A DNA stretch of 63,132 bases, the filler included, from Actinomycetota bacterium (GTDB lineage Bacteria > Actinomycetota > CADDZG01 > JAHWKV01 > JAOPZY01), in assembly GCA_025963875.1 (NCBI GenBank). It is 8 parts of 8 records of this genome, joined end to end, with 100 filler letters (N's around TTAATTAATTAA, not from the genome) between each part and the next. Parts side by side here need not be neighbours in the genome. Positions count along the whole stretch, not along the records: positions 7,232 to 16,868 come from JAOPZY010000138.1; 7 more parts are not named here. One strand, given 5' to 3'. The stretch's first letter is position 1; every line of letters starts with the position of its first letter. The notes under the pieces are model-generated. The model saw nothing but the letters and a program-made list of their open reading frames with translations, searched no databases and had not been told where the DNA came from. The position numbers and the translations under genes are program-made. This document shows, piece by piece, positions 1 through 63,132 of the stretch.

Positions 1-231
1 GGCGAGCGCACCACACCTCCGCCCGCGAACCTTGCTCTCCATCCGGTCTCCATCCCACCTTCGCACCCCGTGCGCAGCGGTCCGGTTCACTGAGTCGCTC
101 GAGCGTCCCCAAACGAAGGAGCGACCTATCCTCGTGCTCGCAGCCCCATGCCTGGCACCGAAGCCGAGTCGCCCGCGCACTGAAGCTCATCCCGCACGGC
201 GCGGGCTTCCGATCCGAAGTAGAGCCTCCTG

Positions 232-1374
232 ATGGTCGAGTGGTGGGTCTGGGCGGGGGTCGTCGCCTTCGTCCTTGGCATGCTCGCCGTCGACCTGGCC
301 CTTCACCGAAATGCTCACGAGGTGACCGTCGGCGAAGCCGCCCGCTGGAGCGCGGTGTGGATTGCCCTGGGACTGGCCTTCGGGGCGCTCGTCTGGGTAA
401 GACTCGGCGGCGTCGCTGCCGGCGAGTACCTTGGCGGCTACCTGATCGAAAAGAGCCTCTCGGTCGACAACATCTTCGTGTTCGCCCTGCTCTTCGGCTA
501 TTTCCGGGTACCGCTGTCCTACCAGCACCGGGTCCTGTTCTGGGGCGTGCTGGGGGCGCTCGTGCTCCGTGCCCTGTTCATCGTCGGTGGCGCTGCCCTC
601 ATCGAGTCCTTCCATTGGACCATCTACCTGTTCGGCGCTGCGCTCCTCTTCACAGGGGTGAGGATGGCGCGGCACGGGGGCGCCTCGGTCCACCCCGAGC
701 GGAACGCCGTCTTGAAGCTGCTGCGCCGGGTTGTGCCGGTGACGGAGGACTATGAGGGCCAGCGCTTCGTCGTGCGACGGGCCGGCCGCCGCCTCGCAAC
801 GCCCCTGCTGGCCGCCCTCATCGTTGTCGAGACGACCGACCTGCTCTTCGCGCTGGACTCGATCCCGGCCGTCTTCGCGGTCACGACCAACACGTTTCTG
901 GTCTTTACGTCCAACGCCTTCGCCGTCCTGGGCCTACGAGCGCTCTACTTCCTCTTCGCTCACACGATCGGACGCTTTGCCTACCTCAAGATCGGTCTCG
1001 CCGCCGTGCTCGTGTTCGTTGGAGCCAAGATGATCCTCACCGACCTGTACCGAGTCCCGATCTGGGCGTCACTGACGGTGATCGCCGCCCTGATCGGCGG
1101 CTCGGTGGTCGCCTCCCTCCGGCATGCCGGAGCGCCCGCGCCCTCTGCCACTGAGGGCCCGGGCCGTGGAGCGGATCTCGTCGACCATGGCCGCGGCGAC
1201 GGCAGTGAAGGGAACCGCCAGGAAGGCCCCCAAGAGACCGGCCACGGCAGTTCCCGCCGCGAGGGCGAGGACGATCGCCAGCGGGTGGAGTCGCAGGACC
1301 CTCCCCATGACGAGAGGTTGAAGAACATGGGCGTCGGCCTGGTTGACGGCCGCAACCAGGACGGCGACGAGTAG
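232..1374 (+). CDS. TerC/Alx family membrane protein
   Basis: Motifs GYLIEKSLSVDNIFVF and ETTDLLFALDSIPAVFAVT; many TM segments. Family-like sequence ends near 1125 and the ORF then reads on into the opposite gene. Confidence 0.92.
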   Translation: MVEWWVWAGVVAFVLGMLAVDLALHRNAHEVTVGEAARWSAVWIALGLAFGALVWVRLGGVAAGEYLGGYLIEKSLSVDNIFVFALLFGYFRVPLSYQHRVLFWGVLGALVLRALFIVGGAALIESFHWTIYLFGAALLFTGVRMARHGGASVHPERNAVLKLLRRVVPVTEDYEGQRFVVRRAGRRLATPLLAALIVVETTDLLFALDSIPAVFAVTTNTFLVFTSNAFAVLGLRALYFLFAHTIGRFAYLKIGLAAVLVFVGAKMILTDLYRVPIWASLTVIAALIGGSVVASLRHAGAPAPSATEGPGRGADLVDHGRGDGSEGNRQEGPQETGHGSSRREGEDDRQRVESQDPPHDERLKNMGVGLVDGRNQDGDE

Positions 1375-2283
1375 CGCGTCGACCGGCCCTCCGTTGACGA
1401 GGGCCACCAGGGCGGCGATCGTCCCCGACGCCAGAGAGCCCACCAGGGGGAGGAAGGCCCCGAGGAAGGCCAGGATGGCCAGCGGAACGGCGAGAGGGAC
1501 ACCGATGACCGTCAGCCCGATCCCGATCGTCGCTCCTTCCGCCAACCCGAGGAGCGCGCTGCCGCGCACGTAGGACCCGATGGTGGCGAAGGCTCGCCGC
1601 CCCATCCTGGCGGCGAGCTCCCGCCGGCCATGAGGGACCAGTGCGAGGCCCCAGGAGGAGATGACGTCCCCGTCCTTCAAGAAGAAGAACGTCAGGACGA
1701 GTGCGAGCAGCCCTCCGACGACCACCTCGAAGGCGAGCGATGCCCCGCTCAGCACCCGCAAGGCGAGAGTGGAGGCGCTGGCCCCGATCCCGTCGCGCAG
1801 CATGCCGAGGTAGCGGTCGAGCTGGCCCGGGGAGATGTCGAAGGGACCTTCGACGAGCCATTGCTGAAGCTGTCGAGCCGCCACCTGGAGCTGGGTCCCG
1901 ACCTGACCGATGTAACCGACGACCTGCGGGAGTGCCGTTGAGGCGCCCACGGCGGCAAGGCCGGCAGCGGCCAGGAGCACGGCCCAGGTCGCCAGGAGGG
2001 GTGGCCAGCGATGGGCCCGCAGCCACCCGGCCGCCGGGGCCAGAACCGAGGTCAGGAGGAGAGCCACCGCTCCGGCCACGACGATGGTGCGGAGCCGGTA
2101 GGCAACGAAACCCACCAGGGCGATCGCCGCTGCCGTGACCAGGAGGCGCCAGGCGAGCTGGGCGGCGTACTCGAGGCCGTGCGGGACTCGCGCCTTCGAT
2201 CCGGCCGGATCAGGTGCCTCGAGCGCAGGCGGCGCAGGGGATCCGGGCAGGGCGGAGCTGTCCGAGTTCCCGGTACGCATCAT
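1069..2283 (-). CDS. AI-2E family (PerM-like) transporter
   Basis: TFFFLKDG, FLPLVG and QPLVMGRVLRLHP motifs; hydrophobic profile. Confidence 0.9.
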   Translation of the reverse strand: MMRTGNSDSSALPGSPAPPALEAPDPAGSKARVPHGLEYAAQLAWRLLVTAAAIALVGFVAYRLRTIVVAGAVALLLTSVLAPAAGWLRAHRWPPLLATWAVLLAAAGLAAVGASTALPQVVGYIGQVGTQLQVAARQLQQWLVEGPFDISPGQLDRYLGMLRDGIGASASTLALRVLSGASLAFEVVVGGLLALVLTFFFLKDGDVISSWGLALVPHGRRELAARMGRRAFATIGSYVRGSALLGLAEGATIGIGLTVIGVPLAVPLAILAFLGAFLPLVGSLASGTIAALVALVNGGPVDALLVAVLVAAVNQADAHVLQPLVMGRVLRLHPLAIVLALAAGTAVAGLLGAFLAVPFTAVAAAMVDEIRSTARALSGRGRGRSGMPEGGDHRAADQGGDHRQ

Positions 2284-2379
2284 GGGTGCGGGAGCCAGGG
2301 AAGCTTGGGACTCTGTCTGAGGTCTGGAGCGACGGATCGCTGCAGTGGGCTGCAGGTGGCCTCCGCATGGCTCACCAAC

Positions 2380-3930
2380 TCATCGACGGGCTTCACTGGC
2401 CAGGTCCCGCTCGGCCGACCATCGCCGGACCGTCGCCGACGTCGCCGGACCCTCGCCGATGTCGATCACGACCACCCTCCCGCGGCCCCGCTGCACCCGT
2501 TCCCACGTGGCGATGACCTCCAGCGCGGCATGGTCGACATGCGTGAGGCCCTCGAGCCGGACCTGCACCTCCTGTTCGGGCGGGACCCCTTCGAGCGCCT
2601 CCACGAGCTTGGGAAGCCGCATGAAAGTAGCGGAGCCATGCAAGTTGACGATGGTGCGCCCGGAGGAGGTCTCGCGCTCCACGTCGACCCACAGGTGGGT
2701 GAGGCGATGAAAGAGGACGAGGGCGGCCGCGGCCAGCCCGGCGAGGACACCCTTGAGGAGATCGGTGGTCACGACACCGGCCATGGTGACGGCGTAGATC
2801 ACCACCTCCGCTGGCCCGATGCGGGCGAGCTCGGCGAGCGCCCGCCGGTTCATGAGCCGGCAGCCGACGACGACGAGGACTGCGGCCAGGCTGGCCACCG
2901 GCACGAGCCGGAGGAGGTACGGGGCCAGTGCCGCCAGCAGGAGCAACCAGGCCCCGTGGAACATGGTCGAAGCCCGGCTGCGGGCTCCGGCCCGAATGTT
3001 GGCGGTGGAACGGACGATCACGGCTGTCATCGGCAGAGCCCCGAGAAGCCCACAGGCGGTGTTGCCGATGCCCTGAGCGACGAGCTCGCGGTTGGGGTTG
3101 GTCCGGGGACCCGAATGCATCCGGTCGAGCGCGATCGCGCACAGAAGCGTCTCCGCGCTCGCCACCAGCGCTACTTGGACAGCCGCGACCCACAGCGTCC
3201 CGGACCGGAGAAGGTCCAGGGTGCTGAAGCTTGGCAGCGCGACGGCGGAGAGCATGCTGGCGGGAATCTCGACATGGGCCACCGCCAACCGAAAGAACGT
3301 GGCGACGCCCGTCGCGGCGAGCACGGCCACGAGCGCCGCGGGGAGGATCCTCAGCCGTCGGGGAGCCAACCGGGGCCACGACAGCAGGAACACGATCGTC
3401 AGGGCCCCGATCAGGGCGGATCCGATCCGGGCCGGCGATCCGCCGGGGTCGATGGCCCGAAGCAGCGCCGCGGGCAGCGTGAGCAGGTCGATCATGCCAT
3501 GTCCCCGAGCCCGATCCCCGAGCAGGGTGTGCGCCTGCCCGGCGGCGATGAGGAGGCCGATCCCGGCCAGCATCCCGTGCACGACTGCCGGGGGCACCGC
3601 CCGGAACCAGCGTCCGGCCCTGAGCACACCGGCGGCTACCTGGAGCAACCCGGCAACCAGGACCACCATCGACAGGAAGGCCAGGCCGTGCTGCTGGACG
3701 AGCTCGAGGACGATGACCGTCAGACCGGCCGCCGGGCCGCTTACCGAGAACGGCGTGCCCTGAATGGCGCCGACCAGTAGACCACCGACGATCCCGGTCA
3801 CCAGGCCGAGCGCCGGCGGCACCCCCGAGGCAAGGGCAATCCCGAGGCAGAGAGGGAGGGCGACGAGGAACACGACAACAGAGGCGAGCGCGTCTGCACC
3901 CAGCGTGCGCCGGTGCGTGGGGCGATTCAC
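2380..3930 (-). CDS. SulP family anion transporter with C-terminal STAS-like domain
   Basis: VVFLVALPLCLGIALASG, SVSGPAAGL and NRELVAQGIGN motifs; probable GTG start at 3930. Confidence 0.92.
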   Translation of the reverse strand: MNRPTHRRTLGADALASVVVFLVALPLCLGIALASGVPPALGLVTGIVGGLLVGAIQGTPFSVSGPAAGLTVIVLELVQQHGLAFLSMVVLVAGLLQVAAGVLRAGRWFRAVPPAVVHGMLAGIGLLIAAGQAHTLLGDRARGHGMIDLLTLPAALLRAIDPGGSPARIGSALIGALTIVFLLSWPRLAPRRLRILPAALVAVLAATGVATFFRLAVAHVEIPASMLSAVALPSFSTLDLLRSGTLWVAAVQVALVASAETLLCAIALDRMHSGPRTNPNRELVAQGIGNTACGLLGALPMTAVIVRSTANIRAGARSRASTMFHGAWLLLLAALAPYLLRLVPVASLAAVLVVVGCRLMNRRALAELARIGPAEVVIYAVTMAGVVTTDLLKGVLAGLAAAALVLFHRLTHLWVDVERETSSGRTIVNLHGSATFMRLPKLVEALEGVPPEQEVQVRLEGLTHVDHAALEVIATWERVQRGRGRVVVIDIGEGPATSATVRRWSAERDLASEARR

Positions 3931-4032
3931 GAGCGGCTCGCCGCTCCAGCGGCAACGCCGGCGAGCGGACGAGGCACCAAGGCCGCCGGGCACGAGCCGC
4001 GAAGGGCTGCGGGGAACTCCCACCGCGCCCTG

Positions 4033-4080
4033 GCAGGCTGCGCAGGGAGCCCCGATGCAGGCTGCGCAGGCAGCCCGGAT
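4033..4080. repeat. Imperfect 24-bp tandem duplication
   Basis: GCAGGCTGCGCAGGGAGCCCCGAT followed by GCAGGCTGCGCAGGCAGCCCGGAT. Confidence 0.8.
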
Positions 4081-4226
4081 TCGGTAGACCTGGAAAAGTT
4101 CGGCGTAGCAAGCATTTCAACCGGTATGGAAGCTTGGACCGATGCAGGGGGCGTGAAGCCGAGATGGAGGAAACGTGGAGAAGGTCGGAGGCCCGCCGGG
4201 GCAGTTTCGGCCGTCCTCGGACGGAG

Positions 4227-5663
4227 TCAGTCCGCCTGTGGAGGTGCGGGAGGAGCCACGCGGAAGGTGAGCATCACCGTCGTGCCTTCACCGGAGCGGC
4301 TTTCGATGCTGACGGTGCCTTTGTGGGCCTCGACGAGGCGCTGCACGACGGTGAGCCCGATTCCGCTGCCCGCGACCCTGACGGCCTGCGAGCCCCTCCA
4401 GAAGCGATCGAAGACGTGCGGCAGCTCGTCGGGGGGGATACCGGCACCGGAATCGGCGACGGAGAGGTAGGCGCTGCTACCGTCCGGGTCCTCGCCGGGA
4501 CCGGTCTCGATCTCCACACGCCCGCCGGCGGGCGTGAATTTCAGGGCATTGGTCAACAAGTTCGTGACGACCTGGTGGAGCCGGTCGGCATCTCCGAGAA
4601 CCGTCACCGGAGTCAGCCTTGCCTCCAGGCTGAGATCCGCTGCTTCGTAACGGGGGCGCAGCATGGCGAGAGCCCGGGCGGCGACGTTGGCCAGGTCCAC
4701 CGGGCCAGGCTCAAGAACGAGTCCCGTCGCATCGGCCGCGGCCAGTGTCTCGAGGTCCTCGACGATCTTGATGAGGCGCAGGACCTCGTCGTGGACGGAG
4801 GCAAGCTGGCCGGGACCCGCCGCCACGACACCATCTGCCATAGCCTCCAGGGTTGCCTGCAGGACGGTGAGAGGGGTCCGGAGCTCATGCGCCACGTCAG
4901 CGACCTGAATCCGCCGCAGCGAGTCCTCCAATGCCAGAGCATCAGCCATGCGGTCGAAGGCGCCGGCGAGCGCCCCCAGCTCACCCGGCGCCCGGATGTC
5001 TCCCACGCGGGCGCTCTTGTCGCCACTCTCGACCGCACGCACCGTCTCGGTCAACGCCACGACCGGCCGGGTGATCCGCCGGGACACGGCGATCGCCGCG
5101 CTGAGGGCCAGCAGCGCCGCCGCGCCCGCCCCCACCGCGACCGTCTCGATGAGGGCGTTGCGGAGGTGGCGGTCTGCCCCCGGAAGTCCTCCTCTGGAGA
5201 AAGCAGCGAGCACGCTGCCGACCCGCCGGCCGCCCACAACGACGTCTCGCTGCACGATACGACCCGGGCTCTTCTTCGGGGGGGAGCCTTCGACGATCCT
5301 TCCCGATTCGTCGAGCACGACGACCTCGCCGCCGCCGAGGTGGGCGAGGGCGTGGAGCGTCTCGAGGTGGGCGCCATCCCAGCCAACCCCATTCCTTTCG
5401 GCGGTGGCGTAGGCGACTCCGGCGGCCTGGACGATGTCGGCAGCTGTCTGATCCTGCTGCCGGCGCGCCAGGCCGGCGACCTCCCGAGCGGTCGCCACGA
5501 GCACCAATATGCTGAAGAGCGCCAGGGCTCCGAGTGCGACGGCGAGAAAGGCGAGCGCCAGGCGGGCCGTGAGCGGCCCCACCACCCTTGAGCGGGAAGA
5601 CCGGTCGAGGTCGTTGCGGAGGGCGTCACCATCGCCAGGAGCTCCCTCGGGAGGGTCAGGCAT
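4227..5663 (-). CDS. HAMP-domain sensor histidine kinase (BaeS-like)
   Basis: Two TM segments, H-box VAHELRTPL, N-box NLLTNALKF, DSGAGI and GSGIGL. Confidence 0.95.
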   Translation of the reverse strand: MPDPPEGAPGDGDALRNDLDRSSRSRVVGPLTARLALAFLAVALGALALFSILVLVATAREVAGLARRQQDQTAADIVQAAGVAYATAERNGVGWDGAHLETLHALAHLGGGEVVVLDESGRIVEGSPPKKSPGRIVQRDVVVGGRRVGSVLAAFSRGGLPGADRHLRNALIETVAVGAGAAALLALSAAIAVSRRITRPVVALTETVRAVESGDKSARVGDIRAPGELGALAGAFDRMADALALEDSLRRIQVADVAHELRTPLTVLQATLEAMADGVVAAGPGQLASVHDEVLRLIKIVEDLETLAAADATGLVLEPGPVDLANVAARALAMLRPRYEAADLSLEARLTPVTVLGDADRLHQVVTNLLTNALKFTPAGGRVEIETGPGEDPDGSSAYLSVADSGAGIPPDELPHVFDRFWRGSQAVRVAGSGIGLTVVQRLVEAHKGTVSIESRSGEGTTVMLTFRVAPPAPPQAD

Positions 5664-6354
5664 CCGGCGGGAGGCCGAGCCGATATCCCACCCCGAGGAC
5701 GGTCTCGATCACCCTGGGATTGCGGGGGTCGCGTTCAATCTTGCGCCGGAGGTTCTTCACATGGGAGTCGATCGTGCGCTCGTAGCCCTCAAACTCGTAG
5801 CCCCGCACTCGATTGATCAGCTCGTAGCGTGAGTAGACGCGTCCCGGCGTGCGGGTGAGGGCAACCAGGACACCCCACTCGGTGGGAGTCAACTCGACGG
5901 GTTCACCCCGCACCGACACGACCCGCCGCTCCTCGTCGATGACCACCTCGCCGCCTCCGAATAACGCCGGCCCGCCCCCGGCGCCGGCCGACTGTCCCCT
6001 GCGGAGGATGGCCTTCGCCCGGAGGACCAACTCGCGGGGGCTGAAGGGTTTCGTGACGTAGTCGTCAGCCCCCAGCTCCAGGCCGTGGATGCGATCCTGC
6101 TCCGCCGCCTTCGCGGTCAACATCAGGACGGGGACCCCGGAGAAGCGGCGGATCTCCGAGGCAACCGACTCGCCCCGGACGTCGGGGAGCCGCAGATCAA
6201 GGATCACAAGGTCGGGAGCCGCGGTCTGGGCCAGGCCGATCGCATCGGCCCCCGAGCCGGTGGAGACGACGTCGAAACCCTCCCGCTCGAAGTAGGAGCG
6301 AAGAAGCTCCCGGATCTTCACCTCGTCCTCGACCACGAGGATCGTTGTTCCCAT
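5656..6354 (-). CDS. OmpR-family response regulator
   Basis: VVEDE, LDLRLP, GADDYVTKPF and C-terminal wHTH (RTIDSHVKNLRRK); overlaps the kinase start. Confidence 0.95.
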   Translation of the reverse strand: MGTTILVVEDEVKIRELLRSYFEREGFDVVSTGSGADAIGLAQTAAPDLVILDLRLPDVRGESVASEIRRFSGVPVLMLTAKAAEQDRIHGLELGADDYVTKPFSPRELVLRAKAILRRGQSAGAGGGPALFGGGEVVIDEERRVVSVRGEPVELTPTEWGVLVALTRTPGRVYSRYELINRVRGYEFEGYERTIDSHVKNLRRKIERDPRNPRVIETVLGVGYRLGLPPDA

Positions 6355-6798
6355 TGCGTCTCCTTCGCGTCGTTGTTGCGCACCGAGGCCCGTGGGTCGG
6401 CACCTGATACGGGCCCGCCCGCAGGCGGTGGAGGAGCCAGACAAGGCCCGTCGCGAACAGGACCCAGATCGCTGCGGTGATCACCTCCAGCCACATCATT
6501 GTGCCCACCCCTCCTCCAGGAGTCCCTTCTCTCTCATGCAGGGGAGCCGACCGCTGCGAAGACCACCTCGCGTCCGAGTGGAGACCATGTGGAGATTCAA
6601 GGGTTGCCCGATTCCATCTGCTCTCCATGGCCATCTCATCCGCACTCACCGCCGCCCTGTTGCATGCCCCGATGGCGACCCACTGTCGATGGCGGAAACC
6701 GATAGTGTCAGAAGTATCGGGTTGGCGAGGATCGGCTTTCAGGATCAGGCAACCTTCCAGCCCAAGCTATTAATGCGAACTGCGGTCGGAGCGACGGC

Positions 6799-7131
6799 AT
6801 GATTAGCGTACCGAGATCGTTGGGAGCGGCGGGTCTGGCGGTTCTCGCGATCATTCTTGCGGCATGCGCTAGCAGGTCTGGGCACACGGCCACCCGCTCT
6901 GCACCCTCGTCAAGCCCCCCCTCAAGTTCGGCTTCGTCTGCTAGCCCCGTTAATCCAACTATTGCAGTCGGCACACCGACCGCAACCATGGGCACCAGCC
7001 CTGCAACCTCGCCCAATCGGGAGGTCGTCGCCCACGACGAGTCGGTGGTCGCCACGCTCAATGGAAACTGCGCGGCATTCGAACCGACTGGGTCGTGCAG
7101 CGGCTTGTTCACCGTGGACTCCACCCCGAAC
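6799..7131 (+). CDS. Lipoprotein, truncated by contig end
   Basis: Signal peptide with lipobox LAAC followed by a Ser/Pro/Thr-rich linker. Confidence 0.7.
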
Positions 7132-7231
7132 NNNNNNNNNNNNNNNNNNNNNNNNNNNNNNNNNNNNNNNNNNNNTTAATTAATTAANNNNNNNNNNNNN
7201 NNNNNNNNNNNNNNNNNNNNNNNNNNNNNNN
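7132..7231. other. Artificial contig linker; identical linkers at 16869-16968, 25930-26029, 33096-33195, 38557-38656, 51793-51892 and 60123-60222
   Basis: 100-nt N runs enclosing TTAATTAATTAA, which has stops in all six frames. Confidence 0.99.
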
Positions 7232-8646
7232 TCGCCGGTCCCGAAGAGCCGCTTCCATCGCCAGGCCACCTCACGGGTGAGCGGATCGATCCGCTCACGG
7301 ATCATCCTGTCCGCGGTCTCCTGCAGGACCTCGGCCGCGGCCTGCGTGATCGCCTCACGACGGTAGGCCGCGAGCTGCGCCGCCTCGGCGCCCTCCGCCT
7401 CCTCCACGCTCCGGAGCTGCTCCACGAGCTGGGCGCGCCGGCCCCCGAGCTCGGCGATCCTCTGGTCGTTCTCCCGCAGCCTGGCGGCCGCCCGCCGATG
7501 GCGCAGGTCGGCCTCGTCCAGATCCAGCACCGGTGCGTCGGGAACGGGAGGGGCGCCGGGCACCGAGCGCAGATCGCTGAGGAGGCGGCGGACCGCTGCG
7601 AGGCGGTCCTCGAGCTCAGCCGCCAGTCGCCGCACCTCGGAGGCCTGCCCGCTTGCCGTGGCAAGGGCCTCTTCGTGCTCGTGGATGGCGTGGGAGGCCT
7701 CGCCGGGCGTGATCGGGCGGAGGCAGGTCGGGCAGATGGCGCCGGCCTCCCGAAGCCGTTCGATCGTGGCCAGCTCCGCGGAGCCCCGTGCCTGATGGCC
7801 CGCAGCCTCCTGCCTGACCGCCTCCAACCGGTGCTGGATCTCCTCCTCCAGCGTGCCGAGGCGGGTAAGGGCCTCGCGCACCTCGACCTGGCCGAGATCC
7901 TCGGCTCTCGACAGCAGCTCCTCGATCTGGACCTCCCGCTGGGCGACGGCCCGCCGGTGATCCGCCCACCTCTGCGCTGCCTGGCGGATGGAGGCTGCCT
8001 CGGAGGCCAGCTCCTCCAGCGTGGACCTCGCCTCGTTCAGCCCGGCCAGCTGCTCGTCGATGCCCTCGACCGTCCGGCCGATCGCGGAGCGGTCCTGGGC
8101 CTGCTTTTTTTCGATGCTGCGGACGAGCTCCCTGGCCTGCCGCGCCTCCTTCGCCCCCCGGGCGGCCGTCTCTGCGGCGTCGAGCAGGGCGGAGACGCCG
8201 AAGACCCGGAACAGGTGGTCGCGGAGCTGGAACTCCTTCCCGCTGGCGATGTGGCTGCCGTCGGTCATGAAGGCGAGTCGCCCCAGGATCGAGGGGTCGA
8301 TGGCGAACTCCTCCTGGAGGATCGCCGGGAGATCGGTCACCGGTTCGCCGTCGAGGAGGATCTCGCTGCTCGTCCTGCCGCGGGCCGTGACGCTGCGTTC
8401 GATCTCGAGCCGCTTGCCGTCGGGCAGCTCCACCTCGAGCTGGACGGACGCGTGGTCGGCGTCGCCACGGACGCTGGACGCCGCGTCGACGTTCGACGCC
8501 TCCCCGAGCAGCCCCCAGGCGGCACCCATCACGATGGAGGACTTGCCGACGCCGTTGGCAGCGACGAGGAAGGTGACGCCTTCTTCGAAGGTGAGGTCAA
8601 GCCGGTCGTAGGCCCGCCAGTTGGTGAGGCTCAGCCGCCGGATCAT
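7232..8646 (-). CDS. Rad50/SbcC-like SMC-type ABC ATPase, C-terminus cut by contig end
   Basis: N-terminal IRRLSLTNWRAY, Walker A AANGVGKSS, coiled coils and a central zinc-hook-like CPTC. Confidence 0.88.
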
Positions 8647-9566
8647 GCCGCCTCCGTGGTGATCTGGCTGATGCGCTCGCCGATATCGTCCGCGGCGAGG
8701 TGCCCCCGGGCAACGTCCATCACGAGCTTGGCCAGCTCCTCGACCTCTTCCTCGCCGAGCGCGGCGAAGGCGAACGCCTTGGCGGGGATCCGGGCCCGCG
8801 ACGCCTCGTCCTTCAGACGCCGGACCACTGCGGTGGCCGTCTCGGCAGCCAGCACCGCCACGTCGAAGTCGCTCTCTGCGTGGATGATCGTCCCGGGCTC
8901 TTCCCAGACCGGCTCGATCTCGTCCAGATAGCTCGCCAGGGCGGCCACGAGCGGAAGCCTGGGGCGGCGGGGCCGGGGGCCGATCCGCAGTCCGGTCGGG
9001 GTCTCGACCGCCGGCCGGCAGTCCTGGGCCTCCACCAACAGGCAGGAGAGGTCGTCATCGTCGGCGACGAGCGCGACGGCAGCGGTCTCGGGGAACCGAT
9101 AGAAAAGCCGGTCGGCTTCCCGGAGCAGCTCCCCGGGATGAGAGAGCTCGTCGGGGCCGACGATCATGGCGCGGATCCTCACCCCTGCGACCCGTACGAG
9201 CAGGTCGGAGGGGGCATCGGGCAGCTCCGCCGCCTCCTCGTCGGTCAGCACGACCGCGCCCCGGTTCATGCGCTGGATGTCACGGGTGATCCGGCGCCGG
9301 GCATCCTCCCGCCGCGCGGCCACAGCGGGGGCCGCGGCCTCGACCGGCATGAAGCCCAACGCCCTGGCCACCGGGTCGTCCTCGAGGGGGGGGACGAGGT
9401 CGGCGTCGATGCCGGCGATGGCGTCGAGCAGCGTGAAGGTCCGCTGGAGTTCCGCACGCTCCTGCTCGTCCACTCCCGCAAGGTCGGGGGCTTCCCCTCC
9501 CTCCAACACGTGCCGAAGATAGGCATCGACCATGTCGTCGGGGTGATTGCCCCGCTGCTCGCTCAT
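8643..9566 (-). CDS. Hypothetical protein, 307 aa, acidic
   Basis: ATGA overlaps with both neighbours; GAGGAG RBS; coding-like composition. Confidence 0.85.
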   Translation of the reverse strand: MSEQRGNHPDDMVDAYLRHVLEGGEAPDLAGVDEQERAELQRTFTLLDAIAGIDADLVPPLEDDPVARALGFMPVEAAAPAVAARREDARRRITRDIQRMNRGAVVLTDEEAAELPDAPSDLLVRVAGVRIRAMIVGPDELSHPGELLREADRLFYRFPETAAVALVADDDDLSCLLVEAQDCRPAVETPTGLRIGPRPRRPRLPLVAALASYLDEIEPVWEEPGTIIHAESDFDVAVLAAETATAVVRRLKDEASRARIPAKAFAFAALGEEEVEELAKLVMDVARGHLAADDIGERISQITTEAA

Positions 9567-10210
9567 TGTCGCTCCTCCTCTCCGGTCACCAGAGCCGAAC
9601 CCTCCTCGGACTGCTCACGCTCGACGCACTGCCGCAGCGCCTCGAGGCCCTTCTGGCGGTGCTTGCGAACGGCCGTGTGCGAGATGCCGAGGTCGTTGCC
9701 GATCTCGGTCAGCGTGCGGCGCTTCATGACGCTCTCGTGGACCACCCGGCGCTGCCGTCCGGTGAGCCGTTGGAGGCAATCCCTCGCGCGGCGCCACCGC
9801 TCCTCCTGGCGTCGGAGCTCCTCGACGGAGAAATACTCCTCCTCGGCACTCTCGGCGTAGCCAGGCGCCTGCCCGGGTTCGGCACGCAGCAGGTCCGCCG
9901 GCAGCGTCGCCATGGCGGTTTCCTTCTTCCATTGCCGCCTCGCCGCGATCCCCCGGTCCAGTCCCCGCCGGTAGGCGATCGTCCTGGCGATGCTGTCCGG
10001 CGACGCCACCTTGGCGAAATCGAGCGCCATGAACTCCGTGAAGGCCTGCTGCACCGCCTCCGCGATCGCGTCCCGGTCCCGTACGCCCACCCGCCGGGCT
10101 CCCCGGGCGGCCGCGTACCAGAGTGGGCTCCTCAGGCACTCGTAAACCTCCGGCCAGTTGGTGCTGCCCGCCGCGACATTCGAGAGCAGGCTCTCGAGAC
10201 CCTGAACCAT
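9563..10210 (-). CDS. ECF-like sigma-70 family factor
   Basis: Region-2-like AEAVQQAFTEF...IAYRRGLD; region-4 HTH LTGRQRRVV...TLTEIGNDLGISHTAVRKH; AAAGGAG RBS before ATG 10210. Confidence 0.85.
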   Translation of the reverse strand: MVQGLESLLSNVAAGSTNWPEVYECLRSPLWYAAARGARRVGVRDRDAIAEAVQQAFTEFMALDFAKVASPDSIARTIAYRRGLDRGIAARRQWKKETAMATLPADLLRAEPGQAPGYAESAEEEYFSVEELRRQEERWRRARDCLQRLTGRQRRVVHESVMKRRTLTEIGNDLGISHTAVRKHRQKGLEALRQCVEREQSEEGSALVTGEEERQ

Positions 10211-10443
10211 TGCTCCTTTATACGCGAACGACTCGCCCATATGTCGACGGCTCCGTCGGTTCTGAAACCCACGAGTATTCCGGCGTGCCCGGGGTTCAAG
10301 GAGGGGGTTTCAGACGAACGCGTCCACTCGACTACCGGATGAGGGGGTCTCCACAGGGGAGGTCGCAATCGAGCACCCCGCTGAAGAGGCTCCCGGCAGG
10401 CTGTGCCGTGGGCGTCGGCGGGACCGGGACGGGAGGAAGGCTC

Positions 10444-10692
10444 ATGAGTCAAGGATCCCAGGAATGCGTCGACATGCTGCAGTGCGAGTGCGGTTCGACC
10501 GAGCTGTGCATCGCATACAGGACGCCGGTATTCGCCCACGTCCGAGATCGAAAGGTCGTCCGGGTCATCGTGCCCGACGAGCAGGAGCTCGTGCTGGGCG
10601 GCGTGGTTCGCTGCGAGACCTGCGACCGCTTCTGGATCCTGGACGGCGAGCCCGACGTGGGGCCCTGGCCCGACTGGGAGCTCGGCCGCTGA
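10444..10692 (+). CDS. Small Cys-rich, putative Zn-ribbon protein (82 aa)
   Basis: CECGS and CETC motifs, GGAGGAAGG RBS, stop overlaps the ku start (TGATG). Confidence 0.7.
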   Translation: MSQGSQECVDMLQCECGSTELCIAYRTPVFAHVRDRKVVRVIVPDEQELVLGGVVRCETCDRFWILDGEPDVGPWPDWELGR

Positions 10693-11543
10693 TGCAGTCG
10701 GTGTGGAGAGGGGCCATCTCCTTCGGGCTGGTGAGCATCCCCGTCCGCCTCTACGTCGCGGTCCAGGAGCGGGGCATGCGTTTCCACCAGCTCCACGCCG
10801 CCGACCAGGGCCGCATCCGCTACCGGAGGGTCTGCTCGGTCTGCGGCGAGGAGGTGCCGTTCCACGACATCGTCAAGGGATACGAGTTCGAGAAGGACCG
10901 TCACGTGAGCTTCACCGAGGAGGAGCTCCAGCGCCTTCCCGTGGAGACCTTCAAGGCGATCGACATCGTCAGCTTCGTGTCCCTGCAGGAGATCGACCCG
11001 ATCTACTTCCAGCGTTCCTACTACGTGATCCCCGAGCCCACGGGGCTGAAGGCCTACCGGCTGCTCGAGCAGACCCTGGGCCAGTCCGGCCGGATCGCCA
11101 TCGCCAGGGTCGTCCTGTTCCGGAAGGAGCACCTTGCCGTTCTCCGGGCCCGTGGCGGGACCTTCCTCCTGGAGACCATGTACTGGCCGGACGAGATCCG
11201 TACGCCGGAGTTCGATGTCCTGGCGAAGCCGGTGGAGCTGCGCAAGCAGGAGGTGGCGCTGGCCGGGAACCTCACCGAGCTCCTCACCGAGCGGTTCGAC
11301 CCGGCGCAGTTCGTCGACGGACACCGGCGGCGGTTGGAGGAGCTGGCGCAGGCCAAGGTCGAGGGCGAGGAGGTCGTGGCCGCCACCGCCGCCCCGTCCG
11401 GCCAGGTCCGGGACCTCCTGGAGGCGCTCCGGGCCAGCGTCGAGGCCGAGAAGGAGAAGCCGAGGAAGGAATCCAAGCCCTCCCGGCGGCGGTCACCGGA
11501 AGGTAAGGAGCAGAGCGCGCGAATGCGCGCGAAAAACGACTAA
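10692..11543 (+). CDS. ku: Ku protein (NHEJ DNA end-binding)
   Basis: SVWRGAISFGLVSIPVRLY, IVKGYE, IDPIYF and WPDEIR motifs; basic C-terminal tail. Confidence 0.96.
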   Translation: MQSVWRGAISFGLVSIPVRLYVAVQERGMRFHQLHAADQGRIRYRRVCSVCGEEVPFHDIVKGYEFEKDRHVSFTEEELQRLPVETFKAIDIVSFVSLQEIDPIYFQRSYYVIPEPTGLKAYRLLEQTLGQSGRIAIARVVLFRKEHLAVLRARGGTFLLETMYWPDEIRTPEFDVLAKPVELRKQEVALAGNLTELLTERFDPAQFVDGHRRRLEELAQAKVEGEEVVAATAAPSGQVRDLLEALRASVEAEKEKPRKESKPSRRRSPEGKEQSARMRAKND

Positions 11544-11552
11544 CGTCGGGGC

Positions 11553-12791
11553 ATGGCCAGGATCCAGCACCGCGCGGCTCCCCCCGCGTTGGCCCCTCCT
11601 CCAGCATCGGGCGGTGAGCTTGTGCTGATGCTGGCGGTGTTCCTGGTGCTTGCCGCGCCTTTTCTCTACCTGAATTTCCGCTCGGGCCTTGTTCCGGGGG
11701 ATTTCCTGATCTACCGGAAGGCCAGCAGCCTGGCGCTGCATCTCGGCGACCCGTATGCCAGGAACTTCACCGAACACCTCCGCGTCCCCCTGCCCTTCAC
11801 CTACCCTCCCTTCGCCGCCATCGCGCTGGTGCCCCTCGCCCTGGCGCCGCCGCACCTTTCCCTGTGGGTGTGGACGTCGTTCAGCCTGGCCCTCGTGGCC
11901 GCCCTGGCCTGGTGGCTCGTGCGGCCCTCCCTGTGGCGCGCTGGCTGGGGGCATCCCGCCCTTCTCGGGGTGGCCGCGGCGCTGCTCGTTTGGACGGTCC
12001 CGGTCGGCCAGACGCTGCACTACGGTCAGGTCAACCTCGTGCTGGCATGTGCCTGTCTGGTGGACTGCACCCGGGTCACGCGCGGGCGAGGGGTGTTGGT
12101 GGGGATTGCCACCGCGGTGAAGCTCACCCCGGGACTGTTCATCCTCTACTTCGCTGCGACCAGGCAATGGGCCGCCGCGGCGCGTGCCGGCGGGACCGCT
12201 GCCGGGTGCACCCTGCTCGCCGCAGCTCTGTTGCCCCGTCCATCCCAGGAGTACTGGTTGCACCTGGTCTTCGATCCCAGCCGGCCCGGCAACCCCCTCT
12301 CGCCTATCAACGAGTCGCTCTACGGAGCGCTCCTGCGAGCCGGAGGGCCCAAGGAGATCTGGCCCTTGCTGGTGCTCGGAGCGGCCGGACTCGGGCTGTG
12401 GCAGGCCGCGTGCGCCCACAAGGCTGGGGCCGAGGTGGCGGCGGTGGCCCTGGTCGGGCTCACCGCCGTGTTGATTTCCCCGGTCTCCTGGCCGCACCAC
12501 GCGGTGTGGGTCGTCCCGGTGCTGGGCGTTCTGGCGGCGTGGGCAACGAGCCCGGTGCGGCCCGGCCGCGTCGCCACCGCCCTGGTGGTGTTGGCCCTCC
12601 TGATCGTCCCGGTGCCTCAGGTCGCGAGCGCCCTGGGAGTACCCGACCACATTCCGATCGTCTCCCGTGCGGTGGGGGAGTCGAACACGTTGATCTTCCT
12701 CGCGATGCTGGTGGCCCTCCCCCTCGTGGCGGTCACGGAGGGAGAGCGCGCACGGGCAATGAGGCTGGCTGATCAGGCGCCGTACGCGTAG
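11553..12791 (+). CDS. GT87 family membrane glycosyltransferase (mannosyltransferase-like); start uncertain
   Basis: DFLIY, PFTYPPFAA, GQVN, AVKLTPG and SPVSWPHH motifs. Confidence 0.9.
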   Translation: MARIQHRAAPPALAPPPASGGELVLMLAVFLVLAAPFLYLNFRSGLVPGDFLIYRKASSLALHLGDPYARNFTEHLRVPLPFTYPPFAAIALVPLALAPPHLSLWVWTSFSLALVAALAWWLVRPSLWRAGWGHPALLGVAAALLVWTVPVGQTLHYGQVNLVLACACLVDCTRVTRGRGVLVGIATAVKLTPGLFILYFAATRQWAAAARAGGTAAGCTLLAAALLPRPSQEYWLHLVFDPSRPGNPLSPINESLYGALLRAGGPKEIWPLLVLGAAGLGLWQAACAHKAGAEVAAVALVGLTAVLISPVSWPHHAVWVVPVLGVLAAWATSPVRPGRVATALVVLALLIVPVPQVASALGVPDHIPIVSRAVGESNTLIFLAMLVALPLVAVTEGERARAMRLADQAPYA

Positions 12792-12899
12792 GGCTTGTCG
12801 CGCTCACTCTGCGTGGTCGCACGGAGTTTCAATACGGACCAGTGGAGGCAAATTGTCCAGTTTCCCGGGGGGTTTCCGGCAGGGGCGGAGACGGTCATC

Positions 12900-13269
<370 letters not shown>

Positions 13270-13312
13270 TCATGGTGGTGGGTGTCATTGACGCGGAACG
13301 CCGAAACGCCGC

Positions 13313-13969
13313 CTACGCCTGAGGAGCAGACAGGGGCGGTAGGGCGAAGCGCTGGCGGACGGCGGCTTGGACCTCTGCGACGGAAAGCGTCGCGTCGATC
13401 GTTGCGACGAACTCCTTGCGCTGGAAGATCTCGATCAGCGGCCGCGTCTGCTCGTGGTACGCCTGCAGGCGCACGGCGAGCGCCTCGGGGTTGTCGTCGG
13501 CTCGAGCGATCAGCCGCCCCCCGCAGACGTCGCAGGTATCCGCCACCGCCGGCCGGTGGGCAATGAGGTTGTAGTCAAGACCGCACTGGGAGCAGAGCCG
13601 CCGGGCGAGTACCCGGCGCGCCACCTCCTCGTCGGGGAGATGCAGATCGATCACGCCGTCGATGTCATAGCTCTCGAGGAAAAACTCTGCCTGGCGGGCA
13701 TTGCGCGGGAACCCATCGACAATGAAGCCGAAGTTCCAGTCGTGGTCGTCAAGGCGGCGCCGCACCACGGACTCGACGAGGTCGTCGTCAACCAGGTGGC
13801 CCGCCGCAATGATGCGCTTCACCTGGGCACCAAGCTTGGTGCGATGCTGGACGTTCCACCGGAAGAGATCGCCGACGCTGATGTGCTCGAGGTTCAGATC
13901 GTCCGCGAGCAACTTCGCCTGCGTTCCCTTGCCGCTGCCCTGGATCCCCATGATGACGTACTTACGCAT
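13313..13969 (-). CDS. adk: Adenylate kinase with Zn-binding LID
   Basis: GIQGSGKGTQA, HISVGDLFR, DGFPR, CSQC...CDVC. Confidence 0.93.
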   Translation of the reverse strand: MRKYVIMGIQGSGKGTQAKLLADDLNLEHISVGDLFRWNVQHRTKLGAQVKRIIAAGHLVDDDLVESVVRRRLDDHDWNFGFIVDGFPRNARQAEFFLESYDIDGVIDLHLPDEEVARRVLARRLCSQCGLDYNLIAHRPAVADTCDVCGGRLIARADDNPEALAVRLQAYHEQTRPLIEIFQRKEFVATIDATLSVAEVQAAVRQRFALPPLSAPQA

Positions 13970-13973
13970 GCAG

Positions 13974-14852
13974 TTACCTTCGGATGTAGCCTTTCGGGAT
14001 CCAGGTCTGGCTGTCAATTGGTGGTCGTTTGTAGGCGCGTTCCTGGCGGGAAGGCAGCTCGACGGCCTCGTAGGGGATCTCCTGGTAGGGAACCACGCTC
14101 AGCAGGTGCGAGATCAGGTTCAGACGGGCGCATTTCTTGTCGTTGGCGTCCACCACGTACCAGGGGGCCTCCTTGATGTCCGTGAAAGAAAACATCTCGT
14201 CTTTGGCCTCGGCGTAGTCCACCCAGCGCGCCCGGGCCTGGAGGTCCATGGGGCTCAGCTTCCAGCGTTTGCCCGGGTTGTCGATACGCTCGAGGAAGCG
14301 CCGTTCCTGTTCCTCGTCACTGAGCGACATCCAGTACTTGACGAGCACGATGCCCGAGTGGACCAGGGCTCGCTCGATCTGCGGGCACGTGCGCAGGAAT
14401 TCGTCGTATTCGCTGGGGGTACAAAAGCCCATGACGTGCTCGACGCCGGCCCGGTTGTACCAGCTCCGATCGAACAGCACGATCTCACCAGCTGCGGGCA
14501 GATGCGGGACGTATCGCTGGAAGTACCACTGGCTCTTCTCCCGCTCCGACGGGGTCCCGAGGGCGACCACCCGGGCGTAGCGGGCATTGAGCCGCTCCAT
14601 GATCCGCTTGATGGTGCCGCCTTTGCCCGCCGTGTCGCGGCCCTCGAACAGCACGCAGAGCCGCAGGCCTTCGTGGACGATCCACTCCTGCATCTTCACG
14701 AGCTCGGTCTGGAGGCGGCCGAGTTCGGCGTCGTAGAACTTGGAGGTGACAACGATGGGATCGGCCCCGTTGGAGAGAGCCGAGACCGAGGCGATCCGCC
14801 CCGGCGCGCGTGCCTTGCCCTTGCTGTCCTTGCCCGCAGCGGACTTGACCAT
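13974..14852 (-). CDS. ppk2: Polyphosphate kinase 2
   Basis: FEGRDTAGKGG, QWYFQRY, FDRSWYNRAGVE and WKLSPMD motifs. Confidence 0.96.
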   Translation of the reverse strand: MVKSAAGKDSKGKARAPGRIASVSALSNGADPIVVTSKFYDAELGRLQTELVKMQEWIVHEGLRLCVLFEGRDTAGKGGTIKRIMERLNARYARVVALGTPSEREKSQWYFQRYVPHLPAAGEIVLFDRSWYNRAGVEHVMGFCTPSEYDEFLRTCPQIERALVHSGIVLVKYWMSLSDEEQERRFLERIDNPGKRWKLSPMDLQARARWVDYAEAKDEMFSFTDIKEAPWYVVDANDKKCARLNLISHLLSVVPYQEIPYEAVELPSRQERAYKRPPIDSQTWIPKGYIRR

Positions 14853-14889
14853 GGAGCATGGTGCTTCCGGACCGCGCAGATTGTCAATG

Positions 14890-14925
14890 GTGATCCGAGT
14901 GCTCCGAGTGATCCGTCTGACCCGT
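14890..14925. repeat. Four imperfect 9-bp tandem units
   Basis: GTGATCCGA GTGCTCCGA GTGATCCGT CTGACCCGT in the ppk2/glnII divergent region. Confidence 0.7.
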
Positions 14926-14933
14926 CGGCGAGC

Positions 14934-14971
14934 GTGACACGCGCGAAACAAGCCGGCAACTGGCCAGCAAT
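14934..14971 (+). promoter_or_regulatory. GlnR box upstream of glnII
   Basis: GTGAC-n6-GAAAC-n6-GCAAC-n6-GCAAT, matching the actinobacterial GlnR consensus GTnAC-n6-GAAAC with 11-bp periodicity. Confidence 0.8.
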
Positions 14972-15054
14972 ACCTACCTGTTACGCTCGCCGCTCAAAGG
15001 GCACGCCCTGGTAGCCAAGAAGGGGTGCTCACCGAGCGATCGGAGGAGCAAACG

Positions 15055-16086
15055 ATGAGCTACCAGGCCGAGTACATCTGGATCGACGGGACGGAACCTA
15101 CCCCGCTGATGCGTTGCAAAACACGAATCGTCAACTCCGGCAAGGAGCCCAAGACGTGGGGCTTCGACGGCTCCAGCACCAACCAGGCCCCCGGCGAGAA
15201 CTCCGATTGCGTCCTCGAGCCGGTGTTCGTCTGCCCCGACCCGATCCGCAACGGGGACAACGTCCTCGTCCTCTGTGACGTGCTGCTTCCGGACGGCAGC
15301 CCCCACGCCACCAACACGCGGGCGGCCTGCGCCGCCGCCGCCGAGGAGTACGCGGATCAGGAGCCGATGTTCGGCATCGAGCAGGAGTACACCTTCATGC
15401 AGAACGGCCGGCCTCTCGGATGGCCCGAGGTCGGGTATCCGGCGCCCCAGGGTCCGTACTACTGCGGGGTCGGCGGGGGCAAGATGGTCGGCCGCGACAT
15501 CATCGAGGCCCACACCATTGCCTGCCTCAATGCCGGGCTCTCGATCGAGGGCACCAACGCCGAGGTGATGATGGCCCAGTGGGAATTCCAGATCGGGGTG
15601 CTTCCCGCGCCCCGCATTGCCGACGAGATCTGGATGGGCCGCTGGCTTCTCTACCGCATCGCCGAAGACTTCGACGTGGACGTCACCCTCGCCGCCAAGC
15701 CCGTGCCGGGAGACTGGAACGGGGCCGGTGCCCACACGAACTTCTCCACCATCGCCACCCGAGAGAGCTACGACGCCATCATCACGGCCTGTGAGGCGCT
15801 CGGGAAGGACCCGCTCAAGCACGTGAAGAACTACGGTGTCGGCATCGAGGACCGCCTCACCGGGGCGCACGAGACCGCCCACTGGAACACGTTCTACTAC
15901 GGGTCGTCCGATCGGGGGGCCTCCGTGCGCATCCCCTGGGCCGTCGAGAAGGCGAAGAAGGGATGGCTCGAGGACCGGCGCCCCAACGCCAACATGGACC
16001 CTTACGTCGTCACCCGCCTCATGATCGAGACCTGCTGCGGGGCTCTTGCGGAGCCTAAAAAGCTGGCGGTGGCTGTCTCCGCTTAG
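15055..16086 (+). CDS. glnII: Glutamine synthetase type II
   Basis: AEYIWIDG, WGFDGSSTNQA, PQGPYYCG, GDWNGAGAHTNFS and EDRRP; 343 aa; GGAGG RBS. Confidence 0.96.
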   Translation: MSYQAEYIWIDGTEPTPLMRCKTRIVNSGKEPKTWGFDGSSTNQAPGENSDCVLEPVFVCPDPIRNGDNVLVLCDVLLPDGSPHATNTRAACAAAAEEYADQEPMFGIEQEYTFMQNGRPLGWPEVGYPAPQGPYYCGVGGGKMVGRDIIEAHTIACLNAGLSIEGTNAEVMMAQWEFQIGVLPAPRIADEIWMGRWLLYRIAEDFDVDVTLAAKPVPGDWNGAGAHTNFSTIATRESYDAIITACEALGKDPLKHVKNYGVGIEDRLTGAHETAHWNTFYYGSSDRGASVRIPWAVEKAKKGWLEDRRPNANMDPYVVTRLMIETCCGALAEPKKLAVAVSA

Positions 16087-16088
16087 CT

Positions 16089-16868
16089 TCAGAGGGGCTG
16101 GCGCCAGGCACGCTCGAACGGCAGCCGCCAGGCGTGCGGTGCGATGAGGTGGCGCATCGCGTCGGGACCCCAGGAACCCGGCGGGTAGATCTGGACCTCG
16201 GGAGGGGCCTCCAGTAACGGCATCGAGACCTCCCAGAGCCGCTCGATGCCCTCCGCCGCCGTGAACAGCGTGCGGTCTCCGCTCATCGCATCGTGGATCA
16301 GCCGTTCGTAGGCCTCCAGGACGTCGAGATCTCTGCCGGTGTCGTGGAGGGCGAACTGGAGGCTCAGTTTGTCCAGGGTCATGCCCGGTCCGGGCCTCTT
16401 CCCGTAGAACGACAGGGAGAGCTTGGACGCGTCGGCCAGATCGAAGGTCAGGTGGTCCGGTCCGTGCGCTCCCACGCCCGAGCTGGCATGGAACATGCTC
16501 CTGGGGGGCTCCCGGAACGCGATGGAGATGATGCGTGCGCCTTCGGCCATCCGCTTCCCCGTCCGTAGAAAGAACGGAACGCCCGCCCACCGCCAGTTGT
16601 CGATCTCGCACCGCAGAGCCACAAACGTCTCTGTCTGGGAGTCCGGTGCCACGCCCGGCAGCTTCCGGTATCCGTCGTACTGCCCACGGACAACCTGGCG
16701 CACGTCGATCGGCAACATGGAGCGAAACACCTTGTTCTTCTCCTCGCTGATGGCTCGCGGTTCCAGCGCGGTCGGGGGTTCCATGGCCATGAACGCGAGG
16801 ATCTGGAACAGGTGGGTCACCACCATGTCGCGAAACGCACCCGTCGCCTCGTAGAAACCGGCGCGGCC
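16089..16868 (-). CDS. zwf: Glucose-6-phosphate dehydrogenase, C-terminal part
   Basis: RDMVVTHLFQ, RGQY, TETF, WRWAGVPFFLRTGKRM, AYERL. Confidence 0.95.
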   Translation of the reverse strand, partial: GRAGFYEATGAFRDMVVTHLFQILAFMAMEPPTALEPRAISEEKNKVFRSMLPIDVRQVVRGQYDGYRKLPGVAPDSQTETFVALRCEIDNWRWAGVPFFLRTGKRMAEGARIISIAFREPPRSMFHASSGVGAHGPDHLTFDLADASKLSLSFYGKRPGPGMTLDKLSLQFALHDTGRDLDVLEAYERLIHDAMSGDRTLFTAAEGIERLWEVSMPLLEAPPEVQIYPPGSWGPDAMRHLIAPHAWRLPFERAWRQPL

Positions 16869-16968
16869 NNNNNNNNNNNNNNNNNNNNNNNNNNNNNNNN
16901 NNNNNNNNNNNNTTAATTAATTAANNNNNNNNNNNNNNNNNNNNNNNNNNNNNNNNNNNNNNNNNNNN

Positions 16969-17691
16969 CGCGCATCGATCGCCGCATACGGCGACACGGT
17001 CCACACCTTCGTCGGCCGCCGGGACTACGCCGGGGTCTTCCTGCCGGGCTTCACGCCGGTGGCCTCGGACGGAATCGCTGCGCTGGGGATCCGGCTCATC
17101 GACCACGTCGTCGGCAACGTCGAGCTGGGTCGCATGGACGAGTGGGTGTCGTTCTACGAGCGGGTCATGGGCTTCGCCGAGATGCGCCACTTCTCCGACA
17201 GCGAGATATCGACGGAGTACTCGGCGCTCATGTCCAAGGTGCTGTGGGACGGGGTGGGCAAGATCAAGCTGCCCATCAATGAACCGGCAACCGGGCGGCG
17301 CCGGTCGCAGATCGAGGAGTACCTGATGTACTACGGGTCGCCCGGTGTCCAGCACATCGCGCTCCGCACCGACGACATCGTGGCAACGGTCGCGGCCATG
17401 CAAGCGGGGGGCGCCGAATTCCTCAGGGTGCCGGACGCCTACTACGAGGAGGTCCGGGACCGCGTCCCGGAGGTTGCCGAGGAGGTCGAGGCGCTGCGCC
17501 ACCGCGGGATCCTCGTTGACGCGGATGACGATGGCTACCTGTTGCAGATCTTCACCAAGCCCCTGCAGGACCGGCCGACCTTCTTCCTGGAGGTCATCGA
17601 GCGGCACGGCTCACAGGGGTTTGGGGCCGGCAACTTCAAGGCGCTGTTCGAGTCCATCGAGCGGGAGCAGGCGATGAGGGGGAACCTCTGA
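16969..17691 (+). CDS. hppD: 4-hydroxyphenylpyruvate dioxygenase, C-terminal part
   Basis: IDHVVGNV, SQIEEY, GVQHIAL, LLQIFTKP, GFGAGNFKALFESIE. Confidence 0.95.
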   Translation, partial: RASIAAYGDTVHTFVGRRDYAGVFLPGFTPVASDGIAALGIRLIDHVVGNVELGRMDEWVSFYERVMGFAEMRHFSDSEISTEYSALMSKVLWDGVGKIKLPINEPATGRRRSQIEEYLMYYGSPGVQHIALRTDDIVATVAAMQAGGAEFLRVPDAYYEEVRDRVPEVAEEVEALRHRGILVDADDDGYLLQIFTKPLQDRPTFFLEVIERHGSQGFGAGNFKALFESIEREQAMRGNL

Positions 17692-18812
17692 TGGAAGCTG
17701 TGTGGTCAAAGGGCAAGGTGGCTCGGCAGGCCCACGTGGCAGTCCCCGACGGCACGTACGAGGAGGAGCACGGGCGAGAGACCTTCTTCGGCCGGTCCTC
17801 GCACCTCTACCGGCTGCATCCGCCGACCGCGTGGGTCGGTATCGACGGCCCGCTCCGGCCTCGTGCCCTCGATGTCAACGAGATGAAGCCCGAGGACCTT
17901 GTCGACGCGGCCGGCGCCTGGCAGCTGATTGCCGGCAACGACGACGTCCGGCTCTTCCTCTCCCGGCGAGCCAGGCCGGCGCCCTGGTTCCTCCGTGACG
18001 CCGACGGTGACCTCTGCTACTTCGTCCACCGTGGCCGGGGGGTGCTCGAGACCGACTACGGCCCGCTGGCCTACGAGCCAGGGGACTACCTCGTTGTCCC
18101 CAAAGGGACGACCCACCGCCTGGTGCCGGATCCGGGGGAGGACGGTTTCTTCTTTGTCATCGAGGGCACCGGGGAGTTCCGGCTGCCGGACCGGGGGATC
18201 ATGGGGCGCCATGCCCAGTTCGACCCCGGCATGCTGGAGGTGCCCGAGCCGGATCCCCACCACGAGGAGGGCTCCTTCGAGGTGCGGGTCAAGCGCGACG
18301 GCGCCTCCACGTCGCTGCGGTACCGCTGGCATCCCCTCGATGTCGCCGGGTGGCAGGGCGATCTGTGTCCGGTCCGGTTGAACATCCTCAGCCACCGGCC
18401 CGTGACCTCGCCCCGGTACCACATGCCCCCGTCGGCGAACGCCACCTTCGTGAACGACGGCTTCGCGATCTGCTCGTTCGTCCCCCGGCCGCTCGAAGAG
18501 GACCCCGATGTCCTGCGGGTGCCCTTCTACCACGCCAACATCGACGCCGACGAGGTGCTCTTCTACCACGCCGGCAACTTCTTCTCGCGGGCCGGGATCG
18601 GCGAGGGGTACATGACGCTGCACCCCCAGGGTCTGCACCACGGCCCCCAGCCGGCGGCCATCGAAGCCTCCAGGACGAAGCAGCGCACCGACGAGGTGGC
18701 CGTCATGGTGGAGGCCCGGCTACCGCTGGCGCTGTCCCCGGAGGCGGAGGCCGTCGCACTCCCCGAGTACGAGTGTTCCTGGGCGAGGGGGATGGGCCTC
18801 CTCGACGAGTAG
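17691..18812 (+). CDS. hmgA: Homogentisate 1,2-dioxygenase
   Basis: PFYHANIDADEVLFY, HPQGLHHGP and DEVAVM motifs; coupled to hppD. Confidence 0.92.
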   Translation: MEAVWSKGKVARQAHVAVPDGTYEEEHGRETFFGRSSHLYRLHPPTAWVGIDGPLRPRALDVNEMKPEDLVDAAGAWQLIAGNDDVRLFLSRRARPAPWFLRDADGDLCYFVHRGRGVLETDYGPLAYEPGDYLVVPKGTTHRLVPDPGEDGFFFVIEGTGEFRLPDRGIMGRHAQFDPGMLEVPEPDPHHEEGSFEVRVKRDGASTSLRYRWHPLDVAGWQGDLCPVRLNILSHRPVTSPRYHMPPSANATFVNDGFAICSFVPRPLEEDPDVLRVPFYHANIDADEVLFYHAGNFFSRAGIGEGYMTLHPQGLHHGPQPAAIEASRTKQRTDEVAVMVEARLPLALSPEAEAVALPEYECSWARGMGLLDE

Positions 18813-18824
18813 CATCGAGGTGGG

Positions 18825-19760
18825 ATGCGCGTCCACCGGTACCGGTCTGCGGCCACGAGCAACCGTCCCCGGCTCGCCGTGGCTGCCGGCGACGGGCCGG
18901 TGGTCGACCTCGGACAGGCGTGGCGGGCGCTCCACAACGCTCCGGCCGGCGAGGCGGTGCTCACCTCGACCATCCTCCTGATCGAGGAGGGACCGGCGGC
19001 GTGGGCCATGGCCGAGGCGTCGGCCCGAGCGGCCCCGCCCGACGCCCGGGTCGACGTCGAGGCCGAAGGCTTCCGCTGGCTGTGCCCCCTGGACCGGCTC
19101 GCCTCCCTGCGAGATTTCCTCGCCTTCGAGGACCACGTGCGCCGGGCGGCGGACCGGCGGGGGGCGCCGGTGCCCGCCTACTGGTACGAGGCCCCCGTGT
19201 ATTACAAGGGCAATCACCGGCAGGTGATCGGACCCGGCGAGGTCTGCCCGTGGCCGGTCTACTCGCGACGGCTCGACTTCGAGCTGGAGCTGGCGATGGT
19301 CGTCGGGCGGTCCGGCCGGGATGTCCCGCCCGAGCGGGCCGGGGACCACATCTTCGGCTTCACGGCATTCAACGACTTCTCGGCGCGCGATATCCAGGCG
19401 AAGGAGATGTCGGCCTGGCTCGGGCCCGCCAAGGGCAAGGACTTCTGCAACGCCCTCGGCCCCTGCATCGTCACCGCGGACGAGGTCGGGACCGAGCCCG
19501 ACCTCGAGATGGTGTGCCGGGTCAATGGCGAGGAGTGGGGGAGGGCCCGGTCCTCCCAGGCGCGCTGGCGCTGGAGCGACATGATCGCCCACGTCTCGGC
19601 CGCCGAGGACATCTGCCCGGGCGACGTCTACGGTTCGGGCACGCCGGGGGGCTGTTGCGGGATCGACCTCGATCGGGAGCTGTCCCCCGGCGACGTCGTC
19701 GAGCTCGAGATCGAGGGCATCGGCGTGCTGCGGAACCCGGTCGGTGCCCCGATTGGTTGA
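18825..19760 (+). CDS. Fumarylacetoacetate hydrolase family protein
   Basis: LDFELELA, NDFSARDIQ, KGKDF, GSGTPGG; third gene of a tyrosine catabolic operon. Confidence 0.93.
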   Translation: MRVHRYRSAATSNRPRLAVAAGDGPVVDLGQAWRALHNAPAGEAVLTSTILLIEEGPAAWAMAEASARAAPPDARVDVEAEGFRWLCPLDRLASLRDFLAFEDHVRRAADRRGAPVPAYWYEAPVYYKGNHRQVIGPGEVCPWPVYSRRLDFELELAMVVGRSGRDVPPERAGDHIFGFTAFNDFSARDIQAKEMSAWLGPAKGKDFCNALGPCIVTADEVGTEPDLEMVCRVNGEEWGRARSSQARWRWSDMIAHVSAAEDICPGDVYGSGTPGGCCGIDLDRELSPGDVVELEIEGIGVLRNPVGAPIG

Positions 19761-19768
19761 GGGGTCCT

Positions 19769-20881
19769 TCAGGAAGCTACGGCCCCCCGGCGCACCGGCT
19801 GACCGAGCGGTTTGGCTGTCGCAGGCTTGCTCGGCGGGGCCGCTACCGGCACTTCGCCGAGGAGACCCGTCACTCGCTTGTCGATGAAGCGGGTCACGCT
19901 CTGCTGCGCTGCTCCGAAGAGGGTTGCCCAGACCAGGAGCCCCCCAAGGTCTTTGGCGGCCTGGAGGCTGCTGATGAGCTGGTTCTGCAGGATCAACACG
20001 CCCACGATGGCGAAGAGTGGTCCCATTGCGAGCTTCAGGAGCAGTTGAAAGAAGGGAAGACTGAAGGGGTTCCTCACTCCGTTGGCTTTGGCGAGAGGTG
20101 GGATGGCTGTGATGAGTGCGCCCACGGACCCGAACAGCATGATCAACACGACCAGTCTCGAGCTTCGGGCGTGCGGCGGAGCATCCGCCAGGTGGAAGTT
20201 CAACTGGCTCATCCTCCCCGCGATGATGGGAAGGGCGATCCCCGCCGAGGCAAGCGAGGTCAGGCGGATCAAGCGATTGCGGTACCCACGGCTCTGCGCA
20301 TACTTGTCGTCGAGGGTGTCGAAGGTCGCCCGGGTAAGGTGAGCAAGCCGTGGACGCAGTTTGCTCTCGGATGGCGCAGCCTCACACAAAAGCGATTGGA
20401 TGCACCGGACCCGGGGGTCCTCTCCGCCGAGCGCACGGCGCGCTTTTTCCAGGATGCCGTCGGCGCGAGCGAGCAACTCCTCCGCCGGCAACACCTCGAT
20501 GATCTGGGCATCGGCCTCGTGCAGGGCGAGCCACGCCTGCTCCTGGTAACAACCCTCCAACCAGGACCACGCAGAGACACGTTGAAGGGCCGACGCCTTG
20601 GCCTTGAGGATGAGCTCTGCGGGCTCCTCTCCCCAGCGATCCTGGCCTTGTCCCGGTGGCGTCGCTGCCCACGCGGAGAGGAGTTCGTGCCGGGCTCGCC
20701 GTGCCCGTGACAGGATGACCTGCCGCCATGCAGCCCTTCTTCGGGTGGCTTCGTTGGCCTCGTCGCCGTAACCGAGCACGTGGTCGTCCCGAAGCTGCCT
20801 CAGGGCGGGGCCCGCCCTATCGACCTGCCCGTTGCTGGCAACCGGTGGCGGAGATCCGTTCATGCCTATGAGAAGCGCCAC
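19769..20881 (-). CDS. Hypothetical membrane protein (helical N-domain plus about 4 C-terminal TM segments); start uncertain
   Basis: 370-aa ORF with a hydrophobic C-terminal third. Confidence 0.75.
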   Translation of the reverse strand: MALLIGMNGSPPPVASNGQVDRAGPALRQLRDDHVLGYGDEANEATRRRAAWRQVILSRARRARHELLSAWAATPPGQGQDRWGEEPAELILKAKASALQRVSAWSWLEGCYQEQAWLALHEADAQIIEVLPAEELLARADGILEKARRALGGEDPRVRCIQSLLCEAAPSESKLRPRLAHLTRATFDTLDDKYAQSRGYRNRLIRLTSLASAGIALPIIAGRMSQLNFHLADAPPHARSSRLVVLIMLFGSVGALITAIPPLAKANGVRNPFSLPFFQLLLKLAMGPLFAIVGVLILQNQLISSLQAAKDLGGLLVWATLFGAAQQSVTRFIDKRVTGLLGEVPVAAPPSKPATAKPLGQPVRRGAVAS

Positions 20882-20910
20882 CCGTCGAGAAAATACAGGG
20901 CCGGCAGAGG

Positions 20911-20950
20911 TGAGGTAAAAATGGCGGGTCTACGCGTGATTTTTACCTCA
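20911..20950. repeat. 40-bp palindrome (REP-like)
   Basis: TGAGGTAAAAAT / ATTTTTACCTCA perfect 12-bp inverted repeat with 16-nt centre. Confidence 0.88.
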
Positions 20951-21457
20951 GTTCGGCGAGCGATCCTTCCTTGCGGGGTCCCTGGTACCACTCCCGTGGA
21001 CTCTTCGGCCGAAGGCACGACTTCGCTTCGCCACGCTCCCAAGCGCGGCCGGTGTGATCAAAGCCTCAGCCGAGGCCACCGTCCGTCGTGAAGTCTTTGG
21101 CGCTCTCGTCTCGGTGCTCAGCTCAGTCAGCCGCTCGTACGCCCGCCGTTCACGTTCGGCCAGCGTGTGGACCTGGTCGGGCTGCGCAGACAGTAAGGAT
21201 GCCGACTGGATGACCTGCCAGCCAAAATCCGTGATCGCGAGCGTCTGAGATCCCGATCTACCCGCCATCTGGACAATGTTGTACGCCTCAAGAGCCGCAC
21301 GGGTTCCGAATGGCTGGGCCTGGAGCACCACGGAAGCCACATCCTCTGGTGCGTTGTGCAGTTTTGCGAGCAGCTCGATGTCGTCGGGGTCAAGATGACT
21401 GAGCGTTGCCTCCAGCCGGTCGCCGGCTCGCCTCTCGGCATTCTTCTTCGTGGTCAT
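20948..21457 (-). CDS. Hypothetical protein, possible winged helix
   Basis: AGGAAGG RBS; LAITDFGWQVI resembles a wHTH wing; follows the sigma-like gene. Confidence 0.65.
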   Translation of the reverse strand: MTTKKNAERRAGDRLEATLSHLDPDDIELLAKLHNAPEDVASVVLQAQPFGTRAALEAYNIVQMAGRSGSQTLAITDFGWQVIQSASLLSAQPDQVHTLAERERRAYERLTELSTETRAPKTSRRTVASAEALITPAALGSVAKRSRAFGRRVHGSGTRDPARKDRSPN

Positions 21458-21498
21458 GGCGCCTTCCTGAAGATAGGGATTGCCGCTGTCACCCTTTC

Positions 21499-22098
21499 CT
21501 ACGTTGCCTCATCCTCCGGTGGAAAGTATCCCCGGAAGGCGGCAAGGGCCGTCTGGACGGTGGTGTGAGAGAGGCCAACCTGCGCTCCGACCTCCCGTGA
21601 GCTCGGAGCCCGTCCCAACAACGATGCCAGGTTCAACCACGCTCGCACGATGCGGACGATGTCGTGCCGGCCGTCAGCCACCGACTGCCGCAGGGCGGCT
21701 CGGACACGTTCGGAATCCGCACGTCGGTCCAGCAGCCGGGCGACTTCGTCGTCATCTGCTGTCGGGCGGCTGGGAGCCATCTCCGACCATTCCGTCGGTA
21801 GCTCCCTTCCGCGAAAATCCTTCCTGGCAAGGTCCCTCCCCACATTGCGGGCTATCTCGATCAGGAACTGAGGGGCGGTCTCCCTTGTCACCCCTCCACG
21901 CTGGACGGCCGCAGTGAAGCGAACGACGGCGCTCTGAGCGGCATCCTCCGCGTGCAGGTGCGGGGTTCCACCGAACTGGCGACGAAGAAGCGCCTGCAGG
22001 TGAGAGGTCACGGCGCTCAAATCCGCCCCCGAGGCGTTGGCTACGCCGGCGATCTCATCGTAGAGCCTCCCAACGGCCGAATCGAAGACATCTGTCAC
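21499..22098 (-). CDS. Atypical ECF-like sigma factor / HTH protein
   Basis: AEDAAQSAVVRF and FLIEIARNVGRDLARK (region-2-like); PSSREVGAQVGLSHTTVQTAL HTH. Confidence 0.75.
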   Translation of the reverse strand: MTDVFDSAVGRLYDEIAGVANASGADLSAVTSHLQALLRRQFGGTPHLHAEDAAQSAVVRFTAAVQRGGVTRETAPQFLIEIARNVGRDLARKDFRGRELPTEWSEMAPSRPTADDDEVARLLDRRADSERVRAALRQSVADGRHDIVRIVRAWLNLASLLGRAPSSREVGAQVGLSHTTVQTALAAFRGYFPPEDEAT

Positions 22099-22151
22099 CG
22101 CCCTAGAATCATGCGAATACCTCTCACAGCGCAACTCTCACCTAGGTCTAT

Positions 22152-22796
22152 ATGACATCACTCGTGAGCACTGGTCGACACATAGCTCTCCACTCCCTCG
22201 CTCTGGGAGGGTTGGTTGTCTCAGCCGTTGTCGCGATGGCTATCGGTGCCACGGCCTTTTCCTATGCCAGGCTCCGGTACTGGCGCCGTTGGTGGGGCCC
22301 CTGGTGGCTCGGCCTCACCTGCCACCTCCTCGTGAACGCGGGAGCGGGCGGTGTGGGATGGGGCGTGGCCCGCTACCTGGCGTGGGACCCGTTCCACTCC
22401 TTCTGGCTGAACGCTTTCGCATACGGAGCTGCCGGCGAAGCGTTGCTGCGGGTGGACATCGTCGACTTCGGGTTCGGGGCGGTGAAGCCTGTGTCCTCGC
22501 TGCTCTCCAGGGCGACGCTGTGGTTCGTCGCCATGTTGGACGCCGGGGCGAAGACGGGGATTGGATCCCACCTCGATGCGCTCAGCGACGATGCTCTACG
22601 GGCGGCAGCATATCGAGTGTACTTTTCAGAGGTGCAGCCCTCGGCCGAGGTGCCTCCCGAAGTCAAGGCCGCCCTGCTCGAAGCCATCGAGGAGGCCGAC
22701 CGAGCCATTTCGAATGACACCGCCGTCGGCCGGGAACGTCTGCGAGGGGTGTGCCTGAAGTGGATCAGTGACCACGCCCTGGTCGACGTCCCATAG
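22152..22796 (+). CDS. Hypothetical membrane protein (about 3 N-terminal TM segments plus soluble helical domain)
   Basis: 214-aa ORF divergent from the sigma-like gene. Confidence 0.7.
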   Translation: MTSLVSTGRHIALHSLALGGLVVSAVVAMAIGATAFSYARLRYWRRWWGPWWLGLTCHLLVNAGAGGVGWGVARYLAWDPFHSFWLNAFAYGAAGEALLRVDIVDFGFGAVKPVSSLLSRATLWFVAMLDAGAKTGIGSHLDALSDDALRAAAYRVYFSEVQPSAEVPPEVKAALLEAIEEADRAISNDTAVGRERLRGVCLKWISDHALVDVP

Positions 22797-23271
22797 GTGC
22801 CTGCTGCGGGAGTCCGTCCTTCTTTGCGACGGACGTAGCGCAAATCGCAACTTGGTTCGCAAATAACGGGGTCGCTTATCGTTCGAGAATCTTTGGGATC
22901 GTTGCCCCAAAACACCACGGTGCAAGTACGCCCAGCGCCGCCGAGGATTTCGAGTTCCCCGTACCGGCCGAAGGTTGCCTGCACAGCGGGCAGCTGGTCG
23001 ATCCGCACCCGCATCACCGAAACCTCGACCTTGCTCGACTCCTTCTCGAGCATCACAACGAGCGCGGCGATAGAGAGGACTGTGGCCGGTTGATGCCTCC
23101 GATGCAGGACGGCATTCATAGGCCTTCGCAGGCGGCGCTGAGGCAGGCAAGCGGCCGATCCCGAACTGGCGTTGGGCCCGCTGTCCATTTTCTGTGACCT
23201 TTCAGAGTTGTCTAGAGGAGAGGCCCGACAAGATCGATCTGATACATGCGAGCCCGCCACGGCGACGCTCA

Positions 23272-24042
23272 TCAGGCGGGCTTGCGCAGGACGAAGCGTT
23301 GGTACTGGGTCCTGCCGGCGAGAAAGCCCTCGTGGGTCTGCGAGCCCTCGATCGCTGCGAACCGAGCGAACCGCGACTGCAGCCATCTCGGGACGATCTG
23401 CCGAATCAGCCGCAGCTTCCGGTCGCTGTCGCGCTCCAGTGCCGCCACAACGTTGGCCGTGATCACCTCTTCGTCGACGACGTCCAGGGGGCACCGCGCC
23501 AGCTCATCCCGTAAGCGGCGGACCTTCTCGCCGCTGCGGAAGTCGGCGAACAGGAAGTGGCCGCCCGGCCGCAACACCCGGTGCACCTCCACGAGGAAAG
23601 CATCCATCGACGGGTAGCAGTGCGACGACTCGACGTTCACGACCGCGTCGAAGGAGCCCTCGGGAAACGGCAGCGCCAGCGCGTCGCCCTGGACGAAGCG
23701 GAGCCCGGGGATGGCCCGGTAGCGGTTGCACAGCCGGACCGCTCGCCGGGAAAGGTCGGCGCCGACGACCGTGGCCGGTCCCAGGTACCGCTTCATGTAG
23801 GACGCCCCCCCACCCCGGCCGCTGCCGACCTCGAGGACATCGCTGCCACGCAGGTCGACCGCGCCGGCCACCCGCTCGTAGAGCTGGATGCAGAACCGGT
23901 CCGCCTCATCCGAGGCTGTCAGCTCGAGCGAGTCCGTGTCGGGGGCAACCGCGGTGTAGCCGTAGTTCATGAACGCCCACTCCGGTAGAGGGAGCCTGGC
24001 GGCCAGGTACTCGTACGTGACGCGCCACAGCGCCTGGTTCAC
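23272..24042 (-). CDS. Class I SAM-dependent methyltransferase (resembles actinobacterial lipid O-methyltransferases)
   Basis: FMNYGY, LEVGSGRGGG, NVESSHCY, RVLRPGG. Confidence 0.9.
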   Translation of the reverse strand: MNQALWRVTYEYLAARLPLPEWAFMNYGYTAVAPDTDSLELTASDEADRFCIQLYERVAGAVDLRGSDVLEVGSGRGGGASYMKRYLGPATVVGADLSRRAVRLCNRYRAIPGLRFVQGDALALPFPEGSFDAVVNVESSHCYPSMDAFLVEVHRVLRPGGHFLFADFRSGEKVRRLRDELARCPLDVVDEEVITANVVAALERDSDRKLRLIRQIVPRWLQSRFARFAAIEGSQTHEGFLAGRTQYQRFVLRKPA

Positions 24043-24074
24043 TCGAGGTCCGGCGATCGAAAATTCCCCTTTCA

Positions 24075-25514
24075 GTGATCGCCGTGGAGTATCCTCCGTC
24101 CCGATCGAACGGGGAAGTCTTGCGCAAGTCGCCCTCCGAGTCTCCTGACCAAGCGTCTCTGGGTGGTGGTCGACTGCCCGGACCATCGTCGGCATTCCCC
24201 CTCTTGCTGCGCGCGCTGCGGGGCGACCTCCTCGGCGTCTACGAGCGACTCGCGAGCTACGGCGATCTGGCGTACACGAGGTTTCTCGGCCATCAGGTCT
24301 ACATGGTCAGCGATCCCGACCACATCTTCGACGTCCTCGTCACCGACAACCGCAAGTTCATGAAGGGGCAGGCGACGCAGGAGGCAAAGCGCCTACTCGG
24401 CGAAGGGCTGTTCACGAGCGACGGGGACCTCCACCGCCGCCAGCGGAAGCTGCTGCAGCCCATCTTCCACCCGGTCCATCTGCACAGGCAGGGTGAGATC
24501 GCCGTCGAGTGTGCCGGGCGAATCGGGAGGAAGTGGGCCGACGGCGAGACCATCGATGTCGGCGACACGATGAGGCGCGTGACGCTCGAGATCCTCGGCA
24601 AGGCGATCCTCGACTACGACCTCGTTCCCCATCTGCGGACGTTCGCCGACGCGAGCGAGGCAGCGGTGGCAATGGTCGAGAAGGTGCTACGGCCGTGGGG
24701 CCCCGCGGTTGAGAAGCTGCCGCTGCCGACCGCACGCCGTTTCAGGCGGCACCGGGCGCAGCTCTTCACCCTCGTCGACGACATCATCGCCAGGCGACGG
24801 ACCGCGCTCGGCGACCAGGACCACGACCTCATCTCGCTGATGCTGCGCAAGCAGGCGGAGGTGGGCTCCGACGTCCTCACCGACGACCAGATCCGCGACG
24901 AGGTCGTGACGATCGTCTTCGCGGGGCACGAGACCGTGACGACGCAGATGACCTGGACCTACTACCTCCTGGCGCAGCACCCCCAGGTGATCGCCGAGCT
25001 GCACGCCGAGCTCGACGACGTCATTGGGGACGCGACGCCGAGCGCCGAGCACCTGCCGTTGCTGCGGTACACGGAACAGATCCTGCTCGAGTCGATGCGG
25101 ATGTACCCGCCCGCCTACGCGCTGCAGCGGCGGGCGCTGGTCGACTACGAGATCGGGGACTGCCCCGTTCCCGAGGGCTCGATTCTCGTGTGCAGCCCGT
25201 GGATCCTGCATCGCAGCTCCCGCTGGTTCCCCGAGCCGGAGCGGTTTGACCCGTCCCGGTGGACGCCCGCGTTCCGCGAGTCGCTTCCGCCGATGTCCTA
25301 CTTCCCGTTCGGGCGCGGCCCCCGTGCCTGCCCCGGCGAGGCCTTCGCCATGGTGGAGGCCCGCCTCCTGCTGGCGACCCTCTTCCGGGACTGGACCGTG
25401 CGACCGGTGCCCGGCCCGCCGGTGGGGACGAGCTCGAGCCTTTCGCTGCGACCGGATGCGCCGGTGCGCGTGGTCGTAGAGCGCCGGCGGCCTGCTCGGC
25501 CTCGTTGCAGGTAG
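24075..25514 (+). CDS. Cytochrome P450; start uncertain
   Basis: AGHET I-helix, ESMR (ExxR), PERF and heme motif FGRGPRACPG. Confidence 0.96.
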   Translation: MIAVEYPPSRSNGEVLRKSPSESPDQASLGGGRLPGPSSAFPLLLRALRGDLLGVYERLASYGDLAYTRFLGHQVYMVSDPDHIFDVLVTDNRKFMKGQATQEAKRLLGEGLFTSDGDLHRRQRKLLQPIFHPVHLHRQGEIAVECAGRIGRKWADGETIDVGDTMRRVTLEILGKAILDYDLVPHLRTFADASEAAVAMVEKVLRPWGPAVEKLPLPTARRFRRHRAQLFTLVDDIIARRRTALGDQDHDLISLMLRKQAEVGSDVLTDDQIRDEVVTIVFAGHETVTTQMTWTYYLLAQHPQVIAELHAELDDVIGDATPSAEHLPLLRYTEQILLESMRMYPPAYALQRRALVDYEIGDCPVPEGSILVCSPWILHRSSRWFPEPERFDPSRWTPAFRESLPPMSYFPFGRGPRACPGEAFAMVEARLLLATLFRDWTVRPVPGPPVGTSSSLSLRPDAPVRVVVERRRPARPRCR

Positions 25515-25661
25515 CCCCCAGACCCCATTCCAGCTTCCTGGAAATGCAAACGGGCGTTGGCCGCGATGACCTGAACCCGAGCTTGACTCAGGCTGTGATC
25601 GAGCCTTTACGACGCACTCGGCCATTGGAGGTGTGGGGTGCAAGGTACCGGGGAGCGCCAC

Positions 25662-25892
25662 ATGATCGCCTGCCCCGACTGCGGCGCACCCGCAGAGGTC
25701 CTCGAGCAGCAGGCGACGCCCTGCCGGACGTGGGAGGCCATCAACTCCGGCGGCAAGGTCTACGTCACCGAGGCCCGGGAGTTGCTCGTGATCGTCGAGG
25801 TCCTCTGCGCTGCCGGCCACCGGTTCGTGGGGCCGGAGGAGATGTTGGCGGCAACGCAGGAAGCAAGTGGTTGGGAGGAGAAGGTAGCGTGA
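25662..25892 (+). CDS. Small Zn-ribbon-like protein (76 aa)
   Basis: CPDCG...CAAGH; GGGAG RBS. Confidence 0.65.
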   Translation: MIACPDCGAPAEVLEQQATPCRTWEAINSGGKVYVTEARELLVIVEVLCAAGHRFVGPEEMLAATQEASGWEEKVA

Positions 25893-26078
25893 ACGGCGCG
25901 GCCCCGGCGCAGGTCCGCCTCCCAGGGGANNNNNNNNNNNNNNNNNNNNNNNNNNNNNNNNNNNNNNNNNNNNTTAATTAATTAANNNNNNNNNNNNNNN
26001 NNNNNNNNNNNNNNNNNNNNNNNNNNNNNCGGGCCGGCGGCCCACCGGGTGCTGTCACGGCCTCCGAGGTCGAATGCC

Positions 26079-26411
26079 TCAGAAAACCGGCATCAGGAAC
26101 ACTTCGTCGGCGTAGCACCAGCCCCAGTCCTCGCCCGGCTCGAACGAGCGGACAACGGGATGGTCGACCTTCAGCCAGTGGGCACGGGCGTGCCGGCGCG
26201 GCGAGCTGTCGCAGCAACCCACGTGCCCGCAGGTCAGGCACTCCCGGAGGTGGACCCAGCCGGTCCCCTCCCGCAGGCAGTCCTCGCAACCGAGTGTCGT
26301 GCTGGGTACGACGTCGCGGATCATGTCCAGGTGCTGGCACTGCACCGCTGCCGGACCTCCCGAAGCGTCTGCGGCGGTCACCCAGCCGGTCAAGCTCTGT
26401 CGTCTGCTCAT
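26079..26411 (-). CDS. Standalone UBP-type zinc finger protein
   Basis: CEDC...WVHLRECLTCGHVGCCDSSP..HA..H...EPGEDWGWCY. Confidence 0.9.
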   Translation of the reverse strand: MSRRQSLTGWVTAADASGGPAAVQCQHLDMIRDVVPSTTLGCEDCLREGTGWVHLRECLTCGHVGCCDSSPRRHARAHWLKVDHPVVRSFEPGEDWGWCYADEVFLMPVF

Positions 26412-26548
26412 GGACGGCTCCTGTGGATGGCGGTAGCAGAGGCGGTTCCGGCAGGAACACCGTCGCATGCCGGACGCAGCAGCCACATCCCGTGACCACG
26501 TAGTGTCGGAAGGGGACCACCAGGAGGGCGGACCGGGACACCGAGGTC

Positions 26549-27355
26549 ATGGACGAGCAGGCTTCGCAGCACTATCTGGAGCGGATCGGGGCCCAGCGGC
26601 CGACCGCTTCGACGCAGGAGGCGCTCCGTGACCTGCACGCCCGCCACCAGCTCGCCGTCCCCTTCGAGAACCTGAGCATCCATCTGGGCGACCCCATCTC
26701 CCTGGGCGAGGAGTCGCTCTTCGAAAAGATCGTCCTACGCCGGCGCGGAGGCTTCTGCTACGAGCTCAACGGAGCCTTCGCCCGCCTCCTCAGTGCCCTC
26801 GGTTTTCCCGCCTCCTACCTGGCGGCGGGGGTCTTCGGGGAGGGCGGCGCCGTGAGTCCGCTCTTCGACCACATGGTCCTGGGCGTGCAGGCCGGTGGCC
26901 CCTGGCTGGCGGACGTCGGCTTCGGGGACCACAGCCTGCATCCGCTGCGGATGGACGATCCCGGTCCGCAGCTTGACCCCCACGGCACGTTCCAGGTATC
27001 GAAGACACCGGGGGGCGACCTCGACATCCTCCGGGACGGCAAGCCGCAGTACCGCGTCGAGACCCGGCCCCGGCGCCTCGAGGACTTCGGCCCGGCCTGC
27101 TGGTGGCAGCAGACCTCGGCGACCTCGCATTTCACCCGGTCCCTCGTCTGCTCCCTGCCCGTGGACGGGGGCCGTGGGCGCGTGACCCTCAGCGGGCGGC
27201 GCCTGGTCCGGACCGTGGCCGGTGAGCGTGACGAGACGGTGCTCGGCAGCGACGGCGACGTGCTGGCCGCCTACCGCGACCTGTTCGGGATCCACCTCGA
27301 CCGGGTGCCTCAACCCGCCGAGGCGAGCACGAAGCCGAACCGGCAGGCGAAGTAG
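26549..27355 (+). CDS. Arylamine N-acetyltransferase family protein
   Basis: VPFENL, RRGGFCYELN, H..L...DVGFG catalytic triad. Confidence 0.95.
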   Translation: MDEQASQHYLERIGAQRPTASTQEALRDLHARHQLAVPFENLSIHLGDPISLGEESLFEKIVLRRRGGFCYELNGAFARLLSALGFPASYLAAGVFGEGGAVSPLFDHMVLGVQAGGPWLADVGFGDHSLHPLRMDDPGPQLDPHGTFQVSKTPGGDLDILRDGKPQYRVETRPRRLEDFGPACWWQQTSATSHFTRSLVCSLPVDGGRGRVTLSGRRLVRTVAGERDETVLGSDGDVLAAYRDLFGIHLDRVPQPAEASTKPNRQAK

Positions 27356-27427
27356 GGTCGTAGCAGGCCGCGTGCGTCCAGGTCCGCCGGGCCGGAGTGC
27401 AGGTGGGGATCCTGGGTACCCGTCGAC

Positions 27428-27476
27428 ATTCTGTGAGTATGAATCGACGCTGTACGTCGTTCTGTACTCAAAGAAT
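27428..27476. repeat. 49-bp bulged palindrome (REP-like or terminator) between convergent genes
   Basis: ATTCT-G-TGAGTA / TACTCA-A-AGAAT outer stem; CGACG / CGTCG inner stem. Confidence 0.8.
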
Positions 27477-27520
27477 CTGGGGAGCCCCCGATGATCCCCG
27501 GGGAGGTCGTTGGTGCCTGT

Positions 27521-28036
27521 TCAGGCCTTTATATCGGCCAGCAGTCCCTTGCCGAGGAGGTTCGTCAGGTCGTTCGACGAGACCCCCTGCTGCTGACCGA
27601 TGTCCGACAGGGGGGTCCCGGCCTTGAGCTCGCTGACGAGGTCCGAGCTGTTCATCCCGAGCGCGCTGGCCAGTGAGTTGAGCGTGGTGGTGCTCGAGGT
27701 ACCGGCGGCGGCCGGAGTGGGGCCCCCTCCCCCGTGGTGACCGTGGTGACCATGGCGAGCGGCGATGCGCTGAGCCGCGACGTTCAGCGAGCTGGCGACC
27801 GCATTCGGGTCCTGCGCCTTGAGGCTGCTCTGGATCGTCTGCAGGAGCTGGTCCTGGGAGACCCCCCGCTGCTTGGCGACGTCGGACAGGCTGCTTCCGC
27901 TCTCGAGCTTCGACTTCAAGTCACCCACGCTCATGCCGAGGAGCTTGGCGACGTTGGCCATCATGGTAGATCTGTCCACCGGTTGCGAGGCCCCGAGGGC
28001 TGCAACTCCTGACGTGCCTCCTATGGGATTGACCAC
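27521..28036 (-). CDS. Hypothetical protein with two internal repeats
   Basis: Two copies of A..LGM...DL.S.L..G..LSD...Q.GVS...L separated by a His/Gly linker; GAGGAG RBS. Confidence 0.8.
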   Translation of the reverse strand: MVNPIGGTSGVAALGASQPVDRSTMMANVAKLLGMSVGDLKSKLESGSSLSDVAKQRGVSQDQLLQTIQSSLKAQDPNAVASSLNVAAQRIAARHGHHGHHGGGGPTPAAAGTSSTTTLNSLASALGMNSSDLVSELKAGTPLSDIGQQQGVSSNDLTNLLGKGLLADIKA

Positions 28037-28159
28037 TGGGGGGCTCCTCTCTCTCCGGCGTGCCCGGTGTGCTGCCGACTTGTGAAGATCCCTGTCGGCA
28101 GTTCCGTGGGGAGGATAATCACTCGTCACGGACTTTCACTCTGAATACTTCAGCCGGCA

Positions 28160-28597
28160 TCAGATGCTCTGAGCCAGTCGCTCCAGCAGCGGCGCGACCG
28201 CCATCAGCTGTTCGAGCTCCGAGCGCGTGAACCCGGTCGAGAGGGCCTGCGCAAGGTGTTCCGTCCGCGCGTTGCGTCGGTTCCGCAGCGCCTGCAGCCC
28301 GGCTTCCGTTGCCGAGATGACCACCTGCCTGCCGTCCTCCGGGTCGGGGCGTCGCTCGACGAGGCCACGCGCCTCGAGCGCGCCGAGCGTGGCCCCCATC
28401 GACTGCGGGCTGATCTGCTCGAGCTTGGCGAGCGCGGTCGGCGTGGCCGGGCCGCCGCGGTCGAGGCGCGCGAGGGCCGAGCTCTCGGGCAACGTGAGCT
28501 CCCCTTCGGCCTGCACCTGGCGCAGCCGCCGCAGGAGCAGGCCGATACTCACCCGAAGCATCCCGGCAAGCTGTTGGATATCCGGATCCTGGGTCAT
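28160..28597 (-). CDS. MarR family regulator
   Basis: 145 aa; LEARGLVERRPDPEDGRQ wing motif. Confidence 0.93.
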   Translation of the reverse strand: MTQDPDIQQLAGMLRVSIGLLLRRLRQVQAEGELTLPESSALARLDRGGPATPTALAKLEQISPQSMGATLGALEARGLVERRPDPEDGRQVVISATEAGLQALRNRRNARTEHLAQALSTGFTRSELEQLMAVAPLLERLAQSI

Positions 28598-28615
28598 GTC
28601 ACCCGCCCCCCCTTT

Positions 28616-29860
28616 TTACGGTGACGCGACCAGCGCGGCCCGGCGAATGACGCGGCGGTTGGTGGCCAGGCCCCACACCGCAGCGACGAGGCAGACGATG
28701 CCGCCGAGGACGATGGGGGCTCGGGCGCCCATGGTGTCGGCGAGCCAGCCGAGGATCGGTCCGCCGAGGACGATGGTGCCGCCGAGCACGAAGGTCTGCA
28801 GGGCGAGGATCCGTCCGTGGAGGGCCGGGTCGGCTTCGACCTGGATGATGGCGGTCGTCGAGGTCATGTAGAGGATGCTGGTCAGCCCCACGAGGAACGC
28901 GGCCGGGATGGCGACACCCACGTTGGGCACGGTGGCCAGGCCGAGCATCGTCAATCCGAGGGCGGCCGAGCCGATGACGATGTGGCGGATGTGGACCAGC
29001 CCCTTGTTGGCGATAACCAGCGCGCTCACGACCGCGCCGGCACTGAAGGTGGAGTAGAGCAGCGTGAACGCGCCGTCCCCGCCGTGTAGGGAACGGATGG
29101 CGAAGAGGGGCAGCGTGACGGTGAAGTTGTAGGCGAGCATCCCGACGGCACCGAGCATGACGAACGAAACCCAGAGGTTGGGGTTGTCGGCGACGTAGCG
29201 CAGGCCGGCGCGGATGTCCCCCCTGGCTCGAGGTCGCGGGGCGAGCCGGCGCAGCTCGGCGGGCCGCATCATCCACAGCGCGCCCAGGACGACCAGATAC
29301 GAGGCGGCATCGACGCTGAAACACCAGCCGTAGCCGACGGTGACCGCGAGCACGCCGGCCAGGGCTGGCCCGAAGATGCGGGCGACGTTGACGATCAGGC
29401 TGTAGAGGACGACGGCGTTGGGCCGATCCTCCGCCGGGACCATCTCGGTGACGAACGAGCGCCGCAGCGGGTTGTCGAAGGCCAGCAGGGTCCCGCCCGC
29501 CGCAGCGGTGACATACAGGGCCGCGAGCGGCGGGTGACGCATGAAGGCCAGCAACGCCAGCACGATCGACTCGACCATCTCGAGACCTTGGGTGACGAAG
29601 AGCAGGTTTCGTTTGTTGTGCCGGTCGGCGATGGCGCCGGCGCCGATCGAGAAGAGCAGGAGCGGGCCGTACTGGGCGGCCATGAGCAGCCCGATGGCCA
29701 GACCGCTGTGGGTGAGGTGCAGCACCAGCAGCGTCAGGGCCACGGTAGTGAGCCAGTTGCCGGTGTTGGAGATCGTCTGCCCGATGAAGAACAGACGGAA
29801 GTTGCGGGTTCGCAGTGACCCGAACGTGCTGCGGACGGTTGCGAGGAGTCGCTTTCTCAT
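28616..29860 (-). CDS. MFS transporter
   Basis: RNFRLFFIGQTISNTGNW, GAIADRHNKR, about 12 TM segments. Confidence 0.93.
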   Translation of the reverse strand: MRKRLLATVRSTFGSLRTRNFRLFFIGQTISNTGNWLTTVALTLLVLHLTHSGLAIGLLMAAQYGPLLLFSIGAGAIADRHNKRNLLFVTQGLEMVESIVLALLAFMRHPPLAALYVTAAAGGTLLAFDNPLRRSFVTEMVPAEDRPNAVVLYSLIVNVARIFGPALAGVLAVTVGYGWCFSVDAASYLVVLGALWMMRPAELRRLAPRPRARGDIRAGLRYVADNPNLWVSFVMLGAVGMLAYNFTVTLPLFAIRSLHGGDGAFTLLYSTFSAGAVVSALVIANKGLVHIRHIVIGSAALGLTMLGLATVPNVGVAIPAAFLVGLTSILYMTSTTAIIQVEADPALHGRILALQTFVLGGTIVLGGPILGWLADTMGARAPIVLGGIVCLVAAVWGLATNRRVIRRAALVASP

Positions 29861-29866
29861 ATACTA

Positions 29867-29895
29867 AGTCTAACCTTATAAGGTTGACCTTGCAA
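29867..29895 (-). promoter_or_regulatory. Housekeeping-sigma promoter with palindromic operator; leaderless MFS mRNA
   Basis: TTGCAA-17 bp-TAGACT-6 bp-ATG; palindrome AACCTTATAAGGTT at 29872-29885. Confidence 0.8.
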
Positions 29896-29938
29896 ATCCG
29901 CTCAGGGCCGGTCGCCAAGAATTCTCGGCCCCGCCGAG

Positions 29939-31075
29939 TCAGACGGCGGGCGCGACGTGCGGGGCGTAGCCCTTCTTCTCCAGCGCTGCGACGGCAACGC
30001 CGGCCGCCGCCTCGCCGTTGATCTCGAGGTGGATCGTGCCCCGGCCCCCCTCCGGGGAGTGTTGGATCGTCAGGCCCTCGATGTTGACGCCGGCCTCCCC
30101 CACCGTCGTCGTCACCTCGGCCAGCACGCCAGGGCGGTCCGGGACGGGGACGAGCACCTCCATCAGGGAGGCCGGTTCGAGGCCCGGCTTCTCCGGCAGG
30201 CGTGCCCGGCCCTCGCGGGCGGCGGCCAGTGTCGCGCGCAGCCCGTCCCAGTCCTGGCGGTCGATGAAGCCGGTCGTCGAACCGAGCGCGTCCTGGAAGC
30301 GGTGCAGCAGCGCCAGGACCGCCGAGCGGTTCTCCCGAACGATGTCGAGCCACAGATCCGGTGAACTGGCGGCGATCCGCGTCATGTCCCGGAACCCCCC
30401 GCCTGCCGCCAGGGGAAGTCCACCCTCGGCAGCCGTGATATCGGCGGCGAAACCCATCAGCGTCGAGGACACGAGCTGGGGCAGATGGCTCGTGAGGGCC
30501 AGCAACTCGTCATGGCGCGAGGGGTCGAGGGAGAGCACGTGCACGGCGAGGCCGCCCAGGAACTTGACCAGCCGGCCGTAGGCGGCGGGGTCGGTGTCCG
30601 CCGTGGGCGTGAGGATCCAGAAGGCGCCGCGGAACAGGTCCGCGTCGGCGGCTTCGACCCCCTCCTTCTCGGAACCGGCGATGGGATGACCTCCGATGAA
30701 GTGCACCCCCTCGGGCACGAGGGGGCCGATCTCCTGGACCAGCCGGCCCTTGGCGCTGCCCAGGTCCGTGACCACGGTGCCGCGCTCCAGGTGCGGCGCC
30801 ACCTCGCGGAAGGCCGCCGGGATGGCGCCCACCGGCATCGAAAGCACCACCAGGCTCGCCCCCTCGACCGCCTCGGCGATGGAGCCCGCCGCCTCCGTGA
30901 CCGCGCCGCGCTCGAGCGCCCGCCGAAGCATGCCGGGGTCGGCGTCCCAGCCGACCACCCGCTCGACGACCTTCTCGGCGAGGCTGGCCAGCCCGAGCGA
31001 GCCGCCCATCAGGCCCGTCCCCACGATGGCGAGCGTCTCCGGCCCAGCGGGGCTGGGCATTCGCTGGGCGGCCAT
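29939..31075 (-). CDS. tyrA: Prephenate dehydrogenase with C-terminal ACT domain
   Basis: IVGTGLMGGS, GGHPIAGSE, SHLPQ, GFRDMTRIA, PDRPGVLA. Confidence 0.94.
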   Translation of the reverse strand: MAAQRMPSPAGPETLAIVGTGLMGGSLGLASLAEKVVERVVGWDADPGMLRRALERGAVTEAAGSIAEAVEGASLVVLSMPVGAIPAAFREVAPHLERGTVVTDLGSAKGRLVQEIGPLVPEGVHFIGGHPIAGSEKEGVEAADADLFRGAFWILTPTADTDPAAYGRLVKFLGGLAVHVLSLDPSRHDELLALTSHLPQLVSSTLMGFAADITAAEGGLPLAAGGGFRDMTRIAASSPDLWLDIVRENRSAVLALLHRFQDALGSTTGFIDRQDWDGLRATLAAAREGRARLPEKPGLEPASLMEVLVPVPDRPGVLAEVTTTVGEAGVNIEGLTIQHSPEGGRGTIHLEINGEAAAGVAVAALEKKGYAPHVAPAV

Positions 31076-31437
31076 CAATCCGCGAGGTCGCTGCGAAGCT
31101 TCTTGGCGTCGCCGAGATAAACGTGGCGGACCGAGGACAGGGTGCGCTCGGTGTAGGCGTGCATGAGCACCCGGATGCAGCTTGGCATGGCCCCCTCGAC
31201 GTCCAGCTCCCTGGCGCACAGCAGGGGGACGTCGGAGATGCCGATGCCACGGGCCGCCTCCGCCGGGAAGACGGCGCGCAGATCGGAGGTGGCGGTGAAG
31301 ACGATGCTCACCAGGTCCTCGCGGGCCAATTCGTTGCGCGCCATCATCTCCTGGAGGAGTTCGGCCGTCGCCGAGAGGATCTCATCCTTGGTGTCCTTCT
31401 CGACGGTGGTCGCCCCCCGCACCGCTCTCAACCGCAT
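31075..31437 (-). CDS. aroH: Chorismate mutase, AroH class
   Basis: RAVRGATT, FPAEAAR, CIRVL, HVYL....LR.DL. Confidence 0.95.
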   Translation of the reverse strand: MRLRAVRGATTVEKDTKDEILSATAELLQEMMARNELAREDLVSIVFTATSDLRAVFPAEAARGIGISDVPLLCARELDVEGAMPSCIRVLMHAYTERTLSSVRHVYLGDAKKLRSDLAD

Positions 31438-31522
31438 CCCGGCACCCTCGCTCGTTCCCTCCGCACCTTCTCACAGCGGCGCCGGAGTGACACGACGATG
31501 GCTGCTACAGCGGGCGAGTCGG

Positions 31523-31570
31523 GAGGTTAGTAGGAAATCCCGCGTCGACGCGGGAAAACCTACTTACCTC
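31523..31570. repeat. 48-bp bulged palindrome (REP-like)
   Basis: GAGG-TT-AGTAGG-AAA-TCCCGCG-TCGA-CGCGGGA-AAA-CCTACT-TA-CCTC. Confidence 0.88.
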
Positions 31571-31586
31571 GTCGAGCAAACGCGCG

Positions 31587-32687
31587 TCAGGCCCATTGCC
31601 CGACGGACGCACCGCGCCCCGGCAGCAGCCGTGCAACGAGCTCTGCCTGGGAGTGCACCCCGACCCTGCGGTAGATGGCGGAGAGATGGTTCCGGACCGT
31701 GCTCTGGCTGAGGAAAAGGTCACGTGCGATCGTCGGCACGCGCTCGCCGCGCAACAGACGGCGGAGGATCTCGAGCTGGCGCTGGCTGACGTTTCGCAGT
31801 GCCGGTTCGCTCCACCACGTCTCCGCGGTGGCGGGGGCGTCACCGATCCCCGCTGCGGCCACCTCGAGGGCGATGCGCCACATGTGGTCCTCGAGGCGGG
31901 CGGCTCGCTGTGCTGCGGGCTCCTCCGCGGGTGTGTCCGGGGACCACATCGCCAGGGCAAAGTGAGGCTGGTGGTGGCCGCAGAGCGGGCTCAGCTCGCA
32001 CCGCACGGGCGTCCACTCACCGTCGTGGCGCCGCACTCGGACCCCCGTCGCGACCCCCCGCCGATCGATGCTGCTTCTCCCCGCTGCCAGCAACAGCAGC
32101 GGCGCGTCGTCGGGGTGGACGATGTCGTGCAAGGCCATCCCTCGGCATGTCTCAGGATCCAGCCCCAGCCTCGCCGCGGCATCGACGCTGACGTCGATGA
32201 GGCGCCATGCCTCATCCACCGTCCCGACGGCGAAGCGGGGGCGGTCCGGGGTGTGCATCGGCTCCACCGGAACCGTGGGACTGCCGGGAGGGAGGGCGAC
32301 GACAAACGCCTTGCCAGGGCTGAGGTCGTCGCCGACGCAGCGCAGCCATCGTTCGACATCGAGGGATTCTCGACCCGGCAGCTGCCAACACCCCGGGCCC
32401 TCGAAGAACCGGATCGCGCCCGCCGCCATACCCGAAAGGACCGACTCGATGAACGTACGGTTCTGGGGAGGGACCAGGGTGAAGAAATCGAGTCCCTTCA
32501 CCTCCGTCACGTCGAGATGGATCAAGTCGGCGAAGGCTGGGTTTGCCTCAACGAGCCGCTTGGTGGGCATGTCGAGCACGGCACAGGGCATATCCGCTGC
32601 TAGGAGCGACCCCTCGGCATCGGCGGCCTGCACCCCGAGCACGGACTCGTACGTGGTGGTCATGACATCGTCAGCGTGAGTCACCAT
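31587..32687 (-). CDS. PAS-PAS-LuxR transcriptional regulator
   Basis: ANPAFADL and IVHPDD PAS motifs; IARDLFLSQSTVRNHLSAIYRRVGV LuxR HTH. Confidence 0.88.
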   Translation of the reverse strand: MVTHADDVMTTTYESVLGVQAADAEGSLLAADMPCAVLDMPTKRLVEANPAFADLIHLDVTEVKGLDFFTLVPPQNRTFIESVLSGMAAGAIRFFEGPGCWQLPGRESLDVERWLRCVGDDLSPGKAFVVALPPGSPTVPVEPMHTPDRPRFAVGTVDEAWRLIDVSVDAAARLGLDPETCRGMALHDIVHPDDAPLLLLAAGRSSIDRRGVATGVRVRRHDGEWTPVRCELSPLCGHHQPHFALAMWSPDTPAEEPAAQRAARLEDHMWRIALEVAAAGIGDAPATAETWWSEPALRNVSQRQLEILRRLLRGERVPTIARDLFLSQSTVRNHLSAIYRRVGVHSQAELVARLLPGRGASVGQWA

Positions 32688-32850
32688 TTCTTCCCCCTCT
32701 CTGCACCGCAGCGCGCGGAGCGGCCCCAGGACAAGTGCCGGACCGGACGCCAGGGCGGGCGGCCGGGGGCGCTCGGCGAGCGAAGCGTCGGCGAGTCGGG
32801 CACCGGCAGGCACCCATCGGGCGTAGCAGAACGGACATGGCGCAGGGAGC

Positions 32851-33095
32851 TCACGGGTACGCCCCCTTGAGGGGCGCCTCGGGAAGGAGCGAGTCGAGGA
32901 AGGACGAGACACCGCGCCAGGTATCGAGCGACCAGGTGACGACCCCGGGCGCCTGGCTCCTCAGCAGTCCCCGCAGGGCCGACCCAGGACCGGTCTCCAG
33001 GAACGTGCAGGGCTGGAGCGTCAACAGCGTGGCGACGGCATCCGTCCAGCGCACTGGCCGGGTCATCTGCCGGGCAAGCAGGGGCCGATACTCCT
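32851..33095 (-). CDS. Acyltransferase (FabD/PKS-AT-like), C-terminal fragment
   Basis: QMTRPVRW...FLETGPGSALRGL. Confidence 0.75.
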
Positions 33096-33226
33096 NNNNN
33101 NNNNNNNNNNNNNNNNNNNNNNNNNNNNNNNNNNNNNNNTTAATTAATTAANNNNNNNNNNNNNNNNNNNNNNNNNNNNNNNNNNNNNNNNNNNNATGGC
33201 GCGGTAGAAATAACAAGGATATTTAG

Positions 33227-33715
33227 GTGTCGGATACGACGGCGGCGGAGGAGATCGAGACCGGGGTGGCCCAACTCACCGCGTGGCTGGCGGCGGTGGA
33301 TCCCGCGGCGCTCTACGAAGCGCCCAGCCCCGGTGAGTGGACGGTCATGGAGTTGCTGGCCCACACGGTCGAGTTCCTGCGCTACTGGCCGCCCGTCATG
33401 GCGCGCATCGCCGCCGAGCCGGGCCTGTCCTTCGGCCGGGGCCTCGACGACGCCGACCGGACCGGCTACGTCCTGGCGCACGGCGGCGACCCCCTTGGGG
33501 GCATGGTCCAGGAGTTGAGCGCCGCCGGCGAGGAGGCCCAAGCCATCTTGGCCGCCATTCCAGCCGTCGGGTGGCAGGCCACCGGGGTGCATATGACCTG
33601 GGGTGAACTGGCCCTGCCCGAGATCGTGCGCCGCCTCCTGACGGGGCACTTGGCCGGCCACTGCGCCCAGGCGAAAGTCACCTACGACGCGGTCTCCCAC
33701 CGGGACGCTGTGTAA
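33227..33715 (+). CDS. DinB family protein
   Basis: PSPGEWTVMELLAH...HLAGHCAQ. Confidence 0.85.
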   Translation: MSDTTAAEEIETGVAQLTAWLAAVDPAALYEAPSPGEWTVMELLAHTVEFLRYWPPVMARIAAEPGLSFGRGLDDADRTGYVLAHGGDPLGGMVQELSAAGEEAQAILAAIPAVGWQATGVHMTWGELALPEIVRRLLTGHLAGHCAQAKVTYDAVSHRDAV

Positions 33716-33718
33716 CCC

Positions 33719-34549
33719 TTATTTGAGGAAGTCCATCAAAGCGCTGTTGACCTCATCGGGGTGCGTCCAGCCGATGTTGTGCGGTCCGCCCTCGACCTCG
33801 ATGAAGCGGATGTCCTTCACGAGGTCGGGCAGGCGGCGGCCAGTGGCGTCGATGGGCAGGATGCGGTCCTCGGTGCCCTGGACGACGAGCAGCGGCACGT
33901 CGATCTTGGGCAGGTCGGCCCGGAAGTCCGTCATCCAGGTCGGCACGCACGCGAGGGTGGCGTACGCGGAGGCGCCGGCCGCCACCTGGAAGCTGGCGTT
34001 CCAAGCCTCGTCGCTGATACGGGTGCCGTGGAGCTTGTCGACGTTGTAGAAGTTGTCGAAGAAGAACTTGAACCAGGCGTAGCGGTCCTTCTTGATCATG
34101 TCCATGAAGCCATCGAAGACGCTCTGCGGGACCCCCTTCGGGTTGTCCTCCGTCTGGAGCAAGAACGGTGGGATCGGTCCGAACAACGCGGCCTTGGTCA
34201 CGCGGTCCGAGCCGTAGGTTCCGAGATAGCGCGTGACCTCGCCGGTCCCCATCGAGAAGCCGGCCAGGACGGCCCCGTGCAGATCCAGCTTGTCGACCAG
34301 TGCCTTGAGATCGGCCGCGAACGTGTCGTAGTCATACCCGATGGTCGGCTGGCTCGAACTACCGAAGCCACGGCGGTCGTAGGTGATGACGCGATGGCCT
34401 GCCTCCAGGAGCACGGGGACCTGCTTTTCCCACGAGGCTCCGCTGAGGGGGTAGCCGTGGATGAGCACCACCGGCGCACCAGTGCCGTGGTCCTCGTAAT
34501 AGATCTCGATGCTGCCGGAGTTCTCCTTACCGACAGTGACGTAGGGCAT
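33719..34549 (-). CDS. Alpha/beta hydrolase, non-heme haloperoxidase (BpoA-like)
   Basis: HGYPL, YDRRGFG, GFSMG, D..LP, GGPH. Confidence 0.93.
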   Translation of the reverse strand: MPYVTVGKENSGSIEIYYEDHGTGAPVVLIHGYPLSGASWEKQVPVLLEAGHRVITYDRRGFGSSSQPTIGYDYDTFAADLKALVDKLDLHGAVLAGFSMGTGEVTRYLGTYGSDRVTKAALFGPIPPFLLQTEDNPKGVPQSVFDGFMDMIKKDRYAWFKFFFDNFYNVDKLHGTRISDEAWNASFQVAAGASAYATLACVPTWMTDFRADLPKIDVPLLVVQGTEDRILPIDATGRRLPDLVKDIRFIEVEGGPHNIGWTHPDEVNSALMDFLK

Positions 34550-34690
34550 TGCATCCTCCTGGTCGTGGGGCTCCCGAGGCCATCTCGTACATGCGAAATT
34601 GCCTTTCTAGGTAGCATCTGCCCGAGGATCCCTGACCACCCCACGCGTTCGCGTGGTCTTCCACCCCCATGCGGGAGCGCGGTCTCCACC

Positions 34691-35308
34691 TCAACCGCAC
34701 ACGGGATAGGTGAACTTCTGCGTGATGATGCGGGGAACGATCCTCCCGTTGGGGCCGAGGGCGTAGCCGGAGGGAGCGATGTACCCGTCCCATCCGATCT
34801 CGTAGTAGCCGGTGAAGATCGTGTACTCGGTGTAGTGGCCGGTCGGATTGCTCCTCAGGTTGATGCACCCACCGCCGTTGCCGCTGCCCGTCTGCACGGT
34901 CGTCGATCCCTGGCGCCAGCTTCCCAGGCAGTCCACGCGCACGACACCAGGAGAGACCTGGTAGCTCCGGTCGTCGTCCTTCGGCACGTAGGCCCGGACC
35001 TGGTGCCACGACCCGTTCTGCTGGTAGGAAACGGTGATGTTGCCGACCCACCACCAGCCGGAGGCAAAGGCGTCCCGACCGTTCCCCGAGGACCCGGACC
35101 ACGTCACTGATTGATTGCCCTGGTTCCGTCCCGAGATCGTCACAGCCCCCAGCCCGCTGCCGCACCCCGGTGATCCAAGCGTGAAGCTCACCTGCTGCCC
35201 GTTCCCGTTGGCGCCGGCGACTGCCGGCGTCAGGAGGGTTGCCGCGGCGGCGCACACGGCCACCAGGACTGTGGCATGCCGGACCCTTCTCCTTGTGGTC
35301 GCTTCCAT
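34691..35308 (-). CDS. Secreted hypothetical protein
   Basis: Arg-rich N-region, hydrophobic core and AxA-like cleavage site; GAGGAGG RBS; four Cys in the mature part. Confidence 0.75.
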   Translation of the reverse strand: MEATTRRRVRHATVLVAVCAAAATLLTPAVAGANGNGQQVSFTLGSPGCGSGLGAVTISGRNQGNQSVTWSGSSGNGRDAFASGWWWVGNITVSYQQNGSWHQVRAYVPKDDDRSYQVSPGVVRVDCLGSWRQGSTTVQTGSGNGGGCINLRSNPTGHYTEYTIFTGYYEIGWDGYIAPSGYALGPNGRIVPRIITQKFTYPVCG

Positions 35309-35416
35309 TTCCCAGCCTCCTCTTCGCCATCGTTTGCGGATGGCATGAGGCTAGGACTGGCCGGCATCCTCGTCATCAGAGCAGGCACCGAAGGCGTCTC
35401 AGGGTTATCCCTGAAC

Positions 35417-36361
35417 TCAGTGCCGGATGCGTGGGTCGACGATGCCGTGGAGCGTGTCGACCGCCAGATTGAGGACGACGAAGACCAGCGCCGACACCAG
35501 CACGCCGGCCTGGATGAGGGGGAGGTCGCGCTGGGAGATCGACTGGAAGACGAGCAGCCCGATACCAGGCCAGGAGAACACCGCCTCGACGAAGATGACG
35601 CCGCCGAGCAGATACCCGAGCTGCAACCCGGCCACGGTGAGCAGCGATGGCAGCGTGTTGTGGAAGGCGTGAAGGTAGAGGCGGGCCGGGGGGATGCCAC
35701 GGGCCCGGAGGGCCTCGATGTAGTCCTGGCCAAGCACCTCGAGCAGGGAGGAGCGGAACATCCGGGCGACGATGCCGAGGGGCACGAGGGCGGCCGTCAC
35801 GCCGGGCAGGAGCAGGTGCTGGAAGAGATCGCCCAGTCCCCCACCCCCGGCGACGTTCTGCATGCCGCCCGCCGGGAGGATGTGGCGTTGGGCAGCCAGC
35901 AGGATGATGAACACCAGCCCCAGCGAGTACTGCGGCGCAGACACGGAGAACAGCGACAGGGCATTGGCGATGGCGGCGCTCGGCCGCCCGCGGCGGAGGG
36001 CGGCGATCCCACCGATGATCACGCCGCCGAGGATGGCGATGGCGGCGGCGAACGCCGTGAGGATGAGCGTGTTCTTGAAGGCGTCGATGACGATCGGGCG
36101 GGCGGGGAGCTGGCGGGCAATCGACCGCCCCAGATCGCCGTGGAGCGTGCGAGACAGCCAGGCCCAGAACTGCACGATGACGGGCTTGTTCAGCCCGAGC
36201 TGGCGGGTCAGGGTCGCCCGGTCCTCGGGCGTCGAGGTCGGCCCCAGCAGCGCGGCAAGCGGATCCCCCGGCGTCAGCTTCAACGTGGTGAACACCACCA
36301 CGGAGACACCGAACAGGATGGGGATGGCCAGGAGCACACGGCGGTAGAGGAACCGGAACAT
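35417..36361 (-). CDS. Peptide/nickel ABC transporter permease (DppB-like)
   Basis: PGDP, GDLGRS, DYIEALRARG (EAA loop), FSWPGIG, DPRIR. Confidence 0.95.
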   Translation of the reverse strand: MFRFLYRRVLLAIPILFGVSVVVFTTLKLTPGDPLAALLGPTSTPEDRATLTRQLGLNKPVIVQFWAWLSRTLHGDLGRSIARQLPARPIVIDAFKNTLILTAFAAAIAILGGVIIGGIAALRRGRPSAAIANALSLFSVSAPQYSLGLVFIILLAAQRHILPAGGMQNVAGGGGLGDLFQHLLLPGVTAALVPLGIVARMFRSSLLEVLGQDYIEALRARGIPPARLYLHAFHNTLPSLLTVAGLQLGYLLGGVIFVEAVFSWPGIGLLVFQSISQRDLPLIQAGVLVSALVFVVLNLAVDTLHGIVDPRIRH

Positions 36362-37273
36362 CTAGAGACTCCCATCCGGCCGGCGCAACACGGACGTGAA
36401 CTGGATGCGGTCACCACGAAGGGACACGAAGCCGAACTCCAGCGCCCGGCCATCGGCCTGGTACAGCGTGCGCTCGAGGAAGAGGATCGGTGAGCCCTGT
36501 TCCACATCGAGCAGTTCCGCGATGAGCTCGTCCGCGAGCCGGGCCTCGGTGGAGAACTCGGCGATGCTCAACTCCACTCCGAGACGAACCTCGATCAGGT
36601 CGTAGAAGTCGAGGCTCAGATCGCCGTCGAGGAGCCCGCCGGCGAGGTCGGCCGGGAGGTAACTCGACCAGAGCGAGATCGGCGCCCCGTCGAGGATCAG
36701 CCGGCGCTCGAGGAACACCACATCCGAGCCGGGCTCCACCTGAAGCTTGTTGGCCACCGTCTCCCCCGCAGGCTGGAGGCAGGCCGTGAGCATGTCGATG
36801 GTGACCCGCCGGTACCCGTCCTCGATGCTCGCCGCCAGGGACTGCAGGCGGTCGTGCCGGTGGATGGCCTTTGCCACGACGATGAAGGTGCCGGCCCCCC
36901 GCGACCGCTCGATGAGGCCTTCCCGCCGCAGCAGGTCCAGTGCGTCGCGCATGGCGTTGCGGGTGGTGGCGAAGCGGACCGTCAGTTCTGCCTCTGTCGG
37001 GAGGAGCCCCCAGCCGTGGCGGCCGCTGAGGATCTCCATGCGCAGGAGATCCCGGATGTGCCGTGCCCGCTCGGCTCTCCTCACCGCCTTGCGTTGAGGC
37101 AGGGGTTCCAAAGAATGAGACGATCCTGGTGCATCGTTTCCTCGATGCGTCGCCGCCGTAACGCCCGCGTTCCGCCACTGCTTCTTGGTGTGAAAGGCCA
37201 AATCGCCTGTGGCAACGCGGTGGGCATGGGCACGCTCTGCCACCTTTGCTGGGACCGGATGATCCTTCAACAT
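36362..37273 (-). CDS. GntR/HutC (UTRA) family regulator; true start probably downstream of 37273
   Basis: LPTEAEL..RFATTRNAMRDAL...RSRGAGTFI plus UTRA domain. Confidence 0.88.
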   Translation of the reverse strand: MLKDHPVPAKVAERAHAHRVATGDLAFHTKKQWRNAGVTAATHRGNDAPGSSHSLEPLPQRKAVRRAERARHIRDLLRMEILSGRHGWGLLPTEAELTVRFATTRNAMRDALDLLRREGLIERSRGAGTFIVVAKAIHRHDRLQSLAASIEDGYRRVTIDMLTACLQPAGETVANKLQVEPGSDVVFLERRLILDGAPISLWSSYLPADLAGGLLDGDLSLDFYDLIEVRLGVELSIAEFSTEARLADELIAELLDVEQGSPILFLERTLYQADGRALEFGFVSLRGDRIQFTSVLRRPDGSL

Positions 37274-37329
37274 GCTTCAAAACTCCCTTCAGGTCAGCCC
37301 CTGACTCGAGGTCGGATCAAGAACCCGCC

Positions 37330-38556
37330 TCAGGCAGGGACTCCACTGGACAGTGCCGGCTGCATCAGGTGCCATTGAGAACGCTGCTGGTACGCCATGC
37401 CCACGTTGAGGGCGCTGGCGTCCTCGAACGGCCGGGCCGCGATCTGCAGGCCGAGCGGGAGCCCGGCGGCCGTGAACCCCATCGGCACCGAGATCGCCGG
37501 GTAGCCGACGGCGTTCCACACCGGCGTGAAGACGCTCGCGATCACCGAAGCGAAGTCGATGCCGTCGAGCGCCAGGGCGCCCACGCCGGTGGTCGGCGTC
37601 ACGACGATGTCGCACGTCTCGAACAGCGCGGCCATCGCCTGCGATCCCACCTGCCGGACTCGCTGGGCCTGCACGTAGTCGGCCCCCGTGAGGAGCGCAC
37701 CTGCTGCCATGACCTGGCGCGTCGGCCGCCCGTAGTCCTGCCAGCGGGTTTGCAGATCGTGGCGGTGGAGGGCGAACGCCTCCCCGGGCCAGCCGCACAT
37801 GGTGGCGGCGCTCATGGCCTCGTAGTGGGGGATGGCGACATCGATTACGGTGGCGCCGGCAGCGGCGAGCGCTGCGACCGCGTCGTCGAGGCAGCCGGGC
37901 AACACAGGGTCCACCGGGAAGCGGGCCTGGATCGTGCGGTCGACGCCGATGCGAAGGCCCGTGAGCGACCCGGGCTCGAACGACAGCTCGTCGACGAGGG
38001 TGCGCGGTGAGCACATGGGATCGGAAGGGTCGTAGCCGGCCATGACGGCGAGCATGAGGGCGCAGTCCTGGGCGCTGCGGGCCATGGGGCCGATGTGGTC
38101 GTAGGTGTAGCCGAGCGGTGTGCATCCCGACTTGGGGACCAGCCCGAAGGTGGGCTTGTGGCCGCTGATCCCGCACCATGCCGCGGGGCAGCGGATGCTC
38201 CCGCCGGTGTCGGTGCCCAGGCCGCCGAAGAACAGGCCGGCGGCGACGCCGCTGCCGGTCCCCGAGCTCGACCCGCCGGGCCAGGTGGTCGTGTCCCACG
38301 GGTTGCGCGGCACGGGGAACGGCTTGGTCGCGTCCGGCATGCCACACGCAAATTCCATCGTGGTCGTCTTGCCGAGGATCACGCTGCCGGCCTCCCGGAG
38401 ACGTTTGACCACGGGCGCGTCTCCCTGGTCGCCCCAGGCCGGGTCCAGGATGAGGCTCTGGGCCGTGGTGGGGCCGTCGTCGGTGGCGATGATGTCCTTG
38501 ATGCCGAGCGGGACCCCGTGCAGGGGGCCGCGGTCGTGTCCCGCGGCCAGCTCCGC
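37330..38556 (-). CDS. Amidase signature family protein, N-terminus cut
   Basis: GIKD, GGSSSG, GTDTGGSIRCPA. Confidence 0.94.
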   Translation of the reverse strand, partial: AELAAGHDRGPLHGVPLGIKDIIATDDGPTTAQSLILDPAWGDQGDAPVVKRLREAGSVILGKTTTMEFACGMPDATKPFPVPRNPWDTTTWPGGSSSGTGSGVAAGLFFGGLGTDTGGSIRCPAAWCGISGHKPTFGLVPKSGCTPLGYTYDHIGPMARSAQDCALMLAVMAGYDPSDPMCSPRTLVDELSFEPGSLTGLRIGVDRTIQARFPVDPVLPGCLDDAVAALAAAGATVIDVAIPHYEAMSAATMCGWPGEAFALHRHDLQTRWQDYGRPTRQVMAAGALLTGADYVQAQRVRQVGSQAMAALFETCDIVVTPTTGVGALALDGIDFASVIASVFTPVWNAVGYPAISVPMGFTAAGLPLGLQIAARPFEDASALNVGMAYQQRSQWHLMQPALSSGVPA

Positions 38557-38750
38557 NNNNNNNNNNNNNNNNNNNNNNNNNNNNNNNNNNNNNNNNNNNN
38601 TTAATTAATTAANNNNNNNNNNNNNNNNNNNNNNNNNNNNNNNNNNNNNNNNNNNNAGACGCCCTGGGGCGTCGGTTCGCCCGCCGGCGGCATCGGTATC
38701 CTTGCGGCGGCACCATCCAATTCACGACGACCGCGGGATCCGGGACGCGC

Positions 38751-40148
38751 ATGCTGCTGACGATCACGACCACGCACCATCCCGCGACCGACCTCAGCTT
38801 CCTGCTCCACAAGCACCCGGCGCGGCTGCAGACCTTCGGCCTGAACTTCGGTCAGGTCCACGTCTTCTATCCGGAGGCCACCGATGAGCGCTGTACGGCC
38901 GCTCTGCTTCTGGACGTCGACGCCGTGGGCCTGGTCCGGGGGAAGAAGGGCTCGTCGGGTGAGGGCCGCACCCTTGCCCAGTACGTGAACGACCGGCCGT
39001 ACGTGGCCTCGTCGCTGCTCAGCGTCGCGATCGCCGACGTCTTCGGCAGCGCCATGGCCGGACGCAGCGGGGAGCGCCCCGAGACGGCCGCCGCCGCCAT
39101 TGCCCTGGAGGCCACGCTTCCCGTGCTCCCCTGCCGCGGCGGCGAGGACGTGATCACGCGGCTGTTCGGCCCTCTCGGCTACGAGGTCGAGTCTCACCGC
39201 TTGTCCCTCGACGAACAGTTCCCGGAGTGGGGTGAGAGCGGCTACTTCCACGTCCGTCTCCGGGCGACCGTGCGCCTCGCCGACCTGCTGTCGCACCTCT
39301 ACGTCCTCATCCCAGTGCTGGATGACGAGAAGCACTACTACGTCGGTGACGACGAGGTGGACAAGCTCCTGGCACGGGGTGCGGGCTGGCTGCCGTCGCA
39401 CCCGGAGAAGAACCTCATTACTGACCGCTACCTCAGCCATAAGCGGACCCTGACCAGGGCGGCCCTCGAGCGCCTCCTGGAGGACGATGCCGACGAGGAC
39501 GAGGCCGCCTCCGGCCACGACGCTGAGGAGGCCGTGGTCGAGGAGCGGGTGAACCTGCATAGCCAGCGACACGGTGCCGTGCTCGCCGCACTCCGGGAGA
39601 CGGGGGCACGCCGGGTCATCGACCTCGGGTGCGGGGACGGGAAACTGCTCAAGCTGCTCCTGGCCGAGCGGGCGTTCACCGAGGTCGCCGGCATGGACGT
39701 CTCCCACAGAGCGCTCGAGTACGCGGCCCGCCGCCTCCACCTCGACTCGCTGCCCCCGGCCCAGCGTGCCCGGCTCAACCTGTTCCAGGGCTCGCTCACC
39801 TATCGAGACGGGCGCCTCGCCGGGTACGACGCGGCCACAGTCGTGGAGGTCATCGAGCACCTTGATCCGCCGCGCCTCGCCGTGTTCGAGCGGTGCGTGT
39901 TCGAGGCGGCGCACCCGCTGTCCGTGGTGGTCACCACCCCCAACGTCGAATACAACGTCCGGTTCCCTACCCTGCCGGCCGGTACGCTGCGCCACAAGGA
40001 TCACCGCTTCGAGTGGGCGAGGGCGGAGTTCGAGGCGTGGGCGGCCACCGTGGCCGGGCGCTTCGGCTACACGGTGCGCTTCCTGCCGATCGGCCCCGCT
40101 GACCCGGAGGTCGGCGCCCCCTCCCAGATGGCGGTGTTCACCACGTGA
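38751..40148 (+). CDS. hen1: 3'-terminal RNA ribose 2'-O-methyltransferase Hen1
   Basis: ATDLSFLLHKHP, QYVNDRPY, LIPVLDDEKHY, DLGCGDG, EVIEH, RHKDHRFEW. Confidence 0.96.
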   Translation: MLLTITTTHHPATDLSFLLHKHPARLQTFGLNFGQVHVFYPEATDERCTAALLLDVDAVGLVRGKKGSSGEGRTLAQYVNDRPYVASSLLSVAIADVFGSAMAGRSGERPETAAAAIALEATLPVLPCRGGEDVITRLFGPLGYEVESHRLSLDEQFPEWGESGYFHVRLRATVRLADLLSHLYVLIPVLDDEKHYYVGDDEVDKLLARGAGWLPSHPEKNLITDRYLSHKRTLTRAALERLLEDDADEDEAASGHDAEEAVVEERVNLHSQRHGAVLAALRETGARRVIDLGCGDGKLLKLLLAERAFTEVAGMDVSHRALEYAARRLHLDSLPPAQRARLNLFQGSLTYRDGRLAGYDAATVVEVIEHLDPPRLAVFERCVFEAAHPLSVVVTTPNVEYNVRFPTLPAGTLRHKDHRFEWARAEFEAWAATVAGRFGYTVRFLPIGPADPEVGAPSQMAVFTT

Positions 40149-42703
40149 AGCTGTCCATCCCCAACCTCTCCCTCGTCGTGCTGATCGGTCCCTCAGGGTC
40201 CGGCAAGTCGACGTTTGCCGCCCGGCACTTCCTCCCCACCGAGGTCATCTCCTCGGACTTCTGCCGTGGCCTCGTGTCCGACAACGAGAACGACCAGGCG
40301 GCCACGGGCGATGCGTTCGAGGTGCTGCACTTCATCGCCGGCAAGCGCCTCGCCGCGGGGAAGATGACCGTCGTCGATGCCACCAGCGTCCGGCCCGAGG
40401 ACCGCCGGCCGCTGGTCTCGCTCGCCAAGCAGTACCACTGCCTGCCCGTGGCCATCGTGTTCAACCTGCCGCCGGCGGTCTGCCTGGAGCGCAACGCCTC
40501 GCGCCCGGACCGGGACTTCGGCCCCCACGTCGTCCGCGAGCAGCACCAGAGCATGCGCCGGTCCCTCAAGAACCTCCGGCGGGAGGGATTCCGCCACACG
40601 TTCGAGCTCCACACCCCCGACGAGGTCGACACCGCCGTCGTGGAGCGGACGCCTCTCTGGAACGACCGCCGGGCAGAGCACGGGCCCTTCGACATCGTCG
40701 GTGACGTCCACGGGTGCTGCGACGAGCTGGAGACACTGCTGGTCACCCTCGGGTACGGGCGGGAGGGGGCGGCCTGGGCACATCCCGAGGGGCGCCGGGC
40801 TGTCTTCGTCGGCGACCTCGTCGACCGCGGCCCACGGATCCTCGACGTGCTGGCGTTGGCGCGCACCATGGTTGAGGCCGGCAGTGCCCTCGCCGTGCCC
40901 GGCAACCACGACATGAAGCTGCTGCGCAAGCTGCGGGGCCGCGACGTCCAGATCACCCACGGTCTTGCCGAGACCCTCGCCGAGATCGACGCGCTGGACC
41001 CGCAGGCCCGCCCGCAGGCCCAGGCGCAGATCGCCACCTTCCTCGACTCCCTCGTCAGCCACTACGTCTTCGACGACGGCAAGCTGGTCGTGGCCCACGC
41101 AGGGATGCGCCAGGAGATGCAGGGCCGCGGATCGGGCCGGGTCCGTGACTTCGCCCTGTACGGCGAGACTACCGGGGAGACCGACGAGTTCGGTCTCCCG
41201 ATCCGGTACAACTGGGCGGCGGAGTACCGGGGGCCGGCACGCGTCGTCTACGGCCACACCCCGGTTCCCGAGCCTGAGTGGCTGAACGGGACGATCAACA
41301 TCGACACCGGCTGCGTCTTCGGGGGCAGGCTGACTGCCCTTCGCTATCCGGAGCTCGAGTTGGTGTCCGTCCCGGCCGCTCGCACCTACGCCGTGCCGGT
41401 GAAGCCATTCCTCCCCGAGGTGGTCGAGCCCAGTCCCCTCACCGCACAGCAGCGCCACGACGAGCTGCTCGACATCGATGACGTCGTCGGCAAGCGGATC
41501 GTGGCCACGCGCCTGCGGGGCAACCTCACCATCCGGGAGGAGAACGCGATCGCCGCTCTGGAGGTGATGAGCCGCTTCGCTGCCGACCCGCGCTGGCTCG
41601 TCTACCTTCCCCCGACGATGTCGCCGTCGGACACGTCGATGCACGACGGGATGCTCGAGCACCCTGCAGAGGCGTTCGCCTACTACCGCGCTGAGGGCGT
41701 TCCCCGAGTCGTCTGCCAGGAGAAGCATATGGGGTCGCGGGCGATCGTGATCGTCTGCCGTGACGCCGATGTCGCCCGGCGGCGCTTTGGCGTTTCGACC
41801 GGCGAGAGCGGCATCTGTTACACGCGCACGGGCCGTCGGTTCTTCGAGGACCGCGTCCTAGAGGAACAGGTGCTCGCCCGGGTCCGGTCGGCACTCGACG
41901 CGACGGGGTTGTGGGACGACCTTGCGACGGACTGGGTCTGTCTCGACTGCGAGCTCATGCCCTGGTCCGTGAAGGCGCAGGAGTTGCTGCGGCGCCAGTA
42001 CGCAGCGGTGGGCCGGGCCGGCCGCTCCGGTATGGCGGCCGCCATCGAAGCCCTCCGGCAGGCATCGGCGGGCGGCGTGGCCGTCGGCCACCTGTTGGAG
42101 CGTTCCCAAGGCCAGCTCGCCGACCTGGAACGATTCGTCGAGGCCTACCGACGCTACTGCTGGCCGGTGGCAGGGGTCGCCGATCTGAAGCTGGCCCCCT
42201 TCCACGTGATGGCCACCGAAGGTGCGGTCCACATCGACCGGGACCATCTGTGGCACATGGAGACGCTCTCTTCGCTTGCAGCGGCGGACGACGGGCTCCT
42301 TCTTGTCACGGCCACCAAGGTTGTCGATGTCACGGATCCCGCTTCGGAAGCCGATGCCATCGGCTGGTGGGAGAGCCTGACGGGGGCTGGGGGAGAGGGC
42401 ATGGTGGTCAAGCCGCTGACCTTCATCGCCCGAGGCCAGAAGGGGTACGTGCAACCGGCCGTGAAGTGCCGCGGCGTCGAGTACCTGCGGATCATCTACG
42501 GTCCCGACTACACCCGGGAAGAGAACCTGCAACGGCTGCGCTCCCGTGGGCTGTGGGCGAAGCGCTCCCTCGCCATACGGGAGTTTGCCCTCGGGATCGA
42601 GGGTCTGGAGCGATTCGTGCGCGGGGAGCCGCTGCGACGGGTCCACGAGTGTGTCTTCGGGGTCCTAGCGACGGAGAGCGAGCCGGTGGACCCCAGGTTG
42701 TAA
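40145..42703 (+). CDS. pnkp: Polynucleotide kinase-phosphatase-ligase Pnkp
   Basis: P-loop GPSGSGKS; metallophosphoesterase GDVHG/GDLVDRG/GNHD; ligase motif EKHMG; C-terminal ESEPVDPRL; GTGA overlap with hen1. Confidence 0.96.
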   Translation: MKLSIPNLSLVVLIGPSGSGKSTFAARHFLPTEVISSDFCRGLVSDNENDQAATGDAFEVLHFIAGKRLAAGKMTVVDATSVRPEDRRPLVSLAKQYHCLPVAIVFNLPPAVCLERNASRPDRDFGPHVVREQHQSMRRSLKNLRREGFRHTFELHTPDEVDTAVVERTPLWNDRRAEHGPFDIVGDVHGCCDELETLLVTLGYGREGAAWAHPEGRRAVFVGDLVDRGPRILDVLALARTMVEAGSALAVPGNHDMKLLRKLRGRDVQITHGLAETLAEIDALDPQARPQAQAQIATFLDSLVSHYVFDDGKLVVAHAGMRQEMQGRGSGRVRDFALYGETTGETDEFGLPIRYNWAAEYRGPARVVYGHTPVPEPEWLNGTINIDTGCVFGGRLTALRYPELELVSVPAARTYAVPVKPFLPEVVEPSPLTAQQRHDELLDIDDVVGKRIVATRLRGNLTIREENAIAALEVMSRFAADPRWLVYLPPTMSPSDTSMHDGMLEHPAEAFAYYRAEGVPRVVCQEKHMGSRAIVIVCRDADVARRRFGVSTGESGICYTRTGRRFFEDRVLEEQVLARVRSALDATGLWDDLATDWVCLDCELMPWSVKAQELLRRQYAAVGRAGRSGMAAAIEALRQASAGGVAVGHLLERSQGQLADLERFVEAYRRYCWPVAGVADLKLAPFHVMATEGAVHIDRDHLWHMETLSSLAAADDGLLLVTATKVVDVTDPASEADAIGWWESLTGAGGEGMVVKPLTFIARGQKGYVQPAVKCRGVEYLRIIYGPDYTREENLQRLRSRGLWAKRSLAIREFALGIEGLERFVRGEPLRRVHECVFGVLATESEPVDPRL

Positions 42704-42868
42704 GGGACCTGCGGTTATCCGTTGTCCGGCCGGGCCCTGAGCATGTCGCTCCGGTCCCGACCCCCGGCGGTGGCAGTCGACCGGGCATGGAGCGGCTGGG
42801 ATTCCGTGATCATCTCGGCAACCATTGCGGACCAAGCCGAGCCAGCCTCGTCCGCTGGTGATCTGTTT

Positions 42869-43501
42869 TCAGAGGGGCAGTGTGTACTTGAGCGTGAAGT
42901 TGAGCACGGTTGCGAACATGAGGTACATCAGCCAGAATCCGGTCCCGAGGTGGAAGAGGCCGAGGACCTTCTCAGCGACCTCGCCGACGCCCGGCAGGTT
43001 TGGCTTGAGGCTGGCGAAGAAATCAGCCACATAGACGCCGAGCAGGCCGATGAACAGGGCGCCGACCGGGGCGTCATGCGCCTTGAAGAAGACAATGATC
43101 CCGAGAATCGAAATCAGCATGAAGGCGACCGTCATACCCACGTTGACTCTTGGGTCTACCCCGTGTATTCGGTTCCAGCCCATGGCGACCCAGTGCACGC
43201 CGTAGGCCGTGAACGCCAGCGCCGTCATATACAGCGGGGGAGAGGCAAGGGTGCCAAACAGGGTCAGGGCCAGGAACAGGAAGATGCCCGTGAAAAACTG
43301 CATGAACCCCGGCATCCAGATGCCCCAGATGCCGGTGCCGTAGTCGACGCCCTCGTCACCGCGGCTAGGAAAGCCGAACAGCTCCTGGGTCCCGTAGATC
43401 AGGTACCCGGTACCCAGCCCCATGAAGCCGACGGCAATCGGTGGAAACGGAGTGGTTGGCAGGGTGACAACCGCCGCAGGTATTGACACGACAACCTCCA
43501 A
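42869..43501 (-). CDS. About 6-TM membrane protein, possibly an AmiS/UreI- or SatP-like channel; start uncertain
   Basis: Hydrophobic 210-aa ORF; family assignment is a weak resemblance only. Confidence 0.7.
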   Translation of the reverse strand: MEVVVSIPAAVVTLPTTPFPPIAVGFMGLGTGYLIYGTQELFGFPSRGDEGVDYGTGIWGIWMPGFMQFFTGIFLFLALTLFGTLASPPLYMTALAFTAYGVHWVAMGWNRIHGVDPRVNVGMTVAFMLISILGIIVFFKAHDAPVGALFIGLLGVYVADFFASLKPNLPGVGEVAEKVLGLFHLGTGFWLMYLMFATVLNFTLKYTLPL

Positions 43502-43563
43502 TGAAAATGGATGTGTGTTCTCTTACCGTTCCTTGCCGCTAAGAGAGATGCGAGCGAGATAGC

Positions 43564-45723
43564 TCAAGGGCTCTTCTTTCTGACGACCAAACCGCAGACC
43601 ACCGCACCAACAACCAGGATCGCCGCCACGACGGTAAAGACAGTCCTGTCTCCCTGCACGGAGGCCTGAGCAAGTACCTGTGCGTTGGGAGTCCTGCTGA
43701 CGAGGTACCTGGCAGTGGCACTAGCGGCGATGGTGTTGAGGAGGGCGGTCCCGACGGATGCGCCGATCTGCTGGCTGGTGGTGACCATCGCAGAACCAAC
43801 TCCCGCGTCTGTTTCGGCGATTCCGGCTGTCGCCGTGTTCATCGCCGGCGGGAACGTGAAGCCCAGACCAGCACCGAAAATGACCAGACCGGGCAGTATT
43901 GTGGTGAGGTAGCTCGTATGGACGCCCAGCTGGGCCAGCAGCGCCGTGCCAACGGCTGCGACGAGCAGGCCGCCTGCGAGCAGCGGGCGGGGGCCCATGC
44001 GTCGCAGCAGGACCCCGTTGGAGAGGATGGAGGTGGTCATGAGGGCCCCTACCATAGGGAGAAACACCACTCCGGTTTTCAGCGGCGAGTAGCCCATGTT
44101 CTCCTGCAGGTAGTAGGTGAGAAACAAGAAAGTGCCGAACGTGGCGATGGAGACGCTGAACACGGCAAGGTAGGGTCCGAGGCGGTTGCGGTGTGCGACC
44201 AGGCTCATCGGTAGCAGAGGCCGGTCCACCCGGGTCTCGATCCAGACGAAGATCGCCAACAACAGGCCACCGCCAATCATCAGACCCAAAGTGAGCGGGT
44301 CGGTCCACCCTCGCGTCTCAGCCTCCGTGAAGCCATACACGAGAGAAACAAGACCCGCCACGACGGTTACAGCGCCCCGATAGTCGATGCCAACCTTACG
44401 GGATGAACCGGCGTTGGTTAGCAGAACGACCGCGCCGATGGCCCCGACCACGGCGAAGACGTCGTTGATGTAGAGCGTGTACCGCCAGCCGAGAGTTTGG
44501 GTGAGGCCTCCCCCTAGCAGCAAGCCGAGGGCTGCGCCGCCGCTTGCGATGCCCCCATAGACCCCGAACGCCTTGCCCCGATCCTTCGAGTCGCTGAACG
44601 TGGTGGTCAACAGGGAAAGGGCAGAGGGGGCCAGCAGGGCGGCGAACGCGCCCTGGACAGCCCGGGCGGCGACCAACATAACGAAGTCGATCGACGCTCC
44701 CGCTACCGCCGACCCAAGTGCGAACCCGATCATGCCGATGAGAAACGTCCGTTTGCGGCCGAAGTGGTCCGACAGTCGACCTCCGAGGAGGAGCAGACCG
44801 CCGAAGGCCAGGGTGTAGGCGGTGACCACGAACGTGCGATTGGCGTTGGAGAACCCGAGCGCCTGTTGGGCTGAGGGCAGCGCGATGTTGACGATCGTGA
44901 CGTCGAGTACCACCATCAGCTGGCCCAGTCCGAGCACCGCGAGCACCCACCACCGCCGCGCAGGCTTGGCGTTGAGGGACGCGGCCACGCCGCCGGCGCT
45001 GCCGCTCGAAGGGGAGCCGTTCGCACGGCGGGCTCGCACCGGAGGCGGCCCGGCGGGAGGAGGGCCTGACCCTGGCGGTGGATGGCCGTTGGCCTCGAAG
45101 GGGGCCACGGGGTGATCCGGGAGGACCAGCCGTCCCCGGACCGCCGCGAGCACTACTGGCGCCGCGGCCGGGCCGAGGTTGCTGCGCAGCTCGGCGTCCA
45201 GGGCGAGGACGTGCTCCTCCTCGCCTCCTCCGGCAACGATGTCGACCAGCTCGACGAGCCGGCCCAGGGCCATGGCTTGGACCTCGTCGTCGGGAGACCA
45301 CGATGCCGTACCGGCCAGGCGGGCTGCGTCGGCGGCCACTACCGCCAGCGCGGCGCCGCCGGCGGCCGGACCGGTCGCCTGAGCCATGCGCCCGAGGCGG
45401 TGGCGGAGTGCGACCGCTCTCTCCCAGCTCGCGAGCCGGGCCTCCAGGTCGGCGAGGGTGGCCCGGTCAGGATCGAGGTCCAGGGCCTGGGCGCCCTCGG
45501 CCAGCGCCGAACGGACCCTGTCCAGCTCGAAGAGGTCGTCTCTGGGAAGTGGGGCGCCGGCGGCGAGCGCGGCCTCCAGGCCCGGAACGGCGGCCTGGGC
45601 AAGCGAGAATGCCCACAGCGCCGAGGCGAGCTTGTTTCTGGCCTCTGCGAGCCTCCCGGCGTCGGGGGCCGCCGCCCCGTAACCGTCCCGGGGTGTGGCG
45701 AGACTTTGGGGGATCGTGTCCAT
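43564..45723 (-). CDS. DHA2 (14-TM) MFS efflux transporter with a long N-terminal soluble extension
   Basis: LDVTIVNIALP, GGRLSDHFGRKR, DRGKAFG; about 250 aa of Ala-rich helical and Pro-rich sequence in frame upstream. Confidence 0.85.
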   Translation of the reverse strand: MDTIPQSLATPRDGYGAAAPDAGRLAEARNKLASALWAFSLAQAAVPGLEAALAAGAPLPRDDLFELDRVRSALAEGAQALDLDPDRATLADLEARLASWERAVALRHRLGRMAQATGPAAGGAALAVVAADAARLAGTASWSPDDEVQAMALGRLVELVDIVAGGGEEEHVLALDAELRSNLGPAAAPVVLAAVRGRLVLPDHPVAPFEANGHPPPGSGPPPAGPPPVRARRANGSPSSGSAGGVAASLNAKPARRWWVLAVLGLGQLMVVLDVTIVNIALPSAQQALGFSNANRTFVVTAYTLAFGGLLLLGGRLSDHFGRKRTFLIGMIGFALGSAVAGASIDFVMLVAARAVQGAFAALLAPSALSLLTTTFSDSKDRGKAFGVYGGIASGGAALGLLLGGGLTQTLGWRYTLYINDVFAVVGAIGAVVLLTNAGSSRKVGIDYRGAVTVVAGLVSLVYGFTEAETRGWTDPLTLGLMIGGGLLLAIFVWIETRVDRPLLPMSLVAHRNRLGPYLAVFSVSIATFGTFLFLTYYLQENMGYSPLKTGVVFLPMVGALMTTSILSNGVLLRRMGPRPLLAGGLLVAAVGTALLAQLGVHTSYLTTILPGLVIFGAGLGFTFPPAMNTATAGIAETDAGVGSAMVTTSQQIGASVGTALLNTIAASATARYLVSRTPNAQVLAQASVQGDRTVFTVVAAILVVGAVVCGLVVRKKSP

Positions 45724-45952
45724 GGTCAAATCCGAGCTTCTCGGTTCCACGAGAGGGTGTCGTTGATGCTCATTTGGAGGTCCCCTTCTACTAGTGGCGA
45801 AGCTAGGTGTGGCTCGATAGAGCCGGTCATGACGCAACGCGGCGGCCCAGCAGTCGATGGATTACAGATTTGTTGGTGGAATAACTCGGCAGCTCGGGCA
45901 CTGCCAGACGGGTGCCGGTCTCAGCATCGTCTCACCTCAGACCACCGCATCG

Positions 45953-46219
45953 TCATGGCATCGCCCGATCGACTTGCCGGGGGACCTCGCCGAGGACACC
46001 AACCTCATGCCGACCCTTCCCATCCGCCATAACCGCCTCGAGTGCGGACCGCACCACGGCGCGCAGGTCCGGTGCATATCCCATCTCTTCGATGACGAGC
46101 ATCACATCCTTTGTGAGCCAGTTGGACAGCGAAACCAAGTGGCGGCCCCGACTCATCGGGCTGAAGCGCCCCTCGGTCTTATCGTCGAGGTCATCGGTTA
46201 CCGCGGTCCTCCACGTCAT
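45953..46219 (-). CDS. Small hypothetical protein
   Basis: GGGAGG RBS before ATG; 88 aa with protein-like composition. Confidence 0.5.
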   Translation of the reverse strand: MTWRTAVTDDLDDKTEGRFSPMSRGRHLVSLSNWLTKDVMLVIEEMGYAPDLRAVVRSALEAVMADGKGRHEVGVLGEVPRQVDRAMP

Positions 46220-46433
46220 AGTCGCCTCCCTGGCCTAGAGACAAGGCTTCGGCGCTGATCGTCACATCCTGGCCGCCTGATGACATCGGAGGCAGCCCCC
46301 ATGTTCGGCGGACGGTGACCGCAACACGGTCAATCCTGCTAGCTTCAATGCGCCGAGTCGCTGCGAGGCTCAAGCGGTGGGTCTGCGCTTCGGTCCGCCG
46401 CGGCTTCGCCGCCACCGACGTCAGGCGCCTCCG

Positions 46434-47429
46434 TCAGGCCTCTCGCAGGACCCCCTTCTGTTGCAGGAAGTAGAGCAGCCCCAGCGAGGGAATGCAGATG
46501 ACCGCCGTCGCCACGAAAATGCCCGTCACCGCCACCAGCGTGGAGGTGGGGGCAGCTGCCTCCGCCAGCCGGAGATGGTTCCCGAGCAGGTACGGGTACT
46601 GGGCCGCGCCCCACCCGGCGATGACGAAGAAGACCGCTGCCGCGGCGAGGGCCCGCAGGATCCGGGGGTCCGCCAGGCGGAGGAGCCCGAGCACGCCCAA
46701 GCCCGTCAGCACGGAAAGGCTCACGAACGGGAGGCCCGGGCCGAGAAGGCGGTGGAAGAGGTGAGGGGCGTTGGCATGCACGACGACCAGCCCGCTGACG
46801 GAGATGAAGCCGGCCGCGGCGGCGGCGAGGAGCGCCCGGTTCCGGTACCAGGCCTCCAGGTCCGGCAGCCCGCGCTTGCGGGCCTCGGCCGTCAGGAAGA
46901 CTGCCGCCAGGTAGGCGCAGGTGGCGACGGCCAGCGCCCCCGTGAACAGCGAGGTGGGCGTGACCCAGACCGAGAAGCCGTTCCGGGCGCCCGTGAGCGG
47001 CACGCGCCCGGCGGCGATGGCCCCGGCAACCGTCCCGAGGAAGAAGGGGGTCACGACCGAGGAGATGGCAAACACCGCCCCGTTGGCCCGCTGGGCCTGA
47101 GTGCGCACCGAGACCTTGCGGAAGGCGAACCCCGAGCCCCGGAGCACGATGCCGAGGGCCGCCAGGCCGAGCGGCACGTACAGCGTCCGCATCACCGCCG
47201 CGAACGCCGTCGGGAAGGCGGTCCAGGCGACGACCAGGCAGAAGATCAGCCACATGTGGTTGGCCTCCCAGACCGGACCGATCGAGAGGTCGATCAGGCC
47301 CCTCGGCCGCCGGCCCCGCTCCGCCCCCCCGGCCGTCAGGTCCCAGAACCCGGCCCCGAAGTCCGCTCCGCCAAAGATGGCGTAGAGCACGACTCCCAGG
47401 AAGAGGATGGCGCCCACCGCGGTGGTCAC
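46434..47429 (-). CDS. cydB: Cytochrome bd oxidase subunit II
   Basis: GGADFGAG, GPVWEANHMWL, LRGSGFAFR. Confidence 0.94.
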   Translation of the reverse strand: MTTAVGAILFLGVVLYAIFGGADFGAGFWDLTAGGAERGRRPRGLIDLSIGPVWEANHMWLIFCLVVAWTAFPTAFAAVMRTLYVPLGLAALGIVLRGSGFAFRKVSVRTQAQRANGAVFAISSVVTPFFLGTVAGAIAAGRVPLTGARNGFSVWVTPTSLFTGALAVATCAYLAAVFLTAEARKRGLPDLEAWYRNRALLAAAAAGFISVSGLVVVHANAPHLFHRLLGPGLPFVSLSVLTGLGVLGLLRLADPRILRALAAAAVFFVIAGWGAAQYPYLLGNHLRLAEAAAPTSTLVAVTGIFVATAVICIPSLGLLYFLQQKGVLREA

Positions 47430-48841
47430 CGGGGCGCAGCCTCCTCGACCGCGGCCTCCAGCGGCTGGTCCGGCCCATAGGGGACGTCGAAGCCGCGGTC
47501 GAGCCCCGCCTGCCATCTCCGCTTCATCGCCCCCAGCACGAAGATCGCCGCCACCCCGACCGATCCGAGGACGAGGACCGTGCCGGCGAAGAAGAACCAG
47601 ACGTTGCCGGAGGTGGTGACAGCGTCACGGGTCAGCAGCAGGCCCATCACCGTCCAGGGCTGGCGGCCGACCTCGGTCACGACCCATCCCGTCTCGAGGC
47701 AGACGACCGACAGGATCCCCGCGGCGGCCGAGCACCGCAGGAACCAGGGGCTCGCCGGGATGTCGCGCCTGCGCCACCAGACCAACCCGAACCAGGCGGC
47801 CAGCGCGAGAAGCGCGAAGGAGATCGCCACCATGACATCGAAGGAGAGGTGCACGATCGTCACCAGTTCCGGCTTCGGCCGGACGGCTGCCGGCACTGCG
47901 TCCAGGCCGCGGATGACGGTGCGCGTGCTGAAGCCGGCCAGCAGCGACGCCGCCCCCGGGAGGCGGATCCCGTCGTGCACCTTGCCGTCGCTGCCCAGGT
48001 AACCCCCGAGGGTCTCGGGCACGTCGCTCCGGGTTTGGGTCAGCATCTCGATGGCGGCGAACTTCGCCGGCTCCATCTTGTAGGCCTCGCGCGCGACCGT
48101 GTCGCCGACAAAGATCTGCACGGGGATCACGACGGCTGCCACGGTGAAGGGAATCAGGAACCCCAGGCGCTGGTACCCATCCCAGGAACGCCGCTTCAGC
48201 ATTCCGGCCGCGTAAACGGCCGCGGTGAGGAAGCCCGCCACGAGGTAGGCGGCGAGGAGCATGTGCAGCCCCTCGTACCAGAAGGCCCGGTTGAAGAAGA
48301 CCGCGAGCGGGTGGACGTCCACGACGTTGCCGTTGCGCAGCGTGATGCCGCCAGGCAGGTTCATCCAACTGTTGGCGGCGACGACGGACAGCGTCCCGCC
48401 GATGCCCGAGAGCACCACCGGCAGCCCGGTCCAGAAATGGGTCCAGGGCCGCAGCCGTTTCCACCCGTAGATGTAGATGGCGATGTAGATCGCCTCCAAG
48501 AAGAAGAAGATGGCCTCGACGCCGAACGGGATCCCGTACGCCGCGCCGAACCGTCCCATCAGCCCCGGCCACAGCAGCCCCAACTCGAAGGACAGCACCG
48601 TGCCGGACACGGCCCCCACGGCGAAGAGGACGGCGGCAACCTTCGACCAGCGCTGAGCGATCAGGAGCGCCTCGGCATCGTCGTGCCGGATCGCCCGGTA
48701 GTTCGCCATCATCATCAGCGTCGTGAACGCCACCCCGAACGGGACCAGGATGACGTGGAAGCCGAGCGTGAACGCCATCTGCTCTCGGGCAGGCAGAACC
48801 TGTGAGGAACCGAGGCCGGCGAGGATCACTCCCGGGATCAT
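47426..48841 (-). CDS. cydA: Cytochrome bd oxidase subunit I
   Basis: AFTLGFH, GAVSGT, ANSWM, PAKFAAIE, GWVVTEVGRQPW. Confidence 0.95.
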   Translation of the reverse strand: MIPGVILAGLGSSQVLPAREQMAFTLGFHVILVPFGVAFTTLMMMANYRAIRHDDAEALLIAQRWSKVAAVLFAVGAVSGTVLSFELGLLWPGLMGRFGAAYGIPFGVEAIFFFLEAIYIAIYIYGWKRLRPWTHFWTGLPVVLSGIGGTLSVVAANSWMNLPGGITLRNGNVVDVHPLAVFFNRAFWYEGLHMLLAAYLVAGFLTAAVYAAGMLKRRSWDGYQRLGFLIPFTVAAVVIPVQIFVGDTVAREAYKMEPAKFAAIEMLTQTRSDVPETLGGYLGSDGKVHDGIRLPGAASLLAGFSTRTVIRGLDAVPAAVRPKPELVTIVHLSFDVMVAISFALLALAAWFGLVWWRRRDIPASPWFLRCSAAAGILSVVCLETGWVVTEVGRQPWTVMGLLLTRDAVTTSGNVWFFFAGTVLVLGSVGVAAIFVLGAMKRRWQAGLDRGFDVPYGPDQPLEAAVEEAAPR

Positions 48842-49240
48842 CGCGCGACAGACGGGACCCGGCCCCACGCGTTCAAGTGGTATTCCCGGCGTTCGCCGTC
48901 GTGCCCATCGGCCGAAGGTGTCCCCCCCGGCGGTGACGAGACCCGCCAGTTGCACTCAATGCCGCCACGAAACTCGCACACCGGCTACACGTTCGACGCC
49001 CACGACAATCTGACCCCGGCCAACCTCACGAGGGCCCCGGTGCCCGGCTCGGTAAACCAGGCGCTCCCACTCGATGCCATCCGGGGGCCGTCGCGAAGCG
49101 TCGCTGTTGGTTCTGGTGGGTTCCCGTGCTCCCACACGTCATGCAAAACACGAGTGGCCAGAACTGGGCGGAGCGCGACGCTATGGAATTGCAGTCTGAA
49201 CGCAGCATCCGAACCTGTTTCCGCAGGTCAAACCCCACTT

Positions 49241-49300
49241 GCGGAGGCGGACGGGAATCGAACCCGCCCACCGACTCTCGTCGGCGCACTGGTTTTGAAG
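49241..49300 (-). pseudogene. selC: 3' half of tRNA-Sec(UCA); probable att site
   Basis: Minus strand: CTTCAAA anticodon loop, ACCAG, long variable arm CGCCGAC-GAGA-GTCGGTG, T arm GCGGG-TTCGATT-CCCGT, acceptor 3' strand CCGCCTCCG; no D arm or 5' acceptor strand upstream. Confidence 0.85.
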
Positions 49301-49645
49301 GCCATCGGCCTGCCTCTGCGGGTGTGAGCGGAAGTGACACCAAATGGCGCTTGAGCAGCCGAAATGGTGATCCGTGGTCCCACAGCGTTCCGGGCGGGAA
49401 GGGTTGGTTGTGAAGTGTCCCGTGCCCAAATCCGTGACCATTGTGATCGAGAAACCGGTAGGCCCGAGCGCAGCGGTCCCTTGACAGTGGGCCGGCCCCC
49501 CGCAAGCTGGACTGCTGGGCACCCGCCGCTCGTCGGCGGGCTCTCTCGGGGGGTGAGGGGGGCCGGGGCGCTCCGCTGTCAAGGGCGGGCCGGGGATTGG
49601 GCTAGTGGGGCGAGGCTAGCTGCCAGGGAAGTAGGATCCTGCGTC

Positions 49646-50371
49646 ATGGATGTGTGGGTAGCACCTGGATTCTTAGCCTGGAAGCCGACCGTAGAGGGCA
49701 CGACACGGGACTCAGGCGAAGGATGGAAGAGCATCCCCTACGACGAGTTGGCGCATGCGGAAGACTTGTTGGGGTCGGAGGGCACGGACCGGCGACGTGG
49801 CGATGCTGTTGCTGCTTTGAGGAGAGCGGTGAGACACCGTGTGGAGATCCTCAAGAAGGTCTATGAATTACGGCGCATTCCTATTGCCGACAAGCCCCGG
49901 GATGACATCGAGCTGCTGCAATATTTGGGTATCATTCGGCCCCTGATGTTGCGTACTCTGGTAGAAGTCAGAGACTCTTTTGAGCATGAATATCTGCCTC
50001 CGCCGTCGAGGGAACGGTGCCGTGAATTAGCGGAGATCGTCTGGTATTTTCTGAGGTCGACGGAGCGCCTAGTGCATGCGGTTCCTGTTGAGTTTGCTCT
50101 GTCTCCTGATGGTGATACTGGTAACATCCAGGAATGTGTAATTAAGACCGGTCCTATGCATGACTGGAATCTGACTATCAGCGTCAACGTCGATCAAACA
50201 GAGCTGTCCAGTTCGTTGGTGTCGGAATGGATGCGCGTCATCCTAGACGATGACCTGGCGCTGGAACTGGAAATCCCGGGTTGGATTTGGTTTCAGGGCC
50301 AAGTTCGTGGCCCCGCTAGCTGCATACGGGCTCTGATTAGGTTGTATTTCGATTGGGTCATCGTTACCTGA
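49646..50371 (+). CDS. Hypothetical cargo protein with HEPN-like Rx4H motif
   Basis: Helical N-domain DAVAALRRAV...LVEVRDSFEHEY; visibly AT-richer than flanks. Confidence 0.7.
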   Translation: MDVWVAPGFLAWKPTVEGTTRDSGEGWKSIPYDELAHAEDLLGSEGTDRRRGDAVAALRRAVRHRVEILKKVYELRRIPIADKPRDDIELLQYLGIIRPLMLRTLVEVRDSFEHEYLPPPSRERCRELAEIVWYFLRSTERLVHAVPVEFALSPDGDTGNIQECVIKTGPMHDWNLTISVNVDQTELSSSLVSEWMRVILDDDLALELEIPGWIWFQGQVRGPASCIRALIRLYFDWVIVT

Positions 50372-50499
50372 TGCAAGGCGTGGGGAACGGGGTCTTGGCG
50401 TGCGAGGAAGAATCGACGGTCTCTTCGCCGGCTGGAGGCCGTCAGGCCGTAAGCCGGCGGCTTGAGTTCGTAGAGAAAGTCTTCACGGGTGGGGCGAAG

Positions 50500-51270
50500 C
50501 TATCCGGCGGGAACCTCGTACACGAGGACGTGACGGTCCCCAGCGAGAAGGAAGTCGCTGACCTCAAGGGGATGATCGGCGTCGTCATAGAGGGTTCGGA
50601 GAAGGCGAACGACGGGCACGCCGGGGCCGAGGGCAAGGCGGCGTGCCTCGTCAGGGGTCGGCATTCGGAACGTCAACTCCTCGATGAAGTGGTCCAGTTG
50701 ATAGCCGAGGCCGAGTTCCAATTCGGCGTGAACCCCCCGCTCGATCTTCTCGTCTCGCTCGATCGGTGTTCCCTGAGCGATCGGGAGCGGAAAGTAACTG
50801 TCAGCGAGCTGAACGGGCGAGCCGTCCAGGGAGAGGAGGTGGCGGCGAACGACCGTCTGGTCGGAAGGGAGGAGGCGGAGGCGGTCAGCGACTTCCTCAG
50901 GAGGCTGAACGATCGCGCTACCGAGGAAATCTTGGTCAGCTTTGAGACCTTGGTCGAGAGCTTCCGCCTGAAGAGGCCGTGCGCCTGCTTTGCGCTTGGA
51001 TTTGGAGTAGCGGGAGGAACTGAGGCGGCGAAGTGGGCGGCGAGGTCGGACGAAGGAACCCCGGCCGTGCTCGGTGAAAACTACGCCTTCGATGCGGAGT
51101 AGGGCTACGGCGCTTCGTACGCTGTTGCGGGAGACGCCGTAGCGTTCCATGAGGTCTGTTTCGGAGGGGAGAGGACTGGCTTCAGGAAGTTCTCCGGAGC
51201 GAACGGCGGCTCGCAAGGCGTCGGCCAACTGTTTGTAGACGGGTCGGTCGCTCGTGCGGTCGATCGCCAT
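50500..51270 (-). CDS. GntR/UTRA repressor, KorSA-like
   Basis: PVYKQLAD, LPSETDL..RYGVSRNSVR, HGRGSFV, RMPTPDEA..L....GVPV. Confidence 0.9.
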   Translation of the reverse strand: MAIDRTSDRPVYKQLADALRAAVRSGELPEASPLPSETDLMERYGVSRNSVRSAVALLRIEGVVFTEHGRGSFVRPRRPLRRLSSSRYSKSKRKAGARPLQAEALDQGLKADQDFLGSAIVQPPEEVADRLRLLPSDQTVVRRHLLSLDGSPVQLADSYFPLPIAQGTPIERDEKIERGVHAELELGLGYQLDHFIEELTFRMPTPDEARRLALGPGVPVVRLLRTLYDDADHPLEVSDFLLAGDRHVLVYEVPAG

Positions 51271-51348
51271 GGTGGGTCGTCCTCTCGTGGTGACGTGCCT
51301 ACGTGCACGGTACCAAAAGGCATCGGCCGGGCGTAATAATCTCCACGT

Positions 51349-51414
51349 ACTCATTGGTACGAGTCCTTGACAGGTGGACGTGGATCAGGATAGGGTGCAA
51401 CTCATTGGTACGAG
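51349..51414 (+). promoter_or_regulatory. Promoter bracketed by two identical 15-bp operators
   Basis: ACTCATTGGTACGAG at 51349-51363 and 51400-51414; TTGACA (51367)-18 bp-TAGGGT (51391). Confidence 0.85.
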
Positions 51415-51614
51415 GGTATGTGTTGAGCTAGGAAGGGGGGTTGTCGGGGAGAGGGGTGTAGGAAAGCGAAAGGCCCGCCGTCCAGGGCGGACCTTTCAAG
51501 GCGTAGGGCCAGGTCCAGTCTCGGGAGCCTGATCTACCCAGCCAGCCTACCGCCGTTCTTCGGCGCGGGCAAAGGCGGTGATCGGGCTCCCTCACAACAG
51601 AGGGAGGTATCGCT

Positions 51615-51792
51615 GTGAAGCTGCCGATCGACACCGCCGCACTGAACTGCACCTGCTCGCTTCCGCCGGAGCCGGTGATGGACTTCACGAGCAAGCAGCA
51701 GAAGGCCGACGCCAACGGAGAGCCGCTGTACTCCGTCGAGCTTGTCGCCTTCACCGACGAGGGCGCACAGGTCTTCAACGTCAAGTTCCCCG
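51615..51792 (+). CDS. AICE-type small regulatory/activator protein (Pra/SCO3933-like), truncated
   Basis: GGGAGG RBS; KLPIDT...PEPVMDF...QKADANGEPLYSVEL resembles AICE proteins encoded upstream of transfer genes. Confidence 0.65.
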
Positions 51793-51892
51793 NNNNNNNN
51801 NNNNNNNNNNNNNNNNNNNNNNNNNNNNNNNNNNNNTTAATTAATTAANNNNNNNNNNNNNNNNNNNNNNNNNNNNNNNNNNNNNNNNNNNN

Positions 51893-53964
51893 ACGATCAT
51901 CGGGTTGATCCGCACCCCGCAGTCGTCGACGCCGACGAACTTCAGGACGTCCCATTGACCGGTCCCCGGGTCCACCTCCACCGTGCTGACGTACACGTCG
52001 AAGGGCCAGGTCATGTTCGGGGGGTCGTAGTAGGCGTTGTTCTCCAGTCCCGGCTCGAGACCGTCGGGCATGTTGGTGTAGGCGGCGAAGGCGCAGTCCT
52101 GGATCGTTACGCCGCGCTTGGGGGCGCTTCGCACGTAGAAGCGGCCCAGCTCCCACTCCACGTCCTCCTCCGACACCTCGAGGAGGTGTGCGGCGAGCTT
52201 CTTGGCCTTGGCCCGGATCTTCCGCGCCACCATTGCGGTCGCGGCGCCGGCGGTCGGGGTCGACCGGGAGGCGTAGGTGCCCATGCCGAAGGGCGTGTTG
52301 TCGGTGTCGCCGTGCTGCACGAGGATGTCGTCGGCGGGGATGCCGAGCTCGTGGGTGACGATCTGGGCGAACGTGGTCTCGTGGCCCTGGCCCTGGGTCT
52401 TGGAGCCGATCTTGAGTATCGCCTTGCCGCTTGGATGCACCCGCAGCTCGGCGGAGTCGAACATCTTGATGCCGAGGATGTCGTACTCACGGGAGTTGCC
52501 GGCGCCGAGGGGCTCGGACATGCACGAGATGCCGATGCCGAGGAGGCGACCTTCCTGGCGGCCCTCCTCCTTCCGGCGAAGGAAGTCTTCGTAGCCCACC
52601 TTGTCCAGTGCCAGATCCAGGCACTGGTCGTAGTCGCCGGAGTCGACGAGGAAGCCGAAGGTGGTGCGGTGGGGGAACTCGCGGACGAAGTTGCGGCGCC
52701 GGAACTCGGCGGGATCGATGCCGAGCTCGTAGGCGGCGGTCTGCATGAGCCGCTCCTGGAAGAACATCGCCTCGGTGATGCGGAACGAGCACCGGTACGC
52801 GACGCCCCCTGGGGCCTTGTTGGTGTAGTGGCCCTGGGCGGTCAGGTGACCGTAGGGGATGTCGTAGCAGCCGAACGTCGAGTGGAACAGGCCGACCTTG
52901 AACTTGGTCGGCTGGGCGTCGGAGAAGAAGGCGCCGTTGTCGGTGTCGGCGTGGATCCGCACCGCCTGGATCTTGCCATCCTTGCGCACGGCGAGCTCCC
53001 CGTGGAAGTACATGTCACGCGCGTACCCGGTGGAGATCAGGTTGCCGGTCTTGTCCTCGATCCACTTGACGGGCCGGCTGAGCAGGATGGAGGCGAGGAT
53101 GGCGATGACGTAGCCGGGGTAGACGGGCACCTTGTTGCCGAAGCCCCCGCCGATGTCGGGCGAGATGACCCGGATCATGTGCTCCGGCAGCTCCGCGACC
53201 AGGGCCACCGCCGTCCGGATGATGTGCGGTGCCTGGGTGGTCATGTAGATCGTGAGCTTGCCGGTGGCGGCGTTGTAGTCGGCGATCTCGCCGCAGTTCT
53301 CGATGGGGCAGGGGTGGGTGCGGGGGTAGTAGCAGTCGAGGCTGACCACCGTGTCCGCCTGCTCGAAGGCCCGGTCCGTCCCCGCCTTGTCGCCGACCTC
53401 CCACCGGTAGCACACGTTCTTCGGTAGATGCTCGCCGGAGAGGGCACTCCCGGCGTCTGCCTTGTCGTCGCGGATCACGGGGGCGTCGGGAGCTAGGGCC
53501 TGCCTGGGGTTCACGATCGCCGGCAGTGTCTCGTAGTCGACCTCGATCGCCTCGCAGGCATCCTTGGCGATGTACGGGTCGTCCGCGACGACGCAGGCGA
53601 CCTCCTGGCCCTGGAACCGCACCTTGTCGGTGGCGAGCACCGCCTGGGTGTCGTACGAGAGGGTGGGCATCCAGGCCAGGTTGTGCTGCGCCGCCATCTC
53701 CCCGGTGATCACCAGGTGCACGCCGGGCGTCATCCATGCCTTCGACGTGTCGATCGACTTGATGCGGGCGTGCGCCACCGGGCTTCGCAGGATCTCCATG
53801 TGCAGCATGCGGGGCAGCTTGAAGTCGTCGATGTAATTGCCCTTGCCTCTGACGAACCGGGCGTCCTCCACCCGCTTGCGCCGGGCCCCCAGGCCTCCGA
53901 TCTGGATCTCGTCCACCGTCCGGGTGGCGTGGAGGCCACCGATGCGCATCTCGTCAACCGCCAT
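51893..53964 (-). CDS. coxL: Aerobic CO dehydrogenase large subunit, form I; C-terminus cut
   Basis: Active-site loop AYRCSFR, GGGFGNK, QGQGHETT, AWMPTLS; AAGGAGG RBS. Confidence 0.95.
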
Positions 53965-54729
53965 GTCCGTCCTCCTTAAGGCTCCCTGCTGGGCGTTCAC
54001 CCGCTGCAGGAGCCGTTGTATTGGGCTTCGTCTTGTCTTCACCCGGCCATGGCCGCTGGGTGTCACCGCCTGCCTCTAAAACTTATTGGCCCTGATTCTA
54101 GAAGCAGAGGGAGGAGTTTGCAAGCCCTGCCTTGCTTTAGAATCGCCCCGTTCTATGACAAGCTGACGCTTGCTTTGGAGCGGGCACCCTTCTACTAACG
54201 AACGACTACTCCTAGACGCTGGGGAAGGGACAGGAGGCCCGGAGGGGTAGCGATTGCCGCAAACCGCACTGCGGGACTCCCTGCCCCGCCCCGTCGCTAC
54301 GGGGGTGGCCGACAGGCCTCGCGCCCGGACTGCGAAACACCGCTGTCGACCTACGACCGGGCGGGCACCTACGCTGTTCGCTCACCCCGGACTGTGCCGC
54401 GACTGCGTCGAAACAAGCCTCGTGGGATTGCCATTGCCGATGGATCCCTCGGATCTTGAGGGCTACTTGCAGGAGATCTGCCAGCATTGCTGGCTGGCCC
54501 TCCTGGCATCGATGCAGCTCCGCGCCTGCTCGACCTTGTGAACGAGCGCGCCGGCGAGCTGGCTCGCTCGGACGTGCACCATGTCTGGCGGCTGCAGTGC
54601 TGGCAGTCCACCGAAACCATCCTGTCGTCGGGGGCAGCGCTCTCCCGGCTGCTGTGGCCTCCGGACGCCAGCCTAAGAGATCAGGTGCGCAGGGCGAGGC
54701 TGCGCTCCACGCTCGGCGTGGACGGGCGG

Positions 54730-55390
54730 GGCTACTACGCGACCCGCGTCCCGGGCCACGGGGCTGAGTACCGCACGTCCCCATCCATCAGCCCCTGGTT
54801 CGGCCGCCTGGTCGCCAAGGCGCTGTGTGGCGTCTGGGAGGAGCTCGGCCGCCCTGACCCCTTCTGGGTCATCGAGGTGGGTGCAGGGTTGGGCGATCTG
54901 GCCGCAGGCGCCGTGGAAGCGGCCGGCCCGCTGGCTGGCGCCCTGCGATGGCGATTCGTGGAGCAGTTCGAACGGGTGGCTGCCTGGCAGGGTCGCCGGC
55001 TCGGCCATGCGCCCAGCGGGCCGAGTGGACGTCGGCCCTTGGGGAGGGGCCGCCAGTGGAGGGCTGCGTCGTCGCCAATGAAGTCCTGGACAGCTTCCCC
55101 GTCCACGTCCTCGAAGTCGCCCGTGGTGGGGGTCCCCGGGAGGTTTATGTCGATCTGGAGGGCGATCGGTTTGTCGAGGTCCTGGGCCCGCTCTCGGAGG
55201 ATGCGCTGGCGGATCCCTCGGGCCGGGGAGCTGCCTGCCTCGACGCTGGCAACCGCTTTCAGGTCTGCCTGCAGTTGGAGGAATGGTTTGCCCCAGGCCT
55301 CGCGGGCACTGCGGCGCGGTTTCCTGTTCGCCTTCGACTACGGCGATCTCGAACCCTCTCTGTGGTTGCGTCAACCCCGCGGGTCCTCCA
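54730..55390 (+). pseudogene. MidA/NDUFAF7-family SAM methyltransferase remnant
   Basis: GYY...YRTSP..SPWFG...EVGAG.G, frameshift, ANEVLDSFPV...REVYV, frameshift, DYG; both termini missing. Confidence 0.8.
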
Positions 55391-55715
55391 GACCACCGGG
55401 CGCTTCTGCCAGGACTCGTCGAAAGGACGCATGCTGCACGGTGGCCATCGCTCGTTCCGAGAGATGGCGACGGCGTCCGGCCACGCCTTGCATGTCACGG
55501 CGGCCCGCGGAGACTACCTGTGGATGCATCTCGACAGGGTGTCGCCCAGTTCGGCTCCGACAGGAGATGGGCGTTGTCGCTACCGGACGCGTCAGGCACT
55601 GGCTCACATTCGCCGCGATGTCATCCCCCTGTTGCTGCGCTTGCAGGCCTCGCCACCGAAAGAAACGGTTCCGGGCAGGTAACGGCGAGCGGACCGCGCC
55701 AGAGGCGCCCGCTAG

Positions 55716-56621
55716 TCAGGTGCGGGACCGGACCTCGATCTTCCCGTCCTGCACGCGGGTCTCGTAGGACGGCTGCGGCGCCGTGGCGGGCCCCCGGACC
55801 AGGGATCCGTCGGCCAGGTTGAAGGTGCTGGCGTGCCACGGGCAGGTCACTCGCCCATCCTCGACCTTGCCCTCGTGCAGCGGACCCCCTGCGTGCATGC
55901 AGTGGTCGGCGAGGGCGCACAGCGCCCCGCCAGCCCGGTAGACCATCACGTCGTTGCCTGCCGCATTGACGAGCTTGGCCTCGCCCTCGGCGAGCTCGCC
56001 GGCGTCCAGGACCGGCGTCCAGTCCTCGACGGCGTACTCGAACGCGGTGTGGTTTACGCCGATCCCCTTGCGGAACGAGAGGTGCCCCCCGAGAAACGCC
56101 GAGGCTGTCATGACCCCCGTGGCCGCCGTCGAGAGGCCCACGCCGATCGTCCGGCTGCCGCTCTTCCTGGCGACATAGGAGGCGGCATAGAGAGCTACCG
56201 CCGCGATGTTGCCGATGGCGTGCGCAGCGGCGATGGCCCGCTCGTGTTCGGTGCCGAGGTCGGCGAGCTCGGAGAGACCGGTGACCGCCGTGGGAAGGGC
56301 CGCCAGCACGCCGATGCCGATCAGCGTGTCGGCGCCCTTCGCGGCGGTTCGCCCTCCGAGAAGGTCGAGCATCAGGGCACTCGTCCAAGCTCCGATGGGG
56401 ATGTCGGTCAGCATCGGGTGGGCGGGGTGGCCCATCCAGGTCCCGCTCACCAGATCCTTGACCTTACCCGGCTGCAGCACCTTGGCGACCAGGGACCCGA
56501 GGTTCTGGGCGAAGGCATCCAGGGCCTGCGACTGCTCGATCTGGCCGACGATGGCTTCCGCCGCATCGGCACCGCGCGCCCCGAGCGCCCGTTGCTGCCC
56601 GTGCCCTCCACCGGCGATCAT
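55716..56621 (-). CDS. DUF2231-like membrane domain fused to a Rieske [2Fe-2S] domain; start uncertain
   Basis: GHPAHPMLTDIPIGAW; CMHAGGPL...CPWH. Confidence 0.9.
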   Translation of the reverse strand: MIAGGGHGQQRALGARGADAAEAIVGQIEQSQALDAFAQNLGSLVAKVLQPGKVKDLVSGTWMGHPAHPMLTDIPIGAWTSALMLDLLGGRTAAKGADTLIGIGVLAALPTAVTGLSELADLGTEHERAIAAAHAIGNIAAVALYAASYVARKSGSRTIGVGLSTAATGVMTASAFLGGHLSFRKGIGVNHTAFEYAVEDWTPVLDAGELAEGEAKLVNAAGNDVMVYRAGGALCALADHCMHAGGPLHEGKVEDGRVTCPWHASTFNLADGSLVRGPATAPQPSYETRVQDGKIEVRSRT

Positions 56622-56745
56622 CGCACTGAACGCGCCGAACCAGCTGATGAACCTCCTTGCCGCCACGCATGCCCCCTCTCTGCCTCGGATCACGGGCCGT
56701 TCGGTGTTTCCGCCGGCAAAGCTAGCATCGGCTAATATTAGAGCG

Positions 56746-56768
56746 TGACTTGCCACTTAAGCAAGTCA
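56746..56768. promoter_or_regulatory. 8-7-8 inverted-repeat operator between divergent genes
   Basis: TGACTTGC-CACTTAA-GCAAGTCA; a second palindrome CTAATATTAG at 56732-56741. Confidence 0.75.
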
Positions 56769-56797
56769 ATGTTTGTAGTACAAGGAGCGCGGGAGCA

Positions 56798-57532
56798 GTG
56801 GATCTGACCCAGACCGAAGAGCGCATCGCGGCCTTTTCCTCGCTTGCCGACCCCACCCGCCGGCGCCTCTACCTCTTTGTCGTCTCCCGCCCCGTTGGGG
56901 CCGGGCGAGACGAGGCGGCGGAGGGGGTTGGGATCAGCCGGGGGCTTGCGGCATTTCATCTCGACCGCCTCATCGCCGACGGCCTCCTGGTCGCCGAGTA
57001 CCGCAGGCTCACGGGCCGCACGGGTCCTGGCGCTGGCCGGCCCGCGAAGATCTACCGGCGCTCGGCTCGCGATCTGTCCTTCAGCGTCCCCCGGCGCAAC
57101 CACGAGTTGCTGGCACGCCTGTTCGCGCAGGCGTTCTCCTCCACCGACGGGACTCCCCTGGAGGCGCTGTGGGCGGCGGCCAACGACCTGGGTGCCACGC
57201 TCGGGAGCGAGGCCCGTCGCCGCGCCGGATCACGCGCCGGGCGGGACCGGCTTCTCGAGGCGGCGGCCAAAGTCCTGGAAGAACAGGGCTTCGAGCCCCG
57301 AGCCGAGGGAAAGGGATGCCTCGTCCTCGGCAACTGCCCCTTCAGCCCCGTGGCCGGCGAGTACATGGATCTCGTGTGCCAAGCAAACCTGGCGCTCATG
57401 CGCGGCCTTGCATCGGGGCTGCAGATCAAGGGCGTCCAAGCCCTGCTGGAGCGCGAGCCGGGCAGGTGTTGCGTGGTGTTCGACCGAGTGCCGCGTACCG
57501 AGGCCGCCAAGGACCCTTCCATCCGAGCCTGA
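56798..57532 (+). CDS. ArsR-like HTH regulator with Cys-rich C-domain (SufR-like)
   Basis: LADPTRRRLY, HLDRL...GLL, GAGRPAKIY, NCPF, VC..N, RCC. Confidence 0.88.
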   Translation: MDLTQTEERIAAFSSLADPTRRRLYLFVVSRPVGAGRDEAAEGVGISRGLAAFHLDRLIADGLLVAEYRRLTGRTGPGAGRPAKIYRRSARDLSFSVPRRNHELLARLFAQAFSSTDGTPLEALWAAANDLGATLGSEARRRAGSRAGRDRLLEAAAKVLEEQGFEPRAEGKGCLVLGNCPFSPVAGEYMDLVCQANLALMRGLASGLQIKGVQALLEREPGRCCVVFDRVPRTEAAKDPSIRA

Positions 57533-57570
57533 GACCACGAGCCTGAGACCACGATCCGAGCCTGAGACCA
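57524..57570. repeat. Three copies of 14-bp CGAGCCTGAGACCA
   Basis: Copies at 57524, 57538 and 57557; the first contains the regulator stop codon. Confidence 0.9.
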
Positions 57571-57597
57571 CCAACGAGCGGGAGACGGGGCACAAGA

Positions 57598-58329
57598 ATG
57601 CGTGACGACGGCGATACCACACGGGCCGAGGGTCCTTCCCCGAACGGGTTTCGTGAGGGGGCGTCGGGCGACCGAGCCCTGCCCGCGGTGCTGCAGGACC
57701 CGGACGAGCCCTTCTTCTGGGATCACATCACCCCCCGGACCATCGACCCAGCCCGGTGGGCCACGTTCCAACGCTACATGGCCGAGATTCTCGAGGAGTT
57801 CGGCATGGACCTGGACACCCCGGGAACCCACCGGACGCCGGAGCGCTTCCTGCGGGCACTCTTCGACTCGACGTCCGGCTACGAGGGAGACGCCAACCTG
57901 CTCACCGCCTTCCCCACCGAATGCCGGGGCGGACCGGATTGTCTGCTCAGCCAGGTCATCGAGGGGCCGATCCACTTTTACGCCCTCTGCGAGCACCATG
58001 CACTCCCCTTCTTCGGCGTGGCCCATATCGGCTACGTGCCGCACGAGCTGATCATCGGCATCTCAAAGCTCACCCGGTTGGTGCGCGTCTTCGCCCGCCG
58101 GTTCACGGTGCAGGAGCGGATGGGCGTGGAGATCATCGACACTCTCGTCAGACTGCTCGAGCCGCACGGCGTCGCGGTCCACCTGGCGGCGACCCACCTG
58201 TGCACCCAGATGCGCGGCGTCCGCGAGGACCAATCCAAGACTTGGACGTCGTTCTGGCGCGGCAGCTACGAGTCCCAGCCGGCCATGCGCGACGAGTTTC
58301 TGCAGACCGTGCGGGTCAGCCGACGGTGA
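57598..58329 (+). CDS. folE: GTP cyclohydrolase I
   Basis: TPER, LCEHHALPF.G, GISKL.R, QER, HLCTQMRGV. Confidence 0.94.
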   Translation: MRDDGDTTRAEGPSPNGFREGASGDRALPAVLQDPDEPFFWDHITPRTIDPARWATFQRYMAEILEEFGMDLDTPGTHRTPERFLRALFDSTSGYEGDANLLTAFPTECRGGPDCLLSQVIEGPIHFYALCEHHALPFFGVAHIGYVPHELIIGISKLTRLVRVFARRFTVQERMGVEIIDTLVRLLEPHGVAVHLAATHLCTQMRGVREDQSKTWTSFWRGSYESQPAMRDEFLQTVRVSRR

Positions 58330-58731
58330 CGCCGAGGCGGTTCAGGCGCAGATCGTGACAGTGGCCTGCATCCCTGCCGCGTTGTCCGGGCGCGCGGAGC
58401 CGAACCTTGCGGGCAGGTCGGTTCGAGGGCGTCGAGCCAGGCTGGCGTAGGCCTTCGTCATCTACCTCGTCAGCGAGCCGGCGCAGCGGATCATCGCCGC
58501 CTCGAAGAGCTGGGAGTACCCGCTGCGCCCTGGCGTCACGGCTGCAGCCGGGCTGCCCCAGGCGAGCCTGACACCCCGCACCGCTGACAAATGCCGAACT
58601 CGCCGATGGCTCCCAGGCCTTGGACTTGCTCAAGCGGGTGGGGCTCCTGTAGTGGCTGGCCTCCTGGCATTCCTGGATACGTCATCCGTGGCACGCTGCA
58701 GCCCCAGCCTGACAAGGAGACCGGCAACACA

Positions 58732-59257
58732 ATGTTGAGCGAACCCATGACCAATGCGCTGAACCACCAGATGATGATGGAGATCGCATCCTCGTACAGC
58801 TCCCTGGCCGTGTCCTCCCCCCTGCGAAGTGCTGTCCCTACCGGGATTCGCGGCCTGGTTCCGTGCCCAGTCGGGTGAGGAGTGGATGCACGCCATGAAG
58901 TTCTTCGACTACCTGAAGGACCGTGAAGCTGCCCCGCGACTCGAGGCGGTTCCGGCACCAGCGGCCGAGTACGACACGGCTACCGACGCCTTTGGCGCGG
59001 CTCTCGCCAACGAGCAGGCGGTGACGCAGTCCATTCATCAGATCTTCGGGCTCGCCGTGGAGGAGAAGGACTTCGCCAGCCAGTCGTTCCTCAATTGGTT
59101 TGTCACAGAGCAGGTTGAGGAGGAGAACACCGTGAAGAGCATCCTGGGCTGGCTGAAGCGCATCGGCGAGTCCGGCCAGGGTCTCTTTCTGCTCGACCGG
59201 GAACTCGCCCAGACTCGCCGGCCGGGGACCTCGGCCGACTCGGTCGCCTCCGCCTGA
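58732..59257 (+). pseudogene. ftnA: Non-heme ferritin with a +1 frameshift
   Basis: AAGGAG RBS; MLSEPMTNALNHQMMMEIASSY; extra C in the C6 run 58817-58822; then GFAAWF..Q..EEWMHAMKFFDYL...FLNWFVTEQVEEE. Confidence 0.88.
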
Positions 59258-59762
59258 CACGGCTTCTCCCGACAGCGATCCAGGCAAACGAAAGACGGTT
59301 GCGGCCCTCCTCAAGTCTCTGCTGAGGCTTGTCGCTGCAACAGCCAAGTCTAATTCCGGTCGCCCTAACTCTCTTCAGAGTCGCCGGACCCTTTCGGCTT
59401 AGCGTTGGGATTGGCTCCCGCGTGGTGCGGAATGTCGCTCTCAGATATAGACAAGGGGATGGTACCGACGGGTTCTCCCGGGCGATGGTGGTGAACATCC
59501 GCAGCGAAGGACTCGACCTTCGGGTAGTCAACTGCCGTTGCCCGACCGTTGTCCCGGTGCGATCCCGTGAGTTCCTGGGGCTTCAATAGCCATATGCCAC
59601 CTCCTGGGTTGCGGTGTCACCTCCATTTGGCTGTCTTTGGCAGGTTTGACAAGCCCTTACTTGGGATAGAAGGAGTGACGATGACGCCCGAGCGGCCCCG
59701 GCAGTAGCTCAGAGTGGCTCAGCCCGTTTGCCGCTGGTCGACTCCTACCAGCCGGATACCGA

Positions 59763-60122
59763 TCACGCGGCCCGGGCCCCGAGCCTTCGTCGCTCCAGGT
59801 CGATCAGCTCCTCTACCAGTTCGGGATCGAGCTGGAGGCCTGCCACGGAACCCAGTTCGCGGCAGGCCTCCTGTGGTGAACGGCCGATGCGATACGGGCG
59901 ATCAGAAGTGATCGCATCGTAGGCGTCCGCCACCGCAACAAGCCGGCAGACCATGGGCAACTTCCCGGCCCGGACCCCATTGGGATAGCCCCGGCCATCC
60001 ATGCGCTCATGGTGGTGCCGAATGGCGTCGAGGACCTGTGGGCCGAGGACGGGACCCAACCAGCGTGCTCCCGTCTCCGGGTGACTGCGCATGAGCCGCC
60101 TCTCCGAGAGGTTGAGCGGAGC
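59763..60122 (-). CDS. HD-GYP domain protein, C-terminal part
   Basis: HHERMDGRGYP, VADAYDAITSDRPY, QLDP. Confidence 0.92.
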   Translation of the reverse strand, partial: APLNLSERRLMRSHPETGARWLGPVLGPQVLDAIRHHHERMDGRGYPNGVRAGKLPMVCRLVAVADAYDAITSDRPYRIGRSPQEACRELGSVAGLQLDPELVEELIDLERRRLGARAA

Positions 60123-60222
60123 NNNNNNNNNNNNNNNNNNNNNNNNNNNNNNNNNNNNNNNNNNNNTTAATTAATTAANNNNNNNNNNNNNNNNNNNNNN
60201 NNNNNNNNNNNNNNNNNNNNNN

Positions 60223-60628
60223 AGGCGAACACCTCCCAGGAGAGGCGGTCAGGTCGGGAGATGAGCCCGCCAGCAATCACCCCGACCAGGGTGACGATAC
60301 CGGCCGCCAGCGAGATGCGCCGCTCGCTGCGTGTGGCCACCGTGTAGAGAGCGATGAGTGGCCCGAACGCGGCCATACCGGGGGTGTCCCTGGTCACGAT
60401 CAGCGTGAACGTGGCGACCCCGGTGATGCCCAGCACGAGCAACGGCGCGGAGCGCCTCCAGGCCAACGGCACGATCGCCAAGACCCCGAGCGGGAGGGCG
60501 ACGGCCAGCCCTAGGGAGCCTCGCTCCGACCTGACCAGAAGAGTCCCCAGGAAGAAGATGAGCAGGAGCGCGGCAACGGCGACGTCGAGCAGCTGACTCC
60601 GCCGGGGCGAGGAGTGGGGGATCTTCAT
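60223..60628 (-). CDS. Multi-TM N-terminus of a probable NarQ/LiaS-type sensor kinase, truncated; start approximate
   Basis: PLAWRRSAPLLV and ALYTVA TM pattern; divergent ABC exporter; catalytic domain not in view. Confidence 0.65.
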
Positions 60629-60673
60629 GGTGGCCACGCACATGACGGTAACGACAGGCGACCCTCGGCACAA

Positions 60674-60714
60674 CATCCCCGGGGGTGACCCGCACGCTCA
60701 TCTCTGAGGATGAG
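60674..60714. promoter_or_regulatory. Two imperfect palindromes, probable NarL/LuxR-type response regulator sites
   Basis: CATCCCCGGGGGTG and CTCATCTCTGAGGATGAG upstream of the ABC operon. Confidence 0.55.
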
Positions 60715-60863
60715 ACCGCTGGTCGGTCTCGTCCGGACGTCTCGGCTGCAAATCGTTGCCACGCCTGATGACCGCCGAAGGCGCGATCCCTAGCCTGATG
60801 AGGCAAGCAATACCGCCCCGGTGGCACTCGCCGGCGGCGCCCTCAAGACGGAGGTGATCGCAG

Positions 60864-61778
60864 ATGATTCAGGCAAGGAACCTCACGAAGCGGTACGGGT
60901 CGACGACCGCCGTCGACGACCTCTCTTTCGATGTACTGCCCGGACGGGTTACCGGATTCCTCGGTCCCAACGGAGCCGGCAAGTCGACCACCATGCGGAT
61001 GATCCTCGGGCTTGACGACCCCACTCGGGGGCAGGTCCTCGTTAACGGGACCCCGTACCGGCAACGGCGCCATCCCCTCCGGGAGGTCGGCGCCCACCTG
61101 GACGCCCGGGCATTCCTGGACGGTCGGAGCGCCTACGACCACCTGCTCGGGCTGGCGGCCAGCAACCACATCCCGCGCCAGCGGGTCGAGACGGTGCTGG
61201 ACCTGGTCGGCCTGTCCAACGTCGCCCGCAAGCGTGCGGGCGGCTTCTCCATGGGCATGGGCCAGCGGCTGGGCATTGCCGTCGCTCTCCTCGGCGACCC
61301 GGGCATCCTGATCCTGGACGAGCCGACCAACGGGCTCGACCCCGAAGGCATCCTGTGGATCCGCAACCTGCTCAAGGCCATGGCGGCCGAGGGCCGGACT
61401 GTGTTCGTCTCCAGTCACCTGATGAGCGAGATGGGCCTGACGGCCGACCACATCATCGTTATCGGCCGGGGCAAGCTGGTCGCCGACGCCAACCTCGACG
61501 ACTTCCTCCGCCACAGCGCAGGCAGCTACGTGCGGGTCAGCTCCCCCCAGGAGGATCGCCTGGCCGCTCTGCTCACCGAAAAGGGAGGCGCGGTGCGCCG
61601 GGCCGGCGATGGAGCCCTGGCCGTGAACGGCCTCGACCGCGACTTCATCGGAGACCTGGCGGCACAGCACGACCTGGCTCTGCACGAACTTACGATGCAC
61701 GAGCCCTCCCTGGAGGCGGCGTTCTTCGAGCTGACCGAAGGCGCCGTCGACTTCCATGCGACGGCCGCCTCCCACTGA
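60864..61778 (+). CDS. ABC transporter ATP-binding protein
   Basis: GPNGAGKST, FSMGMGQR, ILDEPTNGLD, SSH. Confidence 0.96.
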   Translation: MIQARNLTKRYGSTTAVDDLSFDVLPGRVTGFLGPNGAGKSTTMRMILGLDDPTRGQVLVNGTPYRQRRHPLREVGAHLDARAFLDGRSAYDHLLGLAASNHIPRQRVETVLDLVGLSNVARKRAGGFSMGMGQRLGIAVALLGDPGILILDEPTNGLDPEGILWIRNLLKAMAAEGRTVFVSSHLMSEMGLTADHIIVIGRGKLVADANLDDFLRHSAGSYVRVSSPQEDRLAALLTEKGGAVRRAGDGALAVNGLDRDFIGDLAAQHDLALHELTMHEPSLEAAFFELTEGAVDFHATAASH

Positions 61779-61846
61779 GCCCCAACTCTGCCAGCCCCGC
61801 AGTTGACCCGCATCCAGCCAAGCGTTCACCCAGAAAGGACCTCATC

Positions 61847-62692
61847 ATGGACACGCTCACCGAACCCGTTGCTGTTCCTATGACCGCCGCTGTCCCCGTG
61901 TACCCCGGGGGGCGGCTCTCCGACTTCGCCGGCACCCTCCGTATGGAGTGGATCAAGCTCCGTTCCGTCCGGTCCACCTACTGGTCGCTGCTCGCCCTGA
62001 TCGGTGGCATCGTTGCCATCGGCCTGCTGATCTCCTTCACCACGGTCAGCCGCTGGGGTCAGACCACCGCCATTGAGCGGGCGGTCTTCGACCCGACCTT
62101 CCGCAGCCTGACGGGCATCTTCCTCGGCCAGATGGCCATCGGTGTGCTCGGCGCCCTGGTCATCACCGCCGAATATTCGACCGGCATGATCCGCTCCACG
62201 TTCGCGGCGGTGCCCCAACGGGTCTCCGTCCTCGCAGCGAAGGCAATCACGTTCGCCGGGGTGGCCCTGGTGGTCGGAAGCGCTGCCTGCCTGGCCGCCT
62301 TCCTCGGTGGACAGGCGATCTTCGCCGGCAAAGGCATCGGCGTCTCCCTCGGAGCGGCCGGTGAGCTCCGGGCCGTCCTCGGTGGCGGTGTCTTCCTGGC
62401 TCTCCTGGGCCTGTTGGCGCTCGGGATCGGGGCCATCGTCCGCCACACCGCAGGTGCCATCGCAGCTTTCGTGGGAATCATCCTGGTGGCGCCCGCGCTG
62501 GTCAGCGCTCTGCCGAGGCCCTGGAGCGGCAACATCGCCAAATTCCTCCCGGCCAACGCCGGTCAGTCCCTCATCAGCGTGCATACCTCGGCGGGCCAGC
62601 TTTCACCCTGGGCCGCCCTGGCGGTGCTCGTGGGCTGGGTGGCCGTGTCTCTGGGAACGGCAGCGGTCCTGATCCGCCGCCGGGACGCCTGA
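61847..62692 (+). CDS. ABC-2 type permease
   Basis: EWIKLRSVRST, AEYSTGMIR, 6 TM segments, C-terminal RRRDA; AGAAAGGA RBS. Confidence 0.93.
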   Translation: MDTLTEPVAVPMTAAVPVYPGGRLSDFAGTLRMEWIKLRSVRSTYWSLLALIGGIVAIGLLISFTTVSRWGQTTAIERAVFDPTFRSLTGIFLGQMAIGVLGALVITAEYSTGMIRSTFAAVPQRVSVLAAKAITFAGVALVVGSAACLAAFLGGQAIFAGKGIGVSLGAAGELRAVLGGGVFLALLGLLALGIGAIVRHTAGAIAAFVGIILVAPALVSALPRPWSGNIAKFLPANAGQSLISVHTSAGQLSPWAALAVLVGWVAVSLGTAAVLIRRRDA

Positions 62693-62701
62693 CGACCGTC
62701 C

Positions 62702-62779
62702 CCCCCCGGGGGTGCCCTGCGTAGGCCGGCCGTGGCCACAGCCATTTCCGTCCCCCCTCACGCCAGGCACCCCGGGGGG
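62702..62779. terminator. GC-rich inverted repeat between convergent genes
   Basis: CCCCCCGGGGGTGCC ... GGCACCCCGGGGGG. Confidence 0.5.
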
Positions 62780-62925
62780 TGGGCGGAAAACTCGTCGCTA
62801 ATCGGGGAAAATCTCACCCACCGCGACGCGTTGTGGGCGCCAACATGCCCGTGATGAGCCCGCCGGCAGACGGCCCCGCAACGTTGCGCCCGTAGCGAGA
62901 CGAGCCTGTGGCCCGGTCGTGCCCG

Positions 62926-63132
62926 TTAGACGGCCGGCGCCGGCGCCGGTCCACGGCGACCGGGCAGCATGTTGATCGAAGCCGCCGTGGCCCGTATGGC
63001 CGAGTCGCTCAGGCCGCCCTGCGCAACGGGGTGGGGTGTGTACCCGGTCTCGAGCTCGGCTACCTCGTCGTCGGTCAGTTCGATGTCGAGCGACGCGATT
63101 GCGTCGTCCAGATGCGTGGCCTTGCGTGCGCC
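62926..63132 (-). CDS. Aldo/keto reductase, C-terminal fragment
   Basis: My translation: GARKATHLDDAIASLDIELTDDEVAELETGYTPHPV...stop (absent from the ORF track). Confidence 0.8.
   Translation of the reverse strand, partial: GARKATHLDDAIASLDIELTDDEVAELETGYTPHPVAQGGLSDSAIRATAASINMLPGRRGPAPAPAV

Follow-up and report, generated by a model that had tools for sequence, protein, structure and literature searches.

A conserved triad of sigma factor, nuclease-fold protein and Rad50-like ATPase as a candidate DNA-responsive transcriptional cassette

An operon encoding an ECF-type sigma factor, a protein of 307 aa (here termed X) and a Rad50-like ATPase was identified in a 63,132-nucleotide window from an Actinomycetota bacterium (GCA_025963875.1). 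The window, meaning the whole stretch of DNA analyzed, consists of contigs concatenated through N44-TTAATTAATTAA-N44 linkers. The triad is conserved across several phyla. On balance, we favor reading it as a portable cassette in which X would serve as an anti-sigma factor and the ATPase as a sensor, with the sigma factor driving its own operon and a neighboring output operon.

All three genes lie on the minus strand (Table 1) and are chained by 4-nt ATGA overlaps, sigma/X at 9563–9566 and X/ATPase at 8643–8646, as a first-pass annotation of the same DNA had described. That annotation had ended the operon at 10210, which the ORF calls bear out in that the ATG there has AAGGAG just 5′ of it and is a likelier sigma start than 10240. 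It had also cautioned that genes past 7232 were out of sight; the contig junction at this position cuts the ATPase ORF after residue 471. The window sigma factor, previously called ECF-like, scores above the cut-offs of both Pfam Sigma70_r4 (34.7 bits against 24.1) and NCBIfam TIGR02937 sigma70-ECF (46.5 bits against 42.9, residues 48–205), and sigma ORFs of relatives also match Sigma70_r2. Judged by these profiles, the protein fits the ECF-type sigma-70 make-up of region 2 and region 4 only.

Table 1. Features of the cassette and its surroundings, in window coordinates
Feature	Position	Strand	Basis or remark
Artificial contig linker	7132–7231	none	
Mini-Rad50/SMC-type ABC ATPase gene, residues 1–471 of ~583	7232–8646	−	
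CPTC zinc-hook motif, residues 305–308, coiled-coil apex	7723–7734	−	C305, P306 and C308 invariant in 16/16
Walker A ANGVGKSS, residues 29–36	8539–8562	−	G32, G34 and K35 invariant in 16/16
Protein X gene, 307 aa, acidic, predicted anti-sigma adaptor	8643–9566	−	
X residues 236–306, C-terminal helical domain	8649–8861	−	predicted structure
X residues 77–220, restriction-endonuclease (PD-(D/E)xK) fold domain	8907–9338	−	structure comparison
X residues 9–73, helical N-terminal region, predicted contact with sigma regions 2 and 4	9348–9542	−	complex model
ECF-type sigma gene (sigma2 + sigma4)	9563–10210	−	longest ORF start 10240; ATG at 10210 likelier
Promoter-like motif TTTCA-N16-CGACA, ~30 nt upstream of sigma start 10210	10243–10267	−	DNA pattern search
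Second motif copy, oriented toward the small ORF–Ku operon and back to back with the first	10308–10332	+	DNA pattern search
Small Cys-rich ORF, 82 aa, first gene of divergent operon	10444–10692	+	58–80% identical copies in L001, L003, L011, L012
Ku gene (NHEJ end-binding protein)	10692–11543	+	Pfam Ku, E 2.8e-49

A pattern search of species-representative genomes returned 176 matches, 148 of which encode the ATPase family. The best 80 of these 148 were kept and span Actinomycetota, Chloroflexota, Alpha-, Gamma- and Deltaproteobacteria, Latescibacterota, Acidobacteriota, Longimicrobiales and Dormiibacterota. In 65 of the 68 loci with sufficient upstream DNA, the end of an X-like ORF abuts the ATPase start, and a sigma-family ORF lies 5′ of the X-like gene in 58 of 64; among the six misses, L089 and L091 have a sigma gene by other calls. 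The sigma–X–SMC synteny that the first-pass annotation had proposed as a check is kept across several phyla. Pfam Sigma70_r2 or r4 is matched by 43 of 67 upstream ORFs, and 65 of 66 form two groups that hhalign relates at 97.1% probability. A jackhmmer search seeded with the window sigma stopped short of the main sigma group; it was this hhalign comparison, over 173 columns, that linked the window sigma with the sigma genes of other triads. Relatives of X were recovered by alignment-based searches only: a single-protein search of species genomes with X found nothing, and tblastn of a clade-C X against 72,556 plasmids gave no match.

Protein X is acidic, as first described (pI 4.52; 61 D+E versus 34 K+R), and matches no Pfam or NCBIfam family. 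Its N-terminus, modeled as three short helices, was placed against the sigma factor with an ipSAE of 0.80 (runs 0.80, 0.81 and 0.53) versus 0.01 for the best control, a score that may mirror the sigma/anti-sigma complexes already solved rather than prove binding. Contact agreement among runs was at least 53% and partner pLDDT at least 65; the ipSAE mark applied is passed by 58 of 80 solved complexes and by 2 of 110 mismatched pairs. In the modeled interface, X residues 9–73 face sigma residues 29–68 and 145–207, and the N-terminus is predicted to occupy, like an anti-sigma factor, the space between sigma regions 2 and 4, in line with the earlier proposal that the middle protein binds the sigma factor. 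One natural sigma–X fusion exists (P0179), in which the sigma HMM matches residues 4–209 (E 4.8e-62) and X covers 237–540. Four X variants carry an HTH_31 domain, which would couple the common sensor portion to another kind of DNA-binding output.

Class I anti-sigma domains of cytoplasmic ECF pairs include ZAS proteins such as RsrA. The cassette resembles such pairs in its sigma2+sigma4 factor, in a co-transcribed soluble partner predicted to insert between the two regions, and in its likely autoregulation. It differs in that the putative anti-sigma factor has a nuclease-fold domain and is coupled translationally to an obligatory Rad50-like ATPase. The window X also has neither the ZAS motif H-x3-C-x2-C in its sequence nor a match to a Pfam anti-sigma family; the motif is visible at the N-terminus of one distant X variant (P0300).

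The predicted structure of X residues 77–220 has the restriction-endonuclease core fold. A wide VIA-align search retrieved Hjc (1gef_A; Z 9.3, rmsd 3.7, 110 aligned) and BpuSI (3s1s_A; Z 9.1, rmsd 3.4, 125 aligned), followed by more nuclease-fold chains. The top Foldseek rows for X were all Hjc (best E 8.4e-3), with no match at E 0.001 or better. When strands are assigned by secondary-structure order, strand 2 starts at S120/D121, with D in 14 of 53 sequences, and strand 3 carries R130 (49/53) and R132 (48/53); further conserved acidic positions are D109, D/E160 (53/53) and D182. By this assignment, the canonical catalytic PD-(D/E)xK residues do not appear to be conserved and catalysis appears doubtful. 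The domain might nevertheless retain activity, in which case the model would move closer to a nuclease complex. In the C-terminal helical domain, which possibly contacts the ATPase, R257-A258-R259 and K263 are conserved.

The window ATPase matches Pfam AAA_23 (E 1.2e-12), and both its Walker A and its CPTC hook were located, in keeping with its first description as a compact SMC-type ATPase. Full-length relatives (583 aa) carry the signature LSGGE and the Walker B sequence FVWLDEP and match Pfam AAA_23 and SMC_N. An AF2 model (pLDDT 85.6) comprises two heads and two long helical arms of ~150 residues (151–299 and 314–468) with CPTC at the apex. Profile comparison retrieved archaeal Rad50 heads (E 4.8e-13) and Rad50 hook structures (6zff, E 1.4e-7; 1l8d, E 7.2e-7), while Foldseek placed Rad50 7zr1 first (E 6e-16) and LmuB 9hqu_A at rank 33, behind Rad50 and SMC heads. 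The protein has the traits of the Rad50 type: an ABC head with Walker A, signature and Walker B, and an antiparallel coiled coil with a CxxC hook.

The promoter-like motif upstream of the sigma gene occurs three times in the 63 kb of the window (0.81 expected), two of the matches standing back to back within 90 bp. The third, at 14924–14948, could be chance, and 8 of 100 shuffles reach three matches. All five clade A loci (the window contig and its four closest relatives, L001, L003, L011 and L012) have the motif pair together with the small ORF and Ku. In clade C, the dyad TGTCG-N17-GAAA is found in 18 of 26 intergenic regions and TTTCA-N16-CGAC in 17 of 26 (shuffled maximum 5), counts that shared ancestry inflates, as it does for the other clades, since the related loci that yielded the motif are also those in which it was counted. 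One copy lies just before sigma in 26/26 clade C loci, and a second faces the E1-family operon in 24/26, back to back with the first if that operon is divergent and ~2 kb upstream if it is co-directional. Clade D displays GTTGT-N17-CGACA ahead of sigma, with another copy immediately past the ATPase gene that precedes CBASS genes in L083, L084, L085 and L091 and Multi_ubiq/Prok-E2_E/ThiF genes in L086. In clade B (Actinomycetota MAGs), the dyad was seen in 20 of 27 upstream regions and a stricter pattern in 20 loci; in 17 of them the site is 11 nt from the called sigma start on its upstream side, and in one more locus this distance is 25 nt. No second copy was found near the clade B sigma locus, and genome-wide counts of the exact pattern in five genomes (4, 8, 0, 3 and 5 versus 0, 3, 0, 2 and 0 for the reversed control) were close to background and revealed no clear regulon. 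The sigma operon is likely autoregulated via a cognate promoter, and the output of the cassette appears to be transcriptional, with one motif preceding both the sigma operon and an adjacent operon. The first-pass annotation had left the output as transcriptional or abortive; the shared motif, as a sequence pattern, argues for the former.

What lies next to the motif varies among lineages. The small Cys-rich ORF, which matches no Pfam family, shares one base of its TGA stop with the ATG of Ku (TGATG), and the two genes form the predicted sigma target at the window locus. A ThiF/E1-family protein is found among the triad neighbors in 30 loci, Multi_ubiq near the triad in L017 and L086, and Prok-E2_E in L081 and L086; no DUF6527 (BubE) was detected among the flanking ORFs screened. 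These genes recall type II Bub/“6E” operons, with the difference that they are a predicted output outside the triad and that the 115-aa partner of the clade-C E1-family protein belongs to no Pfam family. This partner was considered as a ubiquitin-like protein and rejected, as it has no Pfam match and no C-terminal Gly-Gly. The E1-family module is absent from the window contig. Many clade C and D loci adjoin CBASS, GmrSD, ResIII+methylase, Mrr, AbiEii, Fic, transposase and integrase genes. The first-pass proposal held up in each part that in silico analysis could address, with qualifications: on the window contig the cassette has housekeeping neighbors, no defence island and Ku as its likely target, and it looks more like a controller of other systems than like an effector of defence.

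Relatives of the ATPase are publicly annotated as “repair protein SbcC/Rad50” or “DNA repair exonuclease SbcCD ATPase subunit”, as a housekeeping sbcC fragment lying by chance after two unrelated genes would be. Such a coincidence is scarcely credible given the full length of 583 aa, the linkage of X and sigma across loci, and a score of 71.2 bits (with the 471-aa window fragment as query) against a cut-off of 1087 for the best NCBIfam Rad50 model, PRK02224. None of the screened loci has an adjacent SbcD-type gene: none lies 5′ of the window ATPase, as had been noted at first pass, none is among 27 screened genes downstream of relatives’ ATPases, and the flanking ORFs screened in the window and relatives contain no phosphoesterase match. 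An ordinary SbcC, sbcD downstream and unconserved linkage had been named at first pass as the findings that would count against the proposal; the linkage is instead conserved, and by its score and the neighbors screened the ATPase is not an ordinary SbcC with sbcD. A repair nuclease of the Mre11–Rad50/SbcCD kind, with X as nuclease subunit, the ATPase as its Rad50 partner and the sigma factor merely regulating the operon, would account for the ABC head interrupted by an antiparallel coiled coil bearing a CxxC hook, for a co-transcribed partner of nuclease-type fold and for Ku next door in the window’s clade. By analogy, the helical tail that follows the X nuclease fold recalls Mre11, in which the nuclease is joined to Rad50-binding helices. 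We nonetheless consider this account unlikely. The ATPase has 583 aa versus ~880 positions in NCBIfam Rad50 models and falls far below Rad50 family cut-offs, and X has a predicted PD-(D/E)xK fold apparently lacking the canonical catalytic motif, not a calcineurin-type phosphoesterase fold. Moreover, the anti-sigma-like N-terminus of X is predicted to clamp a sigma factor that is encoded in the same operon and fused to X in one protein, and the triad is constant while its outputs vary (Ku, E1-family module, CBASS), which is the behavior of a regulator.

The order of a small variable protein, a middle protein and a compact SMC-like ATPase of ~600 aa resembles Lamassu (LmuA-LmuC-LmuB) and ABC three-component systems. 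One PADLOC LmuB model, PDLC03859, gives a weak, near full-length match to the L001 ATPase (residues 2–560; 57.3 bits, for which PADLOC has no curated cut-off), although PADLOC mad3 outscores it at 82.9 bits. In a Lamassu-like abortive defence, the ATPase would sense phage DNA, and either an X nuclease or a sigma-like toxic binder of RNA polymerase would bring about death or dormancy; the nuclease fold of X and the defence-type neighbors in part of the family (many clade C and D loci) fit this scheme. It is nevertheless improbable, as neither sigma nor X matches PADLOC LmuA or LmuC at E 0.01 or better (sequence models only), the ATPase is nearer Rad50 than LmuB by both profile and fold, and X appears not to conserve the catalytic residues. 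In place of an LmuA effector, the first gene encodes a complete sigma2+sigma4 factor whose cognate promoter-like motif is conserved ahead of both its own and the neighboring operon. This suits a functional sigma factor and not a toxin, and the motifs would indicate that genes are switched on rather than that an effector is released. The cassette is neither housekeeping SbcCD nor a recognizable Lamassu. Another alternative retains the sigma/anti-sigma pair and has the ATPase answer a non-DNA cue (a protein or the nucleotide pool) or act as a mere assembly scaffold. The ATPase N-terminal head weakly matches PtuA, and some defence systems use SMC-like ATPases in non-DNA contexts, PtuA of retron and Septu systems being an example. 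This version is more doubtful still, given the zinc-hook Rad50 architecture and the nature of the outputs, namely Ku end repair and immune operons of the kind that, in passages of PMC11601596, have the DNA-damage-responsive regulators CapW/BrxR and CapH/CapP.

Three sources (PMC11601596; 10.1101/2024.11.21.623966; PMC10557695) describe CapW/BrxR and CapH+CapP as regulating CBASS, Bub and other immune operons, with reported switching-on after DNA damage or infection. Like the present cassette, these are small regulatory cassettes beside varied immune operons (CBASS, ubiquitin-like conjugation). They are repressors (WYL-HTH, or HTH plus protease), whereas the sigma–X–ATPase cassette is a predicted activator, and no sequence relationship between the two was seen.

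In the favored cassette model, the N-terminal helices of X, wedged between sigma regions 2 and 4, would hold the sigma factor at rest. X occupies the position relative to the ATPase that Mre11/SbcD has relative to Rad50 and probably docks on it. The ATPase cue would most likely be abnormal or foreign DNA, such as free ends, and an ATP-driven change in the ATPase would free the sigma factor. Triad conservation, the X–sigma interface and the shared motif are in silico results, while we infer DNA-end sensing and the coupling of the ATPase to X from gene order, co-conservation and family analogy, and also infer the X–ATPase contact and sigma release. Freed sigma factor would direct RNA polymerase to promoters of the TTTC-N17-CGACA type, activating its own operon and one neighboring output operon. 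Where the output is the small Cys-rich protein plus Ku, as in the window and its closest relatives, end-joining repair would be turned on by the cassette, which in other lineages would drive E1-family modules of ubiquitin-like conjugation type or CBASS operons.

The first-pass annotation knew of no described system with this architecture, and literature searches, with incomplete coverage of key comparative surveys, likewise found no description of a sigma/X/Rad50-like cassette. The terms SMC, Rad50, nuclease, DNA repair, ATPase and RecF are all absent from the main text of the ECF reclassification (PMC7826278), and one of its supplements contains no AAA_23, SMC_N, Rad50 or SbcC. More tentatively, the triad could represent a new class of bacterial signal transduction, in which a Rad50-like ATPase and a nuclease-fold anti-sigma factor detect DNA ends or invading DNA and release a sigma factor for an attached output (Ku end joining, ubiquitin-like conjugation or CBASS), forming a modular, horizontally exchanged “DNA alarm”. 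If the cassette model holds, SMC/Rad50-type ATPases would join sigma/anti-sigma signaling as a third component class, and detection of abnormal DNA would be coupled directly to a dedicated promoter set. Together with its defined promoter motif, the cassette may offer an orthogonal DNA-damage- or phage-responsive switch. It would also account for the switching-on of some CBASS and ubiquitin-like conjugation operons, and of Ku in one actinobacterial lineage, and would give the poorly understood E1-family operons a concrete, testable regulator.

The window contains fourteen N44 runs flanking seven TTAATTAATTAA spacers and is thus a chain of eight contigs; because these linkers are artificial, genes or synteny spanning a linker point are artefacts. 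The triad of an ECF-type sigma gene, the gene for protein X and the gene for a mini-Rad50/SMC-type ATPase sits on contig 7232–16868, beside genes assigned by Pfam to Ku, GT87, adenylate kinase, PPK2, a GlnA-like protein and G6PD. The first-pass annotation had described three minus-strand genes chained by ATGA overlaps, and the ORF map displays a 4-nt ATGA overlap at both the sigma/X and the X/ATPase junctions. Its end coordinate of 10210 corresponds to the likely ATG start of the sigma gene, which is preceded by AAGGAG. The C-terminal end of the ATPase was taken from relatives (the window copy stops at the linker).

Features of the window, with regions of the X model in residue numbers
Feature	Position	Strand	Remarks
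Linkers, N44-TTAATTAATTAA-N44	7132–7231, 16869–16968, 25930–26029, 33096–33195, 38557–38656, 51793–51892, 60123–60222
ATPase ORF	from 8646 into linker at 7232	minus	471 residues present
X ORF	8643–9566	minus	307 aa
Sigma ORF	9563–10240	minus	225 aa
Motif copy 1	10243–10267	minus	236-bp gap between sigma and divergent operon
Motif copy 2	10308–10332	plus	same 236-bp gap, back to back with copy 1
Cys-rich 82-aa ORF	10444–10692	plus	first gene of divergent operon
Ku	10692–11543	plus	Pfam Ku, E 2.8e-49
PPK2 ORF	13974–14951	minus	Pfam domain starts at residue 71
Third exact TTTCR-N16-CGAC	14924–14948	minus	at start of PPK2 ORF
X, N-terminal helices	residues 9–22, 34–50, 65–69		AF2 model
X, helix and alpha/beta domain	residues 79–217		AF2 model
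X, C-terminal helical part	residues 236–306		AF2 model

With X as a single query, 8,000 candidates were scored and 42 relatives passed E ≤0.001; none is characterised, and they come from metagenomes or Actinomycetota MAGs. An X alignment search returned one species-genome locus (relative locus L001) and 11 metagenome loci. Searching with an ATPase alignment gave 176 pattern matches, of which 148 were confirmed and the best 80 of those retained. The retained loci come from Actinomycetota (one cultured Mycobacterium sp. included), Chloroflexota, Alpha-, Gamma- and Deltaproteobacteria, Latescibacterota, Acidobacteriota, Longimicrobiales and Dormiibacterota. When six-frame ORFs of all loci were compared with an X HMM and neighbors counted by script, 65 of the 68 loci with enough upstream DNA proved to have an X-like ORF that ends where the ATPase gene begins, the misses being L074, with a broken ATPase, and L089 and L091, which hold divergent X-sized ORFs there. 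A sigma-family ORF precedes X in 58/64 loci; among those missed in this tally (L021, L033, L068, L074, L089, L091), L089 has Sigma70_r4, L091 has a sigma match, and the L033 miss is due to ORF selection. The anticipated sigma-X-SMC synteny is thus conserved, and in several phyla. At L074:6001–6567, the ATPase match is limited to residues 1–187 and neither X nor sigma was detected; this ATPase is probably a decayed copy.

Sigma70_r2, r4 or ECF models match 43/67 of the ORFs upstream of X (E ≤0.001), and 65/66 upstream ORFs form two phmmer-linked groups (55 + 10) that are related to each other by hhalign (97.1% probability, 173 columns). The window sigma itself scores 34.7 bits against Pfam Sigma70_r4 (cut-off 24.1) and 46.5 bits against NCBIfam TIGR02937 sigma70-ECF (cut-off 42.9, residues 48–205). 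In a library of 1.84 billion proteins, the X profile matched 563 representatives at E ≤0.001, 290 at 1e-10 and 90 at 1e-30. Among 401 sampled genomes from the phylum of one relative, 15 have a match, each in single copy, five of which are unpublished genomes (G006, G023, G086, G178, G243) used in this tally only. The X/triad family is real, moderate in size and patchily distributed over distant phyla.

The window ATPase fragment matches AAA_23 (Pfam) and falls under the cut-off for SMC_N, for which the full-length L001 ATPase reaches 57.7 bits (cut-off 40). Full-length relatives comprise 583–623 aa and carry Walker A, an invariant mid-protein CPTCLRP hook, LSGGE and FVWLDEPLEHLD. Nearest to the family profile among solved sequences are Rad50 heads of archaea (5f3w, E 4.8e-13) together with zinc-hook crystal structures of Rad50 (6zff, 1l8d). 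An AF2 model (pLDDT 85.6) displays a split head and two long helical arms with their apex at CPTC, and the top Foldseek match is Rad50 from the MRN complex (7zr1, E 6e-16). Against the NCBIfam Rad50 models the ATPase reaches at most 71.2 bits (cut-off 1087), SbcC (7yzp) appears 40th in Foldseek, and Lamassu LmuB (9hqu) trails Rad50 in 33rd place; PADLOC returned only weak matches, with 57.3 bits for LmuB and 82.9 bits for mad3, the latter over the heads. Because of these profile, AF2, Foldseek and family-score results, the protein is assigned as a compact zinc-hook Rad50-like ATPase that lies outside the curated Rad50/SbcC families and for which LmuB membership is not demonstrable either.

X is acidic (pI 4.52), with no match in Pfam or NCBIfam and no meaningful match in PADLOC. 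The earlier proposal that this middle protein binds the sigma factor is favored by complex prediction, in which X alignment A3 was paired with sigma alignment A4. The predicted complex scored 0.80 (runs 0.80, 0.81, 0.53) versus 0.01 for the best control, relative to a mark reached by 58/80 solved complexes and 2/110 mismatched pairs, although this pass is a likeness, not proof of binding, because sigma/anti-sigma complexes have already been solved. The runs share at least 53% of contacts, with partner pLDDT of at least 65. The predicted interface places X 9–73 against sigma residues 29–68 (region 2) and 145–207 (region 4), and a sandwich between sigma regions 2 and 4 is the geometry of class I anti-sigma domains. 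Variant architectures among X-family representatives give independent hints of this link: the 540-aa P0179 is a sigma-X fusion, with a sigma HMM match on residues 4–209 (E 4.8e-62) and X on 237–540. Four X variants (P0213, P0242, P0278, P0311) have an HTH_31 domain inserted after the N-terminal region and ahead of the nuclease-fold domain, so the same sensor part is wired to a different DNA-binding output as well. Other family members are longer and start with different N-termini; among them, P0300 bears H-x3-C-x2-C close to its N-terminus.

An AF2 model of X was built on a 53-row alignment (pLDDT 85.2). Foldseek returned weak rows, every one the Holliday-junction resolvase Hjc (best E 8.4e-3), and a wide VIA-align search ranked, over residues 77–220, restriction-endonuclease-fold proteins at the top. 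The fold assignment is of moderate strength, as Z values of 7–8 are common for unmatched models and the matches comprise Hjc 1gef_A (Z 9.3, rmsd 3.7, 110 aligned), BpuSI (Z 9.1), I-Ssp6803I (Z 8.5) and VRR-NUC (Z 7.9). Nuclease activity is doubtful because the canonical catalytic positions do not appear to be kept in the alignment column counts: the expected catalytic Asp falls at S120/D121 (Asp in 14/53), and the expected (D/E)xK site reads R130-x-R132 (Arg in 49/53 and 48/53). Positions that are conserved include D109, D/E160 (53/53), D182, G192, R198, R201, R257-A258-R259 and K263.

Genes adjoining the triad were tallied as up to two called genes on either side in 43 loci, with gene calls from a GC3-based script; 150 of the 162 picked flanking ORFs, excluding the last 12 (L086–L091), were screened against Pfam. 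CBASS parts lie beside the triad in L054, L061, L065, L066 and L083–L085, and the CBASS genes of L061 and L066, a patatin-SMODS pair probably co-transcribed with the triad, begin at the ATPase stop codon. Other neighbors include ResIII with an N6 methylase (L071), a C5 methylase with a PD-(D/E)xK protein (L073), GmrSD with an OLD-like ATPase (L076), Mrr (L041, L051), AbiEii (L072), Fic (L078), SocA (L062), a pPIWI-associated nuclease (L069) and HerA (L058). Transposases or integrases occur nearby in L051, L059, L061, L068 and L086, and many neighbors are plain housekeeping genes, chiefly in clade B, the loci from soil Actinomycetota MAGs. Genes for ubiquitin-like conjugation lie downstream of the ATPase in the same orientation at L017:3776–6024 (Multi_ubiq and ThiF), L081:4648–6620 (Prok-E2_E and ThiF) and L086:5429–7499 (Multi_ubiq, Prok-E2_E and ThiF); DUF6527 (BubE) was not found among the screened flanking ORFs. 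At L082:1928–4276 (plus), two genes lie directly before sigma: one encodes a Metal_CEHH-like protein of 138 aa, and the other, which ends where the sigma gene begins, a 568-aa product with no Pfam family. This pair may be a further output or input module.

A promoter-like motif, counted on related sequences, connects the triad with its neighbors. TTTCR-N16-CGAC occurs three times in the 63-kb window versus 0.81 expected, a count reached in 8/100 shuffles, and the copy at the PPK2 ORF may mark one more target promoter or, at that expected number per window, be due to chance. The other two copies share the gap ahead of the divergent operon, in which the TGA of the 82-aa ORF and the ATG of Ku overlap by one base (TGATG). 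The 82-aa protein (CxC...C...CxxC, no Pfam family) is 58–80% identical to copies in L001, L003, L011 and L012, which belong to clade A like the window, and is a candidate zinc-ribbon partner for Ku. All five clade-A sequences with upstream DNA, the window included, possess the motif pair and small ORF followed by Ku (first 34 residues only on L011), and outer genes vary despite the shared motif and Ku, e.g., a tannase in L001.

Clade C comprises 26 loci with a ThiF/E1-family gene beside the triad. A dyad search of the pre-sigma region found TGTCG-N17-GAAA in 18/26 and its reverse-strand form TTTCA-N16-CGAC in 17/26 (maximum of 5 in 20 shuffles). TTTC-N16-18-CGAC lies 20–60 nt before sigma in 26/26 loci, and a second copy faces the E1-family operon in 24/26 (absent in L073 and L079). 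Where that operon is divergent, the copies stand back to back, 14–27 nt apart; where it is co-directional (L060, L070, L071, L076, L078, L089), the second copy is in the same orientation ~2 kb upstream. The motif travels with its target operon, for which shared intergenic ancestry is no easy explanation. The gene pair carrying this motif adjoins the triad in distant phyla (L042, L051–L080, L088, L089; e.g., L057:2161–4007, minus), and the cultured Mycobacterium sp. RTGN4, the source of L089, has the five-gene form. Its first member encodes 115 aa with a conserved GWLMHSRQITGWGDAP, no Pfam family and no C-terminal Gly-Gly; the second encodes ~500 aa with a central ThiF/E1 domain and ~180 N-terminal residues without assignment. 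At L061:1481–4207 (minus), two transposase genes lie between the divergent promoter of the triad and the remains of the E1 module (94–1001); the insertion divides the predicted regulon.

In clade D (L083–L086, L091), whose loci represent about three independent lineages, GTTGT-N17-CGAC(A/T) lies 6 nt before sigma in L083–L085 and 10 nt in L086, and a second copy follows 23–27 nt past the ATPase stop. This copy precedes SMODS and bacterial HORMA in L083, the same SMODS gene in L085 (HORMA screened in L083), TIR-SAVED in L084, where a later ORF matches SMODS, and the conjugation genes in L086; L091 has an ORF of the same size at the TIR-SAVED position (TIR-SAVED screened in L084 only). In 17 clade-B loci, TTTCGATT-N9-CTGCGATAAG precedes the called sigma start by 11 nt, a spacing that suggests leaderless mRNAs, and in one more the distance is 25 nt. 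The clade-B dyad occurs in 20/27 loci (shuffle maximum 8), with no nearby second copy, and across whole genomes its exact pattern occurs at close to background frequency. A -10-like CGA(C/T)A element is common to all four clades and the -35-like element varies by clade, as would be expected from diverging sigma factors.

Because the triad is constant, the neighboring operon variable and one promoter motif ties both, the arrangement bears the signature of a regulatory cassette. No description of it was found in the literature searched on sigma factors, Lamassu/ABC three-component systems and ubiquitin-like operons, or in the ECF reclassification paper and one supplement, and a prior mention is possible. 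The DNA damage-responsive regulators CapW/BrxR and CapH+CapP are reported beside CBASS and Bub operons, and these sources make no mention of a sigma factor or SMC-type ATPase in a CapW/CapH-like role (PMC11601596; 10.1101/2024.11.21.623966; PMC10557695). By analogy, the role of the cassette would be that of CapW/BrxR and CapH+CapP. The ATPase would act as the sensor, a step that we infer from the zinc-hook Rad50 architecture, the location of X in the Mre11/SbcD position and the outputs, namely Ku and immune operons.
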